Below are positions 1 through 64,000 of a DNA stretch of 64,000 nucleotides, one piece after another. Location: the IMG/VR virus record IMGVR_UViG_3300036770_007283. One strand, written 5' to 3'. The translations under genes and the position numbers were made by a program. The stretch comes from a virus (taxonomy: Duplodnaviria; Caudoviricetes). Under the pieces are notes generated by a model that ran no database searches, was not told where the DNA came from, and saw only the letters and a program-made list of their open reading frames with translations. How positions within the stretch are numbered: the first letter of the stretch is position 1; each line of letters begins with the position of its first letter.

Positions 1-945
1 GTACATACATCCAAGATCCAAAAGCTGTTCGTTCTTATATGCAACACCAGATGTGAAGTTGATGAAAAATTCTGCATTCTTAAATGGTTTACCCATCTTA
101 TTTTTTTCTACCTTAATACGAATCTTGTGACCATACTTCTCTTCATTCTTATCTTCTAGAACATTTTCTGCACCAGACATTGGAGCAACCATCAACATAA
201 CACTGCAAGCGTGCTTCCAAGCTGCACCGCCTGGTGTGGTTTCTGGATTTCCAAACATAACCCCTACTTGTGTCTTAACATGGTTGATTGCAATAAAGCA
301 AACATTGGAATCAGCAACAGCAGGAGTCAACTTACGCAACTCTACAGTAAGGAATCTTGAAAGTGGTGCTACTTGCATCTTTCCAACCTCAGAAGATACT
401 TCAGCAGGTGCTGCCATAGCAGCCACAGAGTCTAATACAACAACACCCATCTTACCTAGGTTTAGCTTAACACTTTTGTTATTAACCTTGTGTGTAATAA
501 CTGCACCCTCCCTAACCATCTCCAACAGTCCAGGGGTTGTGGTCATCTTACCAGTCGCCTTATTAACCTTTGGACGACCTACCAACCCCTCAAAAATCTT
601 TTGTGCTTCATTGGTTTTAATCAACAAAACTCTTTCATTATCTACTCCCAATTTTGCAGCCCAATCAGAATCATAAGTATATTCTGCATCAATAAAGCAA
701 CAGCAATTCTCTGGGTCTTTTGACTGCCACTCTGCCATAGCAATTAAAGCCATGAATGTTTTGCCAGAGGATGGTTTGCCAGCCATCTGATAGATTCTAC
801 CCCTAGCCCAACCACCAATCTGTAAAGCACGGTCTAGAGCAGGTGCCCGGGTTGTAAATACAGAAACTTTTTCAATCTCATCTGGATGGCGTACAGTTCC
901 GCCAAACATTTCATTGATGTGATCCCAGGCTTGTGCTTCAGTCAT
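1..945 (-). CDS. recA: RecA recombinase, 3' end runs off the window
   Basis: Manual translation, absent from the ORF track because no stop is in the window: MTEAQAWDH...GKPSSGKT (Walker A), FIDAEY, VVVLDSVAAM (Walker B), INHVKTQVGVMFGNPETTPGGAAWK (RecA signature). Confidence 0.95.
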   Translation of the reverse strand, partial: MTEAQAWDHINEMFGGTVRHPDEIEKVSVFTTRAPALDRALQIGGWARGRIYQMAGKPSSGKTFMALIAMAEWQSKDPENCCCFIDAEYTYDSDWAAKLGVDNERVLLIKTNEAQKIFEGLVGRPKVNKATGKMTTTPGLLEMVREGAVITHKVNNKSVKLNLGKMGVVVLDSVAAMAAPAEVSSEVGKMQVAPLSRFLTVELRKLTPAVADSNVCFIAINHVKTQVGVMFGNPETTPGGAAWKHACSVMLMVAPMSGAENVLEDKNEEKYGHKIRIKVEKNKMGKPFKNAEFFINFTSGVAYKNEQLLDLGCMY

Positions 946-973
946 TTCTTTCGACATATATCAACTCCTTAAT

Positions 974-2629
974 TTAGTGTTTGTGATTTAGGCCAGTTTC
1001 ATTTGGTAAGCGATACCCCGCAACTGGTTGCCAGCCAGATTGCTTAAAAGGATCATCTGCAATAACAGCATCTGTGGTTAGAAGTAGATGCGCAATGCTA
1101 ATGGCATTTTCTAGTGCAGTTCTGGTTACCTTCTTTGGATCAATGACGCCCATTTCAATAAGGTCACCAAAATTCTCAGTAGCAGTATTATACCCATAAT
1201 CTACTGTGCCAACTTCTAGTTCACTTAAAATTTCTTGTGGATCCAAACCTGCATTAAGGATAATCTGAGCAGCAGGCGCCCGACAAGCATCAATTAAAAC
1301 CTCTGCGGCTGGATGCAAAGCGAATGGTAATGATTGACGCATTTTAATTCTAGTCTCTTCTGCAGCGTGCCAAAGAGCATGGCCACCACCAACAACATAA
1401 CCCTCATCAATGGCTGCTTTGACAGCAAAAACTGCATCTTCTACGCGGTCACCCTTCTCCCTTAGCTCTAGCTCTGTTGCATAACCCACGGTAATAACAG
1501 CAACCTTGCTACTTAGGAAACCAAGGCGATCCCTAATATCCTTATGCTCTGTATCGCCCAATGGATGCTTTAACCATTCACGATAGTGAGAAACCTTCTT
1601 ATTAACCAATCCTTCATTTTTATTTGGGCCAATAATTTTAGTTTTGTAACTTTCTACAATAACTCTATTAGCATGACCAAAATGTGAAAGATCAAAGTCG
1701 GAAAGTGGAATGCCAAAATCACCACCAACAATAGTTGACCCAGTAAGTGCAGCAAAGTCTTCCAACCATTCCTTACGGTTTTTGCCGAAGTTAGGAATTT
1801 TGATAGCACAAACATTTAATCTACCTGCTTGAAAATTGGTGGTAAAAAATCCAAGCCCTTCCTTTTTAAGATCCTTGCAAAGAAGTAGGATTTCACCCTG
1901 AGTTCCTGCGATCTTCTTCATAGCATTTTGAAAATCTGTTTCTGCGTGCGTAGTGATTTCATAATCAAAGATTAGAATTCTTACATCATTGAGTTCCCGC
2001 TTCGACTCATCCTTGTTAAGGAAGCTTTGTGAAATGTAGCCAGAGTCTAATTCAATACCATCAATAACCCGAACTGAATTAGGTACGCCTGGCATTGCCT
2101 CTGCGGTAATCAAGCCTTCCCTATTTACTGCAATATAAGCTTCTGCAATAACACGACCTAAATCAGGATCATTATTGGTAGAAATAGTTGCAATATGGTG
2201 CAGCGATTGATCATCACTTAGTGGCTTTGACATCTTGGAAAGCTCATCCAAGATAGAAGTTTTGGCCCAATCCATACCTTTTCTAAAGTTTAAAGGACTG
2301 TAGCCTGAATTCATTAGCTGTAATCCTTGCTTAAAGATAGCATGTGTTAAAACTGTTGCAGTAGTGGTTCCATCACCTGCAACTGCCGCTGTACGACCCG
2401 CGGCTTCCTTTACTAACTGACAGCCAAGCTCTTCGATGGGATCATCTAAGACCACCTCTCTGGCTACTGAAACACCATCCTTGGTAATGGTTGGCGCCCC
2501 AATCGTTCTACCAATAATTACATTCTTGCCACGAGGCCCCATAGTTACTTGAACAGTTCTGGTTAGTTTTTCAACACCAGTGAGTACTTTTTGTCTAGCG
2601 TCATTTCCATATTCTAATAGTTTTGCCAT
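974..2629 (-). CDS. groEL: GroEL-like chaperonin, copy 1
   Basis: [44 protein letters not shown]; no GGM tail. Confidence 0.95.
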   Translation of the reverse strand: MAKLLEYGNDARQKVLTGVEKLTRTVQVTMGPRGKNVIIGRTIGAPTITKDGVSVAREVVLDDPIEELGCQLVKEAAGRTAAVAGDGTTTATVLTHAIFKQGLQLMNSGYSPLNFRKGMDWAKTSILDELSKMSKPLSDDQSLHHIATISTNNDPDLGRVIAEAYIAVNREGLITAEAMPGVPNSVRVIDGIELDSGYISQSFLNKDESKRELNDVRILIFDYEITTHAETDFQNAMKKIAGTQGEILLLCKDLKKEGLGFFTTNFQAGRLNVCAIKIPNFGKNRKEWLEDFAALTGSTIVGGDFGIPLSDFDLSHFGHANRVIVESYKTKIIGPNKNEGLVNKKVSHYREWLKHPLGDTEHKDIRDRLGFLSSKVAVITVGYATELELREKGDRVEDAVFAVKAAIDEGYVVGGGHALWHAAEETRIKMRQSLPFALHPAAEVLIDACRAPAAQIILNAGLDPQEILSELEVGTVDYGYNTATENFGDLIEMGVIDPKKVTRTALENAISIAHLLLTTDAVIADDPFKQSGWQPVAGYRLPNETGLNHKH

Positions 2630-2898
2630 TATATCTTCCTAAATATTTCTAGGTTAAAAAATATTACCTCTTGAAGAGGAATGGGTAATTTATCAATTAA
2701 TTCTTCTAGTGATACATAATAATTGTTATTATAAATCCAATCACCAGAATAGTTGTTAAGAATTGTTCCTTCCGAAAAAGTTATCTTGGTATGAAACTTA
2801 AGATATACGCTTCCGGAAGTATTTGTAATAATCTTCTTTGGATAGTTTGGATAAGCCTGCGGAATTATTTCTATTTGAAATGTAATCGCTTCTTTCAA
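2629..2898 (-). CDS. hypothetical protein
   Basis: 89-aa ORF overlapping both neighbours (translational coupling). Confidence 0.6.
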   Translation of the reverse strand: MKEAITFQIEIIPQAYPNYPKKIITNTSGSVYLKFHTKITFSEGTILNNYSGDWIYNNNYYVSLEELIDKLPIPLQEVIFFNLEIFRKI

Positions 2899-3449
2899 GG
2901 TTTACTCAATTTGCTATGCTCCAGATAATATCCCAGAGCCACGATTATAGAGTCTGCTTCGTCGTAGCACTCTTTTTTAATATTACCTGCACGATTATTC
3001 TGCGTCAAAAAATTATTAAACGTTTTCTTACAGAAGTTTAAAACATCTTCTTTATCATCAATATTGCAACTATATTTTGTTTTAACCAATTTTCTAAGTG
3101 AAGTCACTGGCATCCTAATTGGCTTAGACTTAAGAACACGGTATGTTGCCAGCCCGCAGACCTCATTGAAAGAAGATAATATTAAGATAGTATTTGCCGA
3201 GCTTTTACCTTTTGAAAATTTCTTCGCATAATCTTCGATGGCTACAACATCTGGTTTTTCTTTTTGAACTAAATTTGTTATAGCATCAAAAGCGTAATTT
3301 AGCCTAAAAGAAAAATTATCATCAGATTTTTTCTTTGAAGTAGGTTTGATGTGACCATAAGTTTTTAATCTAATATCCTGACCTACTTCCACTTCTAATA
3401 TTGACCAACCTATCGTAGCGGAAGATATATCTAAACCTAATATCAACAT
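2895..3449 (-). CDS. ruvC: RuvC-like Holliday junction resolvase
   Basis: ILGLDISSATIGWS, VVAIED and DEADSI acidic catalytic motifs. Confidence 0.8.
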   Translation of the reverse strand: MLILGLDISSATIGWSILEVEVGQDIRLKTYGHIKPTSKKKSDDNFSFRLNYAFDAITNLVQKEKPDVVAIEDYAKKFSKGKSSANTILILSSFNEVCGLATYRVLKSKPIRMPVTSLRKLVKTKYSCNIDDKEDVLNFCKKTFNNFLTQNNRAGNIKKECYDEADSIIVALGYYLEHSKLSKP

Positions 3450-3479
3450 AAAGACTCCTAGAGTCTTTATGTTACCAAA

Positions 3480-3527
3480 TAAAAAAACCTAATTCACACG
3501 TGCGTGTGCGTGCGCGTGTGAATTAGG
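3480..3527 (-). terminator. intrinsic terminator after ssb
   Basis: 13-bp stem CCTAATTCACACG/CGTGTGAATTAGG followed by a T-run on the minus strand. Confidence 0.8.
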
Positions 3528-3545
3528 CTTGGTTCAAATTAACTA

Positions 3546-4211
3546 TCAGCTCTCGAAATTGAAGAAATCATCATCATCATTGGATTGCTGCTTTGACTTA
3601 GCACCACCCTTAGAATCAGCCTTGGGCTTGGTGGACTCGCCTTCACCCCAACCCATGATTTCACGAACAGATTCTGGTGAAGTAGGTTGTGTTAGCTTTA
3701 GCATATCGACACGATCATTAAACTTGTTAAAATCTTCACGGAAGGATGATTCCAGTGGTGATTTTGGTCGTGGAGTTACACGATAAAGTGGCTGTGTTCC
3801 AGGAGTTCCTCGTTCAATGGTAATATCGTAACCGGTTACTGGACCCCAATCTTCATCAAGATAAAGAGTCTTAATTCCGTTATAAATTTGGCTACCAATT
3901 TCAAGAAGTTTGAATTCGTTATTGGCACGATCCAAAACTTTGATCATCCAGCGTGGACGACGCTTAAAACCAGCATCCTCTAGTTTTCTAACTAACTTAG
4001 CATCACCAATTGGTGAGTTTACCTTACGCTTTTTACCATCTGGTGTATCGAGCCAGTGAATATAGAATTGAACTGGATTACCCATAATACGAACACGAGA
4101 CTTACCAACATCTAACTTCATAAAGTCATTCTTCATGCCAGAGGCTGCAGAACCTTCGCTAACATCACCTGAATTCCAATCAATTTCACCAAATACTACA
4201 TCTGAACCCAT
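3546..4211 (-). CDS. phage single-stranded DNA-binding protein (gp32-like)
   Basis: FMKLDVGKSRVRI...GYDITIER core, acidic/aromatic tail DDDDFFNFES, replication context. Confidence 0.7.
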   Translation of the reverse strand: MGSDVVFGEIDWNSGDVSEGSAASGMKNDFMKLDVGKSRVRIMGNPVQFYIHWLDTPDGKKRKVNSPIGDAKLVRKLEDAGFKRRPRWMIKVLDRANNEFKLLEIGSQIYNGIKTLYLDEDWGPVTGYDITIERGTPGTQPLYRVTPRPKSPLESSFREDFNKFNDRVDMLKLTQPTSPESVREIMGWGEGESTKPKADSKGGAKSKQQSNDDDDFFNFES

Positions 4212-4293
4212 GTTTCTCTCCTTTGTTGTTGTTGTTTTGTGCTTGACTATTTAAGGCTTAATGCCATTGACGTCTTTGCTATTGTGTTATTGG

Positions 4294-4881
4294 CTATTCC
4301 TGCCATTTAATTTCGCCACAAATGTCATCCTCGTCTCTTTCTTTTTCATCATCATAACCAGGAGGACCATAACCCGACTGGCGACGTGCCGAGCTAACCT
4401 CTTCTTTATACCCACCCGCCTGGAAATTTCCAAGCGTCTCTAGTGAGTAATCTCTCTTTAAGAAAGTCTTGAAGGCGTAATGCCATCCCAAAAAATAATC
4501 TGCTTTATTTTCTAACCATTTCTTTGCTGCCTTAGCAATAGCAACTTCATTACAAGCATCAATATAGTCATCATCAGCCTGAGCAAACCATTCTTTATTT
4601 TTCACTACCTTATGACCTGCCGAATTAGCCTTCACTAGTGCGGCATTAGTCCAAGCTTTAGATCTGGCACCCTCCTTTATAGAAATCAACCTATCAACTT
4701 TTGCAATCAACTCTTGACAAATATTTTGCGCATGAAGCGTCATCACCAAGCCACGCTCTGCGATATTTAGATCCATCACACCGTTTCTTGGAAGCCAATC
4801 TGATACATTATCAATTTCTGTTGTATCAATATCTTCGACGGAAAAATTATCAATCCTGATTTTTTCTCTAAAAGTACCCAT
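4294..4881 (-). CDS. hypothetical helical protein (possibly a recombination mediator)
   Basis: 195-aa ORF next to ssb; function inferred only from context. Confidence 0.5.
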   Translation of the reverse strand: MGTFREKIRIDNFSVEDIDTTEIDNVSDWLPRNGVMDLNIAERGLVMTLHAQNICQELIAKVDRLISIKEGARSKAWTNAALVKANSAGHKVVKNKEWFAQADDDYIDACNEVAIAKAAKKWLENKADYFLGWHYAFKTFLKRDYSLETLGNFQAGGYKEEVSSARRQSGYGPPGYDDEKERDEDDICGEIKWQE

Positions 4882-4889
4882 TTAAAACC

Positions 4890-5183
4890 TCACCTATCTT
4901 TCATTTCAAGTTTTGCAACCTTGGCTTCGAGCATGGCAATCTTTTCTACCCAGGAATCCAACTTTCGCAACTTTTGATTGTACATTAAGTTTAATAAAAA
5001 GAAGATTAAAATCATTGCAGTAGGTTGGTTAGCCGGTGGTGTAACAGAAATAATATCACCATCCTGATCTGTTACGAATAATCCAACAAACGCTTCCTTT
5101 CCAAAACTTTTCTCTAACTCTAGATAGTATTCAAATTCTTCTTTTGTAAGATTTAACTTTTGATTGGCAATTGCCTTAATCAT
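4890..5183 (-). CDS. hypothetical protein
   Basis: 97-aa ORF coupled to the upstream gene. Confidence 0.6.
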   Translation of the reverse strand: MIKAIANQKLNLTKEEFEYYLELEKSFGKEAFVGLFVTDQDGDIISVTPPANQPTAMILIFFLLNLMYNQKLRKLDSWVEKIAMLEAKVAKLEMKDR

Positions 5184-5713
5184 CAGGTACTCCTATTGAT
5201 ACCCTTGAACCCACCACGCTTAGAATGAATCGGTGCCTCTTTTCCAAGATTAGGGTTGGTTAAAACCCTCTGTTGATGTAACTTTCTTAGTCGCTCAGCC
5301 TTGTTAGATAAATCTTCTGGTAGAACATTACCATCATCATCTAACTGATCTAAGTGTTCTGCGTATTCTTTTTCAATCTCACTACGAATATCATCCTCTT
5401 CAACATAGTCAGATTCTTCAGAAGTGGCAATCACCTGACGGGCTGGTTTAGCACTTAAAGAGATATCTTCTAAAATCTGCTTCCCGATCCCACCCTTTAA
5501 TTCATTAAAGAAGAATAAAGAAATGTCATAAATCTGTGATTCGGTGAAAGAAGAAGAAAAACGTTCGGCACTAATTTTGTTCTGAATTAAAGTAATAATA
5601 TTGGTGTCACGATTTGAAAAAAGGCTAGAACCACAAGAAGGGCATAAATTCTTCATCAAGGCAAATCGCATTGATTCGTTAACGCCAAAACCACATTCAT
5701 TACAGTGCATCAT
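5183..5713 (-). CDS. Zn-ribbon hypothetical protein
   Basis: N-terminal CNEC...CPSC. Confidence 0.65.
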   Translation of the reverse strand: MMHCNECGFGVNESMRFALMKNLCPSCGSSLFSNRDTNIITLIQNKISAERFSSSFTESQIYDISLFFFNELKGGIGKQILEDISLSAKPARQVIATSEESDYVEEDDIRSEIEKEYAEHLDQLDDDGNVLPEDLSNKAERLRKLHQQRVLTNPNLGKEAPIHSKRGGFKGINRST

Positions 5714-6744
5714 ACTTTTTTTCCTAAGGCACTTTCAAGTAGGGAAAGTGACAAACCCTTTTGTTCCATATATTCATCTACCTTACAAATAGCCCTGATT
5801 GGTAAGCCGTCAGTTAGAACCGTCATATATTTATCATAATCATCTTGCCAAACGGTTAATTCGGCGGTGGAACCTTCTGCATCCTCGACTAAATACTTGG
5901 CAAATTTTCTACCTATATTTTTACCACGTTTAATTTTAAATTCCTTAACCATAGCCTTGATAATTACTTCAATCTTAACCTTAGTTCCAGAAGGAATCTG
6001 GGGGATCTTTCTCAATGGCGTAACATTAGAATCCTGCCGAAAGAAACCTTTGAAAACCTCATGGAGAGAACCGCTGATTGTTCTGCCCAAAACCTCTCTC
6101 TCGTTGGTGAGCAGATCCTTGCGCTCCCATTCTTCATGGTACGTAGGGAATACAATGTCATCAATAGTTTTTCCTTTCTTTTTTTCTTTATTGATCAAAT
6201 CACGATAATGTGAGTGGTTTTCAAAAATATCCTTTCTGGTTCTTCCAAAAGAAGTAAAAGCACCAGCCTTAGACATTGACTCCATGACTCTTTTATTTAC
6301 TACCCTTGCATTTGTTCTAAAGAAAAAATCCTCAATCGAAGCAAAGGGTTGCAATGAGATGATTTCTTGAATTGCAGTATCGCCAACACCCTTAATCGCT
6401 GTTAAGCCTGTAACAATAGTTCCATCTTCCTTGGTAACATAACTGCCGGTGCTTTTGTTAACATCTGGTGGGGTAATGGAAATGCCCATCTTGGAGCATT
6501 CGGAAATATATTCTAAGGTTTTATCAGAGTTAGGATCCTCGCTGTTAAGCAATGCACACATAAATTGTGTAGGATAATGACATCTCAACCAAGCAGTATA
6601 ATAAGAAATATGTGAATAAGAAACTGAGTGAGAATTAGAAGTAAGCATACCGTTAGATAAATAATATTGGTGATCAGGATGCTCTACTTCTAGATCATAA
6701 GTATCCATCATCCCAACTTCTTTTACTGATTTAATTTTAGCCAA
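5710..6744 (-). CDS. dnaE: DNA polymerase III alpha, C-terminal half, preceded by split-intein IntC
   Basis: TTG start with GGAGG SD; 37-aa IntC then SHSVSYSHISYYTAWLRCHYP, GLTAIKGVG (HhH), OB fold. Confidence 0.95.
   Translation of the reverse strand: MAKIKSVKEVGMMDTYDLEVEHPDHQYYLSNGMLTSNSHSVSYSHISYYTAWLRCHYPTQFMCALLNSEDPNSDKTLEYISECSKMGISITPPDVNKSTGSYVTKEDGTIVTGLTAIKGVGDTAIQEIISLQPFASIEDFFFRTNARVVNKRVMESMSKAGAFTSFGRTRKDIFENHSHYRDLINKEKKKGKTIDDIVFPTYHEEWERKDLLTNEREVLGRTISGSLHEVFKGFFRQDSNVTPLRKIPQIPSGTKVKIEVIIKAMVKEFKIKRGKNIGRKFAKYLVEDAEGSTAELTVWQDDYDKYMTVLTDGLPIRAICKVDEYMEQKGLSLSLLESALGKKV
6634..6744 (-). mobile_element. split intein C-fragment (DnaE IntC, 37 aa)
   Basis: MAKIKSVKEVGMMDTYDLEVEHPDHQYYLSNGMLTSN|S: block F YDLEV, terminal Asn, Ser+1. 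Confidence 0.93.
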
Positions 6745-6752
6745 AAAACCTC

Positions 6753-7559
6753 CTAGTTTGGTTCTGGTGTCCCATTTATTTCTAGATTCAGAAATTCATC
6801 CATCTCTTCTGAACTAGTACTGGGTCCAAAAATTCTTTCGTTAGCTATTTTAATATACTTCTCTTCTTGTTCAATTAAGATAAAATCTCTATCTAAATTC
6901 TTGCAGGCTACACCCGTCGTTCCACTTCCCGCGCAATTATCTAAAACTATTTCCCCAGGGTTGGTATAAGTCTTTATTAAATATTCAAATAAAGAAACCG
7001 GCTTCACCGTAGGATGAGAACCGCTAGTATCGGTATTAAATTTCTGCCAAGAAGACGGGACCCTTAATTCTGGAACTTCGACAATACCACGGCCTTTGAA
7101 TTTTCTATAGTTTTCAGACCTGGTGTTATGATCTTTACGATATCGCTTTGTATGCTTCTTACCAGTGGCAGATGTTCTTTCCTGCATCTGCTTGTTATAA
7201 GTCCATTTTCCTCTTGAAAAAATTAGAACCTGCTCATGCTCTTTGAAAGGTTCTCTGACTGTATTTGCAAAATTACTTCCACGATTTTTAATCCAAATCC
7301 ATTCGTGACGAAACATCTTTGGGTTAGACATAACTAAAGCACTAGAAAAAGGTTGGGAAGCAGTCAGGGCTATAACTGCATTAGGTTTTGTAATTCTTTT
7401 ATATTGTTCCCAAAGTTTATCAAAAGGGATTACTGTATCCCATTTGTTTTGGGTAATTCCATAAGGTAAATCACAAAGAATCATATCTATGGAACCATCA
7501 TCTATCTTCTTCATTACTTCTAAGCAATCACCCTGATATATCTTGTTTTTTTCTAGCAT
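6753..7559 (-). CDS. DNA N4-C/N6-A methyltransferase (beta class)
   Basis: DMILCDLPYG, HPTVKP, VLDNCAGSGTTG. Confidence 0.9.
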   Translation of the reverse strand: MLEKNKIYQGDCLEVMKKIDDGSIDMILCDLPYGITQNKWDTVIPFDKLWEQYKRITKPNAVIALTASQPFSSALVMSNPKMFRHEWIWIKNRGSNFANTVREPFKEHEQVLIFSRGKWTYNKQMQERTSATGKKHTKRYRKDHNTRSENYRKFKGRGIVEVPELRVPSSWQKFNTDTSGSHPTVKPVSLFEYLIKTYTNPGEIVLDNCAGSGTTGVACKNLDRDFILIEQEEKYIKIANERIFGPSTSSEEMDEFLNLEINGTPEPN

Positions 7560-7587
7560 TTCAAAATCCCGTAGGTTAGGTATAGCT

Positions 7588-7616
7588 AGTATACCTAGAG
7601 CAATCCTAATATTACT
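7588..7616 (-). promoter_or_regulatory. putative promoter for the MTase-dnaE-C unit
   Basis: AGTAAT-17 nt-TATACT; same TAATAT-N15-TATA pattern as three other intergenic sites. Confidence 0.5.
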
Positions 7617-7678
7617 CTATTTTTAGAACCAAGTTTGGAAAACTTAAACCAACTTCATTTATACTCAAAAATATATTT

Positions 7679-8932
7679 TTATTGAACTATTCTTAGCTTA
7701 GTTGTGCTGACGTTAGTTATTTCACAATCTTGTTCTTCATCACCACGAGGTACCTGGCTTGATAATCCAGAAGCTAAAGTAATGTTGTGATTGCCATTAG
7801 CGTTAATAACATCAGCAACTATAGAACCATAAAAAGAAGCATTGCCATTTGGGTAGACTGTTGATTCTGGTGCATAAATGGTTCCATTAAAAGTGCTAGA
7901 GCCATTTATTCTAACTACTCTTTCACCAATAACCCTTATCTCAAAACACTCCGGATGATCTGCATTGCCAGTAACACCACCATTTAAATTTACATTACCA
8001 TTAACATATAAAATGGTTGGACTAGTACATCCATCAGATGTGCCAGAAATATTAATCATTTCTCTTGCCGTTCTTTGCTCCAAATCACCATCAACATAAT
8101 AAACTTCACCTTCTTGAAGTGTAGTGACTATAGTTGTATTAGAACCCCTACCCACACGAACACCATTAGGTAGGGCATGATAACTTTCAGGATAATCCAC
8201 TGGACTGATTGGAATTTCCATACCCATAGGTGTAGAGTCGCCTGTGAAGTTATAAGCAGAACCCCTAGAGTCTATGCAAGGGGTTCCTACATCATATTCA
8301 CAATCTGGACCCATATGAATATCTATTCCGTTTTGTACATTAAGACTACCGCCCAAAGTTATCCCACCGGAGTTAGTACAAGCAGATGCGCCGGCAGTTA
8401 CCTCATCTATTCTTAGATCAAAATTTCCACTTAGTTCCAATTGAGAATTGGCAAAGATTAAGCAGGGCCAATCACCATCGTTAGTAGGGACACACTCTTC
8501 TTCTAAGGTAGCAACCTTACCAGCAATAGAAGTTGCATGAACATGGTAAGTATAGTATCCAAACATTCCACCAAATATAGATGGAATATTGGATTCTGTA
8601 GTTATTTTTACATAATCACCATTATCCATATCTAAGATCCACTCACCACCTTGATTAAAGGTACCAATTTCAGTGGTAACATTTTCAGAGGTTATAGTGG
8701 CTCCATAGACGGTATGGCTTGTAGCAATAGAGGTTGCTTCTTCAGATACAGTAGTAGTGTTATTACTACCATCATCTTCACTGCCAAGATAGGCGGCGGA
8801 AGAAATTGCGGAAGTATCTGCGGCAGTTTGCAACTGCGCCTTAGAATAAGTCATAAGACCATAATCTATGGAAAGCGCTGCAAATCCAATAAATATGGGA
8901 AGTGAAATACTAAAATAAGTAGCAGTAGACAT
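7679..8932 (-). CDS. TadG/TadE-like (Flp pilus pseudopilin) protein with a beta-rich C-terminal domain
   Basis: LPIFIGFAALSIDYGLMTYSKAQLQTAADTSAISSA matches the Tad-domain helix; C-terminal GTIYAP...FYGSIVA repeats. Confidence 0.7.
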   Translation of the reverse strand: MSTATYFSISLPIFIGFAALSIDYGLMTYSKAQLQTAADTSAISSAAYLGSEDDGSNNTTTVSEEATSIATSHTVYGATITSENVTTEIGTFNQGGEWILDMDNGDYVKITTESNIPSIFGGMFGYYTYHVHATSIAGKVATLEEECVPTNDGDWPCLIFANSQLELSGNFDLRIDEVTAGASACTNSGGITLGGSLNVQNGIDIHMGPDCEYDVGTPCIDSRGSAYNFTGDSTPMGMEIPISPVDYPESYHALPNGVRVGRGSNTTIVTTLQEGEVYYVDGDLEQRTAREMINISGTSDGCTSPTILYVNGNVNLNGGVTGNADHPECFEIRVIGERVVRINGSSTFNGTIYAPESTVYPNGNASFYGSIVADVINANGNHNITLASGLSSQVPRGDEEQDCEITNVSTTKLRIVQ

Positions 8933-8990
8933 TTTGTATACCTAGAATTTGTTATTTATAGTTACAATAAATATTGAAAAATATTCTTTT

Positions 8991-10205
8991 TCAAGATTTA
9001 ATCTCTGTTTTCTGGGCAACAGGGACTATACACTCCTGTTCTAAAGGTAACCAATAAAATCCTGTTCTATTAATCCCCTTTAATCGTTGTTCCCTGCTAA
9101 TTGCAGGCAACTGAAGGGCAATATTCTGGGATGCATTTAAATCCGAGTTTCCTGTGTATCCACAGGATCTGCATTTAAATAACAATCCTTTCCTATTCCC
9201 CTTACGAACCCAACCGCACTGGAAACACCTTTGACTTGTGTAAGTAGGGCTAACCTTAATAATCTGGACACCAGCATCTTTAAGTTTAGAATCCAACTTT
9301 TCAAATAGTTCCCTGTAATTCCAATGAGAAAGGTTGCGGCTTGACTTTCTTCCCTTTCTCATATTTCTAATGTTCTCCCTTCTAACTACCTTTATATTCT
9401 GTATATTCAGTCTGTTTACAGACCAATTTATGTAGTTAGTACGGTGTGCTTCTGCTCTCCTAAATCCCTTGGAACCCTTTTTCTTCCTTGCTAATTTTTG
9501 ACAAATAGCTTTGTAATTGTGACCATGGTTATCCTTGTCAACTACTTGACCATTTGAACAAGACAAAATAGAATTTTGCCCTATATCTATCCCTAGGGTT
9601 TCCCCAGATTCCCTTTCTCTAGGTTCCTCCAATTCAAAACCAAACGTTATGGAATCTTTTGATAACCTAACTCCTGCTTTTAGTGTTCCTGAGGCTAACA
9701 TTTTATTGAAGTGCTTTGTTTTCTTAAAAGGTATCTTTATAGTTAGCTTATTACCAAGAGAAGATAGGGTTACCCAACCATCGAAGATGGTATCATTATC
9801 CAAGTCTATTTTAACAAACCTAGAATCTAACTCTGGTTTAATATCTCCAACTAAAGGCTTTGAAGCAATATTTTTGTTATAGATTTGCTGAATTTTTCTG
9901 GCTTTCTTAAACATACCTTGAGCATTGAACTTATTTATTTGCCAAAGCCTTCGGCTTTGTTTAGCTTTAGTTCCACGGACAATAGCAGAAGCCTGTTTAC
10001 CAGCAGCTTGCAATGCTCTTGCAGATAACCAAGTTTGAATCTGGGAAGTTATTCTCTTATCAAGCAGGGCAGGAATTTTATCCATATCCCAAAGGGGATC
10101 TATGAAAAGGGTAGTAACCCTCTGGTATTCTGCAATAAAAAGGGAAAGGTTTTCCATTTTAACCTTTCTGCAGAATTTGGTAGTTACTTTAGTTGACTTT
10201 ACCAT
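8991..10205 (-). mobile_element. tnpB: TnpB-family RuvC nuclease (IS200/IS605-like), no tnpA
   Basis: LGIDIG (RuvC-I), RRENI (RuvC-II), TSQRCFQCG...CRSCG Zn finger, DLNASQNI (RuvC-III). Confidence 0.9.
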
Positions 10206-10264
10206 GATTTATATAGAAATATTACTATAATTTTAAATTTATTTTAATAAATAATATAAAGGAA

Positions 10265-10723
10265 TCAAATACATTCTTCAGAGCAGAAGTTACCCTCTTC
10301 ACCACATACTATAAAAGTATTAGGAATTACACCTTTACATTTATAAGTCTTCATTTTTTTAGTCCATTCCTCTTTGGTTTGGCATTCTTCTAAGGAAATT
10401 AATAAAGCCTCCACTTCGTTGGTTTCTTTTAAAATAAAAGTCATCCAGCCTTGGAAGTTACCAACCCGCCAAACATTTGCACCGAAATGGTAAGCATACA
10501 AATCTTCTTTTTGAAAGTGTTCCCTATTTAATTTTATTAAGCCACCTAATGTAGCATGGTCACTGAAGTCTGGAATGGCACCATCCGGTGGCAACAAGCC
10601 TTCATCATTAATCCTACCACAAATATTTATATCAAGTGGAAAAAACCAACGCATACCTGGCAACCACTTCCAATTCTTACAGATTAAAGTTTTGAGTCCT
10701 AAATCTATTTTGTCTTGCAGCAT
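10265..10723 (-). CDS. hypothetical phage protein
   Basis: WKWLPGM...PDFSDHATLGGL motif; Cys-rich tail. Confidence 0.6.
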   Translation of the reverse strand: MLQDKIDLGLKTLICKNWKWLPGMRWFFPLDINICGRINDEGLLPPDGAIPDFSDHATLGGLIKLNREHFQKEDLYAYHFGANVWRVGNFQGWMTFILKETNEVEALLISLEECQTKEEWTKKMKTYKCKGVIPNTFIVCGEEGNFCSEECI

Positions 10724-10749
10724 GTTATTTATCTTTTGTCCAAATTATT

Positions 10750-11070
10750 TTAGTTACTATCTAATGCTGCTCTAACTGCTGCATCTTTAGATTCTAGCAA
10801 TTTTCTAAGTGCAACTTCTGTTTCAGGGCTATAAGGCGCTCGTCTAGCAACTTGTTCGGCCAACTCAGCAAATGGTCTTGAAACCTCTTGTAACTTTGGT
10901 GGTAAATGATCAAATTTGAAATATTTTAAAGTTGGTGATAATTGGTATTGACTATAAACAACCAAATCATTTAAAGTCGGTACTGGCATAGAAACCATAA
11001 CCTCACCAGAACGAACCTTGGCACATCCATTTGCCATACAATCTGGATTTGCACAACAGCATGTAATCAT
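10750..11070 (-). CDS. small helical-hairpin protein, possibly Acb2/Tad1-like
   Basis: FDHLPPKLQEVSRPFAELA...PYSPETEVALRKLLESKDAAVRA; GGAG SD; the family link is by-eye only. Confidence 0.45.
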   Translation of the reverse strand: MITCCCANPDCMANGCAKVRSGEVMVSMPVPTLNDLVVYSQYQLSPTLKYFKFDHLPPKLQEVSRPFAELAEQVARRAPYSPETEVALRKLLESKDAAVRAALDSN

Positions 11071-11115
11071 ATAAACTCCTCCCTTTAAATTGTTTTACAA
11101 ATTAAACTAAGATTT

Positions 11116-11433
11116 TCATCCATAATGTTCGCTATTTTTAATTGCTGTAATTATATCTTCATAAGCAGCAGCGCACAGCGGAATGTCAGCAGATTCCATT
11201 CTTTTGTTGAGAAATTCTAAGATTAATTTTCTCTCTCGCATTTCTCCCAAAACCTCACTGGCTTCTGGTGGTGGCCAAGACGATCTTGCTTCATAATCCT
11301 GAATTATATTATCTGCTTTGCTTACTAGTTGCCAGACCCATTCTGCTGCAAACTCTTTATCCTCCAGCCTAAGAAAAAACTCCTCAATAAAATCATCTTT
11401 TGTGTACAGCATAACACCCTCACTTATTAACAA
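11116..11433 (-). CDS. hypothetical protein
   Basis: ORF overlapping the dnaE-N stop. Confidence 0.6.
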   Translation of the reverse strand: MLISEGVMLYTKDDFIEEFFLRLEDKEFAAEWVWQLVSKADNIIQDYEARSSWPPPEASEVLGEMRERKLILEFLNKRMESADIPLCAAAYEDIITAIKNSEHYG

Positions 11434-14074
11434 CTATTTCTAATTTATCTTCTAAAATTTTCCAGAGCGGCAACATTTCGCCTGTATTAGTTCTAAATTT
11501 ATGATTGATTGTACAAACTGTTTTTGAGCCATCGTCTAATTCTACTTCAAATACTTTTAATTTTCCGTGATAATGATTATCCTTGACAGGGATCATAATA
11601 TCTTGTCCCGTTTCTTCATTTCTGCTACGAACCCAACAGCCTGGTTCAACATTTCTGATTGGAATATCTTTCCACTCTCTAGCATCAGAATCTCTGTATA
11701 CCCGGATTAATTCATCAAACTTCAAGGAGCGATTAAAGCCATATAATCCGAATGGTTCGATTTGCTCATCCCAAATTCTTTTGGCTTCTTCATATTTCAT
11801 ACCAGATACTTTCATGCAGTCAGCAATAAAGTTAGCCTCTGTTTTTAAAACTAGATCTGGATCTTTACCTTTTAATTTTGTAATTTTCCTTAGTGCATCT
11901 GCTTGGTTAAGATCCCAACCTGCACAATCCTTGGCAATGGTCATCATGCCTTCTTCATAAAGAGAAACACCATAAGTCTTCTTTAATGAATTTTCCATTT
12001 TAGGATGGATGTATTCGATTTCTTCTACTCCAAGTTTTCTGTTGATATAATCGTTCCTCTGTTCTGGTGAACAAGAAGGTCTGCCTAGTGCATTAATGTC
12101 AGAAATTTCTTCAATATTTTTTGGCTTAATCTTCATACAAAGTGGGGTAAGTGATGACTCCAATTGAAAGACGCCGGCAGTTTCACCACGTCCAATCATT
12201 TTAAAAGTTTCTGTATCACCTAAGGGAATATCTTCAATAGTTATTTTTTTACTTTTGGTTTCTTGAATTATATTAAAGGTATCAGTAATTACGTTTAATG
12301 TATTTAGACCAAGAAGATCCATTTTAACTAGACCGAAATCTTCGCACCTAGTTTTCTCCCATTGGGTAACCACCAAGCCGGTTTCTGCATCAATTCTAAG
12401 GGGGACAATCTCGTATAGTGGACGATCACTAATTACAACCCCAGCGGCATGAACACTCCAATTCCTTGTCAGTCCTTGAAGCTTGCAGGCATTTTCATAT
12501 AGTTCTGGATATTTCTTCATATATGAAGCAAACTCTTTACTTTCTTTCATTGCCTGTTCTACTGTCTCTGTATCTGGCATGATAGAAGTTAAATGATTTG
12601 CAATTTTAAAGGCTTCTGATTTATCACCACCTAGCTCTAGACTTCTAGCTACGTCTTTAATAATCACCTTTGGTGACAGTGTAGACCAATTGCTGATGGA
12701 AGCGACTTTATCTTCCCCATATTTTTCTTTCAGATATTCTTTCACCTTGGCCGGGTCTGCGAAGTCTGAGTCAATATCTGGAAAGCTTTTCTTTTCTTTA
12801 TTCTGAAATCTTTCAAACAGGAGGTCGTACTTAATGGGGTCAACTGTAGTGATGCCAGTTAAAAATGCAACAATAGAGCCGGCACAACTTCCTCTTGCAG
12901 GCGAGCAAGGCATTCCTTGTGACTTAGCCCAATTTACGAAGTCTGCCACAATAAGCATATAAGAAGAAAAGTTTTTCTCTTCCATTACACTTAATTCTTT
13001 TTTAACCCTATCCCAGTATTCTTTCTTCTGTTCATCTTCTAGATGGCCTAATTTTTCTTTAAATCCGGCCATACATTTATATCTCAAATAGGACTTATCT
13101 TCTTCTATATCAGGACAAACCTTGGAAGACCAACCCTTAAATTTTTGATATTCGTTTTCTTTTTGAACTGGAAACTTAGGAAGAATCGCACCCTTTGGTT
13201 CAATATAGGTAGGATTATCACAGGCGTTTAAAATCTTGATAGAATTCTCCATGCCTTTCTTGGCAACATCTGGACCAAAGAAGGATGTAATTTCTTCATA
13301 TGTTTTAAGGTACATATCTTGCACGCCATAACGAAATCTATCAGGATCGTTGATTGGCTTTTTGTCTTTAATAGCTAACATAAAATCGTGATACTTGGCA
13401 TGGTCTTTATCTCGATAGTGGGCATCACAAGTAATAACATAGGGGATGCTCTTATCATGCGATAGTCGAATCATTGCTTCATTTAGCTTTCTCTGGCTAA
13501 CTTCCTTGCCAGTTTTGCCTGTAGCCTGGAGGTCATGTGGCTGGATTTCAAGAAAGAATCTATCTTTAAAAATAGCATTAAATCGATCAAGATAACAAAG
13601 AGCTTCTTGCTCATTTCCTTCTGTAATTAAAGTTTTGGCAATCAAACCATTAGAACAAGCGGTAAGGGCAATAACACCCTGGTTGAACTGCTCGATATGT
13701 TCCCAAGAAATTCTGGGCGTTTGTTTACCCATATACCCAGAGACTTGGTTGCGGTAAGCCTCATAATTTAGTCGTAGAATATTTCGATAACCTACTTCAT
13801 TTTGTGCAAGTAGAACAAGGTGATAATTCTTCTTATCAGATAGATCTGGTGCGAAGTACGCCTCCATACCTGGAATTAACTTAACGCCATGCTTCTTACT
13901 TGCTTTCCAAGCATCAAAAATAGCTGTCATAGTACCATGATCTGTGACTGCTACGCCTGGATGATCTACTTCTTTAGCGCGAATAAAAAGGTCTTCCACA
14001 TCATTCATACCATCCAAAGGTGAACCCAATTCAGTATGGTTGTGCAAAGACACAAATGGTCCTGAAATACCCAT
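11420..14074 (-). CDS. dnaE: DNA polymerase III alpha, N-terminal part (PHP + palm), followed by split-intein IntN
   Basis: HNHTELGSPLDG, TDHG, RGSCAGS, SFPDIDSDF, SVHAAGVV, KMDLLGL, ...YGFNR then 102-aa IntN. Confidence 0.97.
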   Translation of the reverse strand: MGISGPFVSLHNHTELGSPLDGMNDVEDLFIRAKEVDHPGVAVTDHGTMTAIFDAWKASKKHGVKLIPGMEAYFAPDLSDKKNYHLVLLAQNEVGYRNILRLNYEAYRNQVSGYMGKQTPRISWEHIEQFNQGVIALTACSNGLIAKTLITEGNEQEALCYLDRFNAIFKDRFFLEIQPHDLQATGKTGKEVSQRKLNEAMIRLSHDKSIPYVITCDAHYRDKDHAKYHDFMLAIKDKKPINDPDRFRYGVQDMYLKTYEEITSFFGPDVAKKGMENSIKILNACDNPTYIEPKGAILPKFPVQKENEYQKFKGWSSKVCPDIEEDKSYLRYKCMAGFKEKLGHLEDEQKKEYWDRVKKELSVMEEKNFSSYMLIVADFVNWAKSQGMPCSPARGSCAGSIVAFLTGITTVDPIKYDLLFERFQNKEKKSFPDIDSDFADPAKVKEYLKEKYGEDKVASISNWSTLSPKVIIKDVARSLELGGDKSEAFKIANHLTSIMPDTETVEQAMKESKEFASYMKKYPELYENACKLQGLTRNWSVHAAGVVISDRPLYEIVPLRIDAETGLVVTQWEKTRCEDFGLVKMDLLGLNTLNVITDTFNIIQETKSKKITIEDIPLGDTETFKMIGRGETAGVFQLESSLTPLCMKIKPKNIEEISDINALGRPSCSPEQRNDYINRKLGVEEIEYIHPKMENSLKKTYGVSLYEEGMMTIAKDCAGWDLNQADALRKITKLKGKDPDLVLKTEANFIADCMKVSGMKYEEAKRIWDEQIEPFGLYGFNRSLKFDELIRVYRDSDAREWKDIPIRNVEPGCWVRSRNEETGQDIMIPVKDNHYHGKLKVFEVELDDGSKTVCTINHKFRTNTGEMLPLWKILEDKLEIVVNK
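11423..11728 (-). mobile_element. split intein N-fragment (DnaE IntN, 102 aa, Ser1)
   Basis: SLKFDELIRV (block A with Ser1), VCTINHKF (block B TxxH), then stop. Confidence 0.9.
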
Positions 14075-14132
14075 ATTTCCTCCAGAATATTCTTTTGAAA
14101 TTATTGCAATATTCTCTTTTGTTTAGAAACAA

Positions 14133-14159
14133 ATGGGCCGCCTTATTTTGGCGGCCCAT
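14133..14159 (-). terminator. intrinsic terminator
   Basis: ATGGGCCGCC/GGCGGCCCAT 10-bp stem in intergenic DNA. Confidence 0.75.
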
Positions 14160-14171
14160 ATTTTATTTGTT

Positions 14172-14588
14172 TTAATCTACCAGATCGGCAATGTTAGTGT
14201 ATACTTCTGTAGTAATTTTAGGATCGATATCCTGTTTTAGCATCTTAATGGCTGCATCAATTTCTTTCTTTGGAACACCATTTTGCTTTGCATCAGAAAT
14301 TAGCTGACGCTTTTCATCTACCGCCTCTTCAACTTGTTCTACATAACTTTGGATGGTGGTGCTATTTTGGATTAAGGCTTTTCTCTCTTCCTTTAAGGAT
14401 TTGATTTGCTCATCAATATTTTCAATCTCACTGTTGGAAAGGATAGCCTCGCGCAAATCTGCTTTAGCATCACGAATTTTATCTCCCAATTCAGAAAGAC
14501 TCTTTACAAACTGTCTAACGGTTTCCTTGTCTGCTACCTTGGGCTCGGTAGCCAATGGATTAAAACTAGCCACAAATTCACTTGACAT
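14172..14588 (-). CDS. coiled-coil protein, possibly GapR/DsbA-like DNA-binding
   Basis: EKRQLISDAKQNGVPKKEIDAAIKMLK resembles that fold; weak. Confidence 0.4.
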   Translation of the reverse strand: MSSEFVASFNPLATEPKVADKETVRQFVKSLSELGDKIRDAKADLREAILSNSEIENIDEQIKSLKEERKALIQNSTTIQSYVEQVEEAVDEKRQLISDAKQNGVPKKEIDAAIKMLKQDIDPKITTEVYTNIADLVD

Positions 14589-14610
14589 TCAGCCTCCTCA
14601 AACATTTATA

Positions 14611-17600
14611 TTACAGAAAATTGGGGTTGATCCTCACATCTTCGAGTCCGGGCAGCCCCAACGATATTATCATACAAAGTAGCTCTTTCTTCCTCAAATT
14701 TACTTTATTAAAATCTTCGCTGTAGCCTAAGAAGTCATTTGCTTCATTTTCATTATCTTCATCGTCTAGGGTAGCAATTATATAATCAATATATGCTCTT
14801 AAGTTTTTTCCCATAGTAGTGTAAAAGGTACCTACCGTTTTTAAAAGACTACCCGGTTTGGTGGGTGAGGTACTTCTTCCAGCATTAGCAAAGTCATTTA
14901 TATTAGCAATACGACCCCCTGAACCGGCTGGATTAACATATCTTATCACTGTGCCGGCATCATTATCATCATTTTGGATAATATCAAAATATTTTCCTGG
15001 TGATCTAAACCATTTTTTAAGTCTATCACTTACAGAGCTCAACTCTGGCGGGGTTCTTTCTGCAAAGATTGAATTTACTGTATTTTGTATATAAAACTTT
15101 CCTTCTGGAACACCACCCTCTGCTTCGGAACGTGGAACCATTTTTTCAAACAGATCTTCAACTGTTAATCCGGTACTGGATCTTTTTTCTTTTACACTTG
15201 GAATCTCGCTAAAAATACCAGCAAGTTCATCTAGTCCAAATACAGAAACAATAAATCTTAGCAATCTTTGTTTTTCATCATCATCTAGTTCTGCTCCACG
15301 AATAATTGGATTTTTGATTATCTTATAACAAGTAATCGGATCCTCTAGTGTAACTCTTACATGTGGATATTTTATTTTGGGATCTTCTTTCTTAAAGAAA
15401 GATTCGCCACTAATGATGCTGGCAGGCATATTTTTGATAAAACTTACTGTTTTATCAAGCTCACTTTTAATTTCTTTATATAAATCAGTCTCTGCTGCTT
15501 TCTTATCCCTTTGAAGCATCTCCTCTAATTGTTCAGAATGCTCTATAATTAGATCTTCTAGGTCGGCAACAGAATAAGAATATAGGCTTTGCTCACCTGA
15601 ACTTCTACCTATTCTGATCAAAATAGAAATATCCAGTGGTTTATCTTCAAAATTCACTACAATACGCCTGCCTGTTAGAATGACACCCTTGGAATCGCCA
15701 AGATTAGTCTCTTTCTTTTGTACATCTAAGGGTATATTAAAACCTACCCAATTCCAAGTTGTTTCACTGCGAGTAGGTGGCCAAGCAATTTGTGTTGATG
15801 CCCTAGGTGTTCTTGTACCAATTTGATGTCGGCTGGTATTTAGCCCAGTCATTGGGGAATCTGGTGATTCCTTATTAGTATAAAAGTTTAGTTTTTTAAA
15901 CTTATACTTCAGGCCTTCGGCTGTAAAGTTATCATTAATAAATTTTAAATAGTTCAAGTCCTCGGAGTTAGTGTCAAGTTGATTGTACAGACCAATAAAA
16001 TTATCTATTTTAGTTTTAAATATACTATCTATAAGTCCCTTTAATTTTGTAGAAAGATCATCAAGTATAATATCATGATAACGTTTTATTTCAGCATTAT
16101 CGCTAGTATTCATATAATTTATTAATTCTGAAAATGATTCTTCCCCACCTTTTTCAAATAATTCAAACACTTTCTCTTTAAATGCTTCTGTAAAAATAAT
16201 ATTCTCATCAGCAAGTAATTTTTTAATAGCAAAATCAAGCAAATTATTATCTTCATCCTCTTCCAAACCCAGGGCCAATATTAGCTTTTTTTGATGTGAT
16301 GGATTTTGAGAGATTGCCATTAAACATTCAAAAATATTATTTTTATGTGCTGCTACATCTTTTTCTTCACTAGAATCATCAAGCTTCATATAATGTTCTA
16401 TTAGCTTTGACCATCCTACCGAGGTAACGCCAAGCTCATTGTTTAGATGATAGTCAATAGCGCTTCTGCGATCCTCAAATATTTGATATTTTCCTTCTGA
16501 GCCGTAAACAGTAAAGCGCTCCTCTTGCTTTAGATAATCCAATATACTTGACGGATTTTCTCTGTCTACAAAAGGAATCCAATCCCAACCAAAGACTGTT
16601 TCGCTATATTCGCCTGGAATAAAATTCAACGTTGTAACTGGCATTATGCTATTAACGGTATTTAAGGCGGTTGATACCAGTGCGCTTTGTGGAGCCTCAG
16701 AATTCATCGCCCTTAATCTTCCCAAAATATATTCTTTTGCAGCAAGCAAATTATCAGTATCAAATATCTCTGTATTGATAACATCCACTATGTTGTTAGT
16801 CGTTTCAGTAGGAGGTGATATTGATTTGCTTAGCTCAAAATAAGCCATATCTAGGTTAGTGCAATATTTTCTATATTTATTGGTTAATTTTCTTAATTTA
16901 GAATTATCTTTTTTCTTTTCATTAATAAGCTCATTATGTTGATTTCTCAATTCATTAATAGCAAGCTCTAGCTCTCCCTTAATATTCTCGAGCGATTCCT
17001 TAACAAGAGTCTCTATTTCTTGTGATGTTTTATCACCACTTAAAACAGTTAAAATATCATTAACATAATCATCTGGAATACTTATTCCACAATAATAATT
17101 CGACTCCTCATCGTATCCAAAATACTTAGAGATAATTTCATTTAGTTTCTTAATTATATTTATGACATAGACAACAGAAAGTATGGCATTGTTTTGTCTA
17201 GCAGTCTTAATCGCAGGCAATGCCTTGGCTTTATCATGTGTACCTTGTAAGAATTTTGTGAATTTATTCTTATCTAAATTTAAAGTTGTCAATAACAAGG
17301 AGGTTGCTTCTTGTAACACATTAGAAGACTCTATTTCTTGTATACTTATCTGTTCTAAAAAGGTAACCCAAGACCTATTTGGGTCACCCTCATCATTGGT
17401 AACAGAGTCAATATTTTGTATGACCTCATTGACTGCAATAATTGCTTTTTTAATTGCAGTAGTCAAAATTAACTTTGACATAGATTCATCAAAGGTAAAG
17501 CTACTGATATCAAAAATATTTTGCTTTATCCAGATTCCAATCTCACCAGTTATTTTTTCAATCTCTTCTATAATTTTATTACCAAAGAATTGATTGTAAA

Positions 17601-20600
17601 AATCAACCTTTGATTTTTGAGGCATTCCTTCTTTAAATTTAAAGACCTTACCATCAAAAGCCCTTCTTAAAGTTTGCTTTAGTGAGATCTTTATTTCATC
17701 GGGAATGGAGCTATTGACAGAAAAGCCTTCAATAAGTTCATCTAGTAAGTTTGTTGATAATGCTGAGCGACTGTACGCTTCAAAAACATGAATTACAGCA
17801 GACATTACTTTACTAAAATTTTCTAATTTTTCAAAATAAATGGGTCCTGTAACAGGAGAGGTGGATTTTATCGTACTTTTAGTACCAGGGACTGCAACAT
17901 TACTCTCTTGGAGTTTCTGCGCGGCTTTTGCATAGACATCCAGTCTTCCAGTTTCCTCCCTGTCCCCTTCCCCTGATGGTGCCGCACCAAATATATCACC
18001 TCCGCCATAGTCATCAGGGCTGCCCATACTTCCCATACTTTCCGCACTCTCTAAGGCTTTACGCATGGTTATGTCACCACGACCGCCACCACCATCCTCA
18101 TCTTGTTCTTCACCGCCATCTATACTTAGAGTTGCTGCGCTTGCCTCCGTTGCAAAGTAAGTATATTCTTCATGGGTGCTGGGATGCTCATAGCTAAATC
18201 CTGAAGGCCAAATACTTGCTAACGAGCCGGGCGGATACTTAATAAAGATATATGGCTGATTTGTATCATCAATAAAAAACTTTAAGAGATATTTTACTTG
18301 GTTGTTTTTAACATTTGGAAAAACAGTACGCTCTCTTGGATCTTTACTAACCCATTCGCTATACAAAAGTCTATTTTCCATCGGAAATTTTTCCATTAAT
18401 GCAGTGGTATCCGCAAGAGCCAACCAGCCTTGATTTAACACTTCCTGACTGTTTTGCTTACCAGACTTCTGTGTCAAAAGAATATTGTTTGAATCGTTAG
18501 TCTCATATGCAGCATTTCCCTCACCAAACTTAAGGCTATGACCTACATTAAAAATATGTCCAAATGGGCACTTTAGATTTAGGCTTTGTAATATGCTACC
18601 TTGTGCTATCTGTCCAGCCGCAGTTTTGAGAAGCATTTCTTTAATCTTCTGAATTCGAATTTTATTAAAGCTAGTCTTTGCTAACTCTAACTCACTATCT
18701 TTTGCAGCTTTAAAATTAACAAAATCTTGATGTAAGGTCATTGCATCTTGAAAGTCCAGACCGTTTGAGACTAATTCATTAAATAATTCAGTATACTGTC
18801 CTTCATCCTGGCTAATCACTTCAAGAGTTTTTAGAATAAAGAACTCACTATTGTCATCTTTAACGAATGATGACAAAGAAGTAGGTGCGCCACAGACCCT
18901 AAATGTAATAGTTCCTGGCTCCAAATCTTTTAAAGTTCCATCAGGATTTGTTGGCTTGATGAAGCTTTCTGTACCTGCCGGACCTAATTTGGAAAAAGCC
19001 ATTTTAGGATGTTTATACTCAGTTAAGTTAGTTACATTTTCAATATGAGCTGTACAGGCAAAATTAGTTTTAGAAAATTTAAATCCACCACGTAGAAAGC
19101 TTTTTGCTAATTCAATCTGCGCAGCACTCCTTTCATTAGACCAAGCTTCTGAACCAGGTATAATTACATTCTTACTTGCTTCAGTAAAATTATTGATTCT
19201 TTTCTTGGCGTCAGTTGGGTGTTCTACACCACTCCAGCCAAAACTCACACCGACGTTATCTGAAAGGTATGTGCTAGAGTTTGGCTCTACCTTTGCTCCG
19301 CAAAAAGAACCGGAAGTGCCTTCAGAATCAAAAGGGCACTCAACAAACCTGTCCCTGATAAAGATAGGGCCGCTAAGTTTTTCTGCGCCCACAGCAAACA
19401 AAGCCCCAGCTCTGCGATGCCAACCTTCCTCTTGAAGTTCTGAATTATTACTTTGTAATAAAGTATTAATTTCACTCCAAGTTTTGTTGCCAGTGTAGTT
19501 TCTAACTTTGTTCCTTTCTCTTTCACGGTCATAAAATGATTCATTAAGTACTGGCCAGCCTTCCTCCTTATTTAATAAATTTAAATCAACTAGGTTACCA
19601 GTTTTTTTATCAAAAATAGAAAAAAGTGGGACCTTAATGCCCTCTACACCAGCATAGTCTTCCTTTTTCTTCATCCGATTGGCTGTCTCAACCCAAGCAA
19701 AGCATACAGGGCATTTCTTTTTTGTAATCGTTTCATCTTTGTTTGCAATAGCACGAATAGAGTTTCTCTTTAAGATTAAGTCATTAAGTTTGACGCTGTC
19801 AAGATAGTTATTTGATCCAGAAGGATTATCTAGGTTGAAGAAGCTTTCATTTTTAGCATTTAAATATGAAAAAGCACTGTTCTTAAACGAACCTAGAAAG
19901 AACTCTAAGTTTTTTTTGTTGACAATAGTCCTACCAGGAAGATTTGATAATCTAACTAGCTTGTCATTATCTTCACCAGAATCATCCGCCTGAGTTAAAA
20001 CCCAGGTATTATAACTTGCAAGTAGTAAGGCTACGTTTTGAAAGTTTTTAGCTATCGAGTTGTCTTCAAATATTTTTCTTGAAACACAAGAGTTTTTGAA
20101 TTCAATTATTAACTTATCTAAGCTTGGGTCTGAACTCTTTTTTCTTAATTCAAGAAGTATGCTGTACGCTTCTAAGTCTAAGGTTTTAATTTTAAAAACC
20201 AGATTATTAACCCTGCGCTGGTATGAATAAAGATCGATATTATAAGCTAATGTTTTAAAGCTACTTCTCCCTTGCAAAGCAGCCACTAGTTCTTGATTAA
20301 TGCTAGAAATTTCCTGACCAAAAGAGAATACCATATTAGATATATTTTCTTGAATAATTCCAATTGGCTCAGTCCTTATGTAGGCATTATTAAAATTTTG
20401 AATAGCATTATTCAACCGTGGGTTGTTTTCCAATTCTTTTTTAATATCAAGAAGGCCAATTCTGGAGGTAATATCGTCTTCTTCCGTTGTCTTTGATGCT
20501 ATTTGTGGCAGGTTTAACTTATCTCGCATCAAATTAAACTGCTGAACCATATCTACTTTGTAGAGGCCCATTTCAGCAAAATTCTTTAACCATTGTGGAA

Positions 20601-22638
20601 TTGATTCAGTCTCCCGTTTACCTGCAAGCAATTCTATGATCATAGAAATTTTCTCATCCTCTTCTACGGAGGAAGGTGAACGTCCGCTAACTTGTAAAAT
20701 CTCATCTACTTTTTTAATGTATTCAAGATATGAATCATTAAGCCTAATTGCCTCCCTAAACTTATTTTTCAATTCTTTATTAAACTCATTAGGCACAGTA
20801 TTTTCTGGTTTAGAAGAGGTGTGATCCTTACTGTATTGTCCAATCCAGTAGGGATACTTCTCACCACTGAGGCCATCATTCTTAACAATTTCAAGGCATT
20901 GATTAGGAAAGTTAAGCCCGCTACTAATCCCGTATGAACTTAGTTTCTCATCAAACTTTTCCTGATTAGTAACTCTTTTACTTCTTTGAATTTCTCTATA
21001 CTCTTCCCTCGGCCCCTGGGTGTTAAAATCTTCTGGATTAAACTTTAGTTCTATAAAATATTGAGATTTTTCTCCGCCAGAATCTTTTATTCTAGAAAAT
21101 GCTTTATTATAGATCTTATCTTTTAATAATGAATAAACATCTTTAAAATCTCCAGCCAAAGAATCTAGCCATACTGGAACTTGTTTATTTGCACAACCCA
21201 AGATAAAAAAGATGGCTTCTAGCATCTTCTCTTTATTATCTTCAGACAGCGCAACTGTAATATTCTCAATAAGTGTTTTAACAATTGTCCGGGTGTCATC
21301 GCTATGTTGTGCTTTAAACTTTTCAATAAATGCACTTAATTTACTAAAATCCCCCGCAGGCTTCTTCCTTGTAGCCCTTCCTCTTCCAGATGGTCTACTC
21401 CCTGCTGTTTCTTGTCCACTTGGTTGAGGTATTGTCTTCTTTATTTTTTCAACCAAGGGAGCATTTCTATTTGTATTTAAAATAAATAATTCTTCTGGTG
21501 CAAGCCCAGCCGCTTCCCCCTTGGCTTCCTCATATTCTGAATTTATCTCTTCTGTATTAATCTGCTTATCCCTAAGCCTATCAATAATTTCTAAAAACCA
21601 ACCTGGTTTTTCTGGAGTGGTTGACATGGCAATAATCTTTGCTGCAAACTTCATTTTTTTAACAACAAAGCTTAATCTTTCTGATTCTATCTTTGAAGAA
21701 ATGCTGTTGCTAGCAATCTCTCGTATATCATCTGGCAAGCTAGAAATATCTTCACCACTAAGCACCTCGGAAATAAGATCCTCTAAATATCCATAGAGTT
21801 TATTGTCACCAACCTTTTCTTCAACGACAATGGTTTCTGGTACGGCCTGACTAGTTTGTCCTTTAAGTGGATTAAAAGTAAGGCTCTTGCCCTTGGTCCT
21901 TGCTTTATCAGCAGTTAGCGGCTGATCACCTGGCTTATCGGATTCAATTTTTCCATTGAAGTGAAGTTCTGATAGGGCATTTTTACACCAGGTAAGTGCC
22001 GATTCTGTTTCTTTTTTCAAGAACTTATTGCTAGATTCCGAGATGATTTTAATATGCTTCTTCATATCTTCCAAAATTTTACTTGCTTCTCCAAGAAGTC
22101 CATCTTCAAACTTCAAGGATTCATAAAACTCCAAGTCCCTTCCTCCAAGTGCGTTAGCCTGACCTACGTATTCTAAAGGTTCCTTTACTCCATATAGGTC
22201 TTTTAGTCCCGCAACCTGTGCAGCCCGATCTTTGCTTTTAGTTAAAAAGTCAATAACGTCTATATATTCAGGTTTTTTTTCTGGGGTTACAGCGGGTGAG
22301 ATTGGTGCAGGTGCTTGAGGTGTAGCCTTTGAAGCCCTGCTTGGTAATGCACCAAGCGCATCTCTTATAGAGGCTTCTGTTTTTTGACGTAAAGTTTCTT
22401 CACCAATAAAATCTTTTGAGATTGTTAAAAACGTACGAACCATAGGTGGGTCGTCTTCTAAGACTTCAGAAACAGCCTGTTCAATTGTTTTGTCAGAACC
22501 TAAATTATTTTTGATTTCAATAATGGCTTGAATATATTCTGATTTGTCCGATTCACTCAGCCTAGCAAATGCACTTGCTAGGGAACCTGAGTCTTTAAAT
22601 CCAATAACTTCTTCTGTTGCCATCTTGTAAAAATTCAT
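14611..22638 (-). CDS. giant (2675 aa) hypothetical protein with several Cys motifs
   Basis: uninterrupted 8-kb ORF; CPVC, CPF..C, C..H/C, CPFGH motifs. Confidence 0.8.
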   Translation of the reverse strand: MNFYKMATEEVIGFKDSGSLASAFARLSESDKSEYIQAIIEIKNNLGSDKTIEQAVSEVLEDDPPMVRTFLTISKDFIGEETLRQKTEASIRDALGALPSRASKATPQAPAPISPAVTPEKKPEYIDVIDFLTKSKDRAAQVAGLKDLYGVKEPLEYVGQANALGGRDLEFYESLKFEDGLLGEASKILEDMKKHIKIISESSNKFLKKETESALTWCKNALSELHFNGKIESDKPGDQPLTADKARTKGKSLTFNPLKGQTSQAVPETIVVEEKVGDNKLYGYLEDLISEVLSGEDISSLPDDIREIASNSISSKIESERLSFVVKKMKFAAKIIAMSTTPEKPGWFLEIIDRLRDKQINTEEINSEYEEAKGEAAGLAPEELFILNTNRNAPLVEKIKKTIPQPSGQETAGSRPSGRGRATRKKPAGDFSKLSAFIEKFKAQHSDDTRTIVKTLIENITVALSEDNKEKMLEAIFFILGCANKQVPVWLDSLAGDFKDVYSLLKDKIYNKAFSRIKDSGGEKSQYFIELKFNPEDFNTQGPREEYREIQRSKRVTNQEKFDEKLSSYGISSGLNFPNQCLEIVKNDGLSGEKYPYWIGQYSKDHTSSKPENTVPNEFNKELKNKFREAIRLNDSYLEYIKKVDEILQVSGRSPSSVEEDEKISMIIELLAGKRETESIPQWLKNFAEMGLYKVDMVQQFNLMRDKLNLPQIASKTTEEDDITSRIGLLDIKKELENNPRLNNAIQNFNNAYIRTEPIGIIQENISNMVFSFGQEISSINQELVAALQGRSSFKTLAYNIDLYSYQRRVNNLVFKIKTLDLEAYSILLELRKKSSDPSLDKLIIEFKNSCVSRKIFEDNSIAKNFQNVALLLASYNTWVLTQADDSGEDNDKLVRLSNLPGRTIVNKKNLEFFLGSFKNSAFSYLNAKNESFFNLDNPSGSNNYLDSVKLNDLILKRNSIRAIANKDETITKKKCPVCFAWVETANRMKKKEDYAGVEGIKVPLFSIFDKKTGNLVDLNLLNKEEGWPVLNESFYDRERERNKVRNYTGNKTWSEINTLLQSNNSELQEEGWHRRAGALFAVGAEKLSGPIFIRDRFVECPFDSEGTSGSFCGAKVEPNSSTYLSDNVGVSFGWSGVEHPTDAKKRINNFTEASKNVIIPGSEAWSNERSAAQIELAKSFLRGGFKFSKTNFACTAHIENVTNLTEYKHPKMAFSKLGPAGTESFIKPTNPDGTLKDLEPGTITFRVCGAPTSLSSFVKDDNSEFFILKTLEVISQDEGQYTELFNELVSNGLDFQDAMTLHQDFVNFKAAKDSELELAKTSFNKIRIQKIKEMLLKTAAGQIAQGSILQSLNLKCPFGHIFNVGHSLKFGEGNAAYETNDSNNILLTQKSGKQNSQEVLNQGWLALADTTALMEKFPMENRLLYSEWVSKDPRERTVFPNVKNNQVKYLLKFFIDDTNQPYIFIKYPPGSLASIWPSGFSYEHPSTHEEYTYFATEASAATLSIDGGEEQDEDGGGGRGDITMRKALESAESMGSMGSPDDYGGGDIFGAAPSGEGDREETGRLDVYAKAAQKLQESNVAVPGTKSTIKSTSPVTGPIYFEKLENFSKVMSAVIHVFEAYSRSALSTNLLDELIEGFSVNSSIPDEIKISLKQTLRRAFDGKVFKFKEGMPQKSKVDFYNQFFGNKIIEEIEKITGEIGIWIKQNIFDISSFTFDESMSKLILTTAIKKAIIAVNEVIQNIDSVTNDEGDPNRSWVTFLEQISIQEIESSNVLQEATSLLLTTLNLDKNKFTKFLQGTHDKAKALPAIKTARQNNAILSVVYVINIIKKLNEIISKYFGYDEESNYYCGISIPDDYVNDILTVLSGDKTSQEIETLVKESLENIKGELELAINELRNQHNELINEKKKDNSKLRKLTNKYRKYCTNLDMAYFELSKSISPPTETTNNIVDVINTEIFDTDNLLAAKEYILGRLRAMNSEAPQSALVSTALNTVNSIMPVTTLNFIPGEYSETVFGWDWIPFVDRENPSSILDYLKQEERFTVYGSEGKYQIFEDRRSAIDYHLNNELGVTSVGWSKLIEHYMKLDDSSEEKDVAAHKNNIFECLMAISQNPSHQKKLILALGLEEDEDNNLLDFAIKKLLADENIIFTEAFKEKVFELFEKGGEESFSELINYMNTSDNAEIKRYHDIILDDLSTKLKGLIDSIFKTKIDNFIGLYNQLDTNSEDLNYLKFINDNFTAEGLKYKFKKLNFYTNKESPDSPMTGLNTSRHQIGTRTPRASTQIAWPPTRSETTWNWVGFNIPLDVQKKETNLGDSKGVILTGRRIVVNFEDKPLDISILIRIGRSSGEQSLYSYSVADLEDLIIEHSEQLEEMLQRDKKAAETDLYKEIKSELDKTVSFIKNMPASIISGESFFKKEDPKIKYPHVRVTLEDPITCYKIIKNPIIRGAELDDDEKQRLLRFIVSVFGLDELAGIFSEIPSVKEKRSSTGLTVEDLFEKMVPRSEAEGGVPEGKFYIQNTVNSIFAERTPPELSSVSDRLKKWFRSPGKYFDIIQNDDNDAGTVIRYVNPAGSGGRIANINDFANAGRSTSPTKPGSLLKTVGTFYTTMGKNLRAYIDYIIATLDDEDNENEANDFLGYSEDFNKVNLRKKELLCMIISLGLPGLEDVRINPNFL

Positions 22639-22654
22639 TTATTCACCCTGTTTT

Positions 22655-24019
22655 CTATTTTAGTAACTTAAAGTCTTCTTTTATTTCTGATATTTTAGAG
22701 TTGATTATACTAAAAATTTCTGAAAGTCCCTCTTCCTCGGATCTAGTTTTTGCGGATAGGATTCTAGAATTAGGCGAAATATTAATAAAATCTGTTTTGT
22801 GGTTATTTATCTTTTGTATTATTTCTTGATTATTCAAATCTATTTCTTTATCCAAAGAAAGATTTAGACCAACCAAATCAAACAAAAGTTTTCTATCTAA
22901 ATTATTTTTGGTTAAAGATAACAGCTTCCAGAACGGATACATTAAAATAGATTTATAATAGATTTTTTTCTTACCCAACATTGCTTTGGTGTTGGAGAAG
23001 GAATTATCAAAAAGATAACTAATATCTCTTCCATCAACTTGAATATCCTTATAAAGCAAGGTCATCTTTTCGTTACCCTCTCTTGGTATAGGTAATAAGA
23101 TTCCAAAAACTTTATTTTGTATCATCCTTTCTTCATCTTTATGAGGGCTAATTACTATTGTTTTTTTAGAATCAAAAAGTAAGTTACCTAATAATGGCCT
23201 GGATAGGAGTATTCCAGAATCATGGGCTGGTGAAGGAAACTTTCTCCTATTAAATTTTGAAAAATCTAAAACATTCTGCAATGGATGAAGCTTATTAAGA
23301 TAATAATTCTCGCCCATAGTTCCCTTTGTTAAGGATGGTAGTATATCTAAGGACTCATTATAATAAGAAAAAATTTCTTCATGAAGCTTTTCAATAAGAA
23401 GATCCAAATCAGATTCTTTTAATCCTTCTAGGCTTTGAATAGTTGATAATTTTCTCTCAAGCACTTTGCCGATACAATATAATGTGGTTTGGATCCTTGC
23501 TCGTTTTTTTGCAAGGGTCACCGGTTCTATCTCCATTAGACTATGAAGATTTTTCTTATCTAAGATTTTCTTTTCTACTTCAAAGCTGGTTCCGTTCTTT
23601 ACCGCTTGTTTTTTTGCTAAATCATGATAAATTTCATAATTTTGCACGGGATTAACTTCTTGTATTTTGGTGGTGGTATAGTCCAAGACTATTTTTTTTA
23701 GATACTCAACCTTAGACCCGATCCTAGAAGCTATTTCAGCCTTATCATTTTCTAGATGATAAGGCTGAGGAATATTATAAGTTTCATAAAATTGTTTTCT
23801 CGAAGTGCGATAAATAAGTATGGCTGCAGCAACATCTGCAGCATCTTCAAAATTCATATCTTCTAATGGTAAGTTAACAAACTCTCTTTCGATATCCAAA
23901 ATTCTTTTGTGAGAATTGTTGGGTGATTTATGTTTTTCTAAGATTGATATTTTATAAAAAGATATATTCTTTTCATTCTCTATATATCTTAGTACTTCAC
24001 CCCTGGCCTCTTTCAACAT
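22655..24019 (-). CDS. hypothetical protein
   Basis: 454-aa ORF overlapping the sigma gene. Confidence 0.7.
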   Translation of the reverse strand: MLKEARGEVLRYIENEKNISFYKISILEKHKSPNNSHKRILDIEREFVNLPLEDMNFEDAADVAAAILIYRTSRKQFYETYNIPQPYHLENDKAEIASRIGSKVEYLKKIVLDYTTTKIQEVNPVQNYEIYHDLAKKQAVKNGTSFEVEKKILDKKNLHSLMEIEPVTLAKKRARIQTTLYCIGKVLERKLSTIQSLEGLKESDLDLLIEKLHEEIFSYYNESLDILPSLTKGTMGENYYLNKLHPLQNVLDFSKFNRRKFPSPAHDSGILLSRPLLGNLLFDSKKTIVISPHKDEERMIQNKVFGILLPIPREGNEKMTLLYKDIQVDGRDISYLFDNSFSNTKAMLGKKKIYYKSILMYPFWKLLSLTKNNLDRKLLFDLVGLNLSLDKEIDLNNQEIIQKINNHKTDFINISPNSRILSAKTRSEEEGLSEIFSIINSKISEIKEDFKLLK

Positions 24020-24767
24020 CTAAATACTCCGGTTCAGATTCTTCATTGCCAAATTTCTCTGTTCCATCATCCACACCAAAGATTGTCCGAAAGGATCTTT
24101 TGTTTGCCAGCTTTTTCAACCGCATAGAAGCTGCCCATCCAGATAATCCAACCTCATCCGCGGCGTCCTTAATCGAATAATCCTTAAAATAAACAAGCTC
24201 AATAATCTTGCGAGTTTTATAATCTAGTTTTGCACAAATTTTCTTAATAGAAGATTCAAATTCTGATTTATCATATCTAGTTTTAAAAACTGCACTATCT
24301 GAGCCAGGGGTGCCTTCTTCTGCAATAGTATTTTCAAAAAGGACAGAATCTGCTTCACCCTGACCTTGTGACTTATTGGCTTGAAATTGGCTAAAATTAA
24401 TTTCTTCTCTAATTCTTTTTATCTTGGCTGTACCTTCATCTTTTGCTTGAAGCGCGAAGGCATCATTAGACATCTTATTTTCACTACGCAAAAAAGAAAT
24501 CTTCTTATTATGAATATGCTTGTGCAAGAAGGTACTCAGCTTTACATCCCGGTGTGGATCGAATGCTTTAATCCCTTCAATTGCAATTATAGATAATTCG
24601 CTTTTTGCATCTTCAAATTTAAAACCAGGAATATACATGGTAGACGCATACTTGTTAAGTAAGGGATCAATCTTTGCTAGAATCTTGTCAAAGCCTTCAC
24701 CTGTATTCGTATCTACATAGAAGGTATCATCATAAACATCAACATATGCTCGATATCCTCTTTCCAT
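23997..24767 (-). CDS. sigma70-family RNA polymerase sigma factor
   Basis: FEDAKSELSIIAIEGIKAFDP...KLSTFLHKHIHNK (region 2); RKIIELVYFKDYSIKDAADEVGLS (region 4 HTH). Confidence 0.85.
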   Translation of the reverse strand: MERGYRAYVDVYDDTFYVDTNTGEGFDKILAKIDPLLNKYASTMYIPGFKFEDAKSELSIIAIEGIKAFDPHRDVKLSTFLHKHIHNKKISFLRSENKMSNDAFALQAKDEGTAKIKRIREEINFSQFQANKSQGQGEADSVLFENTIAEEGTPGSDSAVFKTRYDKSEFESSIKKICAKLDYKTRKIIELVYFKDYSIKDAADEVGLSGWAASMRLKKLANKRSFRTIFGVDDGTEKFGNEESEPEYLDVERGQG

Positions 24768-24777
24768 TCAGCCTCCA

Positions 24778-25509
24778 TTAAACATCCCAACTGTTTTGAC
24801 ACAAACTCTGATAATCACACCAATTACACAATATAGATGGTTTCTTCTCCCATTCAATATTGGTATCAATAGATTTACCAACACTTAAAACTTTTTTTAC
24901 GGTATTCTCATAATCTTTTTCGGCAAATTCATAGTCCAACGTGTCACACTTGTGCTTCAATAAAACATAAGCACCACTAATTTTTTCAGCATCAGGATAA
25001 ATTTCCTTTATTGCTAAAGCATATAATAACAATTGAAAATTAGATAAATATTTTGGATTTTTATTGGTTTTGTAATCTACAACCTTATATTCGCCAGGTC
25101 CAACTTTATCGATCCTGTCAATAAAACCACGAACTGTATATTCGCCAATTTTAAAATCAAAGTTTAACTCATTAGCAATAACTTGTGGTAATCCTGTTGC
25201 ATTAATCTTGTCAAGATATGACTTTAAGACTTCTTTAAGCTCAGGTAGTTCTGGTTTTAAAATATCCATATCAAATTCTGACAAGGCCAACTTAAAACAA
25301 TCCCTCATAATTGTAGGGTACTCCGTTGGGCCTCTTACGTTTTCACATAAGTCTTTATGGAATAACTCTAAAACACGATGGGCGCATTTTCCAAACTCAA
25401 GATGGCTCCAATCTTGTTCAGCCACCTCTGGCTTTTCAATATATTGATAGTGGTATTTTTTGGGGCACTTTTCGTAAGTACCGATTGAAGATGCGGAAAG
25501 TTTTATCAT
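24778..25509 (-). CDS. PD-(D/E)XK exonuclease (RecB/Cas4-like)
   Basis: SASSIGTYEKCP, GFIDRID, VVDYKT, QLLLY, CNWC...C. Confidence 0.85.
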   Translation of the reverse strand: MIKLSASSIGTYEKCPKKYHYQYIEKPEVAEQDWSHLEFGKCAHRVLELFHKDLCENVRGPTEYPTIMRDCFKLALSEFDMDILKPELPELKEVLKSYLDKINATGLPQVIANELNFDFKIGEYTVRGFIDRIDKVGPGEYKVVDYKTNKNPKYLSNFQLLLYALAIKEIYPDAEKISGAYVLLKHKCDTLDYEFAEKDYENTVKKVLSVGKSIDTNIEWEKKPSILCNWCDYQSLCQNSWDV

Positions 25510-25517
25510 TATAGCCC

Positions 25518-26396
25518 CTAATAAATTTTGGATTGTGTTCTATGTTCAATCCATCTAAATACAAAGCTGTTGGGTGGGCCAGCGGTAGCAGTTAGGTTTA
25601 AGCCCTTACCCTCTATCTTCTGCGTTGATCTAATCCAGCGATTATCCCTACTATCTCTATAATAAAAACTAATTTGACCAGTCGCCGGATTAATCATGTG
25701 CCTAACATAGTTAGATGTATTTAATTGGTTAATTTGTATATTTTGAAATTGAAATGGACTGACTGAATCCATTGTACCATGCGGTCGATTGATTATCTTT
25801 ACAACCTGATTTTCTTGCGATTCCTTGGTTGTTCCATCAATTATAATATAAAAAGCCTTGGGATCAAAATTTATATTGTTATTTGGAGTTGATATAGGCG
25901 GCTTTTGTGATGGGAACTTCTTAATCTCAAAGTTAACAAAGTCAAGTGTGGTATCGCCAGGAATATCTTCACCACGATTATTGGTAGTAGAACCCTTTAA
26001 GTCTAAGTCTTGAAAGGGAATCGAACTGGCTTGTGCGATATTACCATTGGCATCATAAGATAAGTGATCTACCGGAACACTATCTGGCGGAAGTAAATTG
26101 ATACCTTCTTGTTCCGTTAACCTAGTTCTGTCTAAAGCTGTTTGATCGGTAAACCAAGTCCGCTCCAAGATAGAAGTGTATTCTATACCTGATTTTGCAA
26201 ATGCCTTCAAAACAGTTGTTTTGCCCGTAGTTGGTAGCACAATTTTATCAACATAAATTGTAGAATCCTCTGTGGGGATTGAACCATCTAATGTATAAAA
26301 AATTGTTGCTGGCTTGTTAGCAGATAAATATACAAACTCTGGAAAGCCAGCAATCACCTGATCTTCACTTTCTTCTAAAAAAAGAACTATGGCCAT
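25518..26396 (-). CDS. FN3/chitobiase-C-like domain protein, probably structural
   Basis: TIFYTLDGSIPTEDSTIY motif. Confidence 0.6.
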   Translation of the reverse strand: MAIVLFLEESEDQVIAGFPEFVYLSANKPATIFYTLDGSIPTEDSTIYVDKIVLPTTGKTTVLKAFAKSGIEYTSILERTWFTDQTALDRTRLTEQEGINLLPPDSVPVDHLSYDANGNIAQASSIPFQDLDLKGSTTNNRGEDIPGDTTLDFVNFEIKKFPSQKPPISTPNNNINFDPKAFYIIIDGTTKESQENQVVKIINRPHGTMDSVSPFQFQNIQINQLNTSNYVRHMINPATGQISFYYRDSRDNRWIRSTQKIEGKGLNLTATAGPPNSFVFRWIEHRTQSKIY

Positions 26397-26453
26397 ATCT
26401 CCCCCTGTTTTGATATAACAAACAATATAATTATTAGATTTATACTTGCAATA

Positions 26454-28559
26454 TCAGAGGGCGATATAATTAATGGAACTTTCGCCATTAACTTTTGTAA
26501 TATCTAAAATATTATTAAATCTTTCTTTTAAAGAATCGTTGTGTGTGATTACTAGAATCTTATACTTCTTTTCAAGTGCCTTAATCACATTTACAAAGAG
26601 TGACTCAGTACCCTGACGATCCAAAGGTGAGTTGATTTCGTCTAACAACAAGAACTCTAAGGAAGATCCTCCATGCCTACTTGAAATCTCACTCAAAGCG
26701 ATTCTAAGTGCCAATGAAATTCTAAACTTCTCCCCACCACTTAATGACTTAAAGTTTTGAACCACGCCTTCTTTTTTAACCCGTAGATCCAAAGTATCTA
26801 CAACAGAAACACCATCCGAACCAACCCGCTGTGTATCTAGGAAAATCTGGAATGGCTCATTGCAAATAGAGTTTAGAATTTCATTAGAAGTCTTTTCCAA
26901 GTCTTCAATTAATGCATTCAATAAAATAGTTTGAATTCCATTTTTCCCAAGCAACTTTACCATCTTTTCTAAGGTCGAAATTGATTTTTGTTTTTCTAGG
27001 AACTTCTTCTTAGTTTCTTCGCCTTCAGAGATTTTATTGCCAACATTAGAAATCTTTTCAGTTAAAACACCAATGTTGTGATTGTTCTTCTCAATAGACT
27101 TACTTAGTTCAGCCTTCTCCTCTTTTTTGTTCGCAATATTTTTCTGTAATTCTTTAAAGCTATCATCCTTTAAAGATTCTAAAATAGACTCATTGGCGGA
27201 AATTTCAGCAGTTAACTTTAACAACTCTTTTTCTAAATGTGAATTGTCAGTAGTTAATTCCAAAACTCTTTCTTCTGAAATCTTAGACTCAGCCTCCAAG
27301 GTCTTGATCTTAGATAAGTATACTTCCTTCTTTCTCTTGTTATTTTTTGCAACTTCTAAGTTTAGAATTTTTTCTTCAACTTCTTTGACCTTATTCTGAC
27401 AATAGATAAAGGTTGACTTATATTCATCTAGTTGCTTTTTCTGCTCATTAAGAAGGTGGTTGTATAATTCGTCATGAATAGCCTGTGAGCAAACATAGCA
27501 AGAATCTTTGGCAATCTTTCTTTCAGCGACGGCTTTCCCAAGTTGCTTAGAAATCTCCATCTTTGCCTTGTATTCAATTGCCTCTTGCGATAGGGCAGTC
27601 AGCCTTTCTTCTGCGTCTTCTATGATTATAAGCCCGTCAATCTTACTATTAAACTCTTTTGCCTCCTCCGCTTTGGTGGCTAAATTATCCTGATGCTTTT
27701 TTAGATTATCTTGGTTAGATTTAAATAGTCGATTTGCCTTGTCATAATCTTTTCTGATGCCCTCTAAAAGAGCTACCGTCTGGTCCCATTTTGCTGTATC
27801 TAGACTGGACTTTAGCTCCTGGTATCTTGTATTTAAGCTTTGCAAGACATGATCTAATTCGTCACGCGACTTAAGCTGTGCCTCTAGATTGGAAGATTCA
27901 TTATTTAAAAGTAAATTCAAAGATTCTAATTCTACAACGTTTTTATCATAATCCTCTATCTTAGATTCTAAAAGCTTTGACTCTGCCCTTAACTCTTTGA
28001 GAGAAAACTTGATTTTTTCCTCATACTCATCCCACTTAGAGATATCCATAATAGATTTTAAAATCTCTTTTTTTCTGGAAGCATCGGTTTCTGTAAACTC
28101 AGAAATGTCATTCTGACGGAAATAAGCCGAATTTATAAAAGTCTTATAATCGAACTTAATAGCTTTTACAATTTCATCATTGGTTAAGCTGGGTGTAGAA
28201 CCAGATATATCTACCCAATTATTATTAGCGTCTTGCTTTAAGAATTCAACGTTAGAAGTTGAACCAGAACGCTGACGCTTCCTTACTACACGATAAGTTT
28301 CACCACCATGTTTGAAAGTAAAGGTAACCCTGCAATTACTCTCACCCCAAAAAATTACATCATCCATAGAGGCAACTCTAGCTTTATTAAACAAACACCA
28401 TAAGATAGATTCAAAAACTGCGCTCTTACCAGAGCCATTGGAAATGTCATAATTACCTTCTACGTTTCCAATTAATAAGGCAGAATCAAATTGTGAAAAA
28501 TCAACGGTGCTGTCTCTGTGAGAAAAAAAGTTTTTAATCTCTAAACTAACTGGAACCAT
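26454..28559 (-). CDS. sbcC: SbcC/Rad50-like SMC ATPase
   Basis: NGSGKS Walker A, CYVC hook, LSGGE signature, LLLDE Walker B. Confidence 0.92.
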   Translation of the reverse strand: MVPVSLEIKNFFSHRDSTVDFSQFDSALLIGNVEGNYDISNGSGKSAVFESILWCLFNKARVASMDDVIFWGESNCRVTFTFKHGGETYRVVRKRQRSGSTSNVEFLKQDANNNWVDISGSTPSLTNDEIVKAIKFDYKTFINSAYFRQNDISEFTETDASRKKEILKSIMDISKWDEYEEKIKFSLKELRAESKLLESKIEDYDKNVVELESLNLLLNNESSNLEAQLKSRDELDHVLQSLNTRYQELKSSLDTAKWDQTVALLEGIRKDYDKANRLFKSNQDNLKKHQDNLATKAEEAKEFNSKIDGLIIIEDAEERLTALSQEAIEYKAKMEISKQLGKAVAERKIAKDSCYVCSQAIHDELYNHLLNEQKKQLDEYKSTFIYCQNKVKEVEEKILNLEVAKNNKRKKEVYLSKIKTLEAESKISEERVLELTTDNSHLEKELLKLTAEISANESILESLKDDSFKELQKNIANKKEEKAELSKSIEKNNHNIGVLTEKISNVGNKISEGEETKKKFLEKQKSISTLEKMVKLLGKNGIQTILLNALIEDLEKTSNEILNSICNEPFQIFLDTQRVGSDGVSVVDTLDLRVKKEGVVQNFKSLSGGEKFRISLALRIALSEISSRHGGSSLEFLLLDEINSPLDRQGTESLFVNVIKALEKKYKILVITHNDSLKERFNNILDITKVNGESSINYIAL

Positions 28560-28568
28560 TGCAAACTC

Positions 28569-29732
28569 CTAAATCATAATCTTTTTGGCTTCAATTAAAA
28601 TCAGATTTTTTTCAGAAGGCTCTATGCTAGATTGATCATTTAAAAAAGCCTCAAACATAGTGTAATCATCTTTATGCTTGAGAATTGCTTCATCCCTTAC
28701 CATCCTGTTGAAAATAGGCTCTATGATAATTTTAGAGACATAGAAACAATCAAAGCTATAAGCTATTTTTTCTAATTCACTTTTCTTAATAAAAGAAGTC
28801 ATATTTTCTTTTATAATAACTTTTATCCTAATAATCTTATCTTTTATCTCATACTCTGAAACCTTTTTCTTAAAAACATCTAAGAAATTAACATGATCAG
28901 AGTCTTCCATATTTACAGATACTTCTAACAGTTGTCTAGATGGGCACTTTAAAACTTTAGTTTTTTTAGTGTTGGTATCATAATCAAAAAAGAACTTATC
29001 AATGTTTTCATCACCAAAGTTTAACTTTTCCATAGAGCCGGTATAAAGGGCAATCGGCTCTTTTCTTTTGATAATTTTAAACTGATGATAATGCCCCATA
29101 GCAACAAGATCACAACCAGAAAAAGCTTCTGGTCTAGCCAGCACTTCGGCACCACCATAATCTTGATAACTTCCGGTATGGAAAAAGTTATGACCAATTG
29201 CAATCCTTGGATTATCATCGCACTGGTCAATGAGTGCCTTAATTTCCTTTTCAAAAAGGATAGAATCTTCTTCTGTATTCTTGCCAAGATACATTCTTCT
29301 ATCACGGTATGGAATTAAAATCAGATTGGCCCCATCCTTACTTCTACTGTGAAACTTAATAACCTCAGGATTTAAGACCAATCTAACATTAGGATAATCT
29401 TTGGCTGCCAAGGATGAAATTGAGCTAGTAAAAGTATCACCCACTTTTCTATAATCATGGTTTCCCATAATAATTATAGAAGTGATATTTGCCATAGATA
29501 ATTTCTTAATCGCTTGATTTAGAACGTTCATATGCTCAGGTGCTGGTGTCCTTGAATCAAAGGCATCGCCAGTTTGCACAAAGGCATCCGCACCATTATT
29601 AATAGCATAATCTACAATATAATTAAGCGTTCTTTCATAATCTTCGATACGGGTATTCCCACCAGTCTTGGTAGAACGTCCTAAACCAAAAACTGCGCCA
29701 ATATGCGTATCACCACAAATAATAACTTTCAT
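28569..29732 (-). CDS. sbcD: SbcD/Mre11-like nuclease
   Basis: GDTHIG, QTGDAFD, GNHD, GHYH metallophosphoesterase motifs. Confidence 0.92.
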   Translation of the reverse strand: MKVIICGDTHIGAVFGLGRSTKTGGNTRIEDYERTLNYIVDYAINNGADAFVQTGDAFDSRTPAPEHMNVLNQAIKKLSMANITSIIIMGNHDYRKVGDTFTSSISSLAAKDYPNVRLVLNPEVIKFHSRSKDGANLILIPYRDRRMYLGKNTEEDSILFEKEIKALIDQCDDNPRIAIGHNFFHTGSYQDYGGAEVLARPEAFSGCDLVAMGHYHQFKIIKRKEPIALYTGSMEKLNFGDENIDKFFFDYDTNTKKTKVLKCPSRQLLEVSVNMEDSDHVNFLDVFKKKVSEYEIKDKIIRIKVIIKENMTSFIKKSELEKIAYSFDCFYVSKIIIEPIFNRMVRDEAILKHKDDYTMFEAFLNDQSSIEPSEKNLILIEAKKIMI

Positions 29733-30268
29733 CCGGCATACCTTTCTTCAATTATTGAAGTTATCTTGTTAAATAGTTTTTTGGCCATAACATCATCTTG
29801 TGGATCAATATCTAATATGTATTGATCTGTATATTTCATTAATTCAGAAATCCATTTTAAATCTTCTTTATGCTCTAACATGGTATTTCTAAATAGATGA
29901 GATATCTGTAATAATGTATAAAAATTATTAATTTCAATATTAAAACTTCTACTATTGGATGATGGTTCCACCCTATTTCTAAGAATAGAAACCGCCTCAC
30001 CAAAAGTAATACCAGTACATAGCATATAAAAATCTATGGAGTTAGAACTGGCACCACACCCAAAGCAATAAAAATTATTTCTAATGCTATCTATATAGAG
30101 GGAGCCAGTTCTTTCCCCACCGCTTTTATGATTTGCAGATGGGCATTTGCATCTTTTATTAAAGTTTCCAGAAGATACATCTTCGGTATCAATTCCAAAC
30201 TCCTGAGCAACATCTAAGATTAGAACGCCAGAAGTAATATCTTCTTTCGATATATATCCACTTTTCAT
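29729..30268 (-). CDS. CHC2 Zn-finger protein (DnaG primase ZBD-like, no catalytic domain)
   Basis: CPSANH...FYCFGCG...FGEAVSIL. Confidence 0.8.
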   Translation of the reverse strand: MKSGYISKEDITSGVLILDVAQEFGIDTEDVSSGNFNKRCKCPSANHKSGGERTGSLYIDSIRNNFYCFGCGASSNSIDFYMLCTGITFGEAVSILRNRVEPSSNSRSFNIEINNFYTLLQISHLFRNTMLEHKEDLKWISELMKYTDQYILDIDPQDDVMAKKLFNKITSIIEERYAG

Positions 30269-30292
30269 ACAATTCCTATTCAGATAGAGTGG

Positions 30293-30481
30293 TTACTTGT
30301 TAAGTTTTAAAATGTCTCTTAGCATCTGCCTTTGAGCACAAACAGCAATATATAATTTTTCATCTTTAATATTGATATTGTTAGTCTCAGCAAAATTTTC
30401 CATATCCCTAATGAAAGTGTTTAAAGACCTCAATCTAAGTAACATTTCTGATTTAAGGTCTTTGATTTCAAAGTCATCCAT
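30293..30481 (-). CDS. hypothetical protein
   Basis: 62-aa ORF coupled to the upstream gene. Confidence 0.5.
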   Translation of the reverse strand: MDDFEIKDLKSEMLLRLRSLNTFIRDMENFAETNNINIKDEKLYIAVCAQRQMLRDILKLNK

Positions 30482-30861
30482 TATTGCTTTTCTTGTCTTC
30501 TAAGTTTCTTTTCAAGCTCCCTTACTTTAACCTCTAAGGTAAGGTTCTTGTCTTTTAAAGCAATGCTTGCGCGCAAGGCCAAGATAATCAACCCAAAGAC
30601 ACCTGCCCCTGGGTCATGTGAATCTAATTCGTCTGCGGCCACCATGAGCCTGTTGAATATAGAGATCGTATTCTTATCATACGCAGAAGTTCTGTTGTCT
30701 GGGTGAGTTTTATCTTCCAGCAAGGCCTTATATTCTTCCACCGCGCGTTCGTATTTTGCGAGCGGGGTTTCTGGTTTGTCGGAATTATGACGGTTTCGAT
30801 AGTTTGCAGATATCTTTGGCTTATCCTGATTACTTCTCTGTTGGTTTTCTTCTTCACTCAT
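30481..30861 (-). CDS. hypothetical protein
   Basis: GAGG SD, 126 aa. Confidence 0.6.
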   Translation of the reverse strand: MSEEENQQRSNQDKPKISANYRNRHNSDKPETPLAKYERAVEEYKALLEDKTHPDNRTSAYDKNTISIFNRLMVAADELDSHDPGAGVFGLIILALRASIALKDKNLTLEVKVRELEKKLRRQEKQ

Positions 30862-31195
30862 AATTAAAGTCCTCTTTTAAAATTAAGGCAATCCAGATGC
30901 CACAATCCTTATGTATTCTAATAAATGATTGGATATTATTCAATATATTTTTATCATATGCGTTGTAATTTCTATAAAGAAGCGAAAGTGTATTCACACA
31001 TTTGTTATAATCATTAATTGGAGAATCAAAAAGTTCGCAAGCAGAATCAAAAAAGTTTAGCAAGGTATTGTATAAGTCTTCGGATATCTGTTCTAAATCT
31101 ATAATAGGATTTTGAACAGATTTACAAATAACAAACTCCCCATGTTTTAGTCCATTACACCCTAAAACAAGGTATGCCTTAAGGCGATTACCCAC
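30854..31195 (-). CDS. hypothetical protein
   Basis: 113-aa ORF with GGAG SD. Confidence 0.6.
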   Translation of the reverse strand: MGNRLKAYLVLGCNGLKHGEFVICKSVQNPIIDLEQISEDLYNTLLNFFDSACELFDSPINDYNKCVNTLSLLYRNYNAYDKNILNNIQSFIRIHKDCGIWIALILKEDFNYE

Positions 31196-31224
31196 AAAAA
31201 CTCCAGCATGGATTTATAAAATTG

Positions 31225-33273
31225 TTATACGTATCTGACTAGGCTTGCTGTCATGGCGGCTACCCAACGAATATTGGTGGCTGCAATACCAGTTACATCC
31301 AGCCTCAAGCTGCCGTTAGTGGTATCTGCGGATACTGCTGCCGTTATACCAACCAATGCAGGGTCAGAATCCACTGTCACAACTGGTGTGCCAACTATAC
31401 TGGTAGTCCCAACTAAGTTGGCCCTCTTTATTATACCAGATATAGTTATTCCGCCCGAATTATATGTAGATGACATGGCGGAAACTTCTATCGTAAATTT
31501 TAAGGTGGTATAGCTTAATAAAGTATATTGTTCAGAAACATTATTTAAAAAGATTTGTGTTGCAGCACCGCTATTTGTTTGGCCAAACCAAGTTGCCACT
31601 ACACGCTGTGCAGTTCCCCCAACAAATCCTGGATATGGGTTAAAACTTCCAGAAGATTGTGCTGATTCGGCAAAGTTTCTTGCCACGCCAGAACTACCAC
31701 CAGCTATGGAACTATAAGTTCCAGAGGCTTCATTAGATTGTCCACCACCCACGAAGGAAATAATCCCAGAAGCTGTATTATCATTACCACCAGCTATTGT
31801 TGCATAGTTTCCAGTTACATTATTTCCCGAACCACCCCCAACTGTAGCTATAATTCCGGAAGCTTGATTATTGCTACCACCAGCTATAGTAGATGCAGAA
31901 CCGGTGGCTGTATGACCAACGCCACCACCAATAAAAGAAGAATCACCATATGCCTTATTTAGTAACCCACCAGATACTACTGCATATTGTACAGTGGCCT
32001 CATTTTGGCTGCCACCAGATATTACCGTGTATTGATCAGATGCTTGGTTGGTATTACCACCACCTATAAAGCTATATGCACCAGAAATCGTATTGCTAAA
32101 TCCACCAGAAATAGTTGAGTAACTTTTTGATATTTCATTATCCCTGCCGCCACCAACAAAAGCGTAATCTGTACCCAACCCACTCCCATCTATTAGGTTG
32201 GATCTTCCGCCCACGATGGTGCTATAATCTGCATAAGCACCAGAAATTTCATTATCTATTCCGCCACCAATAAGGGCTGCGCCATAGTAAGCAGTTGGCG
32301 GCCTAGCTCCAACACCATCTAGGTTTATTTTATTTCCCAAGCCACTATCTTTTCCACCTCCACCAATAAATGAAGATTTGGATGCTGGACCAGATATGTA
32401 ATTCTCTACACCACTTAGAATTCCAGACTTCTCAGAATTATCAATTTCATTTTTATATCCAGAACCAATAAAAGACTTGATGCTTCCAGCTTTCACCTGG
32501 TTAAGTTCGCCGCTAATTATAGAAGAATCATCAGCCGAACTAACGTTATCATGACCACCACCAATATAATTTCTGGAACCAGTGGCTTGATTATTTTCGC
32601 CACCAGAAACTGTACTTGATTCACCAGAAGAAAGATTTTCTTTTCCGCCAGTTACAGAAGACTTATCACCAGAAGAAATATTATCCAATCCTACGCCAAA
32701 GGAATAAAGGCCCCGATTGGAATCGTCCCATTGTGTTGAGTTTGTTTTACCGCCCCTAACGGCACCTTTTACCTTGTCAAAAATAAACCTAGAACTATAT
32801 TTTGGATCAGGATCCTTTTCTAATGAAGGTGCCCCAACAACATAGCTATATTCCAGAAACTCAGGGGCTGGTTTAATAATTTCTTCTGTATAATCTACTG
32901 CAGCAGGAATTTCGCTTCTTATTTGCGAAAGATCTAAATAATAATAAGTATCACCATCTATCACTTCTGACTCTGGGATTGCAGAATCTTGGTCTAAGAA
33001 TGGCTGAACATTTCTGACAGTAATCGCATTATCTGCTATGTTGGAATTTTGAATTTGCCCAGTTACATGACTAACCAAATCAATTTTTTGTGCAGAACCA
33101 TCTTTGTGTAGTCCATCATGCTTATGGCCTGCAACAAGTGGATCTGTTGGTTCATATAGATCACCTTCGGTGCTTCCATATAAACCGCCAAACATAGCGT
33201 TGGCAGATTCGGCGGTAAATACGGTTTGTGACTCAACATACTTAGTTAACTTATTGCGAATTTTTCTGGCCAT
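31225..33273 (-). CDS. tail-fibre/adhesin-like Gly-rich repeat protein
   Basis: about 20 repeats of (I/V)xGGxxNxAxGxxS. Confidence 0.75.
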   Translation of the reverse strand: MARKIRNKLTKYVESQTVFTAESANAMFGGLYGSTEGDLYEPTDPLVAGHKHDGLHKDGSAQKIDLVSHVTGQIQNSNIADNAITVRNVQPFLDQDSAIPESEVIDGDTYYYLDLSQIRSEIPAAVDYTEEIIKPAPEFLEYSYVVGAPSLEKDPDPKYSSRFIFDKVKGAVRGGKTNSTQWDDSNRGLYSFGVGLDNISSGDKSSVTGGKENLSSGESSTVSGGENNQATGSRNYIGGGHDNVSSADDSSIISGELNQVKAGSIKSFIGSGYKNEIDNSEKSGILSGVENYISGPASKSSFIGGGGKDSGLGNKINLDGVGARPPTAYYGAALIGGGIDNEISGAYADYSTIVGGRSNLIDGSGLGTDYAFVGGGRDNEISKSYSTISGGFSNTISGAYSFIGGGNTNQASDQYTVISGGSQNEATVQYAVVSGGLLNKAYGDSSFIGGGVGHTATGSASTIAGGSNNQASGIIATVGGGSGNNVTGNYATIAGGNDNTASGIISFVGGGQSNEASGTYSSIAGGSSGVARNFAESAQSSGSFNPYPGFVGGTAQRVVATWFGQTNSGAATQIFLNNVSEQYTLLSYTTLKFTIEVSAMSSTYNSGGITISGIIKRANLVGTTSIVGTPVVTVDSDPALVGITAAVSADTTNGSLRLDVTGIAATNIRWVAAMTASLVRYV

Positions 33274-33286
33274 AGAATACTCCTAA

Positions 33287-33583
33287 TCAATCTTCATTAG
33301 AAGACAAATCTTTTAATAGTTTTTTAACTACATTACTAGTTTTAAACCTTAAAGATTTATATGATTTTAAAATCATTTCTTCCTGTGTCTTAGGATTTCT
33401 AACTGGACGTGGTTCATGCTCATAAAGATAAAATCTTCCGAATCCTACAATAGAGATTTCTTGCCCTGCTTTAAGTTCGTCTACCATAAGCTTAAACAAT
33501 TCTTCTAAAATAACATCTGCTTCTTTTTGATTAAGAAATGTTCTTTTTGCTAACTTTTTAGACAAAGTTTTTTTATTGATCAT
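33287..33583 (-). CDS. HU/IHF-family DNA-binding protein
   Basis: ISIVGFGRF...RNPKTQEEM...FKTS. Confidence 0.9.
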   Translation of the reverse strand: MINKKTLSKKLAKRTFLNQKEADVILEELFKLMVDELKAGQEISIVGFGRFYLYEHEPRPVRNPKTQEEMILKSYKSLRFKTSNVVKKLLKDLSSNED

Positions 33584-34017
33584 TCTTTTCCCTTTTGATA
33601 AAGGTAAATTTTAGAAACATGTTCTAAAAACTTCTCCTTATCATTCTTATGTTTTAAAAAATTACAACTAGTGCAACAAGGAACTAGATTGCTTTTAAAG
33701 TAGCCTAGAACATTATCTACCCTATCTAAGCTAATTCTATATAACTTGTCACCGCAGTAATGACAGATAGAATCTTTAAAAGAAAAAAATTCTTTCTTGG
33801 TTAATTTAAATTCAATATTTCTTTTGGCGGCACTTCTTTTGCATTCTCTGTATAATCTATCAGGATTAGACTTCCAAGAATCATCCCAATTTTTTCTTTT
33901 ATTATTTCTACAAAGACTACAAATTCTGTGCCGCCCTCTAGAGCCGTTCTTATGAAAATTCTGTATAGCTTTTGTTTGAGAACAAGAATTGCATTTTCTT
34001 TCGACTTCTTCATTCAT
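33580..34017 (-). CDS. HNH endonuclease with N-terminal Zn finger
   Basis: CHYCG...LDRVDNVLGY...NLVPCCTSCN; start moved to MNEEV (GGAG SD). Confidence 0.8.
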   Translation of the reverse strand: MNEEVERKCNSCSQTKAIQNFHKNGSRGRHRICSLCRNNKRKNWDDSWKSNPDRLYRECKRSAAKRNIEFKLTKKEFFSFKDSICHYCGDKLYRISLDRVDNVLGYFKSNLVPCCTSCNFLKHKNDKEKFLEHVSKIYLYQKGKE

Positions 34018-34051
34018 TATTACTCCGTACACGCGCGTGTGCGTGTGCAGT

Positions 34052-34264
34052 CTAACCAACTATATCATCAGAAAACTTTCCCCTATATTTTTCAGATTCT
34101 TTAAGATCATCATCTATATTTTTACCAGAAGAAATATAGGCTTTGCCAAGTCTTTCAAACTCATCATCTTCCATGCTAGAAGTATCTATGCCATAATTTT
34201 CATAAAGCCTTTCTAATTTCTTAGAAAATTCGCTTCTTTCTTTTTCTGGCTTAGTATTCTTCAT
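34052..34264 (-). CDS. hypothetical protein
   Basis: 70-aa coupled ORF. Confidence 0.55.
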   Translation of the reverse strand: MKNTKPEKERSEFSKKLERLYENYGIDTSSMEDDEFERLGKAYISSGKNIDDDLKESEKYRGKFSDDIVG

Positions 34265-34524
34265 TATTCTAATGGTTTGTTCATTACATTTATTAGTACC
34301 CTAACACCATTCTTGGCACCAGAGGCTTTTGAGATAGTACGAAGGGCACTTGCTACACGGCCACCCTTTCCGATTAACTTGCCTACATCATCTTTTGCAA
34401 CTGTAATCTCATAAAGAACACCCTTCTCGGATTGCTCTTCCGTAATCTTAACATTTTGCACATCATCAACAATGGATTTCACCATTGTTTCAACTAACAC
34501 CTTGATCTCTTTCATCTTTCCCAT
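34264..34524 (-). CDS. khpA: KhpA-like KH-domain RNA-binding protein
   Basis: LVETMVKSIVD...DDVGKLIGKGGRVASALRTI (GxxG loop). Confidence 0.85.
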   Translation of the reverse strand: MGKMKEIKVLVETMVKSIVDDVQNVKITEEQSEKGVLYEITVAKDDVGKLIGKGGRVASALRTISKASGAKNGVRVLINVMNKPLE

Positions 34525-35026
34525 CCTTAATTTTAATAGTTAAAAAATCTACTTTTACTTTTTCTGGAATCATAATATGAAGCAATCCATGCCGCATGGT
34601 TGCAGAAGATTTAAAGATATCAAATTCTTCACTAATAAAGAGCCTGACACAAAACTTTCTTCTGGCGATTCCACGCGAAATGGTGCCAATATGAATTCTA
34701 GGCCGGCTCTCTTTAGAATACTCCTGAAAAGAATCATCAGGCTCTACGTTTGGGGTGCTGGATTGTGAGATACTATCCAAACCATTACCCTTTACAATTA
34801 AAACACTGTTTTCAACTTCTACCGAAATATCTTCGGGGGCATAACCTGCAAGAGCAAAAGAAATGTTAAATCCATTTTGATCCCGCCACTCATCTGTCTT
34901 GGGAAAGTTAGTAATGGATCCTTTGTTGAGTTTTACAACTTCATTAAAGTAATTATCATTACTAAATAACATTTCAACAACCTTTGCAGGCAAGGAATAC
35001 CTTTTTTTATCCATCGGTGTCTTCAT
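34490..35026 (-). CDS. small heat-shock protein (Hsp20/IbpA-like)
   Basis: FALAGYAPEDISVEVENSVLIVKG...RGIARRKF...ATMRHGLLHI. Confidence 0.88.
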   Translation of the reverse strand: MKTPMDKKRYSLPAKVVEMLFSNDNYFNEVVKLNKGSITNFPKTDEWRDQNGFNISFALAGYAPEDISVEVENSVLIVKGNGLDSISQSSTPNVEPDDSFQEYSKESRPRIHIGTISRGIARRKFCVRLFISEEFDIFKSSATMRHGLLHIMIPEKVKVDFLTIKIKDGKDERDQGVS

Positions 35027-35354
35027 CCTCTTCTGTCTTCATATTTGATTCAGTTTTCTCTAACTCTTTTGCTTTTAGAGCAATAATCATGTCAAGATAG
35101 TCAATAATATAACCAAGCTTATAAGCTAAAAGACTAATAGTGGCACCCGCAACAACTGGGTGAATTCCAAAAATAAAACTTAAAATTAACCCAACCCAAA
35201 AGCCAGAACACATCATGCAAGATATTAATTTCCCAAAAAATCCTGATTTCGCAGTAATGAAATTTCTGATTTTGTCAAAAATTGATGCATTGACCACTAA
35301 ATTCGTTATACCAACACCAGACAATAGAAACAATAAAAAATTGATAATTGTCAT
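35007..35354 (-). CDS. small membrane protein (DUF1360-like)
   Basis: hydrophobic helices and CMMCSGFWVG. Confidence 0.55.
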   Translation of the reverse strand: MTIINFLLFLLSGVGITNLVVNASIFDKIRNFITAKSGFFGKLISCMMCSGFWVGLILSFIFGIHPVVAGATISLLAYKLGYIIDYLDMIIALKAKELEKTESNMKTEEDEDTDG

Positions 35355-35360
35355 AACGAT

Positions 35361-35939
35361 TTACCTCTTTCCATTGAAAAAACTGATTTGACCAAGGTTA
35401 TCAGCATCAATATATTCTACACAGTCTTCGCCCATAAACTTAATTCTATATCTAGCCATCTTATCAGGATCCTCATCGCTAGGCTTTTCTACAAACTGTC
35501 CGTTAATAGAAGGGCTGATTTTAATGTAACCGCCATGACCACCGTTGTGAGTATTTAACTTAATCCACAGATCCTTCTGATCGTATTCTATATCAGAAAC
35601 CAATTTTAAGACACCCTTACCTGGTGCAATCCTTTTTTCTAAATCCAGTACGTCTGGCTTGTAAGTAATAAAACCAGTTACAACTACACCTACATAGGAT
35701 GCAAACAAATCTTTAAGTGGCTCCAGCATAAACTGCTGAGGTTCTTCTGGCGGAACAACAATCATAACCTCATTAACTGTCGCTACCTTTTCTGGTGGCG
35801 GTGTCATTTCATTTGTAGCCACAGTTTCTTTTGATTCCAAATCCGATAATTCTTCGGATAGAATCTCTTTAATCTCTAAGATATTCTTCCAAAGTTCTTT
35901 GCATTTGTTGACTAATCCAGATGTGTTCAGTTTGCGCAT
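35361..35939 (-). CDS. hypothetical protein
   Basis: 192-aa ORF. Confidence 0.55.
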   Translation of the reverse strand: MRKLNTSGLVNKCKELWKNILEIKEILSEELSDLESKETVATNEMTPPPEKVATVNEVMIVVPPEEPQQFMLEPLKDLFASYVGVVVTGFITYKPDVLDLEKRIAPGKGVLKLVSDIEYDQKDLWIKLNTHNGGHGGYIKISPSINGQFVEKPSDEDPDKMARYRIKFMGEDCVEYIDADNLGQISFFNGKR

Positions 35940-36819
35940 GTCGTGAATTCCTTAATGGTAAATAGTTATTGTAGAAATCATCAAGATAGAATGTTACATA
36001 CATCTCTGTCATTCTACCCTCTGGTAATACAAATCTAGCAAATTCCCTAAACCTTTTATACTCATCGTTAGAAATTAATCCTTCGTCTTTTGCTTTCTTT
36101 GCAGATGCCATAGCACCTTCGTACTTTTCAATTATAATGTTAGTAGAGTCTAAATACTCACCCAAGTCCATTCCGATTTTTCTGGCAATTTGGGTGCAAT
36201 CATCCACAGGCGGAATAACCTCTTGATGAATTGTTTTATACCTTCCAGATACGGCATTGAAGCTGCCTTTTCTGTGGCGCAGGGCTTGAGTGGCGATTGA
36301 AAGCGGCATTTTCAGACGCCACGTTGCTCGACTTAATGAACGTTCAGATTCAGGATGCACACTCACCAATTCAACCGACATACCATGATTACCCAAAATA
36401 TGATCTACAGAAGGTGGGTAATCTTCTTCAAAATAAGTCATATTGGAACACAAGGCGGATAGCTCTGGCCTTGCTTGGCAAAATAACTTCCACGGCTCAC
36501 GCGCATACAAATTTTGTGTACGTGTGATCTTAACAAAGTTTAAAAGATCCAGAGTACATTTAGCACCACTAACCCTAGACCACTTATTCTCAAAATAGAG
36601 AACCCCACCAGTATCAATAATCTCTCTAGAATCTTCGTCATCATATTCTAGAGTAAGAGTTACTGATTCTAGTGGAGAGGTGTGGTGATTATCTATCAGA
36701 AACTTAACCACTCGCAACGCGTCTTGATCTGATCTGCTGGCCGCTTTTACTTCTGACATGGTAGAAATCCATGCAGAATTAGCTACGTCACGATAATCAC
36801 CCGTAATCTTAAGCTTCAT
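35869..36819 (-). CDS. thyX: flavin-dependent thymidylate synthase
   Basis: HHTSPLE; RHRKGSFNAVSGRY (ThyX motif); ARFVLP. Confidence 0.88.
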   Translation of the reverse strand: MKLKITGDYRDVANSAWISTMSEVKAASRSDQDALRVVKFLIDNHHTSPLESVTLTLEYDDEDSREIIDTGGVLYFENKWSRVSGAKCTLDLLNFVKITRTQNLYAREPWKLFCQARPELSALCSNMTYFEEDYPPSVDHILGNHGMSVELVSVHPESERSLSRATWRLKMPLSIATQALRHRKGSFNAVSGRYKTIHQEVIPPVDDCTQIARKIGMDLGEYLDSTNIIIEKYEGAMASAKKAKDEGLISNDEYKRFREFARFVLPEGRMTEMYVTFYLDDFYNNYLPLRNSRHAQTEHIWISQQMQRTLEEYLRD

Positions 36820-38014
36820 TTTTAACTTCCTCGCGACAGATCAAAGTTAGCTTTTGTTCTGGATTAAAATTGCGTCGGGCTGCAAGCAAAATATCTGCCA
36901 CAGTTACATCCGCAATCTTTTTCTCTAATTCTTCTAAACTTTCTTGACCATAAAATGCTCTGACAGAAGAATCCATAGCAAGTGAACGACTACTTTCTGT
37001 CAAGCTGTAAATATGTGTTCTATACTTGTTTTTTGCTCGCTGCAATTCTTCTTCGGTCACTTCTTCTGACTTAATTCTCTCAATCTCCTTATCAATTAGC
37101 AATAACATCTCTTCCACATTTTCATCACGAGTAGATGTAACAATAGATGTAAAACCATAATCACGATAAGCACTAGCACCGGCATTAATGCTATAGCATA
37201 AACCACGCTTTTCTCGAACCTCTGTAAATAACCTAGAATCCATGCCTTCACCCAAGATGGAGAATAGCACGTCATCTACAACAGTATGCGGTGACTTAAT
37301 AGACTCACCTGGAAATACTGTCCATACATAAGTATGCTCTAATTCTGGGCGAGTAACTTCTACACGTCGTGTTCCCTTCCACTCTGGATTGTAAGAATCT
37401 TCAAGGTGACGCATCTTTCCATTTGCACTTCCAAAGTACTTACGCAACATCTTCTTTGCTTCACGCTTGGAGAAATTGCCACTAAAAGAAACTAGGGCGT
37501 CCTTTCGCTTATAGAACTTCTTATAAAATCTTACAAGTTCCTTATGGGTAAATCCAGAAATAGACTCCTGTGTACCAATAATAGGCACCCCATAACGTCC
37601 CTGCCACATATCCTTACATAAGGCGTCCCACATAAAACTTTGAATATCATCCTTTGATGACATTTCTTCTTCCTTCACTACCTCTCGTTCCTTCTTAAAT
37701 TCATCTTCTGGAAGTACAGAATTAAAAACAATATCAGAGAGAATTTCCATAGCCTTCTCTGTGTTTTCATAAGGAACGGAAATGTAAAAAGTTACCTTTT
37801 CCATAGAAGTAAAGGCGTTAAAATATCCGCCAAGAAAACCTACTTCCTTTGGGATATCCAAATACGTGCGTGTGGGTGTACCCTTAAAAATCATATGTTC
37901 CAACATATGTGCTAGACCGGGTGAGAATTTTTCACCCTCTGCTCGGGCACCTGCATCAAAGGTTACTGTTACGGTTGAAATACGGCTCTGAACCTTGTCA
38001 AAAATTTGAATCAA
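36809..38014 (-). CDS. M16 (insulinase/pitrilysin) zinc peptidase
   Basis: HMLEHMIFKG inverted zincin motif, NAFTS, SRLFTEVREKRGLCY. Confidence 0.92.
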   Translation of the reverse strand: MIQIFDKVQSRISTVTVTFDAGARAEGEKFSPGLAHMLEHMIFKGTPTRTYLDIPKEVGFLGGYFNAFTSMEKVTFYISVPYENTEKAMEILSDIVFNSVLPEDEFKKEREVVKEEEMSSKDDIQSFMWDALCKDMWQGRYGVPIIGTQESISGFTHKELVRFYKKFYKRKDALVSFSGNFSKREAKKMLRKYFGSANGKMRHLEDSYNPEWKGTRRVEVTRPELEHTYVWTVFPGESIKSPHTVVDDVLFSILGEGMDSRLFTEVREKRGLCYSINAGASAYRDYGFTSIVTSTRDENVEEMLLLIDKEIERIKSEEVTEEELQRAKNKYRTHIYSLTESSRSLAMDSSVRAFYGQESLEELEKKIADVTVADILLAARRNFNPEQKLTLICREEVKNEA

Positions 38015-38067
38015 CTTTCCTCCAATTTAATCTATTGATAATCATACTATAATTTTGAATGAAAAAC

Positions 38068-38107
38068 AAAAAAGCCTACCCACCGATTTTTCAGCAGGTA
38101 GGCTTTT
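38068..38107 (-). terminator. intrinsic terminator
   Basis: AAAAGCCTACC/GGTAGGCTTTT stem plus T-run. Confidence 0.75.
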
Positions 38108-38117
38108 GAAGCTAAAA

Positions 38118-39356
38118 CTACTTATCCTTGATTTCTACCACCACACGCTTACCAAATGGCGGATTTACACTTGCACCTGCTGGACTCAAGGCCCATAGAA
38201 CACGATTACTGGGACGATAATCAAACGGTGCGCAACCATCAGTAAAGATAACTACACCATCATACTTATGTTCATCAGAGTATTGAAGTAGCGGTGTGAA
38301 GTTTGTACCACCACGACCCACAATCTCCATAGTCTTAATCTTCTTCTTGATTTCTACTGGCTCACCCAGAAGTGCGGTATCAAACATAACAACATCACAG
38401 TGAACTTTTTCAGCGACCATTCCGTTAATCTCGGACAAGAAAATCTCGATTTCTTGGTCTGTAATTGATCCCGATGTATCAATTCCTACAAGTAACTTCT
38501 GTGTATAATTTCGACGTTGCCCTGGCTGAATATACACATTTCGTAGTTCATCTGTACGATTAGAACGAATAGCCTGTTCACGACGATTAATGCGCGTGCG
38601 TGTGGTCCTGTGTCCTGCAAGAATCAACTTGTTGATAAACCAACGTAGTTCTCGCTTCCAATTAACCACAGGCTTGTTTGCTTCAATAATTGCCTTAGCC
38701 AGACCAGAACCAATATCTGACCAACCCTTCTCTTCCTGAGCCTTGATACACTTGTCAGCAATACTCCGAATCTTTTCCTTGACTACATCACTTTCACACT
38801 CACCCCAACGACCGTGACTATCTACAAGCTCACCCTTGCCTTCAGTATATCCATTCACATCCTGCTGATTCTTCTCAGCTTCCTTCTTCAGATTTTCATA
38901 GTACCATTCAGCCGCTTCGAACTCTGGCATCTGAAAAGTGCTAGGATAAAAACATCCAGCCGGAAGATTTGAAACGTGACAATTGATTGCCATATCTGCA
39001 GCAATATTGTATCCACGCTTGTTGTAATCAAAATGATCAGAACGAGTGATGTGATGAAGAAGAACGTGCAAAGCCTCGTGCTGAAGAACTGCACGCAACT
39101 CACCACTAGTAAGTGTCATAATCCACTCAGGGTTGTAGTAAAGGCCAAGATCAACCTGCTTCAAAATACCTACACCCATCGTCGGAAGATCCCGAACCTG
39201 TCGCTTATTAAGGAACATAAAGACAGTTCCGAAAATAGGCTTGAAAACAATCAACTTTGAGATTGCCGAATCAAGACGATCTTGAGCTTCTTTGTTATGC
39301 CCCAAAATCGCTGGCTGCTCCACCTTCGGTGCTTCCTTGTTTTCTTGAATGGACAT
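38118..39356 (-). CDS. DUF2201-type metallopeptidase + VWA-like protein
   Basis: HEALH, NIAADMAIN, IDTSGS MIDAS, FTDG. Confidence 0.88.
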   Translation of the reverse strand: MSIQENKEAPKVEQPAILGHNKEAQDRLDSAISKLIVFKPIFGTVFMFLNKRQVRDLPTMGVGILKQVDLGLYYNPEWIMTLTSGELRAVLQHEALHVLLHHITRSDHFDYNKRGYNIAADMAINCHVSNLPAGCFYPSTFQMPEFEAAEWYYENLKKEAEKNQQDVNGYTEGKGELVDSHGRWGECESDVVKEKIRSIADKCIKAQEEKGWSDIGSGLAKAIIEANKPVVNWKRELRWFINKLILAGHRTTRTRINRREQAIRSNRTDELRNVYIQPGQRRNYTQKLLVGIDTSGSITDQEIEIFLSEINGMVAEKVHCDVVMFDTALLGEPVEIKKKIKTMEIVGRGGTNFTPLLQYSDEHKYDGVVIFTDGCAPFDYRPSNRVLWALSPAGASVNPPFGKRVVVEIKDK

Positions 39357-39385
39357 TCTTACTCCTAATATTTTAAGGTAAATAA

Positions 39386-39412
39386 AATGGGGCCGGTATA
39401 TCCAGCCCCATT
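39386..39412 (-). terminator. hairpin/terminator
   Basis: AATGGGGC/GCCCCATT stem followed by a T-rich run. Confidence 0.6.
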
Positions 39413-39415
39413 AGA

Positions 39416-40471
39416 TCAGCGGCAGTATACGCTACGAATGAATCCTGCAAAGTCCTTATCAGTCTGCCACTTGAGAATAATCTTCTTCATCTTGCTGATT
39501 TCAAGAAGATCAGTCCAGAACTGCGAAGCCACATCCTTTGGCAACATCTGCATAAATGCCTTGATGTTATCCTGCTGCTCTTCCTGTAGTGAAGCAGCAG
39601 TTCGCTTATCAATAGTCTTGCTTACAGAACGTGAAAGTGCTGCAATACTTTCAATATCATTTGCGGCAGCCTCAACCTTGTGCTTAACTTCAGCAAGATT
39701 GTCCAGAATATCGTCTGGCTTGAGTCGGGCAAAGTCGTTCATAAAGAACTTGGGGAAGGTGATTGATACAGTAGAACCTAACCAACCCTTAGTAATCTGA
39801 GTAAGGAATCCTTCATCCATATCATCCCAAAGACCAAGTGCCTGCACCGTGTCATTAAACTGAACCCAAGAACGACGGGAAGGATAAACCTTACCTGCTT
39901 CCAAATTACCTACAGGTGGATCTAGATGCTCAGGATTCTGTGCAATATAATCTACAACGGCTGGATGCACACCCGCGCTCGTAGCCCAGTTCATCCATTC
40001 CTTTGCAGTTGGATCGAAATCAATAAAGAACCAACGATCCAGAAGCGCAGGGTCAAGCTCCACAACGTCGTAATCATCAGAACCGTTGATTGCTGCAACC
40101 ACTCGCCAACCAGCGGGAAGTGCCTCACCATCCAAACGACGATCCAAACAAATCTCGAAAACTGCCTGAAGAACATCCTTTGAAGCTCGGTTCAACTCAT
40201 CAAAGAATAGAATCCCGCGAGACTCTGGATCACGAGGCCACCAGTAAGGCTTGAGGAATTCAGTACGGTTAGACTTTTCGTTGAGAAATGGTAGCCCCTT
40301 GATATCCCCTACTTCACACTGAGAGAGGCGAACATCGAAGTATCCGATACCCTGCTCCTTAGCAACCTGCTTAACAACCGATGACTTGCCGACACCGTGT
40401 TTTGCAACAAGCATAACAGACTTGTCGGTTGGAATGTCACGAAGGATTCGCTTGGTTTGTGATGCGTTCAT
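39416..40471 (-). CDS. MoxR-like AAA+ ATPase
   Basis: HGVGKS Walker A, LFFDELNR Walker B, LDPALLDR; paired with the VWA gene. Confidence 0.9.
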   Translation of the reverse strand: MNASQTKRILRDIPTDKSVMLVAKHGVGKSSVVKQVAKEQGIGYFDVRLSQCEVGDIKGLPFLNEKSNRTEFLKPYWWPRDPESRGILFFDELNRASKDVLQAVFEICLDRRLDGEALPAGWRVVAAINGSDDYDVVELDPALLDRWFFIDFDPTAKEWMNWATSAGVHPAVVDYIAQNPEHLDPPVGNLEAGKVYPSRRSWVQFNDTVQALGLWDDMDEGFLTQITKGWLGSTVSITFPKFFMNDFARLKPDDILDNLAEVKHKVEAAANDIESIAALSRSVSKTIDKRTAASLQEEQQDNIKAFMQMLPKDVASQFWTDLLEISKMKKIILKWQTDKDFAGFIRSVYCR

Positions 40472-40579
40472 TTTGGATTCTCCTATTCAGCAGTTACAAT
40501 TTTGAATTCTTGGTGGAAGATTTTTATTCTTCATACCGCTTTTAGTTACCGGGGGAGGGGTTTCATCCCTCACACCATA

Positions 40580-40608
40580 GATATAGCAGGATAGATTTTG
40601 ATATTAAA
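40580..40608 (-). promoter_or_regulatory. putative promoter
   Basis: TTTAAT-17 nt-TATATC upstream of the AAA/VWA pair. Confidence 0.55.
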
Positions 40609-40637
40609 ACTTTTTTGTTAGATAGAACAATAAGGTT

Positions 40638-42191
40638 TTATGTTTTAAAAACATATAATCTTTGTCCAGCGTCCCAGATCTTGTGCAAACCTAGCTCTTT
40701 GGCATGTTCTTTTTCTGAAAGCCCCCTGTTATCCATGTTGGCACGACATTTAAGCCTATTAAAAGTAGTTTTATAATCAGTCCATTCCCAACCTTGTGTT
40801 TCTTTATCTAAGACAAAACTATGATTCAATAAAAACTTTCCCGTTCCATATCTTAAATCTACCCAATAATGTATAGAAAGATTTCCAACGAGGTTAGTGA
40901 TTCCTTTCAATAGTTTTGAAAAAGCACCAACCACATTAGTATTTATTTTGGAGCAAAACCTTTCTACTTTAATAATCTTAGATTCTTGAATTTTATAAGA
41001 CATTATAGAAATTAGCTCTTCATTTAAGAAAAGTCCAATATGCTTAGCGGGCTTATAGCCTTTAATATGGTGTTGTTCTAAGAATGATTTAGCAAGTGCA
41101 GTAGTGACTTCTTTTAAGGTTGTTTTTCTAGCTCCTATTTTGCCTTGAGAATTTCCTATAGCGTTATTGATCATAGATTTTATGATAGGCATTTTAAAGT
41201 AAATTTCATCTGCACGAAATTGAAAAAGCCTAAGATTTAGGTCTTCATATTTTTTTCTCATTACAAAATGATAATCAGCAGGTAGCTTTTCTTCTGAATG
41301 CCAATATAGCCCATCAGCATTTAAATATATAGTATCAGTAATTTTAAAATCAGGTCGATATGAAAATCCGGCAATAGGTTGCTTGTTCCAAAGTGTTAGG
41401 CCTAATGAATTTGAAACAAGGTTTTCAATATCAGAAATCTTATGCACATAATTCTGACAGAATTCTTTGAAGTCTTCTTCTGCAAACTCTTTATTAATCT
41501 GTAGCCATTTATAGATTGCCATATCAGAAATATTATATTCTTGCGACCAAAAAGCTGGTGTTTTTCCGCAAACCAACGTTATCTGTCCGTTGTTGGCTTG
41601 TGTCTCTTGGATCTTCTTTCTTATTTCTTCAGATTGAAATGGATTTAGAACACCATATCTTTCAAGAAGTGTTGCCTCAGCTTTTGCTTTAATTTCTGGA
41701 TTTTTAAGAGTGCAATCAGAGCCATATCTTTCTCTTACGGTTTCAGAAAACTTTTGAAGTATGGCTTCACTTTTTAATGGTGAATCTACACCATAATTTT
41801 TAATGATGGTTGCCATTTTTTTGTCTTTAACTTCTTGGGATTGGGATGGATTTTCTACACCATATTTAGATAGGTTTGTTTGCTTTATCTTTTCTTTAAC
41901 TTGACTATTTTGAAATTGGTTTTCTGTGCCATATTTTTGAAGGTTAGTTTGCTTCTTTTTCTCTATGGCAGTTTTACTATGTGCAGCATTAACTACGCCA
42001 TGATTTTGCAACATAGTTTTTTCTCTGGCTTCTTTAACCTTGTTCGATTCTTTTTTGAAGCCATACATTTTAACCATTTTATTAATAAAGTAGGGGCTGC
42101 ATCCTGCCAGTTGAGCTAACTCAACCCAGCTTAGATTTTCAACAATATATTTTTGATAAAGCCAATCTTTATCCAAATTTGTTTTTTTCAT
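40638..42191 (-). CDS. free-standing homing-endonuclease-like protein (KYGVENP repeats + C-terminal nuclease-like domain)
   Basis: multiple KYGVENPSQ-type repeats; YRPDF...ADGLYWH; VERFCSK...GAFSKLL. Confidence 0.7.
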   Translation of the reverse strand: MKKTNLDKDWLYQKYIVENLSWVELAQLAGCSPYFINKMVKMYGFKKESNKVKEAREKTMLQNHGVVNAAHSKTAIEKKKQTNLQKYGTENQFQNSQVKEKIKQTNLSKYGVENPSQSQEVKDKKMATIIKNYGVDSPLKSEAILQKFSETVRERYGSDCTLKNPEIKAKAEATLLERYGVLNPFQSEEIRKKIQETQANNGQITLVCGKTPAFWSQEYNISDMAIYKWLQINKEFAEEDFKEFCQNYVHKISDIENLVSNSLGLTLWNKQPIAGFSYRPDFKITDTIYLNADGLYWHSEEKLPADYHFVMRKKYEDLNLRLFQFRADEIYFKMPIIKSMINNAIGNSQGKIGARKTTLKEVTTALAKSFLEQHHIKGYKPAKHIGLFLNEELISIMSYKIQESKIIKVERFCSKINTNVVGAFSKLLKGITNLVGNLSIHYWVDLRYGTGKFLLNHSFVLDKETQGWEWTDYKTTFNRLKCRANMDNRGLSEKEHAKELGLHKIWDAGQRLYVFKT

Positions 42192-42205
42192 GCAGCCCCT
42201 AATTA

Positions 42206-42574
42206 TTAAGAAGTTAAACCATCAAGAATTAAGCTATAGGCCCCATTGATCTTTTCTAGATTTTTAACCATTCCGGGTAAAGATGGGTGATATTTTTCTC
42301 CCACTTGAATTTGGGCAACGGCTTGAATATTGGCTCTGATTTGAGAACCAATATCTTGAAGGATTTGCATTCTACGATCTAATTCTAGAACGGCAGATTC
42401 TTCTTTGGCCTTTATGGTTTCTTTTTGTTCTGCAACCTTTCCTTCCATCATATTTAAAGTTGCTTTTAACTGGGAAAGGCGATCCATTAACTCTTGACGC
42501 TTTTCCTGGGTAATCAGTTGGCTAACAACTTGCTCTGGTGGTTGTGTAGAATTAACTAGGTTCTGCTGTGACAT
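42206..42574 (-). CDS. hypothetical coiled-coil protein
   Basis: 122-aa ORF with GGAG SD. Confidence 0.6.
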   Translation of the reverse strand: MSQQNLVNSTQPPEQVVSQLITQEKRQELMDRLSQLKATLNMMEGKVAEQKETIKAKEESAVLELDRRMQILQDIGSQIRANIQAVAQIQVGEKYHPSLPGMVKNLEKINGAYSLILDGLTS

Positions 42575-42582
42575 ATTTCTCC

Positions 42583-43257
42583 TTATTTTTTGGTGCCATA
42601 AGCATGTGATTCATTTAGGCTAGACTGGGTAATGACAATGTAGGTATCAAACTTCTGTAACTCTGCAATGGTTCTGGTATTGGTATAAGACATGCCTGAC
42701 TTAAGACCACCCACAAACCCATCATCACCGTAGAGAACTTCTTTTAAGGATCCTACGTATGGAATATGGGTAGTTACACCTTCGGAACAAGTACCTTCTT
42801 TTAGGCCGCCACGAAGATCTTTTTGTACTGATGCTGAGGCCATACCTCGATACATCTTTTTGGGAACTTCGTCAATATAAACTAAACTTGAGGGTGACTC
42901 ATCTGTTCCAGCAAAAACGCCACCACACATAACAGCATCTGCCCCACCAATAATTGACTTAACAACGTCGGATGGATAACGGATTCCACCGTCTGCAATA
43001 ATTGATGGATATTTCATGTTGGGATTATTTTTATTATAATATTTGAATTTATGCCTTGCTCTAGCGCAATCGACCACAGAGGATAAAGTCGGGATTCCAA
43101 CGGAGCTTTGGATGCGTGTTTTGCAGATTGAGTTGTGTAAAAATACACCATTTGAAGAAAATGAGTGTGAATTTTCTACTGTGATATCATAGACCATTCC
43201 TGAAAAATGGAATCTCTTAATATTCGACGGCTTGGAGAGTTTGTATTTCTTTAGCAT
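42583..43257 (-). CDS. guaB: IMP dehydrogenase/GMP reductase, C-terminal half, preceded by IntC
   Basis: 42-aa IntC then SICKTR, IIADGGIR, GADAVMCG, YRGMAS, EGV, GGLKSGMSY. Confidence 0.93.
   Translation of the reverse strand: MLKKYKLSKPSNIKRFHFSGMVYDITVENSHSFSSNGVFLHNSICKTRIQSSVGIPTLSSVVDCARARHKFKYYNKNNPNMKYPSIIADGGIRYPSDVVKSIIGGADAVMCGGVFAGTDESPSSLVYIDEVPKKMYRGMASASVQKDLRGGLKEGTCSEGVTTHIPYVGSLKEVLYGDDGFVGGLKSGMSYTNTRTIAELQKFDTYIVITQSSLNESHAYGTKK
43132..43257 (-). mobile_element. split intein C-fragment (IMPDH IntC, 42 aa)
   Basis: ...VYDITVENSHSFSSNGVFLHN|S: block F, His-Asn, Ser+1. Confidence 0.95.
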
Positions 43258-44293
43258 CTTTTAACTCCTGAATTATTTTCAGCAATACGTATGTTTTTTC
43301 ATAATCTTTAGATTCTGACTCTCTAATTCTATAAATAACAAAGTTATGTTTTTTTGCTAATTCATCTTTGTAGGCATCATTATTTTTTATTTTTAAAATT
43401 TTATCCACTGATAATATCGGATGGTTATCTTCTTCTGGGTGCCAAAAATCTCCATCAAATTCGACCAATATTTTATCAAATAAGCAGGCATCATAATAAC
43501 GGTCACCCAGTCGATATGTTCTTTTTATATTGTTTGGACCAACAAAGTATGATAACATATCAAAATATTCTGTTTCTGGTTTTGAGGCAATTGAATCTTT
43601 GAAAATATCTGAGTAATCATTTACTGCAAACTCATTAATTCTTTTTTTCAATACCCACGAAGAGATGTTTAATTGATAAAGATCAATAATTTTTTGATAT
43701 GAGGTTGTTTTTCCTTCAGACTTTATATAGTCAAGATATTTTATAACGACATCCATTGTCTCCTCAGGGACTTTTATATAGCAACCATTTTTTTCTCCAA
43801 GGTTGGAATAAACTAACTGATGCTTTTTCGCATTTGAATCTATAGTTTTCTTAGATGCTATCTTTAATTTAATCCACCAATTCTTAATGGTTCTAAAGTC
43901 ATGACCAGATATTTCTGATATCTTGTATGCGGGATACTTTGGTGATTGGTATTTTTCCCAGTAATCTTCTAGCGATTCTTTTGTTAATCCAATTTTTGTA
44001 TAATTATCCTTGAAAGTTTCTAATAATGATTCTGAAATTTGCTTCTTTCTTTCTTTTGGAACTGCACAATATCTAACGTGATCTCCTACATATTTTAGAT
44101 ATTTTCCTTTTTCAAATTTAGTTTCATTTCCACAGCCACAACCACAAGTTGGTTTTACGTCATTATGTGTATATTTTAAAACGTAGCTTTCTAAAGTTAT
44201 AGAGTGATCTTTTTTAAGATGAAATGAAAATTGAGCATATCTTCTTGAATCTTGATAATGAGAAAAATCCTTGTCACAAAGTAAGCATTTCAT
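43217..44293 (-). CDS. free-standing Vsr/DUF559-like endonuclease between the split-intein halves
   Basis: N-terminal CLLC/CGCGC; C-terminal YDAC...VEFDGDFWH...DAYKDELAKKH...RIRE; start at MKCLLC (GGAGG SD). Confidence 0.8.
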   Translation of the reverse strand: MKCLLCDKDFSHYQDSRRYAQFSFHLKKDHSITLESYVLKYTHNDVKPTCGCGCGNETKFEKGKYLKYVGDHVRYCAVPKERKKQISESLLETFKDNYTKIGLTKESLEDYWEKYQSPKYPAYKISEISGHDFRTIKNWWIKLKIASKKTIDSNAKKHQLVYSNLGEKNGCYIKVPEETMDVVIKYLDYIKSEGKTTSYQKIIDLYQLNISSWVLKKRINEFAVNDYSDIFKDSIASKPETEYFDMLSYFVGPNNIKRTYRLGDRYYDACLFDKILVEFDGDFWHPEEDNHPILSVDKILKIKNNDAYKDELAKKHNFVIYRIRESESKDYEKTYVLLKIIQELKDAKEIQTLQAVEY

Positions 44294-44357
44294 GCGACTA
44301 GCCCTCCGCATACTATGCTTTTGTATTAGCAGATTTGGCTAGAAAAATTAAAACATG

Positions 44358-45200
44358 TTATTCATCACCATGGCCCACCAACATGTGATTATCGTTAATT
44401 TCTCCTGCTGGAAGCCAAAATGCAAAATTATGAATATTTTCATCTGTAAGCTTATCAATATCCTGCACATTAACAACGTAGTATTTGTGATCTGTTGTGG
44501 TTTCTATTCCGTTGATAGAAATAACTTCTTCATTTTTAAGAGAAGTAATTATATCAGTTACAGAATTCCATTCTCCAGAGTGGGTAAGAACTACATCTCC
44601 CAACTCAATTTCTGAAATGGGAATGTCACCACGCTTCGTCAAAACGGTGGTTGTAGGCATTAAACAACCGCCTCCTATCCCTACCCGTACCGCATCGACA
44701 CCTAATTCAATCATAAATTCATAGCCATGAAAAGTAGCAATATTTCCTGCCATGATTGGTAGTCCTGGATAAGTTGCCTTTACCCAGTCTACCATTTCTT
44801 TCATTAGAATAGAGTGTCCATTAGCAACATCAATAGATACCATATGGATTGGAATTGCTGCTTCCATTAGAGTGGTGAGTCTTTTTCTTTCAACCTCTCC
44901 CACTCCGATTGCCGGCACTACCCATTGATTTTCTTGGGCGACTTTTTGACATTCTTCTACTTGACGTTGAGGATCCATAAACCTATGGATAATGCCTAGA
45001 CCTCCAAGCCTTCCTAATTCGATAGCCATATTGGATTCTGTAACAGTATCCATAGGCGAAGAAATAAAAGGAATTTTTAGCTCTAGGGGTCCAACTTTTG
45101 TAGAGGTATCTGGTTCGGAACGAGAACGAATATCGGAATAAACTGGTGGGATAAGAATATCGTCAAAAGACAAACCTTTGATTCTTTTGTGTTCAATCAT
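44358..45200 (-). CDS. guaB: IMP dehydrogenase/GMP reductase, N-terminal half (no CBS), followed by IntN
   Basis: LSFDDILI, SSPMDTVTE, GGLGIIHRF, IDVANGH, MAGNIAT, VRVGIGGG then 102-aa IntN. Confidence 0.93.
   Translation of the reverse strand: MIEHKRIKGLSFDDILIPPVYSDIRSRSEPDTSTKVGPLELKIPFISSPMDTVTESNMAIELGRLGGLGIIHRFMDPQRQVEECQKVAQENQWVVPAIGVGEVERKRLTTLMEAAIPIHMVSIDVANGHSILMKEMVDWVKATYPGLPIMAGNIATFHGYEFMIELGVDAVRVGIGGGCLMPTTTVLTKRGDIPISEIELGDVVLTHSGEWNSVTDIITSLKNEEVISINGIETTTDHKYYVVNVQDIDKLTDENIHNFAFWLPAGEINDNHMLVGHGDE
44361..44666 (-). mobile_element. split intein N-fragment (IMPDH IntN, 102 aa, Cys1)
   Basis: CLMPTTTVLT (block A), ETTTDHKY (block B), then stop. Confidence 0.95.
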
Positions 45201-45203
45201 ATT

Positions 45204-45809
45204 TCACCTTCTACTTTCTAAGTAATACAGTTCAAATTGTTCAGCAAACAATTCAACTTGATAGTTAAATTGTGTACCCAGGCAAAACCTATCATACCAA
45301 AAGTGACCCATTTCGTGAGCAAAGATTTTGTTAGTTTGAAATCCTCGATCTATCAGTATAATTGCTGAGACACCAGACTCTTCATTTCTGGCATCATACA
45401 GCCCCACGATATTGGGTATTTGTTGATAATTTGCCTGCCATTGATTAAATAGTTCATGATCATTGAGAACACTATCAGGAACCATAAAGATTTCTAAATT
45501 AGAATTATCTTTACATTGAACTAACTTAAAGTTTCTTTCTTCTGCGAATTGAAAAAATAAGTTAGAATCATATCTAATTTGCTCCGCTATAGTTTGTGGT
45601 GAGGTATACTCATTAAAGGAGCAATATTGATAAGTTATTTTGTAATTATAGCTAGCATCTGGATAAAAAGAAGACCGATAGCAACTGGACCAAGGATAGT
45701 CTTCTAGTGGTTTGTATGTGGTTACTAAGGGGGTATAAGGTCCGGCCCCCAATAGTAACCACAACAAAGCTTTAGTCATCTTTAGTCTTTGGTCTACGCT
45801 TCTTATCAA
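45204..45809 (-). CDS. secreted zincin-like protein
   Basis: signal-like N-terminus, HEMGH motif. Confidence 0.55.
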   Translation of the reverse strand: MIRSVDQRLKMTKALLWLLLGAGPYTPLVTTYKPLEDYPWSSCYRSSFYPDASYNYKITYQYCSFNEYTSPQTIAEQIRYDSNLFFQFAEERNFKLVQCKDNSNLEIFMVPDSVLNDHELFNQWQANYQQIPNIVGLYDARNEESGVSAIILIDRGFQTNKIFAHEMGHFWYDRFCLGTQFNYQVELFAEQFELYYLESRR

Positions 45810-45984
45810 GGCTGTATTCTAGAACTTCTACGTCTAGATTGGAATTGCATTGAATCCAAGAAACATCTTCTTTAGATAGATTCTTGTGAATATCAACTCT
45901 TCCACAGACCTTATTGGTGACTTTGACGGTGATATTTTTATCACTCCACTTTTTTGGTGCTTTACTATCCATGATTTCCTCCAT
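45772..45984 (-). CDS. hypothetical protein
   Basis: 70-aa ORF. Confidence 0.5.
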   Translation of the reverse strand: MEEIMDSKAPKKWSDKNITVKVTNKVCGRVDIHKNLSKEDVSWIQCNSNLDVEVLEYSLDKKRRPKTKDD

Positions 45985-46831
45985 TCAAATCCTCCAAGCT
46001 TTTAACACTAAATCCTGCGGCGTTTCTATGTCCACCGCCTCCGGGAAACTGCTTTGCAATTTCGGAAACATCTAAGCCTTCATCTGTTGATCTCAAGGAA
46101 AAGACGAATTCTTCTCCATCATAATGATACCCGGCAGAAAAAGATTCGCCAACTGCTAAATCACCCAACATTTCAGAACGAAAGAACGGTGTGTTTAAAA
46201 TAGGAACTTCAAAACCTTTGATCTTGGCACGATATGTATTTTTAATAATTGAGTTTATCAAAGTTTTGTTATATCTAAGGATTGCAGCTCCTTCGTTTAA
46301 TAATTTTGAGAAACCCTCTGGTGTTTCTATCAGGTTATTTAATTTATCCCAAGTTTCAAAGTTTTTGGGATAAGAATCTATTGCGGTTAGCAATTCTCTT
46401 GCATAAGGTAAAATGCAATTTTGTGGACCATGCAAATCACGATCCTCGATATATTGAAGTAATTTTGGTGTCTCGTCATCAGGAAAGCAATAATCCCAGG
46501 CCAAGATAGCACCGGAATGATCCATGTCAAAATGGGTAAAGCTTAGATCGCCAAGTAATTTCTGTGCAGATAAGTGGTGATCTAAAATAAGAAACTTTTT
46601 AGCAATTTCATTTATAACAATGGAGTCTTCTCGTTCCAAGGAAAAATCTACCATAATAACTTCCCGATCTCTTAAATCTTCGGGATTCAAACCTTTGAAG
46701 GGAGCAAGAATATGGGCTAATGGCTGGTAGTCTATTGTGTCACTATATTTCTTCCAAAAGGAAAAAGCCGCACCAAACCCATCAGGACATTCATCATGAT
46801 AAATTAAGATTGGCTTGTTAGTGGTTGTCAT
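45965..46831 (-). CDS. DHH/DHHA1 phosphoesterase
   Basis: YHDECPDG, VDFS, LDHH, GGGHRNAAGF. Confidence 0.9.
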   Translation of the reverse strand: MTTTNKPILIYHDECPDGFGAAFSFWKKYSDTIDYQPLAHILAPFKGLNPEDLRDREVIMVDFSLEREDSIVINEIAKKFLILDHHLSAQKLLGDLSFTHFDMDHSGAILAWDYCFPDDETPKLLQYIEDRDLHGPQNCILPYARELLTAIDSYPKNFETWDKLNNLIETPEGFSKLLNEGAAILRYNKTLINSIIKNTYRAKIKGFEVPILNTPFFRSEMLGDLAVGESFSAGYHYDGEEFVFSLRSTDEGLDVSEIAKQFPGGGGHRNAAGFSVKSLEDLNGGNHG

Positions 46832-47847
46832 ATTGTCTCCGGAGAGAATGAATATTCTATCGCTTTAACTAAATGACTTCTTTCTGATACCTCTTGTGAT
46901 ATAAAATTTGTCATTTGTTTTAAATCTTTAAAATCCTGTAAGGTTTGTTTATAGAATAACTTATAAACCCCTACTTGATCAAGTATATCACATTTACTAA
47001 TAATTAAATTAGTTGTTCCAGAAATATTAACCGCCTCAATTAAGTAATCCAAATTTAACCAGTTAACAACCCTTCTTCTCCCCGTTGTAACACCATACTC
47101 TTGGCCTAAACGACCGATTTCAGATAGAATGGGATCTTCCAACAATGACTTGGGGAACAATGGGTCTTCACCGCTCCTTGTATCATAAATTTTAGCCGCA
47201 CCATAAATATTTTTAATTTTTTGTGGTGGGAAACCTAAACTACAAGCAGCATAAGGAAGTGTATTACTAGAGGTTACATAAGGATAATTTCCTTGATCTA
47301 AGTCAAGCCAGAATCCCTGGGCACCCTCGCATAATATCCTACCTTGAAGGTCACTTTGCCACAATAAATTCTTAGAAAGAACTTCTTTGGCTAAGACACC
47401 AGTTCTTGCAGCTTTATCAGCATAAACTGGTGCAATCCCTCTTGAGGTGGTTCCTAATTTGGCAGCTAGATTTTGTTTATCTTGCTCAATATGCTTTTCT
47501 TGAATAATATGACAATTAGGATGAACCTTAACCAGCGAGATATCAAATCCATTATCTGACAGATAATCCAATTCTTTGTTAAAGGATTCTGGATGCAAAA
47601 CACAACCTGGCCCGACTAATGATTGGACGCCATAAAAAACGCCAGAGGGAACTAGGTGTGTTTTGTATTTTTTACCATTAACAAAAACTGTATGTCCCGC
47701 ATTATTTCCACCGCCCCACCTAGCCACTAATGAATAATCACCTGAGCTTGCTAGTTGGCTTGTAATTTTTCCTTTTGCTTCGTCGCCTGGGGTTTAACCC
47801 CAAGCTAAACCAACAACGATATCTACGCTGTCAATCTGCTTGGACAT
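46828..47847 (-). CDS. purA: short-type adenylosuccinate synthetase with an in-frame TAA at codon 18 (recoded or pseudogene)
   Basis: AAGGAGG SD + ATG 47847: MSKQIDSVDIVVGLAWG*TPGDEAKGK...RWGGGNNAGHT...EGAQG...GVTTGRRR, all one frame. Confidence 0.9.
47785..47805 (-). other. stop-codon hairpin inside purA
   Basis: GCTTGGGGT-TAA-ACCCCAGGC: 9-bp stem (one G.U pair) with a UAA triloop. Confidence 0.85.
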
Positions 47848-47891
47848 TAAGCACCTCCTTTATTTTAAGGGTTGTGGTTCTAGCTTTAATC

Positions 47892-49037
47892 TTATACGTA
47901 ATCTTCTTTCCAAGTAACTTCTTTTGATTCACCCTCTCCACGAGCCAACCTACCTTGGATTTCAACAAAGTTTTTTACTTCTTCAAGAACAGAGGGTGTG
48001 GTGGAATTCAAGAATGTGAAAATATAGTTTTCGTTAAAATATTCCATGCTAATTAAATCTTTAAAATGAAACAGGAAGTTATTTACAACATTAGATAATG
48101 TCTCCCTATCCATTGAAAAAATTGTCCTTCCGTAAGCATCCTCAACCTCAACTACACTTTTTGAAATTTCTAAGTCAGCTTCCTTCCCAGACTTAATCTT
48201 TTTATTCAAGTCTTCTGCTTCATAGAAAATTTGGGTAATTTCTTCGCAAGTGTTTTTGTCAAACTGTAGCTTATATCTCTTGGAATATTTAAATGCCCGT
48301 TCGGCAGCCCAAATTTTGCCAATAACAGAAGAATTTCTACGAACATTTCCAAAGGCAAGTAGCCGTTCTTGAAACAATTGTTCGAGTCCGTCCGCGAAAT
48401 AGAAGCTTCCATTATAGTACGCAGCACAACAATTTAAGATATCAAAAGTATCAAATAAAGTTTGAATATCCTTGATTTTCTTTTTAATTGCTTGGATCGG
48501 CTTGCAGAAACCATTTGTTTTTTTAGAACGAAAGGTGTTAGCCCAAGAAGTAGAATTTGAGATAGAGTGAATTGAATCTAAACCAAGAACATCCATCCTA
48601 TCCTTATAGAATGCTCCTGACTGATAAAAGGTGGGCGCACAACCATAAATTTTATGGTTCTTGGAAGGTGGGTCTACTTCATGATCACCTACCAAGAAAT
48701 AGAATGAATTGCCTGCATCCCAGATTACATTATCTTCCATAAACCAAAGATCAATATCACCAAACTTAAAAGATTCTGTTTTTTCAATTTGGGTATTTCC
48801 AGGCGTAGTAGTGTTGTTAAGAATTTCAAAAATCTTAAAATTATCAAAAGAAGCTTTGTTATCAGAATTTAGAATCTGCTCTAGCTTTTCTTTGACAGCC
48901 GGATTTTTAAGGCACATAATATCCTGATAAAGCGAAACAATAAACCCACCTGCAATAACTGGATTTAGCTTGAGGATATTTTCGGGCACAAACATTTTTA
49001 GAATTTTTTCTGCATTCTCATGCTTAACAATGTGCAT
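47892..49037 (-). CDS. nucleotidyltransferase-fold protein (polyA/CCA head-like)
   Basis: IAGGFI...GDIDLWF...FDILNCCAAY; start moved to MHIVK (GGAG SD). Confidence 0.6.
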   Translation of the reverse strand: MHIVKHENAEKILKMFVPENILKLNPVIAGGFIVSLYQDIMCLKNPAVKEKLEQILNSDNKASFDNFKIFEILNNTTTPGNTQIEKTESFKFGDIDLWFMEDNVIWDAGNSFYFLVGDHEVDPPSKNHKIYGCAPTFYQSGAFYKDRMDVLGLDSIHSISNSTSWANTFRSKKTNGFCKPIQAIKKKIKDIQTLFDTFDILNCCAAYYNGSFYFADGLEQLFQERLLAFGNVRRNSSVIGKIWAAERAFKYSKRYKLQFDKNTCEEITQIFYEAEDLNKKIKSGKEADLEISKSVVEVEDAYGRTIFSMDRETLSNVVNNFLFHFKDLISMEYFNENYIFTFLNSTTPSVLEEVKNFVEIQGRLARGEGESKEVTWKEDYV

Positions 49038-49069
49038 ATAAACTCCGGGGCATAGCTCGGCCCACAAAA

Positions 49070-49098
49070 AGTATAGCGCATTCTAATTTAATATTAAA
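49070..49098 (-). promoter_or_regulatory. putative promoter
   Basis: TTTAAT-17 nt-TATACT. Confidence 0.55.
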
Positions 49099-49149
49099 GC
49101 AAATAGCTTGAGGCAAAAATTAAATAAAATAAAAATAGTCTATTTCTTT

Positions 49150-50661
49150 TTATTTCTGCCTAGATTGCTTATAAAGAATACTAATCAAATCCCTTCTTGA
49201 TGCTTTCTTGTCTTCAGCATTATTACGGCGCCTTATTCTTCTTCTAGACCTGGATTCATTTGGACTAAATAATCCACTGTCTTGCCTTCTCTCCCTGCCT
49301 AACTCTCTTGCTATCCCCCTATCAAGGTCCAGAGCCTTTCTTTCAGCTCTTGTAAGTGGCATGGCAATCCATTTCTTTTCGGCCTCATCGAAAACTACAC
49401 CATCATACCTCAGATCCGTTGGTAAAGCTAGCTCTATATCTGGACCTTGATCCAATCCATAACTCAAATCTGCGACGCCAACTTTTCTACCTTGTGGGCC
49501 TGTCATTTCTTTTATGATAGTAATATTTTGATTGTTATCCCACCTAGAGACTAATCTTCTATATAAGTCTCTTGCTTGGTTTACGGTATTCCCTCTATCA
49601 ATATAATAATTTATAATTTCATTTCTTTTTTCTTCACGACCTTCCTCTGGAATAATAACAGTTACACTTCCGGTTTCTGCACTATTAGGTGGTGGAACTA
49701 CTTCTTCATTAGATGGGGTGTAAGGAATTCCAGTAAACTGCTGTTCGTTAGCCATAAACATGGCTGATAGCTCATCAAACGTCATAGGTGTATTTGTATT
49801 ATCTACACTTGGTGCTTGATTTATGACTGGTTCTGGTGTTGTAAGTGCAGGTGGTGAGGATACTGGAGGTACTGGTGGTACCGGAGGTGTATTACCTGGT
49901 TCTGGTGTTGGAACAGTAGGTGGTGAGGATGCTGGTGGCAAAGCAGGTGGTGGAGGCGTTGTGGTTACAGGGTTAGAACCATCCATCCATTCTTTTGTTG
50001 CTTCGTTCCAAGTCAAAGAAGGGTCTGGGACTATACCCTTAAGCTTTGTTGGTTCCTTATAAAAGAATGCTACTTTATTTGTTGTACCCCAAGAATTTCT
50101 GGTGTTAAACAAACCGCACTTTAAAGCTTTAATAGCTTTTTTCATGTCAGTAACTTTAGTTTCTTTATCATCTTCATCATACGCATATAATGTAGAGCCA
50201 ACTATCGCATAATACTCAGTGGGTGTACAATACCAATAGCTTGTAGTTTCGCCACCGGGACTTTCCGCATGGATAGATTGTGATAGAATATTGGGTGGTG
50301 CATCTGGGAAAAGTATTTCTGGATGCTCGATATAATACTGCAAATACTTTTCTTGATCCCTTGGCGCTTTTTCTATCATCTTTTTAAGGATTTCTTTTCC
50401 CTGCTCTTTATCTACAATCCTTGTATCATAGCTTGTAGAAAACCAATACCTATCATTTGCATACAATTCATTATTTTCAATATAATATTCAATGCCATCA
50501 ATAAATATATCTTCAATAGCATAGTTAGGTGGAGGTGCCACAGCGGCTATTGTGGCGTTATTTTGATCAGCCATTCTAATCAAGAAAGCTATTTTTCTTT
50601 GATATTCCTTCTTGTTATGTGACTTAAGGAATCTTTCTAGTTTTAGAAGTTCATTTTTCAA
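49150..50661 (-). CDS. Pro-rich paralogous protein A (probably virion)
   Basis: leader helix, Pro/Thr linker, C-terminal LPTDLRYDG + Arg-rich tail shared with the next gene. Confidence 0.7.
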   Translation of the reverse strand: MKNELLKLERFLKSHNKKEYQRKIAFLIRMADQNNATIAAVAPPPNYAIEDIFIDGIEYYIENNELYANDRYWFSTSYDTRIVDKEQGKEILKKMIEKAPRDQEKYLQYYIEHPEILFPDAPPNILSQSIHAESPGGETTSYWYCTPTEYYAIVGSTLYAYDEDDKETKVTDMKKAIKALKCGLFNTRNSWGTTNKVAFFYKEPTKLKGIVPDPSLTWNEATKEWMDGSNPVTTTPPPPALPPASSPPTVPTPEPGNTPPVPPVPPVSSPPALTTPEPVINQAPSVDNTNTPMTFDELSAMFMANEQQFTGIPYTPSNEEVVPPPNSAETGSVTVIIPEEGREEKRNEIINYYIDRGNTVNQARDLYRRLVSRWDNNQNITIIKEMTGPQGRKVGVADLSYGLDQGPDIELALPTDLRYDGVVFDEAEKKWIAMPLTRAERKALDLDRGIARELGRERRQDSGLFSPNESRSRRRIRRRNNAEDKKASRRDLISILYKQSRQK

Positions 50662-50684
50662 ATTTCCACCAGTGATATTAATTG

Positions 50685-53036
50685 TTATCTGTGGGCTTTC
50701 TTATGTATCAAGGCCACCAAATTTCTTCTGGCAGTTCGCCTATCTGATAGATGGTCTGTGGCTGTAGATGTAGATGTAGCTGTAGCTGCCGCTTCGTTTC
50801 TACGACTTTCTCTTCTTCTAATTCTTTTTCTGGACCTACCTTCATTAGGTGGTAAAATCCTTCTGCCTCTTCTTCTCTCACGCCTTAGCTCTGCAGCTAA
50901 TGGTCCAGATTGTAGAGCGCGAATTTCTTTTTTGGATAATCTTCCGGCAACCCAGGCGTTTTGACTTGTATCAAAATAAGCTCCATCATACCTTAGGTCC
51001 ATAGGAAGGCCAAAACTACCATCTTTATCAAGGTCCATGATGCCAATCTTTCTACCATCGGGACCATCCTTTTCATCTTTGATGATGGTATTGGTTCCAG
51101 TTTTCCAAGCTTCAAAGACTTTTGTTGTCTCTTGCTGTGCAGTATTGGAGTCTTTAGAGTTATAATAAGCAAGGATCTCATCAAATTTTTCTTTCATACC
51201 TTCTTCTGGAATAAGAACTTGGTTTGGTGCTGTTGTTGTATCTTCTGGACGTGCTGCACCACCAGAAACACCACCTGGCGGTGTTTCAGCTGGTGGTGCT
51301 GATGCTGGTGCTGTCTGCCTGCTAGGATCAGGGTGACCTGATCCATAGGCTTCGGTAAGTAGGTAGTCATAAACAGTTTTCACTGCTGCTTCAGTAGAAT
51401 TTTTACAATACTCTTTTCCTTTGGGGTAGATGTCGCTATCCGTAGTTTTTACCACAAAGCATTCAGTAGTTGTATTATAAATATAACTAAAGGTTACACC
51501 TGGGACACCTGGTATGGTAATAGGGCCAGGTGTGGTTTCATCTGATTGTGTTGTCCCACCGCTTGGTGATGGTGGTACTGATGGTGATGGTACTGGTGAT
51601 GGTGGTGTTTGACCTGGTACTGCCAAACCGGCCCCAGCAGTCTCCATTTGTTCTCTAGTTATGTTCTGGTTTGCAATACTTCCATCTGACCTGCGATATG
51701 CTGTAAATGTGGTGCCATTTGGGTCGTTTGGTTTATAGGCATATGTTTCATCACCATTAATAAATATATATCCTGCTGCTGCTCTTTGAATTGGTCCACT
51801 AACTGCTGGTGCTGCTCCGCCACCTGATGTTTGTGTTCTGCCACCCATTGGTGGAGATGAATTTTGTTGGGTGTCTGTAGCAGGAGAGGATGGTTGACTA
51901 CGATAATAAGAAATTACCTTTTGAATGGCGTCTATAACTCCTTGCGTTCCAACATCAGGAGGGTGGATTTTGTATTCCTCAAGCAATAAGTTGGCTTCAA
52001 ACGCTGCATCTTCTCCAACAACCTTGGTAAAAGAACTTCCTACATCAGGACGGTCATAAACTTCAGGATTGGCATCATTTATTATCACAAGCAATATTTG
52101 GCTCTTATTATAGATACGTGTTCCATTAGAAGGCACAAAATTGTCTGTTAATATAGTTTTGCCAGTACCAATGTCTTTTCTTTTTACCCAATAAACTATA
52201 TTATTATTAGTTAATACTGGATATAATTCATCCTGTTGTGCGTCGGATGTTGCCCCCCTTCCTAGTAGTGAGTTTTTTTCTTCTTGTGTCAAATCAAGAA
52301 GATTTAGTAATTCACCAAAGTCGTTTGTACTACTAGGTATATGCAATCCGCCTGACATAAAACTAGGTCCACGATTGTCTGAGTAAACTTTGCTATCGAC
52401 TATATAGATATCATAACCAAAAGTATAGATCTGATTATTTTTCTCAAGAAAACTAAAAATTCCCCTGGGTATATCCCCATATTCTATATGCTTACTTGGT
52501 TTATTTACTTTGTCAGAAGAACTTGGTGGCGTAGTATTTCCCGCAGTTATTGCTAACTTAACCAATTCTGCGAGCCTTAGAGCTTGCTTTTCTTTTCCGG
52601 CATACTTTAAATAAGCTTCCAATTTTGCAATTTCAGTCTTCATTTTTCCTTCTCCATTTTTTTTGTTTGCAGGTGGCAACTCATCAAAATTGCCTGTGGC
52701 ACCATAAAAATCGGCCTCTTCATCATCACCCAGCTCCCTAGCTAAACCCGGATTCTGTTTGGTACCCCTAAAATTAGCAACTTCAAAAGTATCCTCATCA
52801 CCAAATTCACCTATACCTGTAGGTACATCCAATAATCCCATCCCTATCTTTTTGTTTAAATTTTTTTTAGCACTCTTAACATCTTCTTCCAACAAATCTT
52901 CCTCTCTATACTCCGAGATAACTTCATCACTAATATTACTATTTTCTCCAGACCAAACCGTACTAGATACCATATGCTGACCCGAAGCCACATCAGTACC
53001 CGTATTCAAAGCTCCAATTGGAATTTCTTGCTTCAA
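50685..53036 (-). CDS. Pro-rich paralogous protein B (probably virion)
   Basis: internal leader helix; C-terminal LPMDLRYDG + Arg-rich tail. Confidence 0.7.
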   Translation of the reverse strand: MKQEIPIGALNTGTDVASGQHMVSSTVWSGENSNISDEVISEYREEDLLEEDVKSAKKNLNKKIGMGLLDVPTGIGEFGDEDTFEVANFRGTKQNPGLARELGDDEEADFYGATGNFDELPPANKKNGEGKMKTEIAKLEAYLKYAGKEKQALRLAELVKLAITAGNTTPPSSSDKVNKPSKHIEYGDIPRGIFSFLEKNNQIYTFGYDIYIVDSKVYSDNRGPSFMSGGLHIPSSTNDFGELLNLLDLTQEEKNSLLGRGATSDAQQDELYPVLTNNNIVYWVKRKDIGTGKTILTDNFVPSNGTRIYNKSQILLVIINDANPEVYDRPDVGSSFTKVVGEDAAFEANLLLEEYKIHPPDVGTQGVIDAIQKVISYYRSQPSSPATDTQQNSSPPMGGRTQTSGGGAAPAVSGPIQRAAAGYIFINGDETYAYKPNDPNGTTFTAYRRSDGSIANQNITREQMETAGAGLAVPGQTPPSPVPSPSVPPSPSGGTTQSDETTPGPITIPGVPGVTFSYIYNTTTECFVVKTTDSDIYPKGKEYCKNSTEAAVKTVYDYLLTEAYGSGHPDPSRQTAPASAPPAETPPGGVSGGAARPEDTTTAPNQVLIPEEGMKEKFDEILAYYNSKDSNTAQQETTKVFEAWKTGTNTIIKDEKDGPDGRKIGIMDLDKDGSFGLPMDLRYDGAYFDTSQNAWVAGRLSKKEIRALQSGPLAAELRRERRRGRRILPPNEGRSRKRIRRRESRRNEAAATATSTSTATDHLSDRRTARRNLVALIHKKAHR

Positions 53037-53043
53037 TTATCAC

Positions 53044-54627
53044 CTATTTATACTTTGCGTTAGATCTTCCAAATGGTGTCTTTGAACCAAAAATAAAAAT
53101 TTGTGATAAGTCTTTTTTATTGGCTGCTTTGCCCATAGAATCTTCACCTTTATCAGCGCTGGAAGTTTGCTCTGGAATAACACCCATAGATTCATAAAGT
53201 TCTTCTTCGGTAATTTCTCCAGGATGTGAAAAATAACTTGCTTCACCTAAATATTTATTTATCATAGAAACATCTGAACGACTAAAATCTTGTCCATGAA
53301 TTCTCATTGCTCTTTGCAAATAATTTCTATATTCTTCGCTGTTTTTATCTATCTCTTCAAATCCTTCCCATGGAGCACCTGAACTCGTTGATGTTTTTCC
53401 CTCAGTGTCAGAAATAAACAGGTGGCCGTTAGGGTTGAGCCAGAAAAAATAAGCAGGGGTTCCTTCCGGAGCATCATTATGTAGTGGGGCTCCAGCATGA
53501 GATTCTACCCAACCCACACCAGTAGTATCACCAACAGGATTTGCTATAAGGCCATGAATCCTTGCTTGTTTTACCAAGGTCTCATATCCGGGCCCACCTG
53601 GCTTAATTTGTATGCCAACAAAACTTTCTAAAGCTCTTCCATCTGGTGTCTTTCCACCTTTTCTTTCTTCGACCACGCCCTGAATTTTGAAAGTCTTGGT
53701 TGCGGCATCATAATAATAAATGAATGGATCGCCAGCCTCTCCATATAATTCGCCAGAACGACCTGTCCAGCCAGGATTCTTCTTTGTTGAAGCAAGCGGT
53801 GCCCTCTGCACATAGACACTCCTCGAAAGATCTGGAGGCACCATAAGTGGAACAGTAATATCTGGACCAGATGGGGTAACTTCTATACCCTCCACCCTTG
53901 GCTGTTGAGAAAGCGATGAGCGTTCACCCAAGTTAAAACCAGCAATTTCACGATCATCTGCTTTTTTAATTTGAGCTGCATGTTTTTTAATTATTGCATC
54001 CACAACGCCAGCTAATTTTTTATTTTCTGACTTTGCTAGATTTTTTCTTAAATCTTTTAAAATTTGTTCTATTTTAGTATCTTCTGCGCTCATAATTCCT
54101 CTCTTATTTTTCTGAATATTATTTAAATTATTAGTAGCTCCCACCTTGCTTTGAACTACTGATTCTTCAACGAAAGGACTCCTTCCTGATTCCAGGTCTT
54201 CTTTCTTTACAACTAATTTTGGTTGCCCACCAAAGTGTTCGTATTCATGAACAATAATTTGAGCCAAAGTTTCTAAAGCGTAAGCAGTTTCTTGTGGTGT
54301 TAGCCCAAAAATATTGTTGGGTTGAATATTGGAACCCTGTAAGCTTCTTTCAATGACTGGTGCTACCAAGTGGATTTTATCTATTGTATTATTATCATCC
54401 ATGTCTTCGCCAATAACATATCCTGCCGCATCAGGCTGGTTTTTTAGAGGCGTGGTTTCCCACTTAATATTATCAAGATTGATTCCAGACATCATTGTTC
54501 TTAGCTGCTTTATATTGGGATAATTTGCAATATTATTATTTATCTCTGTGGCCAGCAAACCTTGTGGATGCAAAATATTATTATATATCCTTACCTTCTG
54601 AGATTCTAAAAATGCTTTTTTATTCAT
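53044..54627 (-). CDS. protein with an N-terminal HExxH domain and internal leader helix
   Basis: QIIVHEYEH; LKDLRKNLAKSENKKLAGVVDAIIKKHA. Confidence 0.65.
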   Translation of the reverse strand: MNKKAFLESQKVRIYNNILHPQGLLATEINNNIANYPNIKQLRTMMSGINLDNIKWETTPLKNQPDAAGYVIGEDMDDNNTIDKIHLVAPVIERSLQGSNIQPNNIFGLTPQETAYALETLAQIIVHEYEHFGGQPKLVVKKEDLESGRSPFVEESVVQSKVGATNNLNNIQKNKRGIMSAEDTKIEQILKDLRKNLAKSENKKLAGVVDAIIKKHAAQIKKADDREIAGFNLGERSSLSQQPRVEGIEVTPSGPDITVPLMVPPDLSRSVYVQRAPLASTKKNPGWTGRSGELYGEAGDPFIYYYDAATKTFKIQGVVEERKGGKTPDGRALESFVGIQIKPGGPGYETLVKQARIHGLIANPVGDTTGVGWVESHAGAPLHNDAPEGTPAYFFWLNPNGHLFISDTEGKTSTSSGAPWEGFEEIDKNSEEYRNYLQRAMRIHGQDFSRSDVSMINKYLGEASYFSHPGEITEEELYESMGVIPEQTSSADKGEDSMGKAANKKDLSQIFIFGSKTPFGRSNAKYK

Positions 54628-54638
54628 AATAATTCCTA

Positions 54639-55001
54639 TTAAAGCTTTATTTTTTCAGGGTCTTTAACAACGTATTTGGGCTTAAACCAATCATTTCTAA
54701 TAGTCAGAACATCTATGTAACCATCTCTAAGTGCAGAAACAAAAATAACGCCTCTTGAATCTACTCTTAACTCGCCCAACTCTCTTTTTCCTTTCTTATC
54801 TAATCTAGTGTAATGCCTAACACCAGAACCACCTCTGGTAAATTGCCTTCCGATTTCATTACTCAAAGTTTTATTATCCATACCACCATATAGGTCTGGT
54901 GCTAATTCCCTATAATATTCGCGAACAGTATGACTTGTTCTAATTTTCCTTCCGCTGGTTGCAGTATCTGCAATTCCAGCTTCGATAAAGCTTGATGACA
55001 T
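54639..55001 (-). CDS. hypothetical protein
   Basis: 120-aa ORF with GAGG SD. Confidence 0.55.
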   Translation of the reverse strand: MSSSFIEAGIADTATSGRKIRTSHTVREYYRELAPDLYGGMDNKTLSNEIGRQFTRGGSGVRHYTRLDKKGKRELGELRVDSRGVIFVSALRDGYIDVLTIRNDWFKPKYVVKDPEKIKL

Positions 55002-55053
55002 ACTATCCTCTGGTTTAAAATAAAATATTATATGATTTAGAAGAAAATAAAAA

Positions 55054-55081
55054 ACCCCATCCTAAAAAAATAGGATGGGGT
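55054..55081 (-). terminator. intrinsic terminator
   Basis: ACCCCATCCTA/TAGGATGGGGT 11-bp stem plus T-run. Confidence 0.8.
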
Positions 55082-55096
55082 CTAGATTTTATTTTT

Positions 55097-55384
55097 TTAA
55101 GTTTCGCTAAGGGGTGTCAGAATTGCCAGCAGTCTAAAAAAATCTTCTTCATTTTTTACCGGAAATTCTCTCGGCATTTTTTTAATGCCATATCGGTAAG
55201 CTCTAACTTCTGCGTCTGAAAAGAATTTCTGAACAGCATCCCTCTTCACACCCACAATAGAACCGTCAATAGTTAAAACCAATTGCTCTAAAATGTGAGC
55301 ACCTTCTTCTGACTCCAAGGAAAGTAAACCTGAAAAACGATTAAGATGAATTGCTTTATCAAGAAAAACTTGGTCGTCCATCAA
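55097..55384 (-). CDS. hypothetical protein
   Basis: 95 aa, GGAGG SD. Confidence 0.6.
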   Translation of the reverse strand: MMDDQVFLDKAIHLNRFSGLLSLESEEGAHILEQLVLTIDGSIVGVKRDAVQKFFSDAEVRAYRYGIKKMPREFPVKNEEDFFRLLAILTPLSET

Positions 55385-56247
55385 ACCTCCGAAACTTCCA
55401 TTCGACGTTCCAAAATCTTCAAGGCCATACTATCTTTAATTCCCATTAGGAATGGAACAAGATTCATTGGCATATTCATAGCAATATACCGTGCCACCCA
55501 CTTATGCTTGGTATCAGCAAACTGTGTTACCAGATCCTGAAACTCTTCTTCCTTGTAAAGATTACGATTTTCAAACAAGCAAGCGAGAACTTCTGCTGAA
55601 AGTGAACCGCTAGAATCCGAACGAATTCTTCTTGCAATCTTCACATCCAAAAGCCCTAGCTTAACTAACTGCTTATACAGCTTAGATTTTAGTTCTGATG
55701 GATAACTTTTTGTTTCTGTCTTGTAAAGAAGATTCTTTAGATTTTGCGGATCTGATTCAACCAGCCAATCCAGTACCGTTGTAAAACCACCGCATTGAAT
55801 ACCTGTCATAACCATTGCTTGGCTTAGCTGAGATAAAATATCATGCCAAGAAACTTCTTCTCGTAAATCTCGAACACGATTTAGCAAAACATAAAAAGCA
55901 CTATTATTTGCCAAATAAATTGTATCTTGATTCTTAAAGTTACCTAGAGTCTTTTGAATATAAGACCACCAAGATTCTTCTGTGACCAAGGTGTTAGGAT
56001 TCTCTGAAAGAACAGCCTCCACTACGCCAGACTGAATCTCCATAGTGAGAAGATGAAGTCTTGGCAAAACTAATTCTGGATAAGTGTTTAGAATTTGTGC
56101 TTTAAGTTGTCGGCTGACTGGATCAATACGAGAAATAATCGTATTAAGCCCCTGAACCAAAACAAATTCCATAGGATTCATTGGCTCTGGCTTTGCAGCT
56201 TCTACCATAGTTTGGACACTATTTTCTTCAGACATTGCTTGCCTCAA
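55381..56247 (-). CDS. hypothetical helical protein
   Basis: 288-aa ORF. Confidence 0.65.
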   Translation of the reverse strand: MRQAMSEENSVQTMVEAAKPEPMNPMEFVLVQGLNTIISRIDPVSRQLKAQILNTYPELVLPRLHLLTMEIQSGVVEAVLSENPNTLVTEESWWSYIQKTLGNFKNQDTIYLANNSAFYVLLNRVRDLREEVSWHDILSQLSQAMVMTGIQCGGFTTVLDWLVESDPQNLKNLLYKTETKSYPSELKSKLYKQLVKLGLLDVKIARRIRSDSSGSLSAEVLACLFENRNLYKEEEFQDLVTQFADTKHKWVARYIAMNMPMNLVPFLMGIKDSMALKILERRMEVSEV

Positions 56248-56509
56248 TCTTGTTTTTTAGGAAGTTCTCAAAATCTGGCATGTATAACTTAAATACATAA
56301 AATTTAATTTTATCATCCAGCATATCCCAACAGGGAAATACCTTGTCAAAGGACTCTGTGATAAACTTATCCAAAAGATCCTTGTCTGGCCCCTTGCTGT
56401 AGGTTGCGGTAGAAACCAAGGAATTAAGACCAGCAGCCAAAACCTTATTTAAGACTTTCTGCTTTTCGGTCAATTCATCAACTCTAACAACTGCTTGTGA
56501 ATCCATCAC
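56228..56509 (-). CDS. hypothetical protein
   Basis: AGGAGG SD, 93 aa. Confidence 0.6.
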   Translation of the reverse strand: MMDSQAVVRVDELTEKQKVLNKVLAAGLNSLVSTATYSKGPDKDLLDKFITESFDKVFPCWDMLDDKIKFYVFKLYMPDFENFLKNKIEASNV

Positions 56510-56524
56510 CGTCCTCCTAGACTA

Positions 56525-56553
56525 GATATAACCCATGCTAACTAAATATTAAA
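56525..56553 (-). promoter_or_regulatory. putative promoter
   Basis: TTTAAT-17 nt-TATATC. Confidence 0.55.
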
Positions 56554-56558
56554 GCCTT

Positions 56559-58157
56559 TTATTTTTCTTCTTCATCACAAATTGTAACTTCTGTAGTGAG
56601 CAAAGTTCCGCTGGCAGAAGCTGCATGTTCTAAAGAAGATCTAACTACCTTAGTTGGATCTACAATTCCACGTTCCAACATATTAGAAACATATTCTAAT
56701 CTTAGGGCATCAAATCCTGCAAAAGAACCAGCTTCCAAAACTCTCCTTAGATAATCAGACCTTTCCTCTTCCAATCCTGCGTTTGATAAGATCTGATTAA
56801 AAGGTGCCTTGAGGGCGGCCTTCACCACCTCAATACCTACAACCTCTTCTGGTAGTAAGGTGTTTTTATCGAGGGTTTCTAATGCTCTTAGACAATGAAT
56901 CAAAGCACATCCACCGCCAGGAACTACGCCTTCTGATAGGGCTGATTTAACAGCATTAATAGCATCTTCTACACGGTCCTTCTTCTCACGCATTTCACTT
57001 TCTGATGTGGCACCTACCTTAAAGATAGCAACACCACCACTTAATCTTGAAATTCTGGAGCGAATTAAATCCCTTTGCTCATCAAAGATGGTGGACTCTG
57101 AGGCTCTATTTTTAAGCAACCCAATAGCCTTTTCTAGCACTTCCTTAGATTGCTTGCCATTAATAATATTTGTATTGGTGGTACTAACGACTACCTTTCT
57201 GGCGGAACCTAAGTCTGTAATTTTTGCGTCCTTTAATTCTCTACCGTCTGAATTGGTGAATAATTTAGCGCCGGTAATAATTGCCAAATCTTCCATTAAG
57301 GCTCTTCTATGATCCCCAAAGCCAGGTGCCCTAACTACACAGCATCTAATCACTCCCTTCATCTTGTTTAGAACTAGGTGTGTTAATGGCTCAGGATCAA
57401 TAGACTTAACGATCATTAAGATCTGGCGACCTTCTTGAATTACTTGATTCAAGATTTCTACCAACATATGAACATTCTTTACGTCGGCATCATAAATAAG
57501 AATATAAGGATCTTCCATTTCGCAAGTATTTCTTGCGGGGTTGGTAATAAACTCCTCGCTAATCCAGCCTTTCTCCAATTTTAAACCGTCGCTATATTGC
57601 ACTTCGGTTACATTACCGGCTGCTTCTTCTACTGAAACAATTCCATCATTTCCAACAGCGGAAACTGCTTCTGCAATCATTTTGCCCAAAGTAGGGTTAT
57701 TGTTAGCAGAGATAGTAGCTACGTGCGCTAAGGTTTCTTCATCAGAAACCTGAATGCTCATCTCTTTAAGTTTTGCGACCACTTTCTCTACGGCCAGATC
57801 AATTCCGCGCTTTACTAAGACAGGATTATTTCCATTGGCTACAAATTTAAGACCACGTCCATAGATTTCTTGTGCTAGAACTGTAGCCGTAGTAGTTCCG
57901 TCACCAGCCTCCATATTAGCGTCTGCTGCGACTGACTTAATTAATTGGGCACCCATATTTTGGATTGGGTGATCTAGATTAATATATCTTGCTACCGTTA
58001 CACCGTCTTTAGTGATTAGAGGCGGTCCCATTTTTCTTTCAATAGCTGCGTGCCTGCCTCTTGGACCCAAAGTAGCCTTAACAGCATTGGCTAAAATATC
58101 CACACCTTCTTTCATCTGATCTCTGGCGTCTGAACCAATAACAACCTGTTTTCCCAC
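56559..58157 (-). CDS. groEL: GroEL-like chaperonin, copy 2
   Basis: GTG start after AAGGAG; [39 protein letters not shown]. Confidence 0.95.
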
Positions 58158-58167
58158 TTTACACTCC

Positions 58168-58806
58168 TTATGTCTCATAAACGTTTGTATAAACCTCCTT
58201 CATTTTGTTCTGTAAGGAGGCGTTATTTAATACAGCAGCCCTCATTGGATTGGAACCGGCAAAGGGATCCGCACAAATTTCATTATTTTCCGCACCTAAT
58301 AGCAATATATCTTCCCAAATTTGGTAAGGCTTTGGTGAAGTACCTGTTGGGGAATAGTTGATGGATGGAATGGCATCTGAAATAGTAGGTTTTTTATAAT
58401 TAAAAATATTGCTTCTGGATTTAACATAAACTTTTGGATTACCCTTTGAAGCATAAACAATATACTCTGCTTGGTTTCTCCAGTGATAACCACCACCAAA
58501 ATGTTGTTTGTCCCAGATTAGAATATTTAAAAATTTAAAACCGGCACCTTCGACAGAGGCCAGGGTATTAAATAATCCATCTCGATTACAAAAGATATAA
58601 GCTCGACCACCCTCCACCGTCTTATTATACATCTTCTTGATTACATCATCAATTTTATTCCAAGTAAATCTTTTGTACATTCCATTATATCTTCCCGTAC
58701 CATTCTGTGAAGAAAATGGATAAGGTGGATCAGTAATCCAAATATCAATATTTTCTTTTAATTGATTAAACCAATCATCAATATCTAGATTGTCAACATG
58801 AATCAT
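58168..58806 (-). CDS. DNA methyltransferase (N6/N4)
   Basis: ITDPPY catalytic motif, DPFAGS SAM motif. Confidence 0.8.
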   Translation of the reverse strand: MIHVDNLDIDDWFNQLKENIDIWITDPPYPFSSQNGTGRYNGMYKRFTWNKIDDVIKKMYNKTVEGGRAYIFCNRDGLFNTLASVEGAGFKFLNILIWDKQHFGGGYHWRNQAEYIVYASKGNPKVYVKSRSNIFNYKKPTISDAIPSINYSPTGTSPKPYQIWEDILLLGAENNEICADPFAGSNPMRAAVLNNASLQNKMKEVYTNVYET

Positions 58807-59136
58807 TTAAATCTCCAATGGCTTTTCAATTTTTGCAGGACCATCCATCTTAGACTCTTTAGTCTTAGCCTTGGCTCGCTCTTGCTGGTCTCGAATTGCC
58901 CTACGCTTTCCAATAACTGTATTTGTGGCCAAATCAACTTGCTCTCGGTCTAAGCCCATTGCAAAAAACCAAAAGGCTGCTCTCTTACCTTCTGATAGAC
59001 CTTCTTCTAATTTTTCGATTTGTTCCTTCATGTTTTGAATAGCAATCATATCTCGCAGTAAGCCTTCTGCTACTGAAAGCAATTCTTCATCCTTAATATC
59101 ATTAATTAAATCCTGAAATTCCGTTAGAGAACTCAT
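58807..59136 (-). CDS. hypothetical protein
   Basis: AGGAGG SD, 109 aa. Confidence 0.6.
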   Translation of the reverse strand: MSSLTEFQDLINDIKDEELLSVAEGLLRDMIAIQNMKEQIEKLEEGLSEGKRAAFWFFAMGLDREQVDLATNTVIGKRRAIRDQQERAKAKTKESKMDGPAKIEKPLEI

Positions 59137-59187
59137 CGTGCCTCCTTTTCGACTAATATTTTGTTTTTCTGTAGTTAGGGGTATTTC

Positions 59188-60357
59188 ATGAAATATTTAA
59201 ACAACAATTATGAAATTGAAGATTATTTTTATAAAAATTTTTATAAAAAGGCATCGCAAGATACCGCAGCATGGGAAAACTTACAGGAAAAAATAAGCAA
59301 CATACCTGTCAATAAAAACGTTTCCGCCCTAGCAAAACAATCCGCGGAACAAGCTCAGGTTTTAAAAAGCAGTCTGTCTAAAGCTGATGAGGGCGGGCTT
59401 ATGGAGTTGGGTAGTGAATTTATATCAGACTCCATTAGCTTTATCATTAAGTATACCGGTATTGATGTTGGATTACAATCTACTTGGGAATCTATAAAAT
59501 CTACAGTAATGGGTTTTATTGAATATATAAAAGAAGTTATTGAGAGATATACACCCATAAAGATGGGTAATCAATATATTTTTCCAGATGAGGCTTTGAT
59601 TAAGGAAGCAAGCACCTATAGCTTTTTCTCTGATCTAGGGAAACTTTTTACTAAGTACGGTGGGAAAAGATTACTAACTGCAATCCCCTATCTTGGTTAT
59701 GTTTTCCAAGCTTTTTTTGCCTTCAGAAGCTTGTATGCCATATATGCCGCTTATAAGGCCGCACTACCTTATATAGAAGAATTAGGAATTCCTTGGATGG
59801 ATACTTTGCAGCCAACTGCAACCACCTTAAACAATAAATTTGAAGAATATAAAGACGATCCGGTTAAGTTAGAAAAACTACTTACAATATGTGAGACTGC
59901 CAGAATTTTCATAACAGAAGGATTCTTCTTAGCTGCCGTTACACTAGATACCATAAAGGATTTGGTTTTTGACTTTATTATTCAGCCCGGTTCAGCCTTA
60001 TCTGGATTCTTCTTAGTTGTTGTACTTGGTGCTGCAATTGCAATTAATATGGCAATAGCTTTAGCAATTTATGTTGCACTTGCAGAAGCAGGCGATGCTT
60101 ATGCAGCAGGTGTTGTTGGAGTTAGAGAAAAAATAATACAACGCACTAAGGAAATTTTAGAACCTCCTGCACCAGAAGCACCAGAAGCATCGGCTGGAGG
60201 TACCGAAACTAGAAATTATGATCCAAGCAACCCTGATGATATTGAAGCTTATTTTCGTGATAATGCACCTAAGCCACTACCAAGCTCTGATAGTAATGAT
60301 CTGTTACTTCAGGATATTACAGAAGATTCTATTGCTAATTATTTTGGCGTAAGATAA
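59188..60357 (+). CDS. hypothetical membrane protein, the only substantial plus-strand gene
   Basis: 389 aa, long hydrophobic stretch, own terminator. Confidence 0.75.
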   Translation: MKYLNNNYEIEDYFYKNFYKKASQDTAAWENLQEKISNIPVNKNVSALAKQSAEQAQVLKSSLSKADEGGLMELGSEFISDSISFIIKYTGIDVGLQSTWESIKSTVMGFIEYIKEVIERYTPIKMGNQYIFPDEALIKEASTYSFFSDLGKLFTKYGGKRLLTAIPYLGYVFQAFFAFRSLYAIYAAYKAALPYIEELGIPWMDTLQPTATTLNNKFEEYKDDPVKLEKLLTICETARIFITEGFFLAAVTLDTIKDLVFDFIIQPGSALSGFFLVVVLGAAIAINMAIALAIYVALAEAGDAYAAGVVGVREKIIQRTKEILEPPAPEAPEASAGGTETRNYDPSNPDDIEAYFRDNAPKPLPSSDSNDLLLQDITEDSIANYFGVR

Positions 60358-60365
60358 AGGATTGT

Positions 60366-60395
60366 TATAGGCCGTATTTTTACACACGGCCTATA
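60366..60395. terminator. hairpin between convergent genes
   Basis: TATAGGCCGT/ACGGCCTATA stem. Confidence 0.7.
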
Positions 60396-60400
60396 TTAGA

Positions 60401-60526
60401 TTAATTAATTTCCTTAATCTTATTAACTCGATGCCACCAATCTAGCCATGATCGCTCCCAATCTTGTTGAGAAACCATGATCTGACGACCATTGTGATAC
60501 AAAAAATAAAATACTTGATTTTCCAT
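60401..60526 (-). CDS. 41-aa Trp-rich small protein (not in the ORF track)
   Basis: AAGGAG SD; MENQVFYFLYHNGRQIMVSQQDWERSWLDWWHRVNKIKEIN*. Confidence 0.6.
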   Translation of the reverse strand: MENQVFYFLYHNGRQIMVSQQDWERSWLDWWHRVNKIKEIN

Positions 60527-60536
60527 TTTCACTCCT

Positions 60537-60899
60537 TTAAATTAAGGCATAACATTTCTTGTTATCCATATAAACTTTCTTAGCATTATAAAATGGCGTT
60601 CCTGAATTGTCTACAAAGGTGGAGCTTTTATAAGGATTATAATGTAATTCCACCCAGGTATTTGGAACTAAAAAGTCTAGCTTATCATGGATGATTAAAC
60701 TTTTACATCTAACAAAAGCGTGTACATTCTTTCTCTTTGTTTCGAGAACCCTCCTTCTTCCGCCTGGTTGAACTACTAACTGACAATCTTCTGCCAGAAT
60801 CTTTAGAGGATGTAAAATCACCCTGCCTTTGTCTTTAACACTCCAGCAACCCAGGTGCAGATTCCAATAAATATCTAATTTTGAACCTTTGGAACCCAA
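60537..60899 (-). CDS. conserved hypothetical phage protein
   Basis: YWNLH..CWSVK...GRRRVLETKRKNVHAFV. Confidence 0.65.
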   Translation of the reverse strand: MGSKGSKLDIYWNLHLGCWSVKDKGRVILHPLKILAEDCQLVVQPGGRRRVLETKRKNVHAFVRCKSLIIHDKLDFLVPNTWVELHYNPYKSSTFVDNSGTPFYNAKKVYMDNKKCYALI

Positions 60900-61702
60900 T
60901 GTGTTGTCCTCCCATCCTCTGTTTCTTCACGAATTACCTTATTACCTAGAGGATCTGTTTCTTGACCATAAACCATAAATCGACTCGTAAAATTGCCGAC
61001 CTCACCATTGAAATCCTGATAGGTTCGGAAGGTGGAGCCACCAGTTCTATAACTCTCCCGAATTATACATGAAACTGCTTTATTTAGTGTGTTGATTTCC
61101 AAGTCTGATAGACTAGACATTTTTCTATGTGGTGATATCTTGGCTAGATATAATGCCTCTGCTTTAATATAATTGCCTACCCCAGATAAAATAGACTGAT
61201 CCATTAAAAACTCTGGAAGGGTTTTCTTTCCATGTTTTTTAACCTTGGATCTAAAATCCAAATCTGAAACATCTTCTACTAACACATCTGGCCCTAGTGA
61301 TTTAAGCTTTGCATTTAATTCTTTTTTAGAATTAACAAACTTAATAGTTCCAAAGTTTCTAATGTCTTTAAAGTGAACTGTATAACCATCATCGAAAGTT
61401 AATGAAAGCCTAAGATGTGTAGCATCCGGGTCTGTAACAGCTGATTCTTTTTTTAGCCAAGAACCCGACATACCTAGCGTATTCCAAATGTTCCATTCGC
61501 TATCTGTAAGAAAATAAATAAACTTACCCTTGCATTTAATCTCTTCTATCTTTAGGGGTAAGGCTTTTTCAAAGTTAGCTAAGCCTTCTGGCGGTTTTTT
61601 AAGATATCGACCGCTCAGAACTTGAATCTGAGTTAAGGTTTTCCCCACCAGAACCTTCGACATTTGATCCACAATCTTCTTTACTTCCGGTCCCTCTGGC
61701 AT
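60875..61702 (-). CDS. Fpg/Nei-family DNA glycosylase (Nei-type, zincless finger)
   Basis: MPEGPEV, KGKFI, LGMSG, DIRNFG, LSGVGNYIKAEAL; C-terminal DPLG...GRTTHW without Cys. Confidence 0.9.
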   Translation of the reverse strand: MPEGPEVKKIVDQMSKVLVGKTLTQIQVLSGRYLKKPPEGLANFEKALPLKIEEIKCKGKFIYFLTDSEWNIWNTLGMSGSWLKKESAVTDPDATHLRLSLTFDDGYTVHFKDIRNFGTIKFVNSKKELNAKLKSLGPDVLVEDVSDLDFRSKVKKHGKKTLPEFLMDQSILSGVGNYIKAEALYLAKISPHRKMSSLSDLEINTLNKAVSCIIRESYRTGGSTFRTYQDFNGEVGNFTSRFMVYGQETDPLGNKVIREETEDGRTTHWVPKVQN

Positions 61703-62048
61703 CTTTACCTCCAACCCAACTCGGCATTTCAAAGTTTTTGAAGATTTTCCAACTATCTCTTACTTTAACAGCAGTTATTTCCGTACATTCCTGCTTGTCA
61801 TAAAAAGCATATACAATTTTTGTAAACCCTGCCTCAGAAACCTTTGCTTCTATAAGATTAATGGTGCCAATACCCCGATAGAAACCAACCGGCAGTTCTT
61901 CTAAAGAAATAACATCCCAGCCTTTTTGTGGATGTGGCACCAAAACATTATTTTTATCTAAGCATAGAATGTGTTTATGACTCACATAGTTTTGTCCTGG
62001 CTTCCAACAGAAAATAGTTTCGCCAGGATTAGGCTTAGAATATTCCAT
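61599..62048 (-). CDS. hypothetical protein
   Basis: 149-aa ORF; 3' end overlaps the glycosylase start. Confidence 0.55.
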   Translation of the reverse strand: MEYSKPNPGETIFCWKPGQNYVSHKHILCLDKNNVLVPHPQKGWDVISLEELPVGFYRGIGTINLIEAKVSEAGFTKIVYAFYDKQECTEITAVKVRDSWKIFKNFEMPSWVGGKDARGTGSKEDCGSNVEGSGGENLNSDSSSERSIS

Positions 62049-62752
62049 CAGGGAATGACAATTCCAAAACGATATGTTAGTGGTGTGTCTAGATTCCAGT
62101 TGTCTGCTGCCGCAACCTTAAGGATTGCAGTAACACGCTCTGCGGATCTTTGAACTAGAGGATTTGGATAAGCTTTTAGCCAAGAATATCTAGCATTCAG
62201 AAATGCTTTTGCCCAAGCCTTCTCTTCACCGCCAGTAGCAGGGGGACGCTCTGGAAATACTTTTCTGAGTGAATCAATACGACCGGGTCCAGAGTGAATA
62301 GAAGTATCATACAAAGCCAGATAGGTAAATGGCAAAGTTAACTTCATGGCAGTCCCTCTCTGAAGAACAGGAACCCAATATAACTCTTCAAAAACCTGGT
62401 CTTGTGCTTGTTGCATTAAAGGATCTTTTCCAGCCAAAGATAGAAGCTGCATTAATTCTTTAACTTCTGCAGGAGGATTTTTCGGGTCCACCTTGGAAGA
62501 GAAATTGGCAGTTAACTTTGGCAGAAACTTATCAAACTTATCAGAATGTGCCCCGCCAAGATCTAAATAGCGCATTACAATAGCATCTAAGGAGCCGCTT
62601 CTGTCAGTAGACTGATGTTTGCCATAAGAAATTCCTGCACCATCTGCTAGAACTGTAACAGTGGAATAAGCAGTAGGCGAAGGAAGCTTGCCAGTCTCGT
62701 TAATAGATAAGACGGAATCAATAACCCTTTTTTGTGTGGCACTAAGTTGCAT
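62048..62752 (-). CDS. GH46 chitosanase-like/lysozyme-fold hydrolase (candidate lysin)
   Basis: start MQLSATQ (AAGGAG SD); INETG, DGAGISYGKHQ, LYDTSIHSG. Confidence 0.7.
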   Translation of the reverse strand: MQLSATQKRVIDSVLSINETGKLPSPTAYSTVTVLADGAGISYGKHQSTDRSGSLDAIVMRYLDLGGAHSDKFDKFLPKLTANFSSKVDPKNPPAEVKELMQLLSLAGKDPLMQQAQDQVFEELYWVPVLQRGTAMKLTLPFTYLALYDTSIHSGPGRIDSLRKVFPERPPATGGEEKAWAKAFLNARYSWLKAYPNPLVQRSAERVTAILKVAAADNWNLDTPLTYRFGIVIP

Positions 62753-62762
62753 TAAAAACTCC

Positions 62763-63494
62763 TTATTTTCCAGCAGAATTAGATGTATAGGTAATTCTTG
62801 CGCCATATAATTTTGTGTTTCCAACCGAGTCATCTGTGATCGATACTTGGATCACATAACTGTAATCTTCATAGTCTATCGTTACATTTGTTCCCAAGAC
62901 AATCTCTGCATATTCAACCGTTCCTACTATATTGAAAACACCACCACCACCAACGGAAGTAAAGGCACCAGTTGTATTATTAATCTTTCCAATGGCTACG
63001 CTAAACACATCGCCGGTATCTGACCTCTCATAAGTAAGTCCTACAGTAGAAATAACAGAGCCATCTGGAAGATCTGTAATCGGTGCCCAAACCTTTCTAG
63101 TTGTAGTGGAACGAATTTGTAAGTAAGGTGGATCTTCGATCCTAAATGAAGTGGCACCATATTCTGGCACAAAAGCAACAGCAGGATAGCTTTTATATCT
63201 AGTAACTGCATCGCCAGGTGAAATAACCGTAGGAATTCTTTCAAAGTTAAGCGCCTGTCCTCCGATCAAAACACCTTGTGCTTCGATGGTGATTGCACTA
63301 TAAGCTAGAATATCTATCTCACCACTAGGGTTGACAGCATTAATTTCTAAAGTAGAATCTGTGCTAATTAACTCAGTCTTAACTTCAGGTGAGGTGACCA
63401 AATCAGAAACTGATAAATTATCTTTAATATTTACAGTTTTAGTATCACCTACCACCTCTAGCGTGTGATCATCTGAATATCTATCCTTTGCCAT
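62763..63494 (-). CDS. beta-rich hypothetical protein, probably structural
   Basis: 243 aa, composition only. Confidence 0.55.
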   Translation of the reverse strand: MAKDRYSDDHTLEVVGDTKTVNIKDNLSVSDLVTSPEVKTELISTDSTLEINAVNPSGEIDILAYSAITIEAQGVLIGGQALNFERIPTVISPGDAVTRYKSYPAVAFVPEYGATSFRIEDPPYLQIRSTTTRKVWAPITDLPDGSVISTVGLTYERSDTGDVFSVAIGKINNTTGAFTSVGGGGVFNIVGTVEYAEIVLGTNVTIDYEDYSYVIQVSITDDSVGNTKLYGARITYTSNSAGK

Positions 63495-63508
63495 TCATTC
63501 TCCTGGGA

Positions 63509-63772
63509 TTAAAAAATCTCTCCTTTATATTTAATATTAGCATTATATCCCTCAGGAAAGATTTTAACTGACAAGTTGTTTCCCCAACATTGTCTTGCAT
63601 CAAAGATCACTTGCGCAATCTTTTGATAAGAACCGCCAAGATTCCTAACCCACTCTACGCCATTAAAAAGATCTGCTGTCCAAAGACAGCTGTTTTTAGG
63701 ATCCAAGCTAACACAAATCCAGTTCTTCATTTTAACTCCTATTTGCATATTGACGGCAATATTCATTAACAA
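63509..63772 (-). CDS. hypothetical protein
   Basis: 87-aa ORF. Confidence 0.5.
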   Translation of the reverse strand: MLMNIAVNMQIGVKMKNWICVSLDPKNSCLWTADLFNGVEWVRNLGGSYQKIAQVIFDARQCWGNNLSVKIFPEGYNANIKYKGEIF

Positions 63773-64000
63773 AGGCAGTTCCAGTCTGACTTGTATTTAG
63801 ACAAAAGCCTAAACCCCACATCGGGATATGAATCTTGTCAGAATTCAAAAGAATCTCTGTTGGAACACCAGACGTCTCGTTTCCTAATACAATACAATTA
63901 TGGGTTTGAAAATCAAAACTATAATCGTAAAGACTTACCGAACCTTCTGTTAGCTCAGCAGAAACCAACTGCCAATTAGATAGTTTAGCTAAAGCTAAAA
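63732..64000 (-). CDS. SpoU/TrmH RNA methyltransferase, C-terminal part (5' end outside the window)
   Basis: frame open to the edge; IVLGNETSGV, IHIPMWG, CLNTSQ. Confidence 0.8.
   Translation of the reverse strand, partial: LALAKLSNWQLVSAELTEGSVSLYDYSFDFQTHNCIVLGNETSGVPTEILLNSDKIHIPMWGLGFCLNTSQTGTAFVNEYCRQYANRS

Follow-up and report, generated by a model that had tools for sequence, protein, structure and literature searches.

A phage dnaE gene fractured by a Ser1/Ser+1 split intein, with six genes between its halves

Here, we describe a dnaE gene encoded in two pieces on the minus strand of a 64,000-nt stretch of DNA (the window) from a large uncultured phage, with part of a split intein at each broken end and other genes lying between the pieces. 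It is very probably a genuine, working fractured gene, the products of which would be joined by class-1 protein trans-splicing into a DnaE of 1089 aa, and the gap of which would have lost a Vsr-like endonuclease gene and filled with cargo. The intein belongs to a large uncharacterised family and is of a kind described in 2009; as phage biology, the locus adds one more ordinary case of an arrangement already known.

Both open reading frames lie where a first-pass annotation of this DNA had placed them. The N-terminal half, dnaE-N (14074..11420, minus strand), encodes 884 aa with PHP, Pol3-alpha and finger domains, and aligns to DnaE models only up to residue 783. Its N-extein (11729..14074) comprises residues 1-782 and ends ..FGLYGFNR, the codon of R782 (11731..11729) being followed by that of intein residue S783 (11728..11726), from which the N-intein, IntN, runs for 102 aa, Ser1 to Lys102, before a TGA stop (11420..11728, stop included). 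The C-terminal half, dnaE-C (6744..5710, minus strand; 344 aa with HhH_6 and OB domains), begins at a TTG codon 4 nt beyond an AGGAGG ribosome-binding site (6749..6754, minus strand), which overlaps the TAG stop of a methylase gene. Its first 37 residues, from M(TTG)AKIK to ..LTSN, form the C-intein, IntC (6634..6744), a match to the NCBIfam intein_Cterm model, of which the last, N37 (6636..6634), is followed by Ser+1 (6633..6631). Alignment of dnaE-C to DnaE models starts at residue 37-38, and the remaining 307 aa (SHSVSY.., with HhH_6 and the OB fold; 5710..6633 with the stop codon) are the C-extein. The junction motifs YGFNR/S-L-K-F and LTSN/SHS (the slash marks the splice point), and with them the fracture of dnaE by a Ser1/Ser+1 split intein, had thus been read correctly in the first-pass annotation, as had the rebuilt length of about 1089 aa (782 + 307) and the roughly 4.7 kb of six unrelated genes in between, which measure 4,675 nt (11419..6745) and comprise six minus-strand ORFs. 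The two DnaE halves abut exactly when placed on DnaE models. An assembly chimera was considered and is ruled out, as the closest relative, L002 (90% identity), has the same layout and as both junctions are bridged without mismatch by unitigs of three metagenome runs, which may be the source sample itself. A second dnaE was not found in the 178-kb record, which is about 52% complete, nor was the locus found in the RNA runs searched.

The kinship of the two intein halves is borne out by profile comparison. IntN matches the solved Npu and Ssp DnaE inteins with an E-value of about 1e-7 on its own and of 1.8e-15 when a family profile is used, while residues 2-37 of IntC align with the Npu DnaE IntC end to end. 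Ser1 stands immediately after the last DnaE-aligned residue, R782, and is Ser in 16 of the 16 closest alleles. Following block A (S-L-K-F-D-E-L), block B (C72-T73-I-N-H76-K-F) holds the class 1 motif T-x-x-H as T73-I-N-H76, aligned with T-K-D-H of Npu, in which H76 is invariant in our alignment A1; blocks F (Y-D-L-E-V..H-P-D-H) and G (L-T-S-N) are also those of class 1, the terminal Asn being followed by the Ser+1 nucleophile. These canonical residues (Ser1, T73, H76, the block F Asp and His, the terminal Asn and Ser+1) are kept in 17 close alleles and across a 41-sequence alignment. A class 3 intein, with its WCT triplet, was rejected, since block B has Phe78 at the place of the Trp, position 4 of block F is Asp, and IntC is without Cys. 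IntN is not 'cysteine-less' in the strict sense, holding a variable Cys31 and a Cys72 that never varies in A1 and that nearly all of 140 alleles share. A complex model of IntN with IntC reached an ipSAE of 0.86, whereas the highest-scoring of three controls stayed at 0.00. Among 78 solved complexes, 51 attain the mark that it passes, as do 2 among 108 mismatched pairs; the result may in part reflect the model's memory of solved DnaE split inteins.

Measured against the relative L002, which stands at a saturated synonymous distance, dN/dS is 0.03 for the N-extein and 0.14 for IntN, and IntN is therefore under purifying selection. These values weigh against a decaying dnaE disrupted by insertion, in a phage replicated by a host polymerase or by another polymerase encoded in the missing half of the genome. 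The incompleteness of the record, the mobile TnpB element in the gap and the absence of a homing endonuclease would all suit such decay, but neither half is truncated or interrupted by a stop, the ribosome-binding site of dnaE-C is strong, and the division into two pieces is maintained in at least seven phage loci and in 96 protein clusters, so that we consider decay most improbable.

The point of insertion is fixed independently of the intein, because 21 related phage loci read through it in a single frame with an uninterrupted Y[AGS]FNKSHSISYS. The intein thus follows FN[KR] and lies downstream, by four residues, of the cyanobacterial Y/C site, at which the cyanobacterial-type matches P0136 and P0153 end (..FAEY/CLS); the offset of about four residues claimed earlier is upheld. 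The accompanying suggestion of an independent fracture is plausible, and the break could have arisen within the allele family, since inteins of that family also occupy the site in contiguous form, as mini-inteins of 132-147 aa, and at endonuclease size (372-446 aa); profile comparison at the same time pairs that family with the cyanobacterial split intein as nearest solved relative. Relatives with intact dnaE (the 21 loci) and with contiguous inteins at the same site, which the earlier reading had proposed to look for by synteny, were both found, and ten contiguous-intein relatives that were looked up are all metagenomic. A tblastn search with IntN of 50,697 GenBank phage records gave no match, which means that, at BLAST sensitivity, the intein family is absent from cultured phages.

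Among 1.84 billion proteins scanned, inteins at this DnaE site formed about 140 clusters, in split, mini and endonuclease-sized forms and with Ser, Cys or Thr at position 1. Serine nucleophiles had been called uncommon, which does not hold for this allele family, where Ser1 is the majority state (83 of 140 clusters). The residue before the terminal Asn is indeed Ser rather than His, as first noted, but this is ordinary for an intein of this type, the Npu DnaE C-intein ending ..IASN. The novelty of the arrangement had been overstated too: work from 2009 (PMC2677866) had already described dnaE genes fractured by split inteins away from the cyanobacterial site and accompanied by a Vsr-like endonuclease, and close relatives of this phage show precisely the published layout.

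From this anatomy a course of events can be proposed. The dnaE halves would be translated separately, probably from one minus-strand transcription unit; in a scan of the gap, promoter-like sites were less numerous than in shuffled sequence, and no terminator on the minus strand was convincing, which fits co-transcription without being evidence for it. The 102-aa IntN and 37-aa IntC would then associate into one Hint fold and splice by the class-1 route, for which oxyester intermediates are expected because Ser occupies both splice junctions. An N-O acyl shift at Ser1 would be followed by transesterification to Ser+1, itself the Ser of the conserved DnaE FNKSHS motif, by cyclisation of Asn37 of IntC and by an O-N shift, to yield the 1089-aa DnaE with a native YGFNRSHS. 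It is unlikely, by comparison, that splicing is slow or lost and that the intein halves only tether the DnaE fragments non-covalently into a two-piece polymerase. The tight association in the docking model would suit such a tether, activation is in general more difficult for Ser1 than for Cys1 inteins (PMC10189870), and the break falls between the finger and the HhH/OB modules; yet the catalytic residues, among them Ser1 and the terminal Asn, are invariant or nearly so in about 100 Ser1/Thr1 alleles, although a dimerisation tag has no need of them, and the strongly conserved FNKSHS motif would remain split by 139 foreign residues.

Within the trans-splicing scheme, His54 of IntN most likely assists the activation of Ser1. 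This residue, at the NX position, does not vary in A1 and precedes H76 by 22 residues (23 in Psp Pol-1). It aligns with Arg50 of Npu and Ssp, which shares a column with the NX His68 of PolB16 (Pasch et al. 2023, Suppl. Fig. S7B, machine-read); the position was mapped by way of Npu Arg50 and that alignment, as a direct profile match to the PolB16 structure 8CPN was weak (E 0.18) and out of register and was left unused. A His at the NX position is required by Ser1 inteins (Pasch et al. 2023). The same work describes a Lys or Arg before it as invariant in the NX motif, whereas the His is preceded by Tyr53 here and by Asp in most alleles (H-D-H-G). Across the family, His54 is present in 98 of 101 Ser1/Thr1 alleles as against 5 of 39 Cys1 alleles, a pairing that is new here. 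Once corrected for kinship on a 100-column intein tree, the Ser1-His54 test comes down to three independent contrasts on well-supported branches with a median p of 0.25, and the association after correction for relatedness is not established. The literature yielded nothing useful on Arg50 of Ssp DnaE or on the InBase site names DnaE-a/b/c.

It is possible, if on balance doubtful, that closely related inteins at this single DnaE site have gone back and forth many times between Cys1 and Ser1/Thr1, with His54 accompanying every change to oxygen (Cys1 alleles have Asn there, and the cyanobacterial ones Arg), and that, provided position 54 is the main determinant, they hold a natural recipe for making Npu-type inteins independent of cysteine. 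The intein of the window would in that case already provide an oxyester counterpart of Npu DnaE, split at the typical position, at a time when the designed conversion of cysteine-dependent into cysteine-independent split inteins is described in the literature as never achieved. The Ser/Thr-versus-Cys polymorphism at one site, taken with the His54 pattern, provides in any case natural variation on which the 'NX histidine' idea can be tested independently.

Cysteine-free split inteins are wanted for ligation under oxidising conditions, and only four usable ones were known as of March 2026, all derived from PolB inteins (PMC13014065). The known cysteine-independent split inteins (Neq Pol, Aes123 PolB1/CL/CLm, PolB16 OarG and LCGC14 PolB2; PMC10189870, PMC12707363, PMC13014065) resemble the present one in combining Ser1 with Ser+1 (or Thr+1), in the NX-position His and, for native PolB16, in non-catalytic internal Cys, but differ in their PolB hosts and in the Lys/Arg before the NX His, where the inteins of this DnaE site have Asp or Tyr. 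By sequence, the DnaE intein groups with DnaE/gp41-1-type phage inteins and not with PolB. Together with some 57 further clusters of Ser1 split inteins, this locus offers a supply not yet tapped, from the lineage of the very fast Npu DnaE intein. With the cyanobacterial Ssp and Npu inteins themselves (PDB 1ZD7, 4KL5, 4LX3, 2KEQ), which are the best solved-structure matches for both halves, it shares the host protein, a split into about 102 + 36 aa and the lack of a penultimate His, and the NCBIfam models of cyanobacterial split DnaE align across its intein parts. The cyanobacterial inteins, however, sit at the Y/C site with Cys1 and Cys+1 in place of FN[KR]/S with Ser1 and Ser+1, and have Arg50 and Ala where His54 and Cys72 are found here; their dnaE halves are at distant loci (PMC2677866), whereas in the phage 4.7 kb separates them on a single strand. 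Among solved structures, gp41-1 (PDB 6QAZ; E 2.3e-6) ranks directly behind the DnaE inteins as a match; it is likewise a phage fractured-gene intein with Ser+1, although of a different host gene, with Cys1 and at much lower similarity.

The closest precedent for the locus as a whole is the set of phage fractured genes described by Dassa, London, Stoddard, Schueler-Furman and Pietrokovski in 2009 (PMC2677866), which includes three GOS dnaE loci with a Vsr-like endonuclease. There, as here, a replication gene is split into separate ORFs on one strand of one locus by an intein broken at the typical position, although Cys1 is the N-terminal nucleophile described in that work and Ser1 is found here. 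That a homing endonuclease usually lies between such halves, and that none does at this locus, had been rightly pointed out: the gaps of the relatives L003, L023 and L028 hold a zinc-finger (MucR-finger) and DUF559/Vsr-like ORF overlapping the N half at its end, in the manner of the published loci, and in its place the window has six genes over 4.7 kb, TnpB among them. Domain and family searches of these six ORFs found no GIY-YIG or Vsr-like endonuclease, and tblastn found no remnant of the relatives' gap endonucleases in the window. A precedent exists in gp41-7, one fractured locus without a free-standing endonuclease (PMC2677866).

The cargo, all on the minus strand, begins with a 98-aa gene (11116..11412), whose ATG lies 8 nt past the dnaE-N stop and which has no Pfam, NCBIfam or PHROG match, and a 106-aa gene (10750..11070) with a Cys-rich N-terminus, of phage family phrog_1761; both are conserved in L002. 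Next come a 152-aa gene (10265..10723) with paralogue-like relatives in the L002 gap, a solo TnpB of 404 aa (8991..10205), an RNA-guided nuclease of the IS200/IS605 type, a 417-aa TadE/TadG-like pseudopilin-type protein with DUF7305 (7679..8932), conserved in the L002 gap, and a 268-aa N6/N4 DNA methyltransferase (6753..7559), missing from it. The cargo is thus partly common to the two phages.

TnpB occurs as a single copy in the record, and in the place where relatives have their endonuclease, which invites the idea that it has replaced the lost enzyme, its guide RNA directing cleavage of intein-free dnaE in co-infecting phages and so driving the 4.7-kb cassette. Intein-bearing and intein-free alleles are moreover interleaved on the extein tree, so cassette or allele does move. 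Nevertheless, the reconstituted empty dnaE site shares no 11-mer with the gap on either strand, and hence no adjacent TnpB guide matches that target; L002 has cargo without TnpB; and the metagenome runs show added depth and variant unitigs confined to tnpB (9250-10230), suggesting an ordinary multi-copy element of the community. Such homing by TnpB is thus very unlikely indeed. We favour, for this fractured dnaE, an ancestral phage layout in which the halves flanked a free-standing gene for a Vsr-like homing endonuclease, the loss of which in this lineage would have left the gap as a landing place for accessory genes and the TnpB element, an order of events drawn from the seven loci. With the 80-bp gap of L020 included, the DnaE site shows every stage, namely endonuclease-bearing, mini, split with endonuclease, split with an empty 80-bp gap and split with several kilobases of cargo, and these stages document a way in which the two parts of a fractured gene can move away from each other, as happened with cyanobacterial dnaE. 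The same window also carries a fractured gene of the IMPDH type together with its endonuclease.

The replicative dnaE gene of this phage is carried as two separate ORFs on the minus strand, the first (14074..11420, 884 aa) encoding the PHP, Pol III-alpha and finger domains and the second (6744..5710, 344 aa) the HhH_6 and OB domains. In domain-model searches, the N-terminal ORF matches DnaE models as far as residue 783 and the C-terminal ORF matches the same models from residue 37-38 onward, and against E. coli-type DnaE models the two halves meet exactly, model position 752 being reached from either side. Beyond ..FGLYGFNR the first ORF runs on as S-L-K-F-D-E-L.. and later ..C-T-I-N-H-K-F.., with a stop after 102 extra residues (IntN), while the second opens M-A-K-I-K.. 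from a TTG start and reaches ..L-T-S-N|S-H-S after 37 residues (IntC); an AGGAGG lies 4 nt ahead of this TTG and overlaps the stop of the upstream methylase gene. Splicing would yield a predicted DnaE of 1089 aa (782 + 307) with the motif YGFNRSHS. The first-pass annotation had proposed a dnaE fractured by a Ser1/Ser+1 split intein, and this was real and rightly read, with the ORFs, the junction motifs and the 1089-aa total all present. Between dnaE-N and the gene before it, some 60 nt ahead of the dnaE-N start, lies a strong GC-rich hairpin of 10 bp with a T-run behind it (14133-14159); this is a likely terminator, and a new transcription unit may therefore open with dnaE-N.

Fractured genes were defined by Dassa et al. 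2009 (PMC2677866), whose text names Cys1 as the catalytic residue. Judged by its sequence, the dnaE described here is a phage fractured gene, broken by a typical split intein for which splicing is predicted, and thus belongs to an already described type. What makes it noteworthy is the use of oxygen nucleophiles within an Npu-related intein, a histidine signature (His54) found throughout the family at the NX position, and several kilobases of cargo that probably took the place of a homing endonuclease. Ser1/Ser+1 split inteins are termed very rare in the literature on cysteine-independent inteins (PMC10189870), and the usable examples in 2026 numbered only four, every one PolB-derived (PMC13014065).

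The insertion point can be read from relatives that lack the intein. Scanning IMG/VR with dnaE-N gave 32 related loci, in 21 of which dnaE is unbroken in a single frame through Y[AGS]FNKSHSISYS, placing the foreign segment exactly between [KR] and Ser. Two cyanobacterial-type proteins (P0136 and P0153) end in ..FAEY|CLS, a site four residues upstream of the phage one; together with the 21 unbroken loci they agree with the earlier placement of the insertion four residues downstream of the cyanobacterial split.

By itself, IntN matches the solved Npu and Ssp DnaE inteins with an E-value of about 1e-7, gp41-1 coming second, and in a solved-structure search a profile of 41 alleles gives the same order (1.8e-15 to 5e-9 for Npu/Ssp DnaE and 2e-6 for gp41-1). 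NCBIfam has models for the split DnaE-N and DnaE-C of cyanobacteria, which extend across the intein portions, and IntC residues 2-37 align with the 36-aa Npu IntC. As the latter likewise terminates in Ser-Asn, a penultimate Ser is normal for this intein type, and its initial listing as an oddity is not borne out. The class-1 intein residues were all found and are all conserved, both among close alleles and in the 41-allele alignment, while the class-3 WCT signature is missing from IntN and IntC. In a two-chain model, IntC docks into IntN at an ipSAE of 0.86, as against 0.00 for the best of three controls; when the tool was calibrated, 51 of 78 solved complexes attained that mark, as did 2 of 108 mismatched pairs. 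As this score may partly stem from solved DnaE inteins, it would show likeness rather than binding. In a comparison with a 90%-identical related locus (L002), the N-extein has a dN/dS of 0.03 and IntN one of 0.14, with synonymous sites close to saturation. Directly before the block-B Thr (C-T-x-x-H) stands Cys72 (11513-11515), which is invariant in the 41 aligned alleles and, regardless of the position-1 nucleophile, present in nearly all of a wider set of 140; its Npu counterpart is Ala, and it is relevant to any 'cysteine-less' use of the intein.

This wider set comes from a HMMER search of 1.84 billion representative proteins (E <= 0.001), where about 140 of the 194 matches are inteins at the identical DnaE site, with Ser (83), Cys (39) or Thr (18) at position 1. 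The 96 members that terminate at the IntN end are therefore split, and others are contiguous, either as mini-inteins (132-147 aa) or at endonuclease size (372-446 aa). Where checked, the sources are metagenomic without exception, and a tblastn search with IntN found the family in none of 50,697 GenBank phage records. One metagenomic match, a 440-aa non-DnaE protein (P0059), holds a contiguous Ser1/Ser+1 mini-intein of the DnaE-site family (65 bits to IntN, with ..L-H-S-H-G.. and ending LTSN|S), so the family has reached at least one other host gene. A second, contiguous dnaE intein is seen at GPGRG|C near residue 398, alone in three related loci (L024-L026:11203-12524) and alongside the split intein in L023 (7633-8848) and in the protein match P0017, where it carries LAGLIDADG; it is reminiscent of the published DnaE-1 locus, which has an additional intein in frame.

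Position 54 of IntN follows the nucleophile closely in raw counts. In the 140-allele alignment, His54 is found in 82 of 83 Ser1 and 16 of 18 Thr1 alleles as against only 5 of 39 Cys1 alleles, 27 of the latter having Asn. Pairing Cys1 alleles with their nearest oxygen-nucleophile alleles gives 23 pairs of at least 50% identity, and position 54 differs as expected in 20 of them; three of the five His-keeping Cys1 alleles are among these 23, one of them with a Ser1 neighbour closer than any other (75% identity). The best intein tree implies about 24 nucleophile switches, and the short intein tree provides 3 independent contrasts on well-supported branches, with a median p of 0.25. The association of His54 with an oxygen nucleophile in these sequences is thus strong by raw counts and not proven after correction for relatedness. 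In alignments, His54 falls on Arg50 of the Npu and Ssp inteins (W-H-D-R-G). Sun et al. 2005 reportedly proposed that Arg50 of Ssp DnaE aids Asn cyclisation, replacing the absent penultimate His. A histidine of the 'NX motif', conserved solely in Ser1 inteins, is required for splicing (Pasch et al. 2023, PMC10189870), and in the structure-based Suppl. Fig. S7B of that paper, as machine-read, PolB16 His68, a residue in contact with the Ser1 scissile bond, shares a column with Arg50. This shared column, with a spacing from NX to the block-B His of 22 residues here and 23 in Psp Pol-1, puts His54 at the NX position, although it is preceded by Tyr or Asp rather than by the Lys/Arg described as invariant.

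The same split intein is present in six more loci among the IMG/VR relatives, where the DNA between the halves differs widely in size. It is a gene-free 80 bp in L020, 0.45 kb with a single unknown ORF in L004 (a Cys1 allele), and 1.0-1.2 kb in L003, L023 and L028, each with a single ORF of 360-430 aa that overlaps the end of the N half and combines a MucR-type zinc finger with a DUF559/Vsr-like nuclease core and, in PHROG, weakly matches homing endonucleases. The larger gaps carry cargo of multiple genes, 3.5 kb in L002 and 4.7 kb with six genes in the window. Common to both are four genes (98-aa, 106-aa and 152-aa-like ORFs and a TadG-like protein), L002 having TadE, a 174-aa ORF and FeoA in place of the TnpB and DNA methylase of the window. 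A tblastn search with the gap endonucleases of the relatives found no remnants in the window. All six gap genes share the dnaE strand, and a promoter and terminator scan of the gap gave no convincing terminator among them. Split alleles do not group apart from empty ones on an extein tree built from residues 410-782, the empty L005 falling within the L003/L023 pair and the empty L027 being sister to the split L020; the cassette, or the intein-free allele, thus moves between phages.

The phage record holds one copy of TnpB. In X2 and X3, two of the three metagenome runs, a read depth of about 12 climbs two- to four-fold over this region (9250-10230), to 26-46, and several variant unitigs, roughly 90-95% alike, are confined to the same interval. 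This is consistent with an element present in multiple copies, further copies or variants of which seem to occur in that community. A crude exact-word test on both strands found no 11-mer shared by the gap and the reconstituted empty dnaE site, and thereby lends no support to a TnpB guide targeting intein-free dnaE. Low-depth joints in the same samples, with short anchors of 21-31 nt, link 10682 to 11427 and 10252 to 11088, and may represent co-occurring relatives with different gap content. Unitigs from three runs of one subsurface study tile the locus free of mismatches and bridge both junctions, these runs being possibly the source sample and hence not independent support.

Other inteins occur in this phage, whose record is a 178-kb IMG/VR contig with an estimated completeness of 52%. 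The large terminase (GpA-type ATPase), encoded some 10 kb ahead of the window, contains a contiguous LAGLIDADG intein (L035:214-3069; Intein_splicing at residues 191-523), which, beside the two split inteins of the window, makes three in the record. The second of these split inteins fractures an IMPDH/GMP-reductase-type gene on the minus strand, with the N half and a Cys1 IntN at 44358..45200, a 364-aa zinc-finger, nuclease-like ORF of Vsr-like appearance and no Pfam match at 43217..44311, overlapping the following ORF, and the IntC and C half (..FLHN|S) at 42583..43257. The layout of this region (42583-45200) is that of the published IMPDH fractured gene (Dassa et al. 2009, PMC2677866), and ties the phage to the group in which fractured genes were first described. 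Just downstream, also on the minus strand (40638-42191), a 517-aa ORF contains DUF7487 and a motif repeated within the protein, and could likewise represent a selfish, nuclease-like gene that stands free.

Follow-up and report, generated by a model that had tools for sequence, protein, structure and literature searches.

Candidate programmed translational bypass cassettes in the adenylosuccinate synthetase genes of jumbo phages

T4 gene 60 is essentially the only system on which knowledge of efficient long-range bypassing during translation in bacteria and phages is based, and its cassette has been called unique. Outside bacteria and phages, the mitochondria of Magnusiomyces carry 'byp' elements of 27–55 nt. 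Hopping of tRNA between matched codons across a stop was reportedly observed in E. coli by Weiss et al. (1987); it was unprogrammed, occurred at the ~1% level and took place without stimulators. The T4 gene 60 bypass cassette has been described by cryo-EM (PMC5462505). Homologous cassettes have been reported exclusively in Topo2L genes, and the gap of this type is mostly about 47 nt (Manning & Atkins, bioRxiv 10.1101/2022.08.31.505936). In the terminase gene of Streptomyces phage Hau3, 10-nt inserts are bypassed at UUA, and the junction peptide was detected by mass spectrometry in E. coli (PMC10732093), so hops of ~10 nt are feasible.

Here we analysed a 64,000-nucleotide stretch of viral DNA (Caudoviricetes; IMG/VR record IMGVR_UViG_3300036770_007283), referred to below as the window, in which the minus strand carries a jumbo-phage gene for adenylosuccinate synthetase (purA) whose active-site loop is cut by a 12-nt hairpin that contains a stop codon. 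As the first-pass annotation had read it, a strong Shine-Dalgarno sequence (AAGGAGGT / AAGGAGGU, 47853–47860) precedes an ATG start codon (47847–47845), and the order on the minus strand is GLAWG-GGT-TAA-ACC-CCA-GGC, followed in the same frame by GAC GAA GCA AAA GGA AAA (DEAKGK) and the remainder of purA; direct reading of the sequence bore this out. Exon 1, also read directly, comprises 17 codons (MSKQIDSVDIVVGLAWG, 47797–47847), the last of which is the putative take-off codon GGT (47799–47797), and the in-frame stop UAA lies directly 3' of it (47794–47796). From the reading frame, a 9-nt coding gap (UAAACCCCA, 47788–47796) is proposed to remain undecoded, and the GGC at 47785–47787 is the proposed landing codon, at which the tRNA-Gly would pair again. 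Exon 2 (46828–47784) runs for 318 codons from DEAKGK to the stop and encodes a short-type PurA (Pfam PF00709, E = 4e-75); the family motifs GDExKGK, which forms the P-loop, and GGNNAGH are both present in the window gene. The solved structures closest to exon 2 are true PurA (4m0g, E = 8e-57), and a PurZ identity was rejected by sequence comparison only (6fm1, E = 4e-15; 7vf6, E = 2e-12). The last 10 codons of exon 1 align with strand beta-1 of insertless PurA and with the Trp-Gly just before its P-loop. Removal of 12 nt restores W-G-D-E-A-K-G-K, as had been claimed, and D-E stands directly after W/Y/F-G in 149 insertless purA loci of viruses and cells. Three such 12-nt cuts are equivalent because GG is present on both flanks of the insert.

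The 9-bp stem with a UAA loop that had been described at this site was confirmed by folding. GCUUGGGGU (47805–47797) pairs with ACCCCAGGC (47793–47785) through nine base pairs, including one G·U, to form the take-off hairpin GCUUGGGGU-UAA-ACCCCAGGC (47785–47805), with an energy of −15.8 kcal/mol (z = −4.3); 0 of 200 shuffles folded equally well. The first-pass annotation had taken these 21 positions as the whole element. The hairpin does lie there, but the complete element is longer and extends from 47844 to 47785.

Inserts were found at one identical codon boundary in 17 distinct alleles, namely the window and 16 relatives, with exon 2 intact in all of them. The length of the insert, counted as gap plus landing codon, is 12, 13, 14, 29, 30, 32 or 33 nt, and the downstream frame shifts along with it; by length modulo 3 the alleles split 5, 8 and 4, with 12/17 not being multiples of three. 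The strong Shine-Dalgarno sequence of the window aligns in 17/17 alleles, and exon 1 is 14–17 codons long, its final 10 codons being conserved throughout (pN/pS 0.21). The take-off codon is GGT in every allele and is always followed directly by a stop (UAA in 12, UGA in 5). The landing triplet is more variable (GGT in 6 alleles, GGA in 4, GGC in 3, AGT in 2 and AGC in 2), with at least 2/3 pairs to the anticodon GCC kept in each case. The earlier proposal that one tRNA reads both take-off and landing codons would fit the window (GGU/GGC), one of the 9/17 alleles that land on GGU or GGC, but not the other eight, which land on GGA or AGY, triplets that are non-cognate to the GGU-reading tRNA. 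In the four AGY alleles the invariant P-loop Gly can come only from the take-off codon. All 12 short alleles form a hairpin in which a stem of 7–9 bp includes the GGU and the loop is UAA, UAAA, UAAAU, UUAAAU or UAACU; these loops, that of the window included, are not tetraloops. Among the long alleles, 4/5 have a stem of 8–16 bp with a UUCG cap and compensatory changes.

A protein-pattern scan of metagenomes returned mostly cellular purA and no further insert alleles, and a pattern scan of genome contigs gave no cellular purA insert among the matches listed. No TAG-stop variant of the cassette was found in purA; the one match to such a variant, L394, was rejected as an uninterrupted, divergent PurA-like ORF. 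A blastn search of GenBank phages for named relatives gave no match. The patchy spread among related phages suggests that the cassette has been gained, lost or exchanged by recombination.

We propose that ribosomes hop across the gap in purA by programmed translational bypassing, a reading to which we assign a probability of about 75% on the sequence evidence. A ribosome would read the 17 codons of exon 1 and pause with peptidyl-tRNA-Gly on GGU and the UAA in the A site. The ACC of the gap would then draw the take-off codon into pairing, upon which the tRNA would release it; in the long alleles, the A site would, as in T4, accommodate a UGACC-UUCG-GGUCA hairpin. The mRNA would slide by 12 nt in the window and by 12–33 nt in the relatives. 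Meanwhile, the 3' strand of a 5' stem-loop would leave the ribosome and zip onto its waiting 5' strand, lending direction to the movement and preventing back-sliding. Once the tRNA had paired again at GGC, decoding would resume at GAC (47784–47782) to give ...VVGLAWGDEAKGK..., with QIDSVDIVVGLAWGDEAK as the predicted junction peptide of the hop product. Terminating ribosomes would release a peptide of 17 residues; since some ribosomes would end at the stop in this way, we propose that the cassette lowers, and might tune, PurA output. In the short alleles nothing 3' of the stop folds by itself in the A site against release factors, so their efficiency may be low. The GGU-to-GGC hop on the T4 gene 60 model had been put forward from the window alone, and the comparison of alleles now lends it strong support, bringing in alleles whose frames are blocked, gene-60-like alleles with UGA/CC-UUCG-GG, and the covarying 5' stem-loop. 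The results that had been named in advance as refuting it did not come about: contigs built from the reads retain the insert, relatives have covarying inserts that differ in length and frame at this codon, and selection downstream is strongly purifying.

This 5' stem-loop begins with the element UCCAAGC (codons 2–4, 47838–47844), the 5' strand of a base stem, which pairs with 47805–47799 across a 32-nt loop. The base stem was derived from the first 13 alleles. Over all 17 alleles 99.2% of cells are paired and three pairs have changed on both sides, counts of covariation that for the most part ignore shared ancestry, and the stem was also recovered independently by RNAalifold. The four alleles fetched after the base stem had been proposed all fit it at 7/7 pairs, one of them bringing a new U·G state. 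By folding and covariation, the whole stem-loop spans 46 nt (47799–47844), which is nearly all of exon 1, and its 3' base is the first G of the take-off codon. Its minimum free energy (MFE) is −21.8 kcal/mol in the window and averages −20.3 kcal/mol over the insert alleles (n = 17), compared to −6.65 kcal/mol in insertless relatives (n = 59; Mann-Whitney p = 3e-10), all 59 of which lack the structure. The inner helix is 87.6% paired, compared to at most 54% when slid, and the columns stay constant whether the 5' strand is coding sequence or UTR plus start codon. Because the 5' arm of the take-off hairpin is also a strand of the 5' stem, the two structures are mutually exclusive. In the short alleles the covarying base stem is absent from the MFE fold of the free RNA; it would therefore come into play only with the 3' arm engaged, consistent with a ribosome-bound state. 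Covarying structure that is specific to insert alleles shows, on this comparative evidence, that selection acts on the cassette itself.

These alleles probably constitute a second natural family of programmed bypass cassettes, located in jumbo-phage purA and ranging from gene-60-like inserts of 29–33 nt to a minimal 12 nt. Such cassettes would work with neither a long nascent-peptide signal nor a mini-Shine-Dalgarno sequence (mini-SD), would depend on a 5' stem-loop near the start codon that closes again behind the ribosome as it slides, and would have their 5' element, exon 1, hairpin and gap moved or lost as a unit. They resemble T4 gene 60 in that the take-off codon specifies an invariant Gly of the active site and is followed immediately by a stop, that it lies within a stem-loop with a further 5' stem-loop upstream, and that decoding would resume after a landing Gly codon. 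The likeness is closest in the long alleles, which have a CC-UUCG-GG tip and an AU-rich 3' gap without GGN. These alleles carry GGU-UGA-CC-UUCG-GG, in agreement with the conserved tip and A-site hairpin of gene 60, and in L004 the 18-nt GGUUGACCUUCGGGUCAA is identical to that in the topoisomerase II small-subunit cassette of L351. In IMG/VR, beyond the purA loci and this one topoisomerase cassette, matches to the 18-nt hairpin without context look unrelated (their surroundings are unannotated), and no further UUCG take-off-like hairpins were found in the window genome.

Several features set them apart from gene 60. First, the host gene is purA rather than Topo2L, and the gap is only 9–30 nt. 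Second, a mini-SD (GAG, GGA, AGG or GGG, 5–7 nt 5' of the landing codon) occurs in 0/17 purA alleles, whereas in the true cassette of L351 a GAG lies 6 nt 5' of the landing codon. Third, the nascent-peptide signal of T4, about 46 residues with tunnel contacts, is essential there, while the purA chain at take-off has 14–17 residues; with so few codons before take-off, a long nascent-peptide signal is impossible. Fourth, purA has no adjacent MobA, GIY-YIG or VSR endonuclease: no homing endonuclease was found by Pfam or PHROGs in the flanking ORFs, and the nearest endonuclease-like ORF is 5.6 kb away. An ORF of ~190 aa upstream of purA also adjoins insertless alleles. Lastly, the purA landing triplet may be GGA or AGY, the short alleles hold the stop in a loop of 3–6 nt with the landing codon inside or just after the 3' arm, and one strand of the take-off hairpin also belongs to the 5' stem-loop, which extends to the start codon.

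The Hau3 terminase offers a parallel for the very short gap (~10 nt), in an essential phage gene where local structure brings the landing codon near. However, hopping in Hau3 is triggered not by a stop but by a hungry UUA codon tied to the host bldA tRNA. Neither the gene nor the sequences correspond to those studied here, and no stem-loop near the start codon has been reported for it. The Magnusiomyces 'byp' elements are likewise short, mobile, non-coding inserts with hairpins and AU-rich 3' parts, lacking a Shine-Dalgarno sequence and tolerating imperfect take-off and landing matches, but they belong to eukaryotic mitochondria, occur many to a gene and have an unassigned A-site codon in place of the stop. 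In the hopping of Weiss et al. (1987), too, the peptidyl-tRNA is said to pair again a few nucleotides downstream, across a stop; the purA site differs in being accompanied by a dedicated, conserved and covarying RNA structure.

Four other explanations of the insert were weighed. In RNA-level excision, which the first-pass annotation had also raised and which we consider improbable, the gap would be cut from the transcript and the ends ligated in the manner of a micro-intron, leaving a continuous purA mRNA for ordinary translation. Gap length and frame could then vary freely, the flanks would be expected to be structured, and landing triplets that are non-cognate would be no hindrance. However, excision leaves unexplained why a stop directly follows GGU in every allele, why a second RGN triplet is never lost and why the covarying base stem and the hairpin are in competition. 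At E up to 1 the cassette matched no Rfam family or ribozyme, and we know of no self-splicing intron of 12–33 nt. None of the RNA runs searched for the purA locus carried it.

Conventional recoding is less likely still. The alleles would be served by UAA readthrough at 12 nt (W-G-X-T-P-G-D-E), by +1 frameshifting at 13 nt and by −1 frameshifting at 14 nt (GGU-UAA), each giving a PurA with 4–5 extra residues before the P-loop. The frames needed are open in 12/12 short alleles, and an A-site stop with a hairpin beside it is a classical stimulus for frameshifting. Yet UAA is normally a strong terminator, and three mechanisms would have to be swapped among close relatives, which have inserts of 12 nt (the window), 13 nt (L387) and 14 nt (L009). 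Moreover, neither one readthrough nor one frameshift opens any route through L004, L014 and L386, the invariant Gly would be missing from the products of the AGY alleles, and 0/149 insertless PurA loci have a residue between W-G and D-E. A change of genetic code was rejected, as TAA, TGA and TAG serve as stops of long ORFs (56, 20 and 19, respectively) and the frames differ between alleles. No suppressor or special tRNA was found, there being no tRNA gene in the window or in the 178-kb record (~52% complete).

We also find it very hard to regard purA as a dead or split gene in which the insert is a tolerated lesion, such as a fold-back mutation or a mobile-element scar, with no full-length PurA or an N-terminally truncated protein only. 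The insert is a near-inverted copy of the adjoining bases, as template switching would produce, and gene callers annotate only shortened ORFs of 270–308 aa or misread the frame. Against this, dN/dS between insert alleles is 0.10–0.17 in exon 2, at saturated synonymous divergence (dS > 1.2), over a region that includes the P-loop, itself upstream of any internal start; such strongly purifying selection argues that purA is no pseudogene, the outcome that had been named as fatal to bypassing. Exon 1 is conserved as well, the covarying structure is specific to the insert, and the nearest in-frame start, GTG at 47727, would remove the P-loop. Least credible of all is DNA-level heterogeneity or artefact, whether assembly or sequencing error or a minor insert-free subpopulation with a functional gene: rare variants are invisible in contigs and a unitig break in run X3 (47804–47833) adjoins the hairpin, but Logan contigs (not raw reads) of three runs, from one study and possibly the source sample and built with an assembler different from that of the window, keep the insert with 0 differences at depth 17–29, and insert variants occur in independent metagenomes, the 16 further alleles coming from unrelated JGI, ENA, Logan and IMG/VR assemblies.

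Since gene callers truncate or misframe the insert-bearing purA, similar cassettes elsewhere have probably been missed. The purA alleles amount to a natural deletion series, from 33 nt down to 12 nt, and also provide a minimal element of roughly 100 nt. If programmed bypassing is true of them, the 17 alleles would separate the features of gene 60 that can be spared (nascent peptide, mini-SD, exact codon match) from those that recur, which are a Gly take-off codon followed by a stop and held in a stem, a 5' stem-loop, and a gap rich in A and free of G.

In the window, purA lies on the minus strand with a Shine-Dalgarno sequence, AAGGAGGT (47860-47853), and an ATG at 47847 that opens the reading MSKQIDSVDIVVGLAWG, both read directly from the sequence. 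The last codon of exon 1, the putative take-off codon GGT (47799-47797), is directly followed by the stop TAA (47796-47794), ACC CCA and the candidate landing codon GGC (47787-47785). Exon 2 then reads GAC GAA GCA AAA GGA AAA in the same frame as exon 1 and runs to a stop at 46828. This post-stop part is an adenylosuccinate synthetase (PF00709, E 4e-75); the window PurA is of the short type and nearer to a true PurA structure (4m0g, 8e-57) than to PurZ (6fm1, 4e-15). GCUUGGGGU pairs with ACCCCAGGC in a 9-bp hairpin that includes one G.U pair and has UAA as its loop (-15.8 kcal/mol, z -4.3). Reading of the minus strand and folding thus bear out the first-pass annotation, which had described a purA with a strong Shine-Dalgarno and a stop-in-loop hairpin. 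Its claim that removing 12 nt would yield an intact P-loop also stands: the deletion restores W-G-D-E-A-K-G-K, and D-E directly follows W/Y/F-G in 149/149 uninterrupted purA loci collected.

The first-pass annotation had also proposed looking for the same or a covarying insert in related phage purA genes, and it was found in 16 relatives, in several lengths and frames. In a protein search, many purA calls came back shortened to 270-308 aa and two others read 'GLNTPGDEAKGK', and the relatives' DNA together with a scan of IMG/VR gave 17 distinct alleles, including the window, with an insert at exactly one codon boundary. Short alleles carry 12 nt (window, L015), 13 nt (L010, L011, L016, L216, L228, L385, L387, L388) or 14 nt (L009, L012), and long alleles 29 nt (L014), 30 nt (L017, L226), 32 nt (L004) or 33 nt (L386). 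The take-off codon is GGT in 17/17 and is followed at once by a stop in every allele (UAA in 12, UGA in 5). The triplet preceding GAY-GAR is GGT in 6, GGA in 4, GGC in 3, AGT in 2 and AGC in 2; in the four AGY alleles, the invariant P-loop glycine could, judging by sequence, be supplied only by the take-off codon. Insert length modulo 3 divides the alleles into 5, 8 and 4, and the frame of exon 2 moves to match and is open in all.

Excision of the gap from the transcript at the RNA level would account for this free length and frame, but it leaves the universal stop, the kept RGN landing triplet and the competing stem unexplained, and no Rfam family or ribozyme was matched at E up to 1; we consider it unlikely. 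Conventional recoding by readthrough or frameshifting is less probable again. A TAA lies within the gap in the target frame in L004 and L014, and the L386 gap holds three in-frame stops with the remaining two frames closed too; as these three alleles read, their exons could not be joined by any single readthrough or frameshift, which excludes conventional recoding there. For the other alleles it is unparsimonious: 1-nt loop indels separate close relatives (12 nt in the window, 13 nt in L387), and each would require a switch of recoding mechanism, whereas such indels would be neutral under hopping or excision. A dead or split pseudogene was rejected as slightly more improbable still, being contradicted by purifying selection: between insert alleles, dN/dS over exon 2 (318 codons) is 0.10-0.17, with dS 1.2-2.6 or saturated, and the relaxed downstream selection envisaged earlier was not seen. 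pN/pS over the last ten codons of exon 1 is 0.21. The P-loop is conserved, and usable internal starts (GTG 47727) come only after it, which argues for entry of translation into exon 2 at the landing site.

Least probable of all is an artefact, as raised at first pass, or DNA-level heterogeneity; this reading is contradicted by independent assemblies: Logan contigs from three subsurface-metagenome runs, all of one study and possibly including the source sample, cross the hairpin with 0 differences at depth 17-29, and relatives carry variants of the insert. These contigs exclude an IMG/VR assembler error while leaving room for rare variants, and the comparative evidence is the stronger argument against an artefact. 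Runs X1 and X2 cross the locus in one 14.7-kb contig; in run X3, unitigs break and overlap at 47804-47833, exactly beside the hairpin, perhaps because a minor variant makes the graph branch there or because of the palindrome.

Every allele has a 7-nt element, located at the start codon or directly behind it, that pairs across a loop of constant length (32 nt) with an Ala or Cys codon followed by UGG and G, bases that immediately precede the take-off codon and reach into it. The paired strands are UCCAGGC and GCCUGGG in most short alleles, UCCAAGC and GCUUGGG in the window, L387, L216 and L228, UCCAUGC and GCGUGGG in L386, UCUAACA and UGUUGGG in L017, UUCAGCA and UGCUGGG in L004, and UCCGGCA and UGUUGGG in L014. 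This base stem was derived from 13 alleles, in which 98.9% of cells were paired versus <=66% in slid registers; four alleles fetched later gave 7/7 pairs each, with a new U.G state from L386, and over all 17 the values were 99.2% versus <=65.5%. Three pairs are altered on both sides (14 cells, 17 alleles), and the covariation score was matched by none of 500 shuffles. Both cassette subgroups, 'MSKQID.VD' and 'MSKLI..AD', include an A-U state, while the nearest relatives of each are G-C, so either this state has at least two origins or recombination moved it. The coupling ties a nonsynonymous change (Arg/Lys/Met) to a synonymous one (Ala), and where exon 1 has 14 codons the 5' strand falls in the UTR and start codon rather than in codons 2-4; protein coding therefore does not explain the pairing.

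RNAalifold, given the alignment as its sole input, recovered the same stem together with an inner helix (87.6% paired versus <=54% slid). For the 46-nt segment, mean folding energy is -20.3 kcal/mol with the insert (17 alleles), as against -6.65 for 59 insertless relatives (Mann-Whitney p 3e-10, without phylogenetic correction) and -6.0 for the 12 insertless genes belonging to the same clade. These in-clade genes pair at 1-4 of 7 positions in the fixed register, and no insertless relative reached 7/7 over 14 registers. Whole-region fold z was -4.5 for the window, -4.1 for L004 and -0.06 for the insertless L002. In the free-RNA optimum of the window, the inner helix and take-off hairpin form and the covarying base stem does not, because GCUUGGG is shared with the take-off hairpin; a selected stem outside the ground state would make sense if it formed while the ribosome held its 3' arm. 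Where the fold is the common one (seven alleles), the take-off codon follows the 5' side of the apical loop by 26 nt. For the T4 5' stem-loop, Wills et al. also give 26 nt, in proposing that forward bypassing is driven by pairing of the exiting mRNA; the agreement is suggestive only.

Long alleles read GGU UGA CC UUCG GG UCA A and, in four of the five, form a stem of 8-16 bp, capped by UUCG and enclosing take-off codon and stop, followed by an A-rich stretch without GGN. This stem covaries: UUGACC/GGUCAA in L004 and L226, UUGAGC/GCUCAA in L017 and UUGACCC/GGGUUAA in L014. A similar feature set has been described for the homologues of T4 gene 60, the model for bypassing: take-off and landing codons that match (Gly or Asp), a stop (UAG; UGA in three) or hungry codon, a take-off stem-loop tipped CC-UUCG-GG and an AU-rich 3' gap, with the cassettes reported exclusively from the topoisomerase genes Topo2L (Manning and Atkins, bioRxiv 10.1101/2022.08.31.505936). 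By cryo-EM, the gene 60 A-site hairpin has 12 nt and comprises three C-G pairs and a UUCG loop; it takes in the stop and keeps RF1 off it (PMC5462505). Unlike gene 60, the purA cassettes have neither a mini-SD nor a long nascent peptide. Across IMG/VR, the 18-mer GGTTGASCTTCGGSTCAA matched purA loci and a genuine gene-60-type topoisomerase cassette, which served as positive control (L351:6586-7164; IMGVR_UViG_3300002895_000002, 213 kb). Its 47-codon ORF ends SDQDLDG GGT TGA, with a CC-UUCG-GG hairpin and a 42-nt gap in which GAG precedes the landing GGC by 6 nt, and resumes as IHIRGLLLAFF (DNA topoisomerase II profile phrog_7229, positions 48-169 of 172). Once GGU-UGA and CC-UUCG-GG are given, pairing fixes the rest of the 18-mer, so its identity may reflect homology or convergence. 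L386 combines a short-type hairpin (GGGGU...ACCCC, stop in loop) with the long-type A-rich spacer and so bridges the two forms. For bypasses this short there is one precedent: in the terminase of phage Hau3, gaps of 10 nt are bypassed at a hungry UUA codon (PMC10732093).

In an exon 2 tree of 42 rows, a single 24-row clade (99% support) contains every insert; within it, insert and insertless genes interleave, as do short and long forms. The short L015 groups with the long L004 and L226 (95%), the long L014 with the insertless L099 (96%), and the short L228 with the insertless L019. Insertless sisters lack the 5' element, suggesting that gain, loss or exchange involves the whole unit, from 5' element to landing codon. 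Upstream of the purA Shine-Dalgarno, two motifs recur in several short-allele contigs (L009 ~430-470, L015 ~2830-2870, L016 ~2800-2850; also L216, L228), both absent from the window: an inverted repeat, CTACTAAT...ATTAGTAG, and UUAAC(A)CCCCAAGG, which is similar to the 3' arm of the gap and complementary to exon 1 CUUGGGG.

The window is part of a 177,932-base record (estimated completeness 52%) with 35% G+C and all three stops in normal use. It is from a jumbo phage, whose genes include those for a DNA polymerase and an SbcC-like protein, and two for GroEL-like chaperonins (974-2629 and 56559-58178, minus; phrog_5725, E 1e-127 and 1e-145). The surroundings of purA are conserved (47892-49067 and 45965-46831, minus; also L010, L017, L385, L387). 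In several relatives the upstream ORF carries a Gad2-like annotation (PF26128), and its window copy had no match in Pfam or PHROG searches; downstream lie a DHH/DHHA1 phosphoesterase (phrog_4771, E 4e-67) and, a few genes further, IMPDH; purA and these neighbours make up a purine-nucleotide module. The genome has fractured genes with split inteins. Its IMPDH/GMP-reductase-like gene (42583-45200, minus) comprises an ORF with the N half and the start of a Hint domain (45200-44358), a separate 364-aa ORF without clear family (44311-43217), and an ORF with the intein C-terminal splicing region and the C half (43257-42583). The arrangement resembles a naturally split intein whose halves are separated by a free-standing gene; in relatives, the gene has no intein or is a single intein-bearing ORF (L011, L017). 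Just downstream of it, 5.6 kb from purA, a 517-aa ORF (40638-42191, minus) has PHROG matches to homing-endonuclease and HNH families (phrog_3339, E 1e-60). Among the flanking ORFs, no endonuclease was found adjoining the purA cassette.

From the anatomy, conservation and covariation of the purA cassette, we infer that purA is probably decoded by programmed bypassing, in the following course. The ribosome would pause with peptidyl-tRNA-Gly on GGU and the stop in the A site. The anticodon and release factors would then face competition from pairing of the take-off codon with the gap ACC or, in long alleles, from the A-site UUCG hairpin. As the mRNA slides, the 3' strand of the 5' stem-loop would emerge and zip up, giving direction, and the tRNA would re-pair at the first triplet with which it can form two or three pairs, with decoding restarting at Asp. 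Short alleles have no obvious shield for the UAA, so their PurA output may be low. A literature search found no paper joining translational bypassing with adenylosuccinate synthetase; new here are the host gene purA, the miniaturised gaps and the start-proximal, covarying 5' stem-loop.

Follow-up and report, generated by a model that had tools for sequence, protein, structure and literature searches.

How might a phage gene still yield its enzyme when an in-frame stop codon sits within the P-loop and the frame beyond it stays intact? The question is raised by a purA gene in a stretch of 64,000 nucleotides (hereafter the window), which comes from an IMG/VR phage contig of 178 kb with an estimated completeness of ~52%. 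As argued here from comparative sequence data, the best explanation, which we hold with a probability of about 0.65, is that the 12 nt interrupting this gene are a programmed translational bypass element, over which the ribosome would hop from GGU to GGC. Under this explanation, the 12-nt element would be the shortest member of a family of cassettes present in the purA genes of large marine phages.

An interrupted P-loop in a phage purA gene

An initial annotation of the window had described a purA gene interrupted by a 12-nt hairpin with a stop codon in its loop, and the insert is indeed present where it was placed, as seen in the sequence, its translation and its folding. Around the insert, the minus strand reads GCT TGG GGT TAA ACC CCA GGC GAC GAA. 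The features of the locus are the following:

47892..49067, minus strand: 391-aa ORF upstream of purA, with no Pfam match at E <= 0.01
47854..47860, minus strand: Shine-Dalgarno sequence AAGGAGG, 6 nt 5' of the purA ATG and kept in relatives
47847-47845, minus strand: ATG start codon of purA (window sequence)
47797..47847, minus strand: purA part 1, 17 codons, MSKQIDSVDIVVGLAWG, covering strand beta-1 and the start of the P-loop
47785..47805, minus strand: hairpin with a 9-bp stem, GCUUGGGGU / ACCCCAGGC, including one G.U pair, and the loop UAA (folding)
47799-47797, minus strand: proposed take-off codon GGT, the last codon of part 1 (window sequence)
47794..47796, minus strand: in-frame TAA directly after the take-off codon, forming the hairpin loop (sequence, translation and folding)
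47785..47796, minus strand: 12-nt coding gap TAA ACC CCA GGC (window sequence)
47787-47785, minus strand: proposed landing codon GGC, the last triplet of the gap (window sequence)
46831..47784, minus strand: purA part 2, 318 codons from the resume codon GAC, which encodes the P-loop Asp (DEAKGK...; translation, Pfam and PDB)
46830-46828, minus strand: stop codon of purA (window sequence)
45965..46831, minus strand: DHH/DHHA1 phosphoesterase gene, 288 aa, downstream of purA and syntenic with it in interrupted and uninterrupted relatives

Once the 12 nt are deleted, translation regains the P-loop W-G-D-E-A-K-G-K. The codons after the gap are GAC GAA GCA AAA GGA AAA, the frame stays open up to 46830-46828, and the 318 codons 3' of the gap are intact, with no second defect. 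Part 2 matches Pfam family PF00709 (adenylosuccinate synthetase) with an E value of 4e-75 and keeps the catalytic motifs NAGH, GTTxRGI, EGAQG and TTGRRR as well as the P-loop GDExKGK. In a comparison with the PDB, part 2 matched solved PurA structures better (E 4e-55) than it matched PurZ (1e-14); an identity as PurZ, of the 2-aminoadenine pathway, was rejected because the protein is much nearer to true PurA. The protein annotated by gene callers is a 299-aa form truncated at its N-terminus, for which a GTG start was chosen (e.g., 47727). No close relative in culture is present in the GenBank phage collection, where identity reaches 37% at best.

Set against the PurA chains of the PDB, the phage enzyme (46831-47847, minus strand) is a short form of ~335 aa, in which ~55-70 residues of bacterial PurA are missing between query residue 139 and residue 215 of chain 4m0g. 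More than 570 relatives of this short form occur in viral contigs, giant-virus bins included.

The hairpin is built from decoded sequence on one side, with the Ala-Trp-Gly codons as its 5' arm and the gap as its 3' arm. Folding of 47805-47785 gave the claimed 9-bp stem with UAA as its loop; the local minimum free energy is -19.6 kcal/mol (z = -3.3), and none of 200 shuffles folded equally well. A search of Rfam gave no intron or ribozyme match at E <= 1 for the window or for L006, a relative carrying a longer cassette (see below).

The insert closely resembles an inverted copy of the 9 nt before it, a point in favour of a sequencing or assembly artefact such as a fold-back chimera, which the initial annotation had named as a possible refutation of its own reading. 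However, an independent Logan assembly of run SRR10854513 is 100% identical over positions 46228-47833 of the window (1,606 bases), insert included, and variant inserts occur in at least 8 other samples and lineages, diverged relatives among them. An assembly fold-back is therefore discarded, and the chances of any artefact are negligible.

The gene order around purA is the same with and without the cassette. The ORFs flanking the gene encode no HNH, GIY-YIG or LAGLIDADG domain, and a homing-endonuclease hypothesis was consequently rejected. For the ORF at the upstream position in several relatives, precomputed Pfam hits mark Gad2 (PF26128) at L316:265-1368, L318:178-1302 and L325:1-250.

Related cassettes at a single codon boundary

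When the 299-aa ORF was used in a protein search, about one fifth of the best 120 protein clusters proved to be similarly truncated calls, and all 12 truncated PurA clusters with DNA examined were interrupted at the TGG GGT site of the P-loop. Altogether, ~166 phage purA loci from viral and metagenome contigs were compared. Most of them read W-G-D-E without interruption, and every interruption lies at the same place, directly after the TGG GGT of the P-loop. A related insert in other phage purA genes, identical or covarying, had been proposed as a check, and 12 distinct cassettes were found at the identical codon boundary in many metagenomes, in lineages that do not count as phylogenetically independent tests. 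Some interrupted alleles are present on 9-15 contigs from different samples. Together with two cassettes in terminase genes, the collection amounts to 14.

The cassettes come in two designs. Short-type cassettes place the stop in a loop that is closed by pairing between the Ala-Trp-Gly codons and a 3' arm with the sequence CCCCAG(G). In the long type, the GGT is followed by TGA or TAA within a stem capped by CC(C)-UUCG-(G)GG, and then by an A-rich spacer. The purA cassettes are these:

Short type, window: TAAACCCCAGGC, 12 nt
Short type, L016, L245 and L326: 12 nt, ending in AGT
Short type, L316-L320 and L323: 13 nt, ending in GGT or GGA
Short type, L321 and L322: 14 nt, ending in GGC or GGT
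Long type, L006, L183, L012, L144 and L325: 29-32 nt, ending in GGT, GGA or AGC

The gap lengths found in purA are 12, 13, 14, 29, 30 and 32 nt, and all three frames occur. The word minimal, initially applied to the element of the window, is fair, as no gap in the family described here is shorter than 12 nt. Within the clade of the window, the hairpin is shared by gaps of 12, 13 and 14 nt, the latter two ending in GGT, GGC or GGA.

Despite this variety, some elements do not change. A stop directly follows the take-off GGT in 14/14 cassettes, always TAA or TGA and never TAG, and the take-off codon sits in the 5' arm of a stem in all of them, window included. GGT is the take-off codon in 12/12 purA cassettes, versus 45/120 uninterrupted genes with GGT at this position (counts that ignore kinship). 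The last triplet of the gap is GGN in 9 and AGY in 3 of the 12 purA cassettes; over all 14, there are eight cases of GGT or GGC, three of GGA and three of AGY (AGC or AGT), that is, GGN in 11/14. In the long-type stem, compensatory changes affect two pairs (from G-C to A-U and from C-G to G-C), and the 3' arm of the short-type stem is kept in 7 variants with loops of varying length.

The gap of the window is a multiple of three, and readthrough of its UAA would give, in this case only, a PurA with four extra residues in the P-loop (G-X-T-P-G-D). However, this hairpin recurs in the closest relatives with gap lengths of 13 and 14 nt, for which readthrough cannot work; moreover, TAA is the commonest genuine terminator in the genome, tRNA genes were not found on the contig, and the insertion would displace the catalytic Asp. 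As a general mechanism, readthrough is ruled out by the occurrence of gaps in all three frames, and for the window we consider it highly improbable. Since gaps of 12, 13 and 14 nt, in three frames, occur in one clade with the downstream ORF intact, the gap must be skipped. A suppressor tRNA or an altered code was also rejected, given that no tRNA was found on the phage's own contig and that all three stops serve as terminators.

A near-complete relative of 332 kb with a 29-nt cassette (G001) has 25 predicted tRNAs, including tRNA-Gly GCC and UCC. At L312:5576-5651, this genome shows a tRNA with a CUA anticodon, an amber suppressor labelled as Pyl by ARAGORN; the TAG stop is used in 0/14 cassettes.

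Two further peculiarities were seen in purA relatives. All long-type genes (L006, L183, L012, L144 and L325) have a Cys codon (TGY) two codons before the take-off Gly (GLCWG), a position where Cys is rare and where Ala is found in the short type and in 68/117 uninterrupted genes; the Cys could either have been transferred along with the cassette as part of its flank or be needed by the long design. Two other purA lineages (L055:1990-2015 and L112:1990-2015) carry one extra A within the P-loop codons (TGG GGG GAT GAA A GGC AAA GG), which leaves part 1 and the remainder in different frames, with AGG and an early TAA following in the zero frame. This extra A could correspond to a +1 frameshift site at the rare AGG, to an alternative ATG start (ATG AAA GGC) or to a recurrent sequencing error.

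Purifying selection on both parts of the gene

The window forms a clade with four 13-nt genes (support 100/96), to which the 14-nt gene is a weakly supported sister (86/63). Across the main ORF of the all-interrupted clade, synonymous sites are near saturation (pS 0.57-0.73) and pN is just 0.07-0.18; for part 2 of the window against other interrupted relatives, the values are 0.13-0.18 for pN and 0.64-0.73 for pS. In the 17-codon part 1, interrupted relatives show 0-5 nonsynonymous differences per 40 sites versus 1-8 synonymous differences per 11 sites. Other pairs of interrupted purA genes behave like uninterrupted pairs in their pN/pS. These figures indicate that both parts of the purA ORF are under purifying selection within a clade composed of interrupted members only. 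Relaxed selection downstream of the insert had been anticipated as the mark of a simple pseudogene, and it is not what part 2 shows, with pN well below pS.

The selection data weigh directly on the idea of a dead or dying gene, knocked out by a selfish or protective insertion and with a merely residual open frame. An in-frame stop within the P-loop and a protein truncated to 299 aa by gene callers are what such a gene could look like, but the near-saturated synonymous sites of the interrupted clade come with very few amino acid changes, the 318 codons contain no second defect, part 1 and its Shine-Dalgarno sequence are conserved, and 12 lineages carry no further lesion. On the basis of the low pN relative to pS in both parts of the all-interrupted clade, we exclude a pseudogene, and any version of a decaying purA has a very small probability.

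Another way to use the two parts would be to make two products, a released peptide of 17 residues and a PurA started internally (e.g., at GTG 47727), acting apart or as a split enzyme. The GTG start was indeed the one picked by ORF callers. However, all relatives conserve, in frame, the stretch with the P-loop that runs from the gap to this GTG (DEAKGKITSQLASSGDYSLVAR), no start codon or Shine-Dalgarno sequence is present at the resume site, and a PurA lacking the P-loop would not bind GTP. Selection on the in-frame ORF of the interrupted clade excludes a product that starts downstream of the P-loop, and the two-product scheme as a whole is about as improbable as readthrough.

The long cassette in terminase genes

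In two related phages, the same long cassette interrupts the gene of the terminase large subunit, at two different sites:

L179:4520-4577, minus strand: terminase cassette GGT-TGA-CCC-UUCG-GGG, just before the Walker B region; VGEG|LDYMVIDEAA
L184:4474-4530, minus strand: terminase cassette GGT-TGA-CCC-UUCG-GGG, after TPEG; TPEG|YNWIY

Each of the two genes is uninterrupted at the site of the other, and at both sites a hop from GGT to GGT or GGA gives exact colinearity with the uninterrupted terminase copy. The peptides upstream of the terminase take-off are unrelated to those of purA. Given this exact colinear restoration at two terminase sites, the long cassette appears to work in unrelated protein contexts.

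Ribosome bypassing or RNA excision

The comparative evidence (lineages, gap lengths, selection and terminase cassettes) effectively excludes readthrough, artefact and pseudogene. The hop from GGU to GGC, which the initial annotation had suggested for the ribosome, gains support from the invariant GGT-stop, the three gap frames, the mostly Gly landing and the selection on both parts. In the proposed mechanism, the ribosome would translate the 17 codons of part 1 and hold peptidyl-tRNA-Gly on GGU with the UAA in the A site. Slow termination would then allow the peptidyl-tRNA to unpair and the mRNA to slide by 12 nt, so that the same tRNA could re-pair with GGC. With decoding resumed at GAC, the product would be an ordinary PurA that carries the P-loop W-G-D-E-A-K-G-K. 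As for the hairpin, in which the decoded Ala-Trp-Gly codons pair with the gap, it would most likely promote take-off, set the hop distance or both.

The main rival is an excision at the RNA level, in which the hairpin would be cut from the mRNA and the ends rejoined, as in a tiny protein-assisted 'intron', and a continuous purA message would then be read. The predicted junction peptide, QIDSVDIVVGLAWGDEAK, is the same after a hop or an excision. Excision would likewise be independent of the frame and would account for gaps of 12-32 nt; gaps ended by AGY would be tolerated if the cut lies after them, and the near-complete relative G001 encodes two proteins of an RNA-ligase family (PF09414). These ligases, however, lie in a tRNA region and are more likely tRNA-repair enzymes, and RtcB was not found. 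Moreover, excision leaves unexplained why the first gap codon is a stop in 14/14 cassettes, either in the loop (short type) or in the stem (long type), and why a GGT always precedes the gap and a GGN mostly ends it. To this we add the lack of Rfam intron or ribozyme matches and a size of 12 nt, far below any known intron; to our knowledge, excision of such small mRNA inserts has no precedent in phages or bacteria. An RNA excision, if true, would be categorically new, and we judge it unlikely, even if clearly ahead of the other alternatives. We infer that the gap is skipped by the ribosome and not removed through RNA processing.

Several observations count against bypassing. Of the 14 cassettes, three have AGC or AGT as their last triplet and three have GGA, and landing on these triplets would need one first- or third-position mismatch to be tolerated, the first-position one presumably being a C.A mismatch. 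At take-off, the nascent chain has just 14-17 residues of an ordinary PurA N-terminus. In the window, there is no Shine-Dalgarno-like triplet 5-7 nt before the landing GGC, where the bases are A and C only. During take-off, the E and P sites would be filled by the codons that form the short-type 5' arm, and for this reason the short-type hairpin cannot be an A-site hairpin like that of gene 60. Finally, synthetic stop-hops are inefficient in E. coli (PMC5009743).

Taken more broadly, the data point, with slightly better than even odds, to a family of autonomous, RNA-only bypass cassettes in marine phages, ranging from a 12-14-nt form with the stop in the hairpin to a 29-32-nt form with a UUCG hairpin. 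Such cassettes would make the ribosome hop without a special nascent peptide and with only two of three landing bases matched, and could do so in genes as unrelated as purA (at the P-loop) and terminase (at two sites). If true, the 12-nt form would be the smallest programmed hop in nature, as well as the first in-frame stop-hop of natural origin.

Comparison with known bypassing systems

Efficient programmed bypassing has long rested on T4 gene 60 with its topoisomerase homologues and on one yeast mitochondrial system, and its requirements (nascent peptide, A-site hairpin and matched landing) were worked out on gene 60 alone. The mitochondrial system, the byps of Magnusiomyces capitatus, consists of mobile-looking inserts of 27-55 nt in essential genes that are skipped by the ribosome, with dozens of copies per genome and an unassigned sense codon. 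The phage cassettes differ from byps in occurring once per genome and in having a stop codon instead of a sense codon.

As in T4 gene 60 and its myovirus topoisomerase homologues, the purA element has a Gly take-off codon with a stop directly after it, a take-off codon on the 5' side of a stem-loop, and a matching or wobble-related Gly landing codon beside the resume codon, which in the window means GGU to GGC with GAC restoring W-G-D-E. Both systems have gaps that can break the frame, and in both a phage enzyme gene is interrupted where its conservation is high. Gene-60-type cassettes are characterized by a CC-UUCG-GG tip, an A/U-rich spacer and GGU/GGC take-off/landing pairs (Manning & Atkins, 10.1101/2022.08.31.505936). 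The tip and the spacer are shared by the long purA cassettes only, as in the window the loop is UAA and the 5' arm consists of upstream coding sequence.

The differences are also numerous. The bypassed gap is 50 nt in gene 60 and 20 nt in the Aeromonas clade (10.1101/2022.08.31.505936), compared with 12-32 nt here, and the interrupted gene is purA (also terminase) instead of a topoisomerase. There is no adjacent MobA-like endonuclease or gene split, no dedicated nascent-peptide extension (the 17 residues of the window are also present in uninterrupted genes) and no mini-Shine-Dalgarno sequence 5-7 nt before the landing codon. The stop of the purA and terminase cassettes is TAA or TGA, unlike in gene 60, and some landing triplets are AGY. 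The landing rule across the purA/terminase family is thus looser than that of gene 60, whose family does not show first- or third-position landing mismatches (10.1101/2022.08.31.505936). An A-site hairpin is described for T4 gene 60 (PMC5462505), whereas the short-type hairpin is made from decoded codons and has the stop in its loop. Owing to the missing endonuclease, nascent-peptide signal and Shine-Dalgarno-like triplet, the looser landing and a hairpin that is not of the A-site kind, the purA element is treated as one that would work like gene 60 and not as its homologue.

Closer in size are the synthetic stop-hops of E. coli, in which peptidyl-tRNA makes a short hop over a stop to a matching codon, as proposed for the in-frame case of the window; those constructs, however, are engineered, of low efficiency, 6-9 nt long and devoid of a hairpin (PMC5009743). 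According to a 2016 review, shorter-distance counterparts of gene 60 had long been expected, and in-frame stop-hops were not known from nature (PMC5009743). A further parallel is the hop between g6 and g7 of the terminase of Streptomyces phage phiHau3, with the junction GWG|NDP and support from mass spectrometry (PMC10732093). Both cases share a short gap in a phage gene and a take-off at a Gly after Trp (GWG|NDP and LAWG|DE), and terminase also hosts the long cassette here. Unlike the purA element, the phiHau3 take-off needs a rare UUA (UAA in the tested construct) and was proposed to be regulatory (PMC10732093), and the sequences and host group of phiHau3 are unrelated to those of the purA cassettes. 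Full-text literature searches found no report of these cassettes or of bypassing in purA.

By analogy with T4 gene 60, a plausible but speculative origin of the element is an insertion into the best-conserved region of the gene that removed a site targeted by a nuclease or by homing and left expression in place. One may then ask why such inserts favour the most conserved active-site DNA of phage enzymes, be it through avoidance of nucleases or homing, or through dosage control. The translational switch suggested in the initial annotation is also speculative. A second, unrelated and much smaller natural family would also offer a compact test bed for ribosome take-off, sliding and landing, with a series of gaps (12, 13, 14, 29, 30 and 32 nt), two hairpin designs, imperfect landing triplets and two host genes. 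On the practical side, annotators of phage metagenomes should bear in mind that a split terminase or a 'PurA' call truncated to ~300 aa may represent a recoded gene that is intact.

Searches for further cassettes and other palindromes

Each phage genome or record contains one cassette, in the case of purA. Scans of the phage's own 178-kb contig for the combination of stop, hairpin, matching codon and downstream ORF gave no convincing second case: the hundreds of hits from generic stop-hairpin scans were ordinary gene junctions, and a scan for GC-rich hairpins recovered terminators and in-ORF stems only. The short palindrome (TGGGGTTAAA..CCCCA), when scanned against the database, had 113 hits, which were chance palindromes or terminators except for two more purA contigs. 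A looser UUCG-hairpin pattern gave 100 hits, mostly true gene ends followed by the hairpin and a new start codon; the internal interruptions among them were those of purA and the two terminase cases.

Other palindromes are present in the window, within a genome of 35% GC. Two of them, at 3488-3527 and 34027-34048, are GC-rich and carry a GTGCGTGTGCG-like motif, and one of the two forms an 18-bp stem (CCTAATTCACACGTGCGTG...). A third one, at 23734-23770, is a hairpin with a 17-bp stem (TTTCAGCCTTATCAT...ATGATAAGGCTGAGG) that lies within an open frame of 454 codons on the minus strand.
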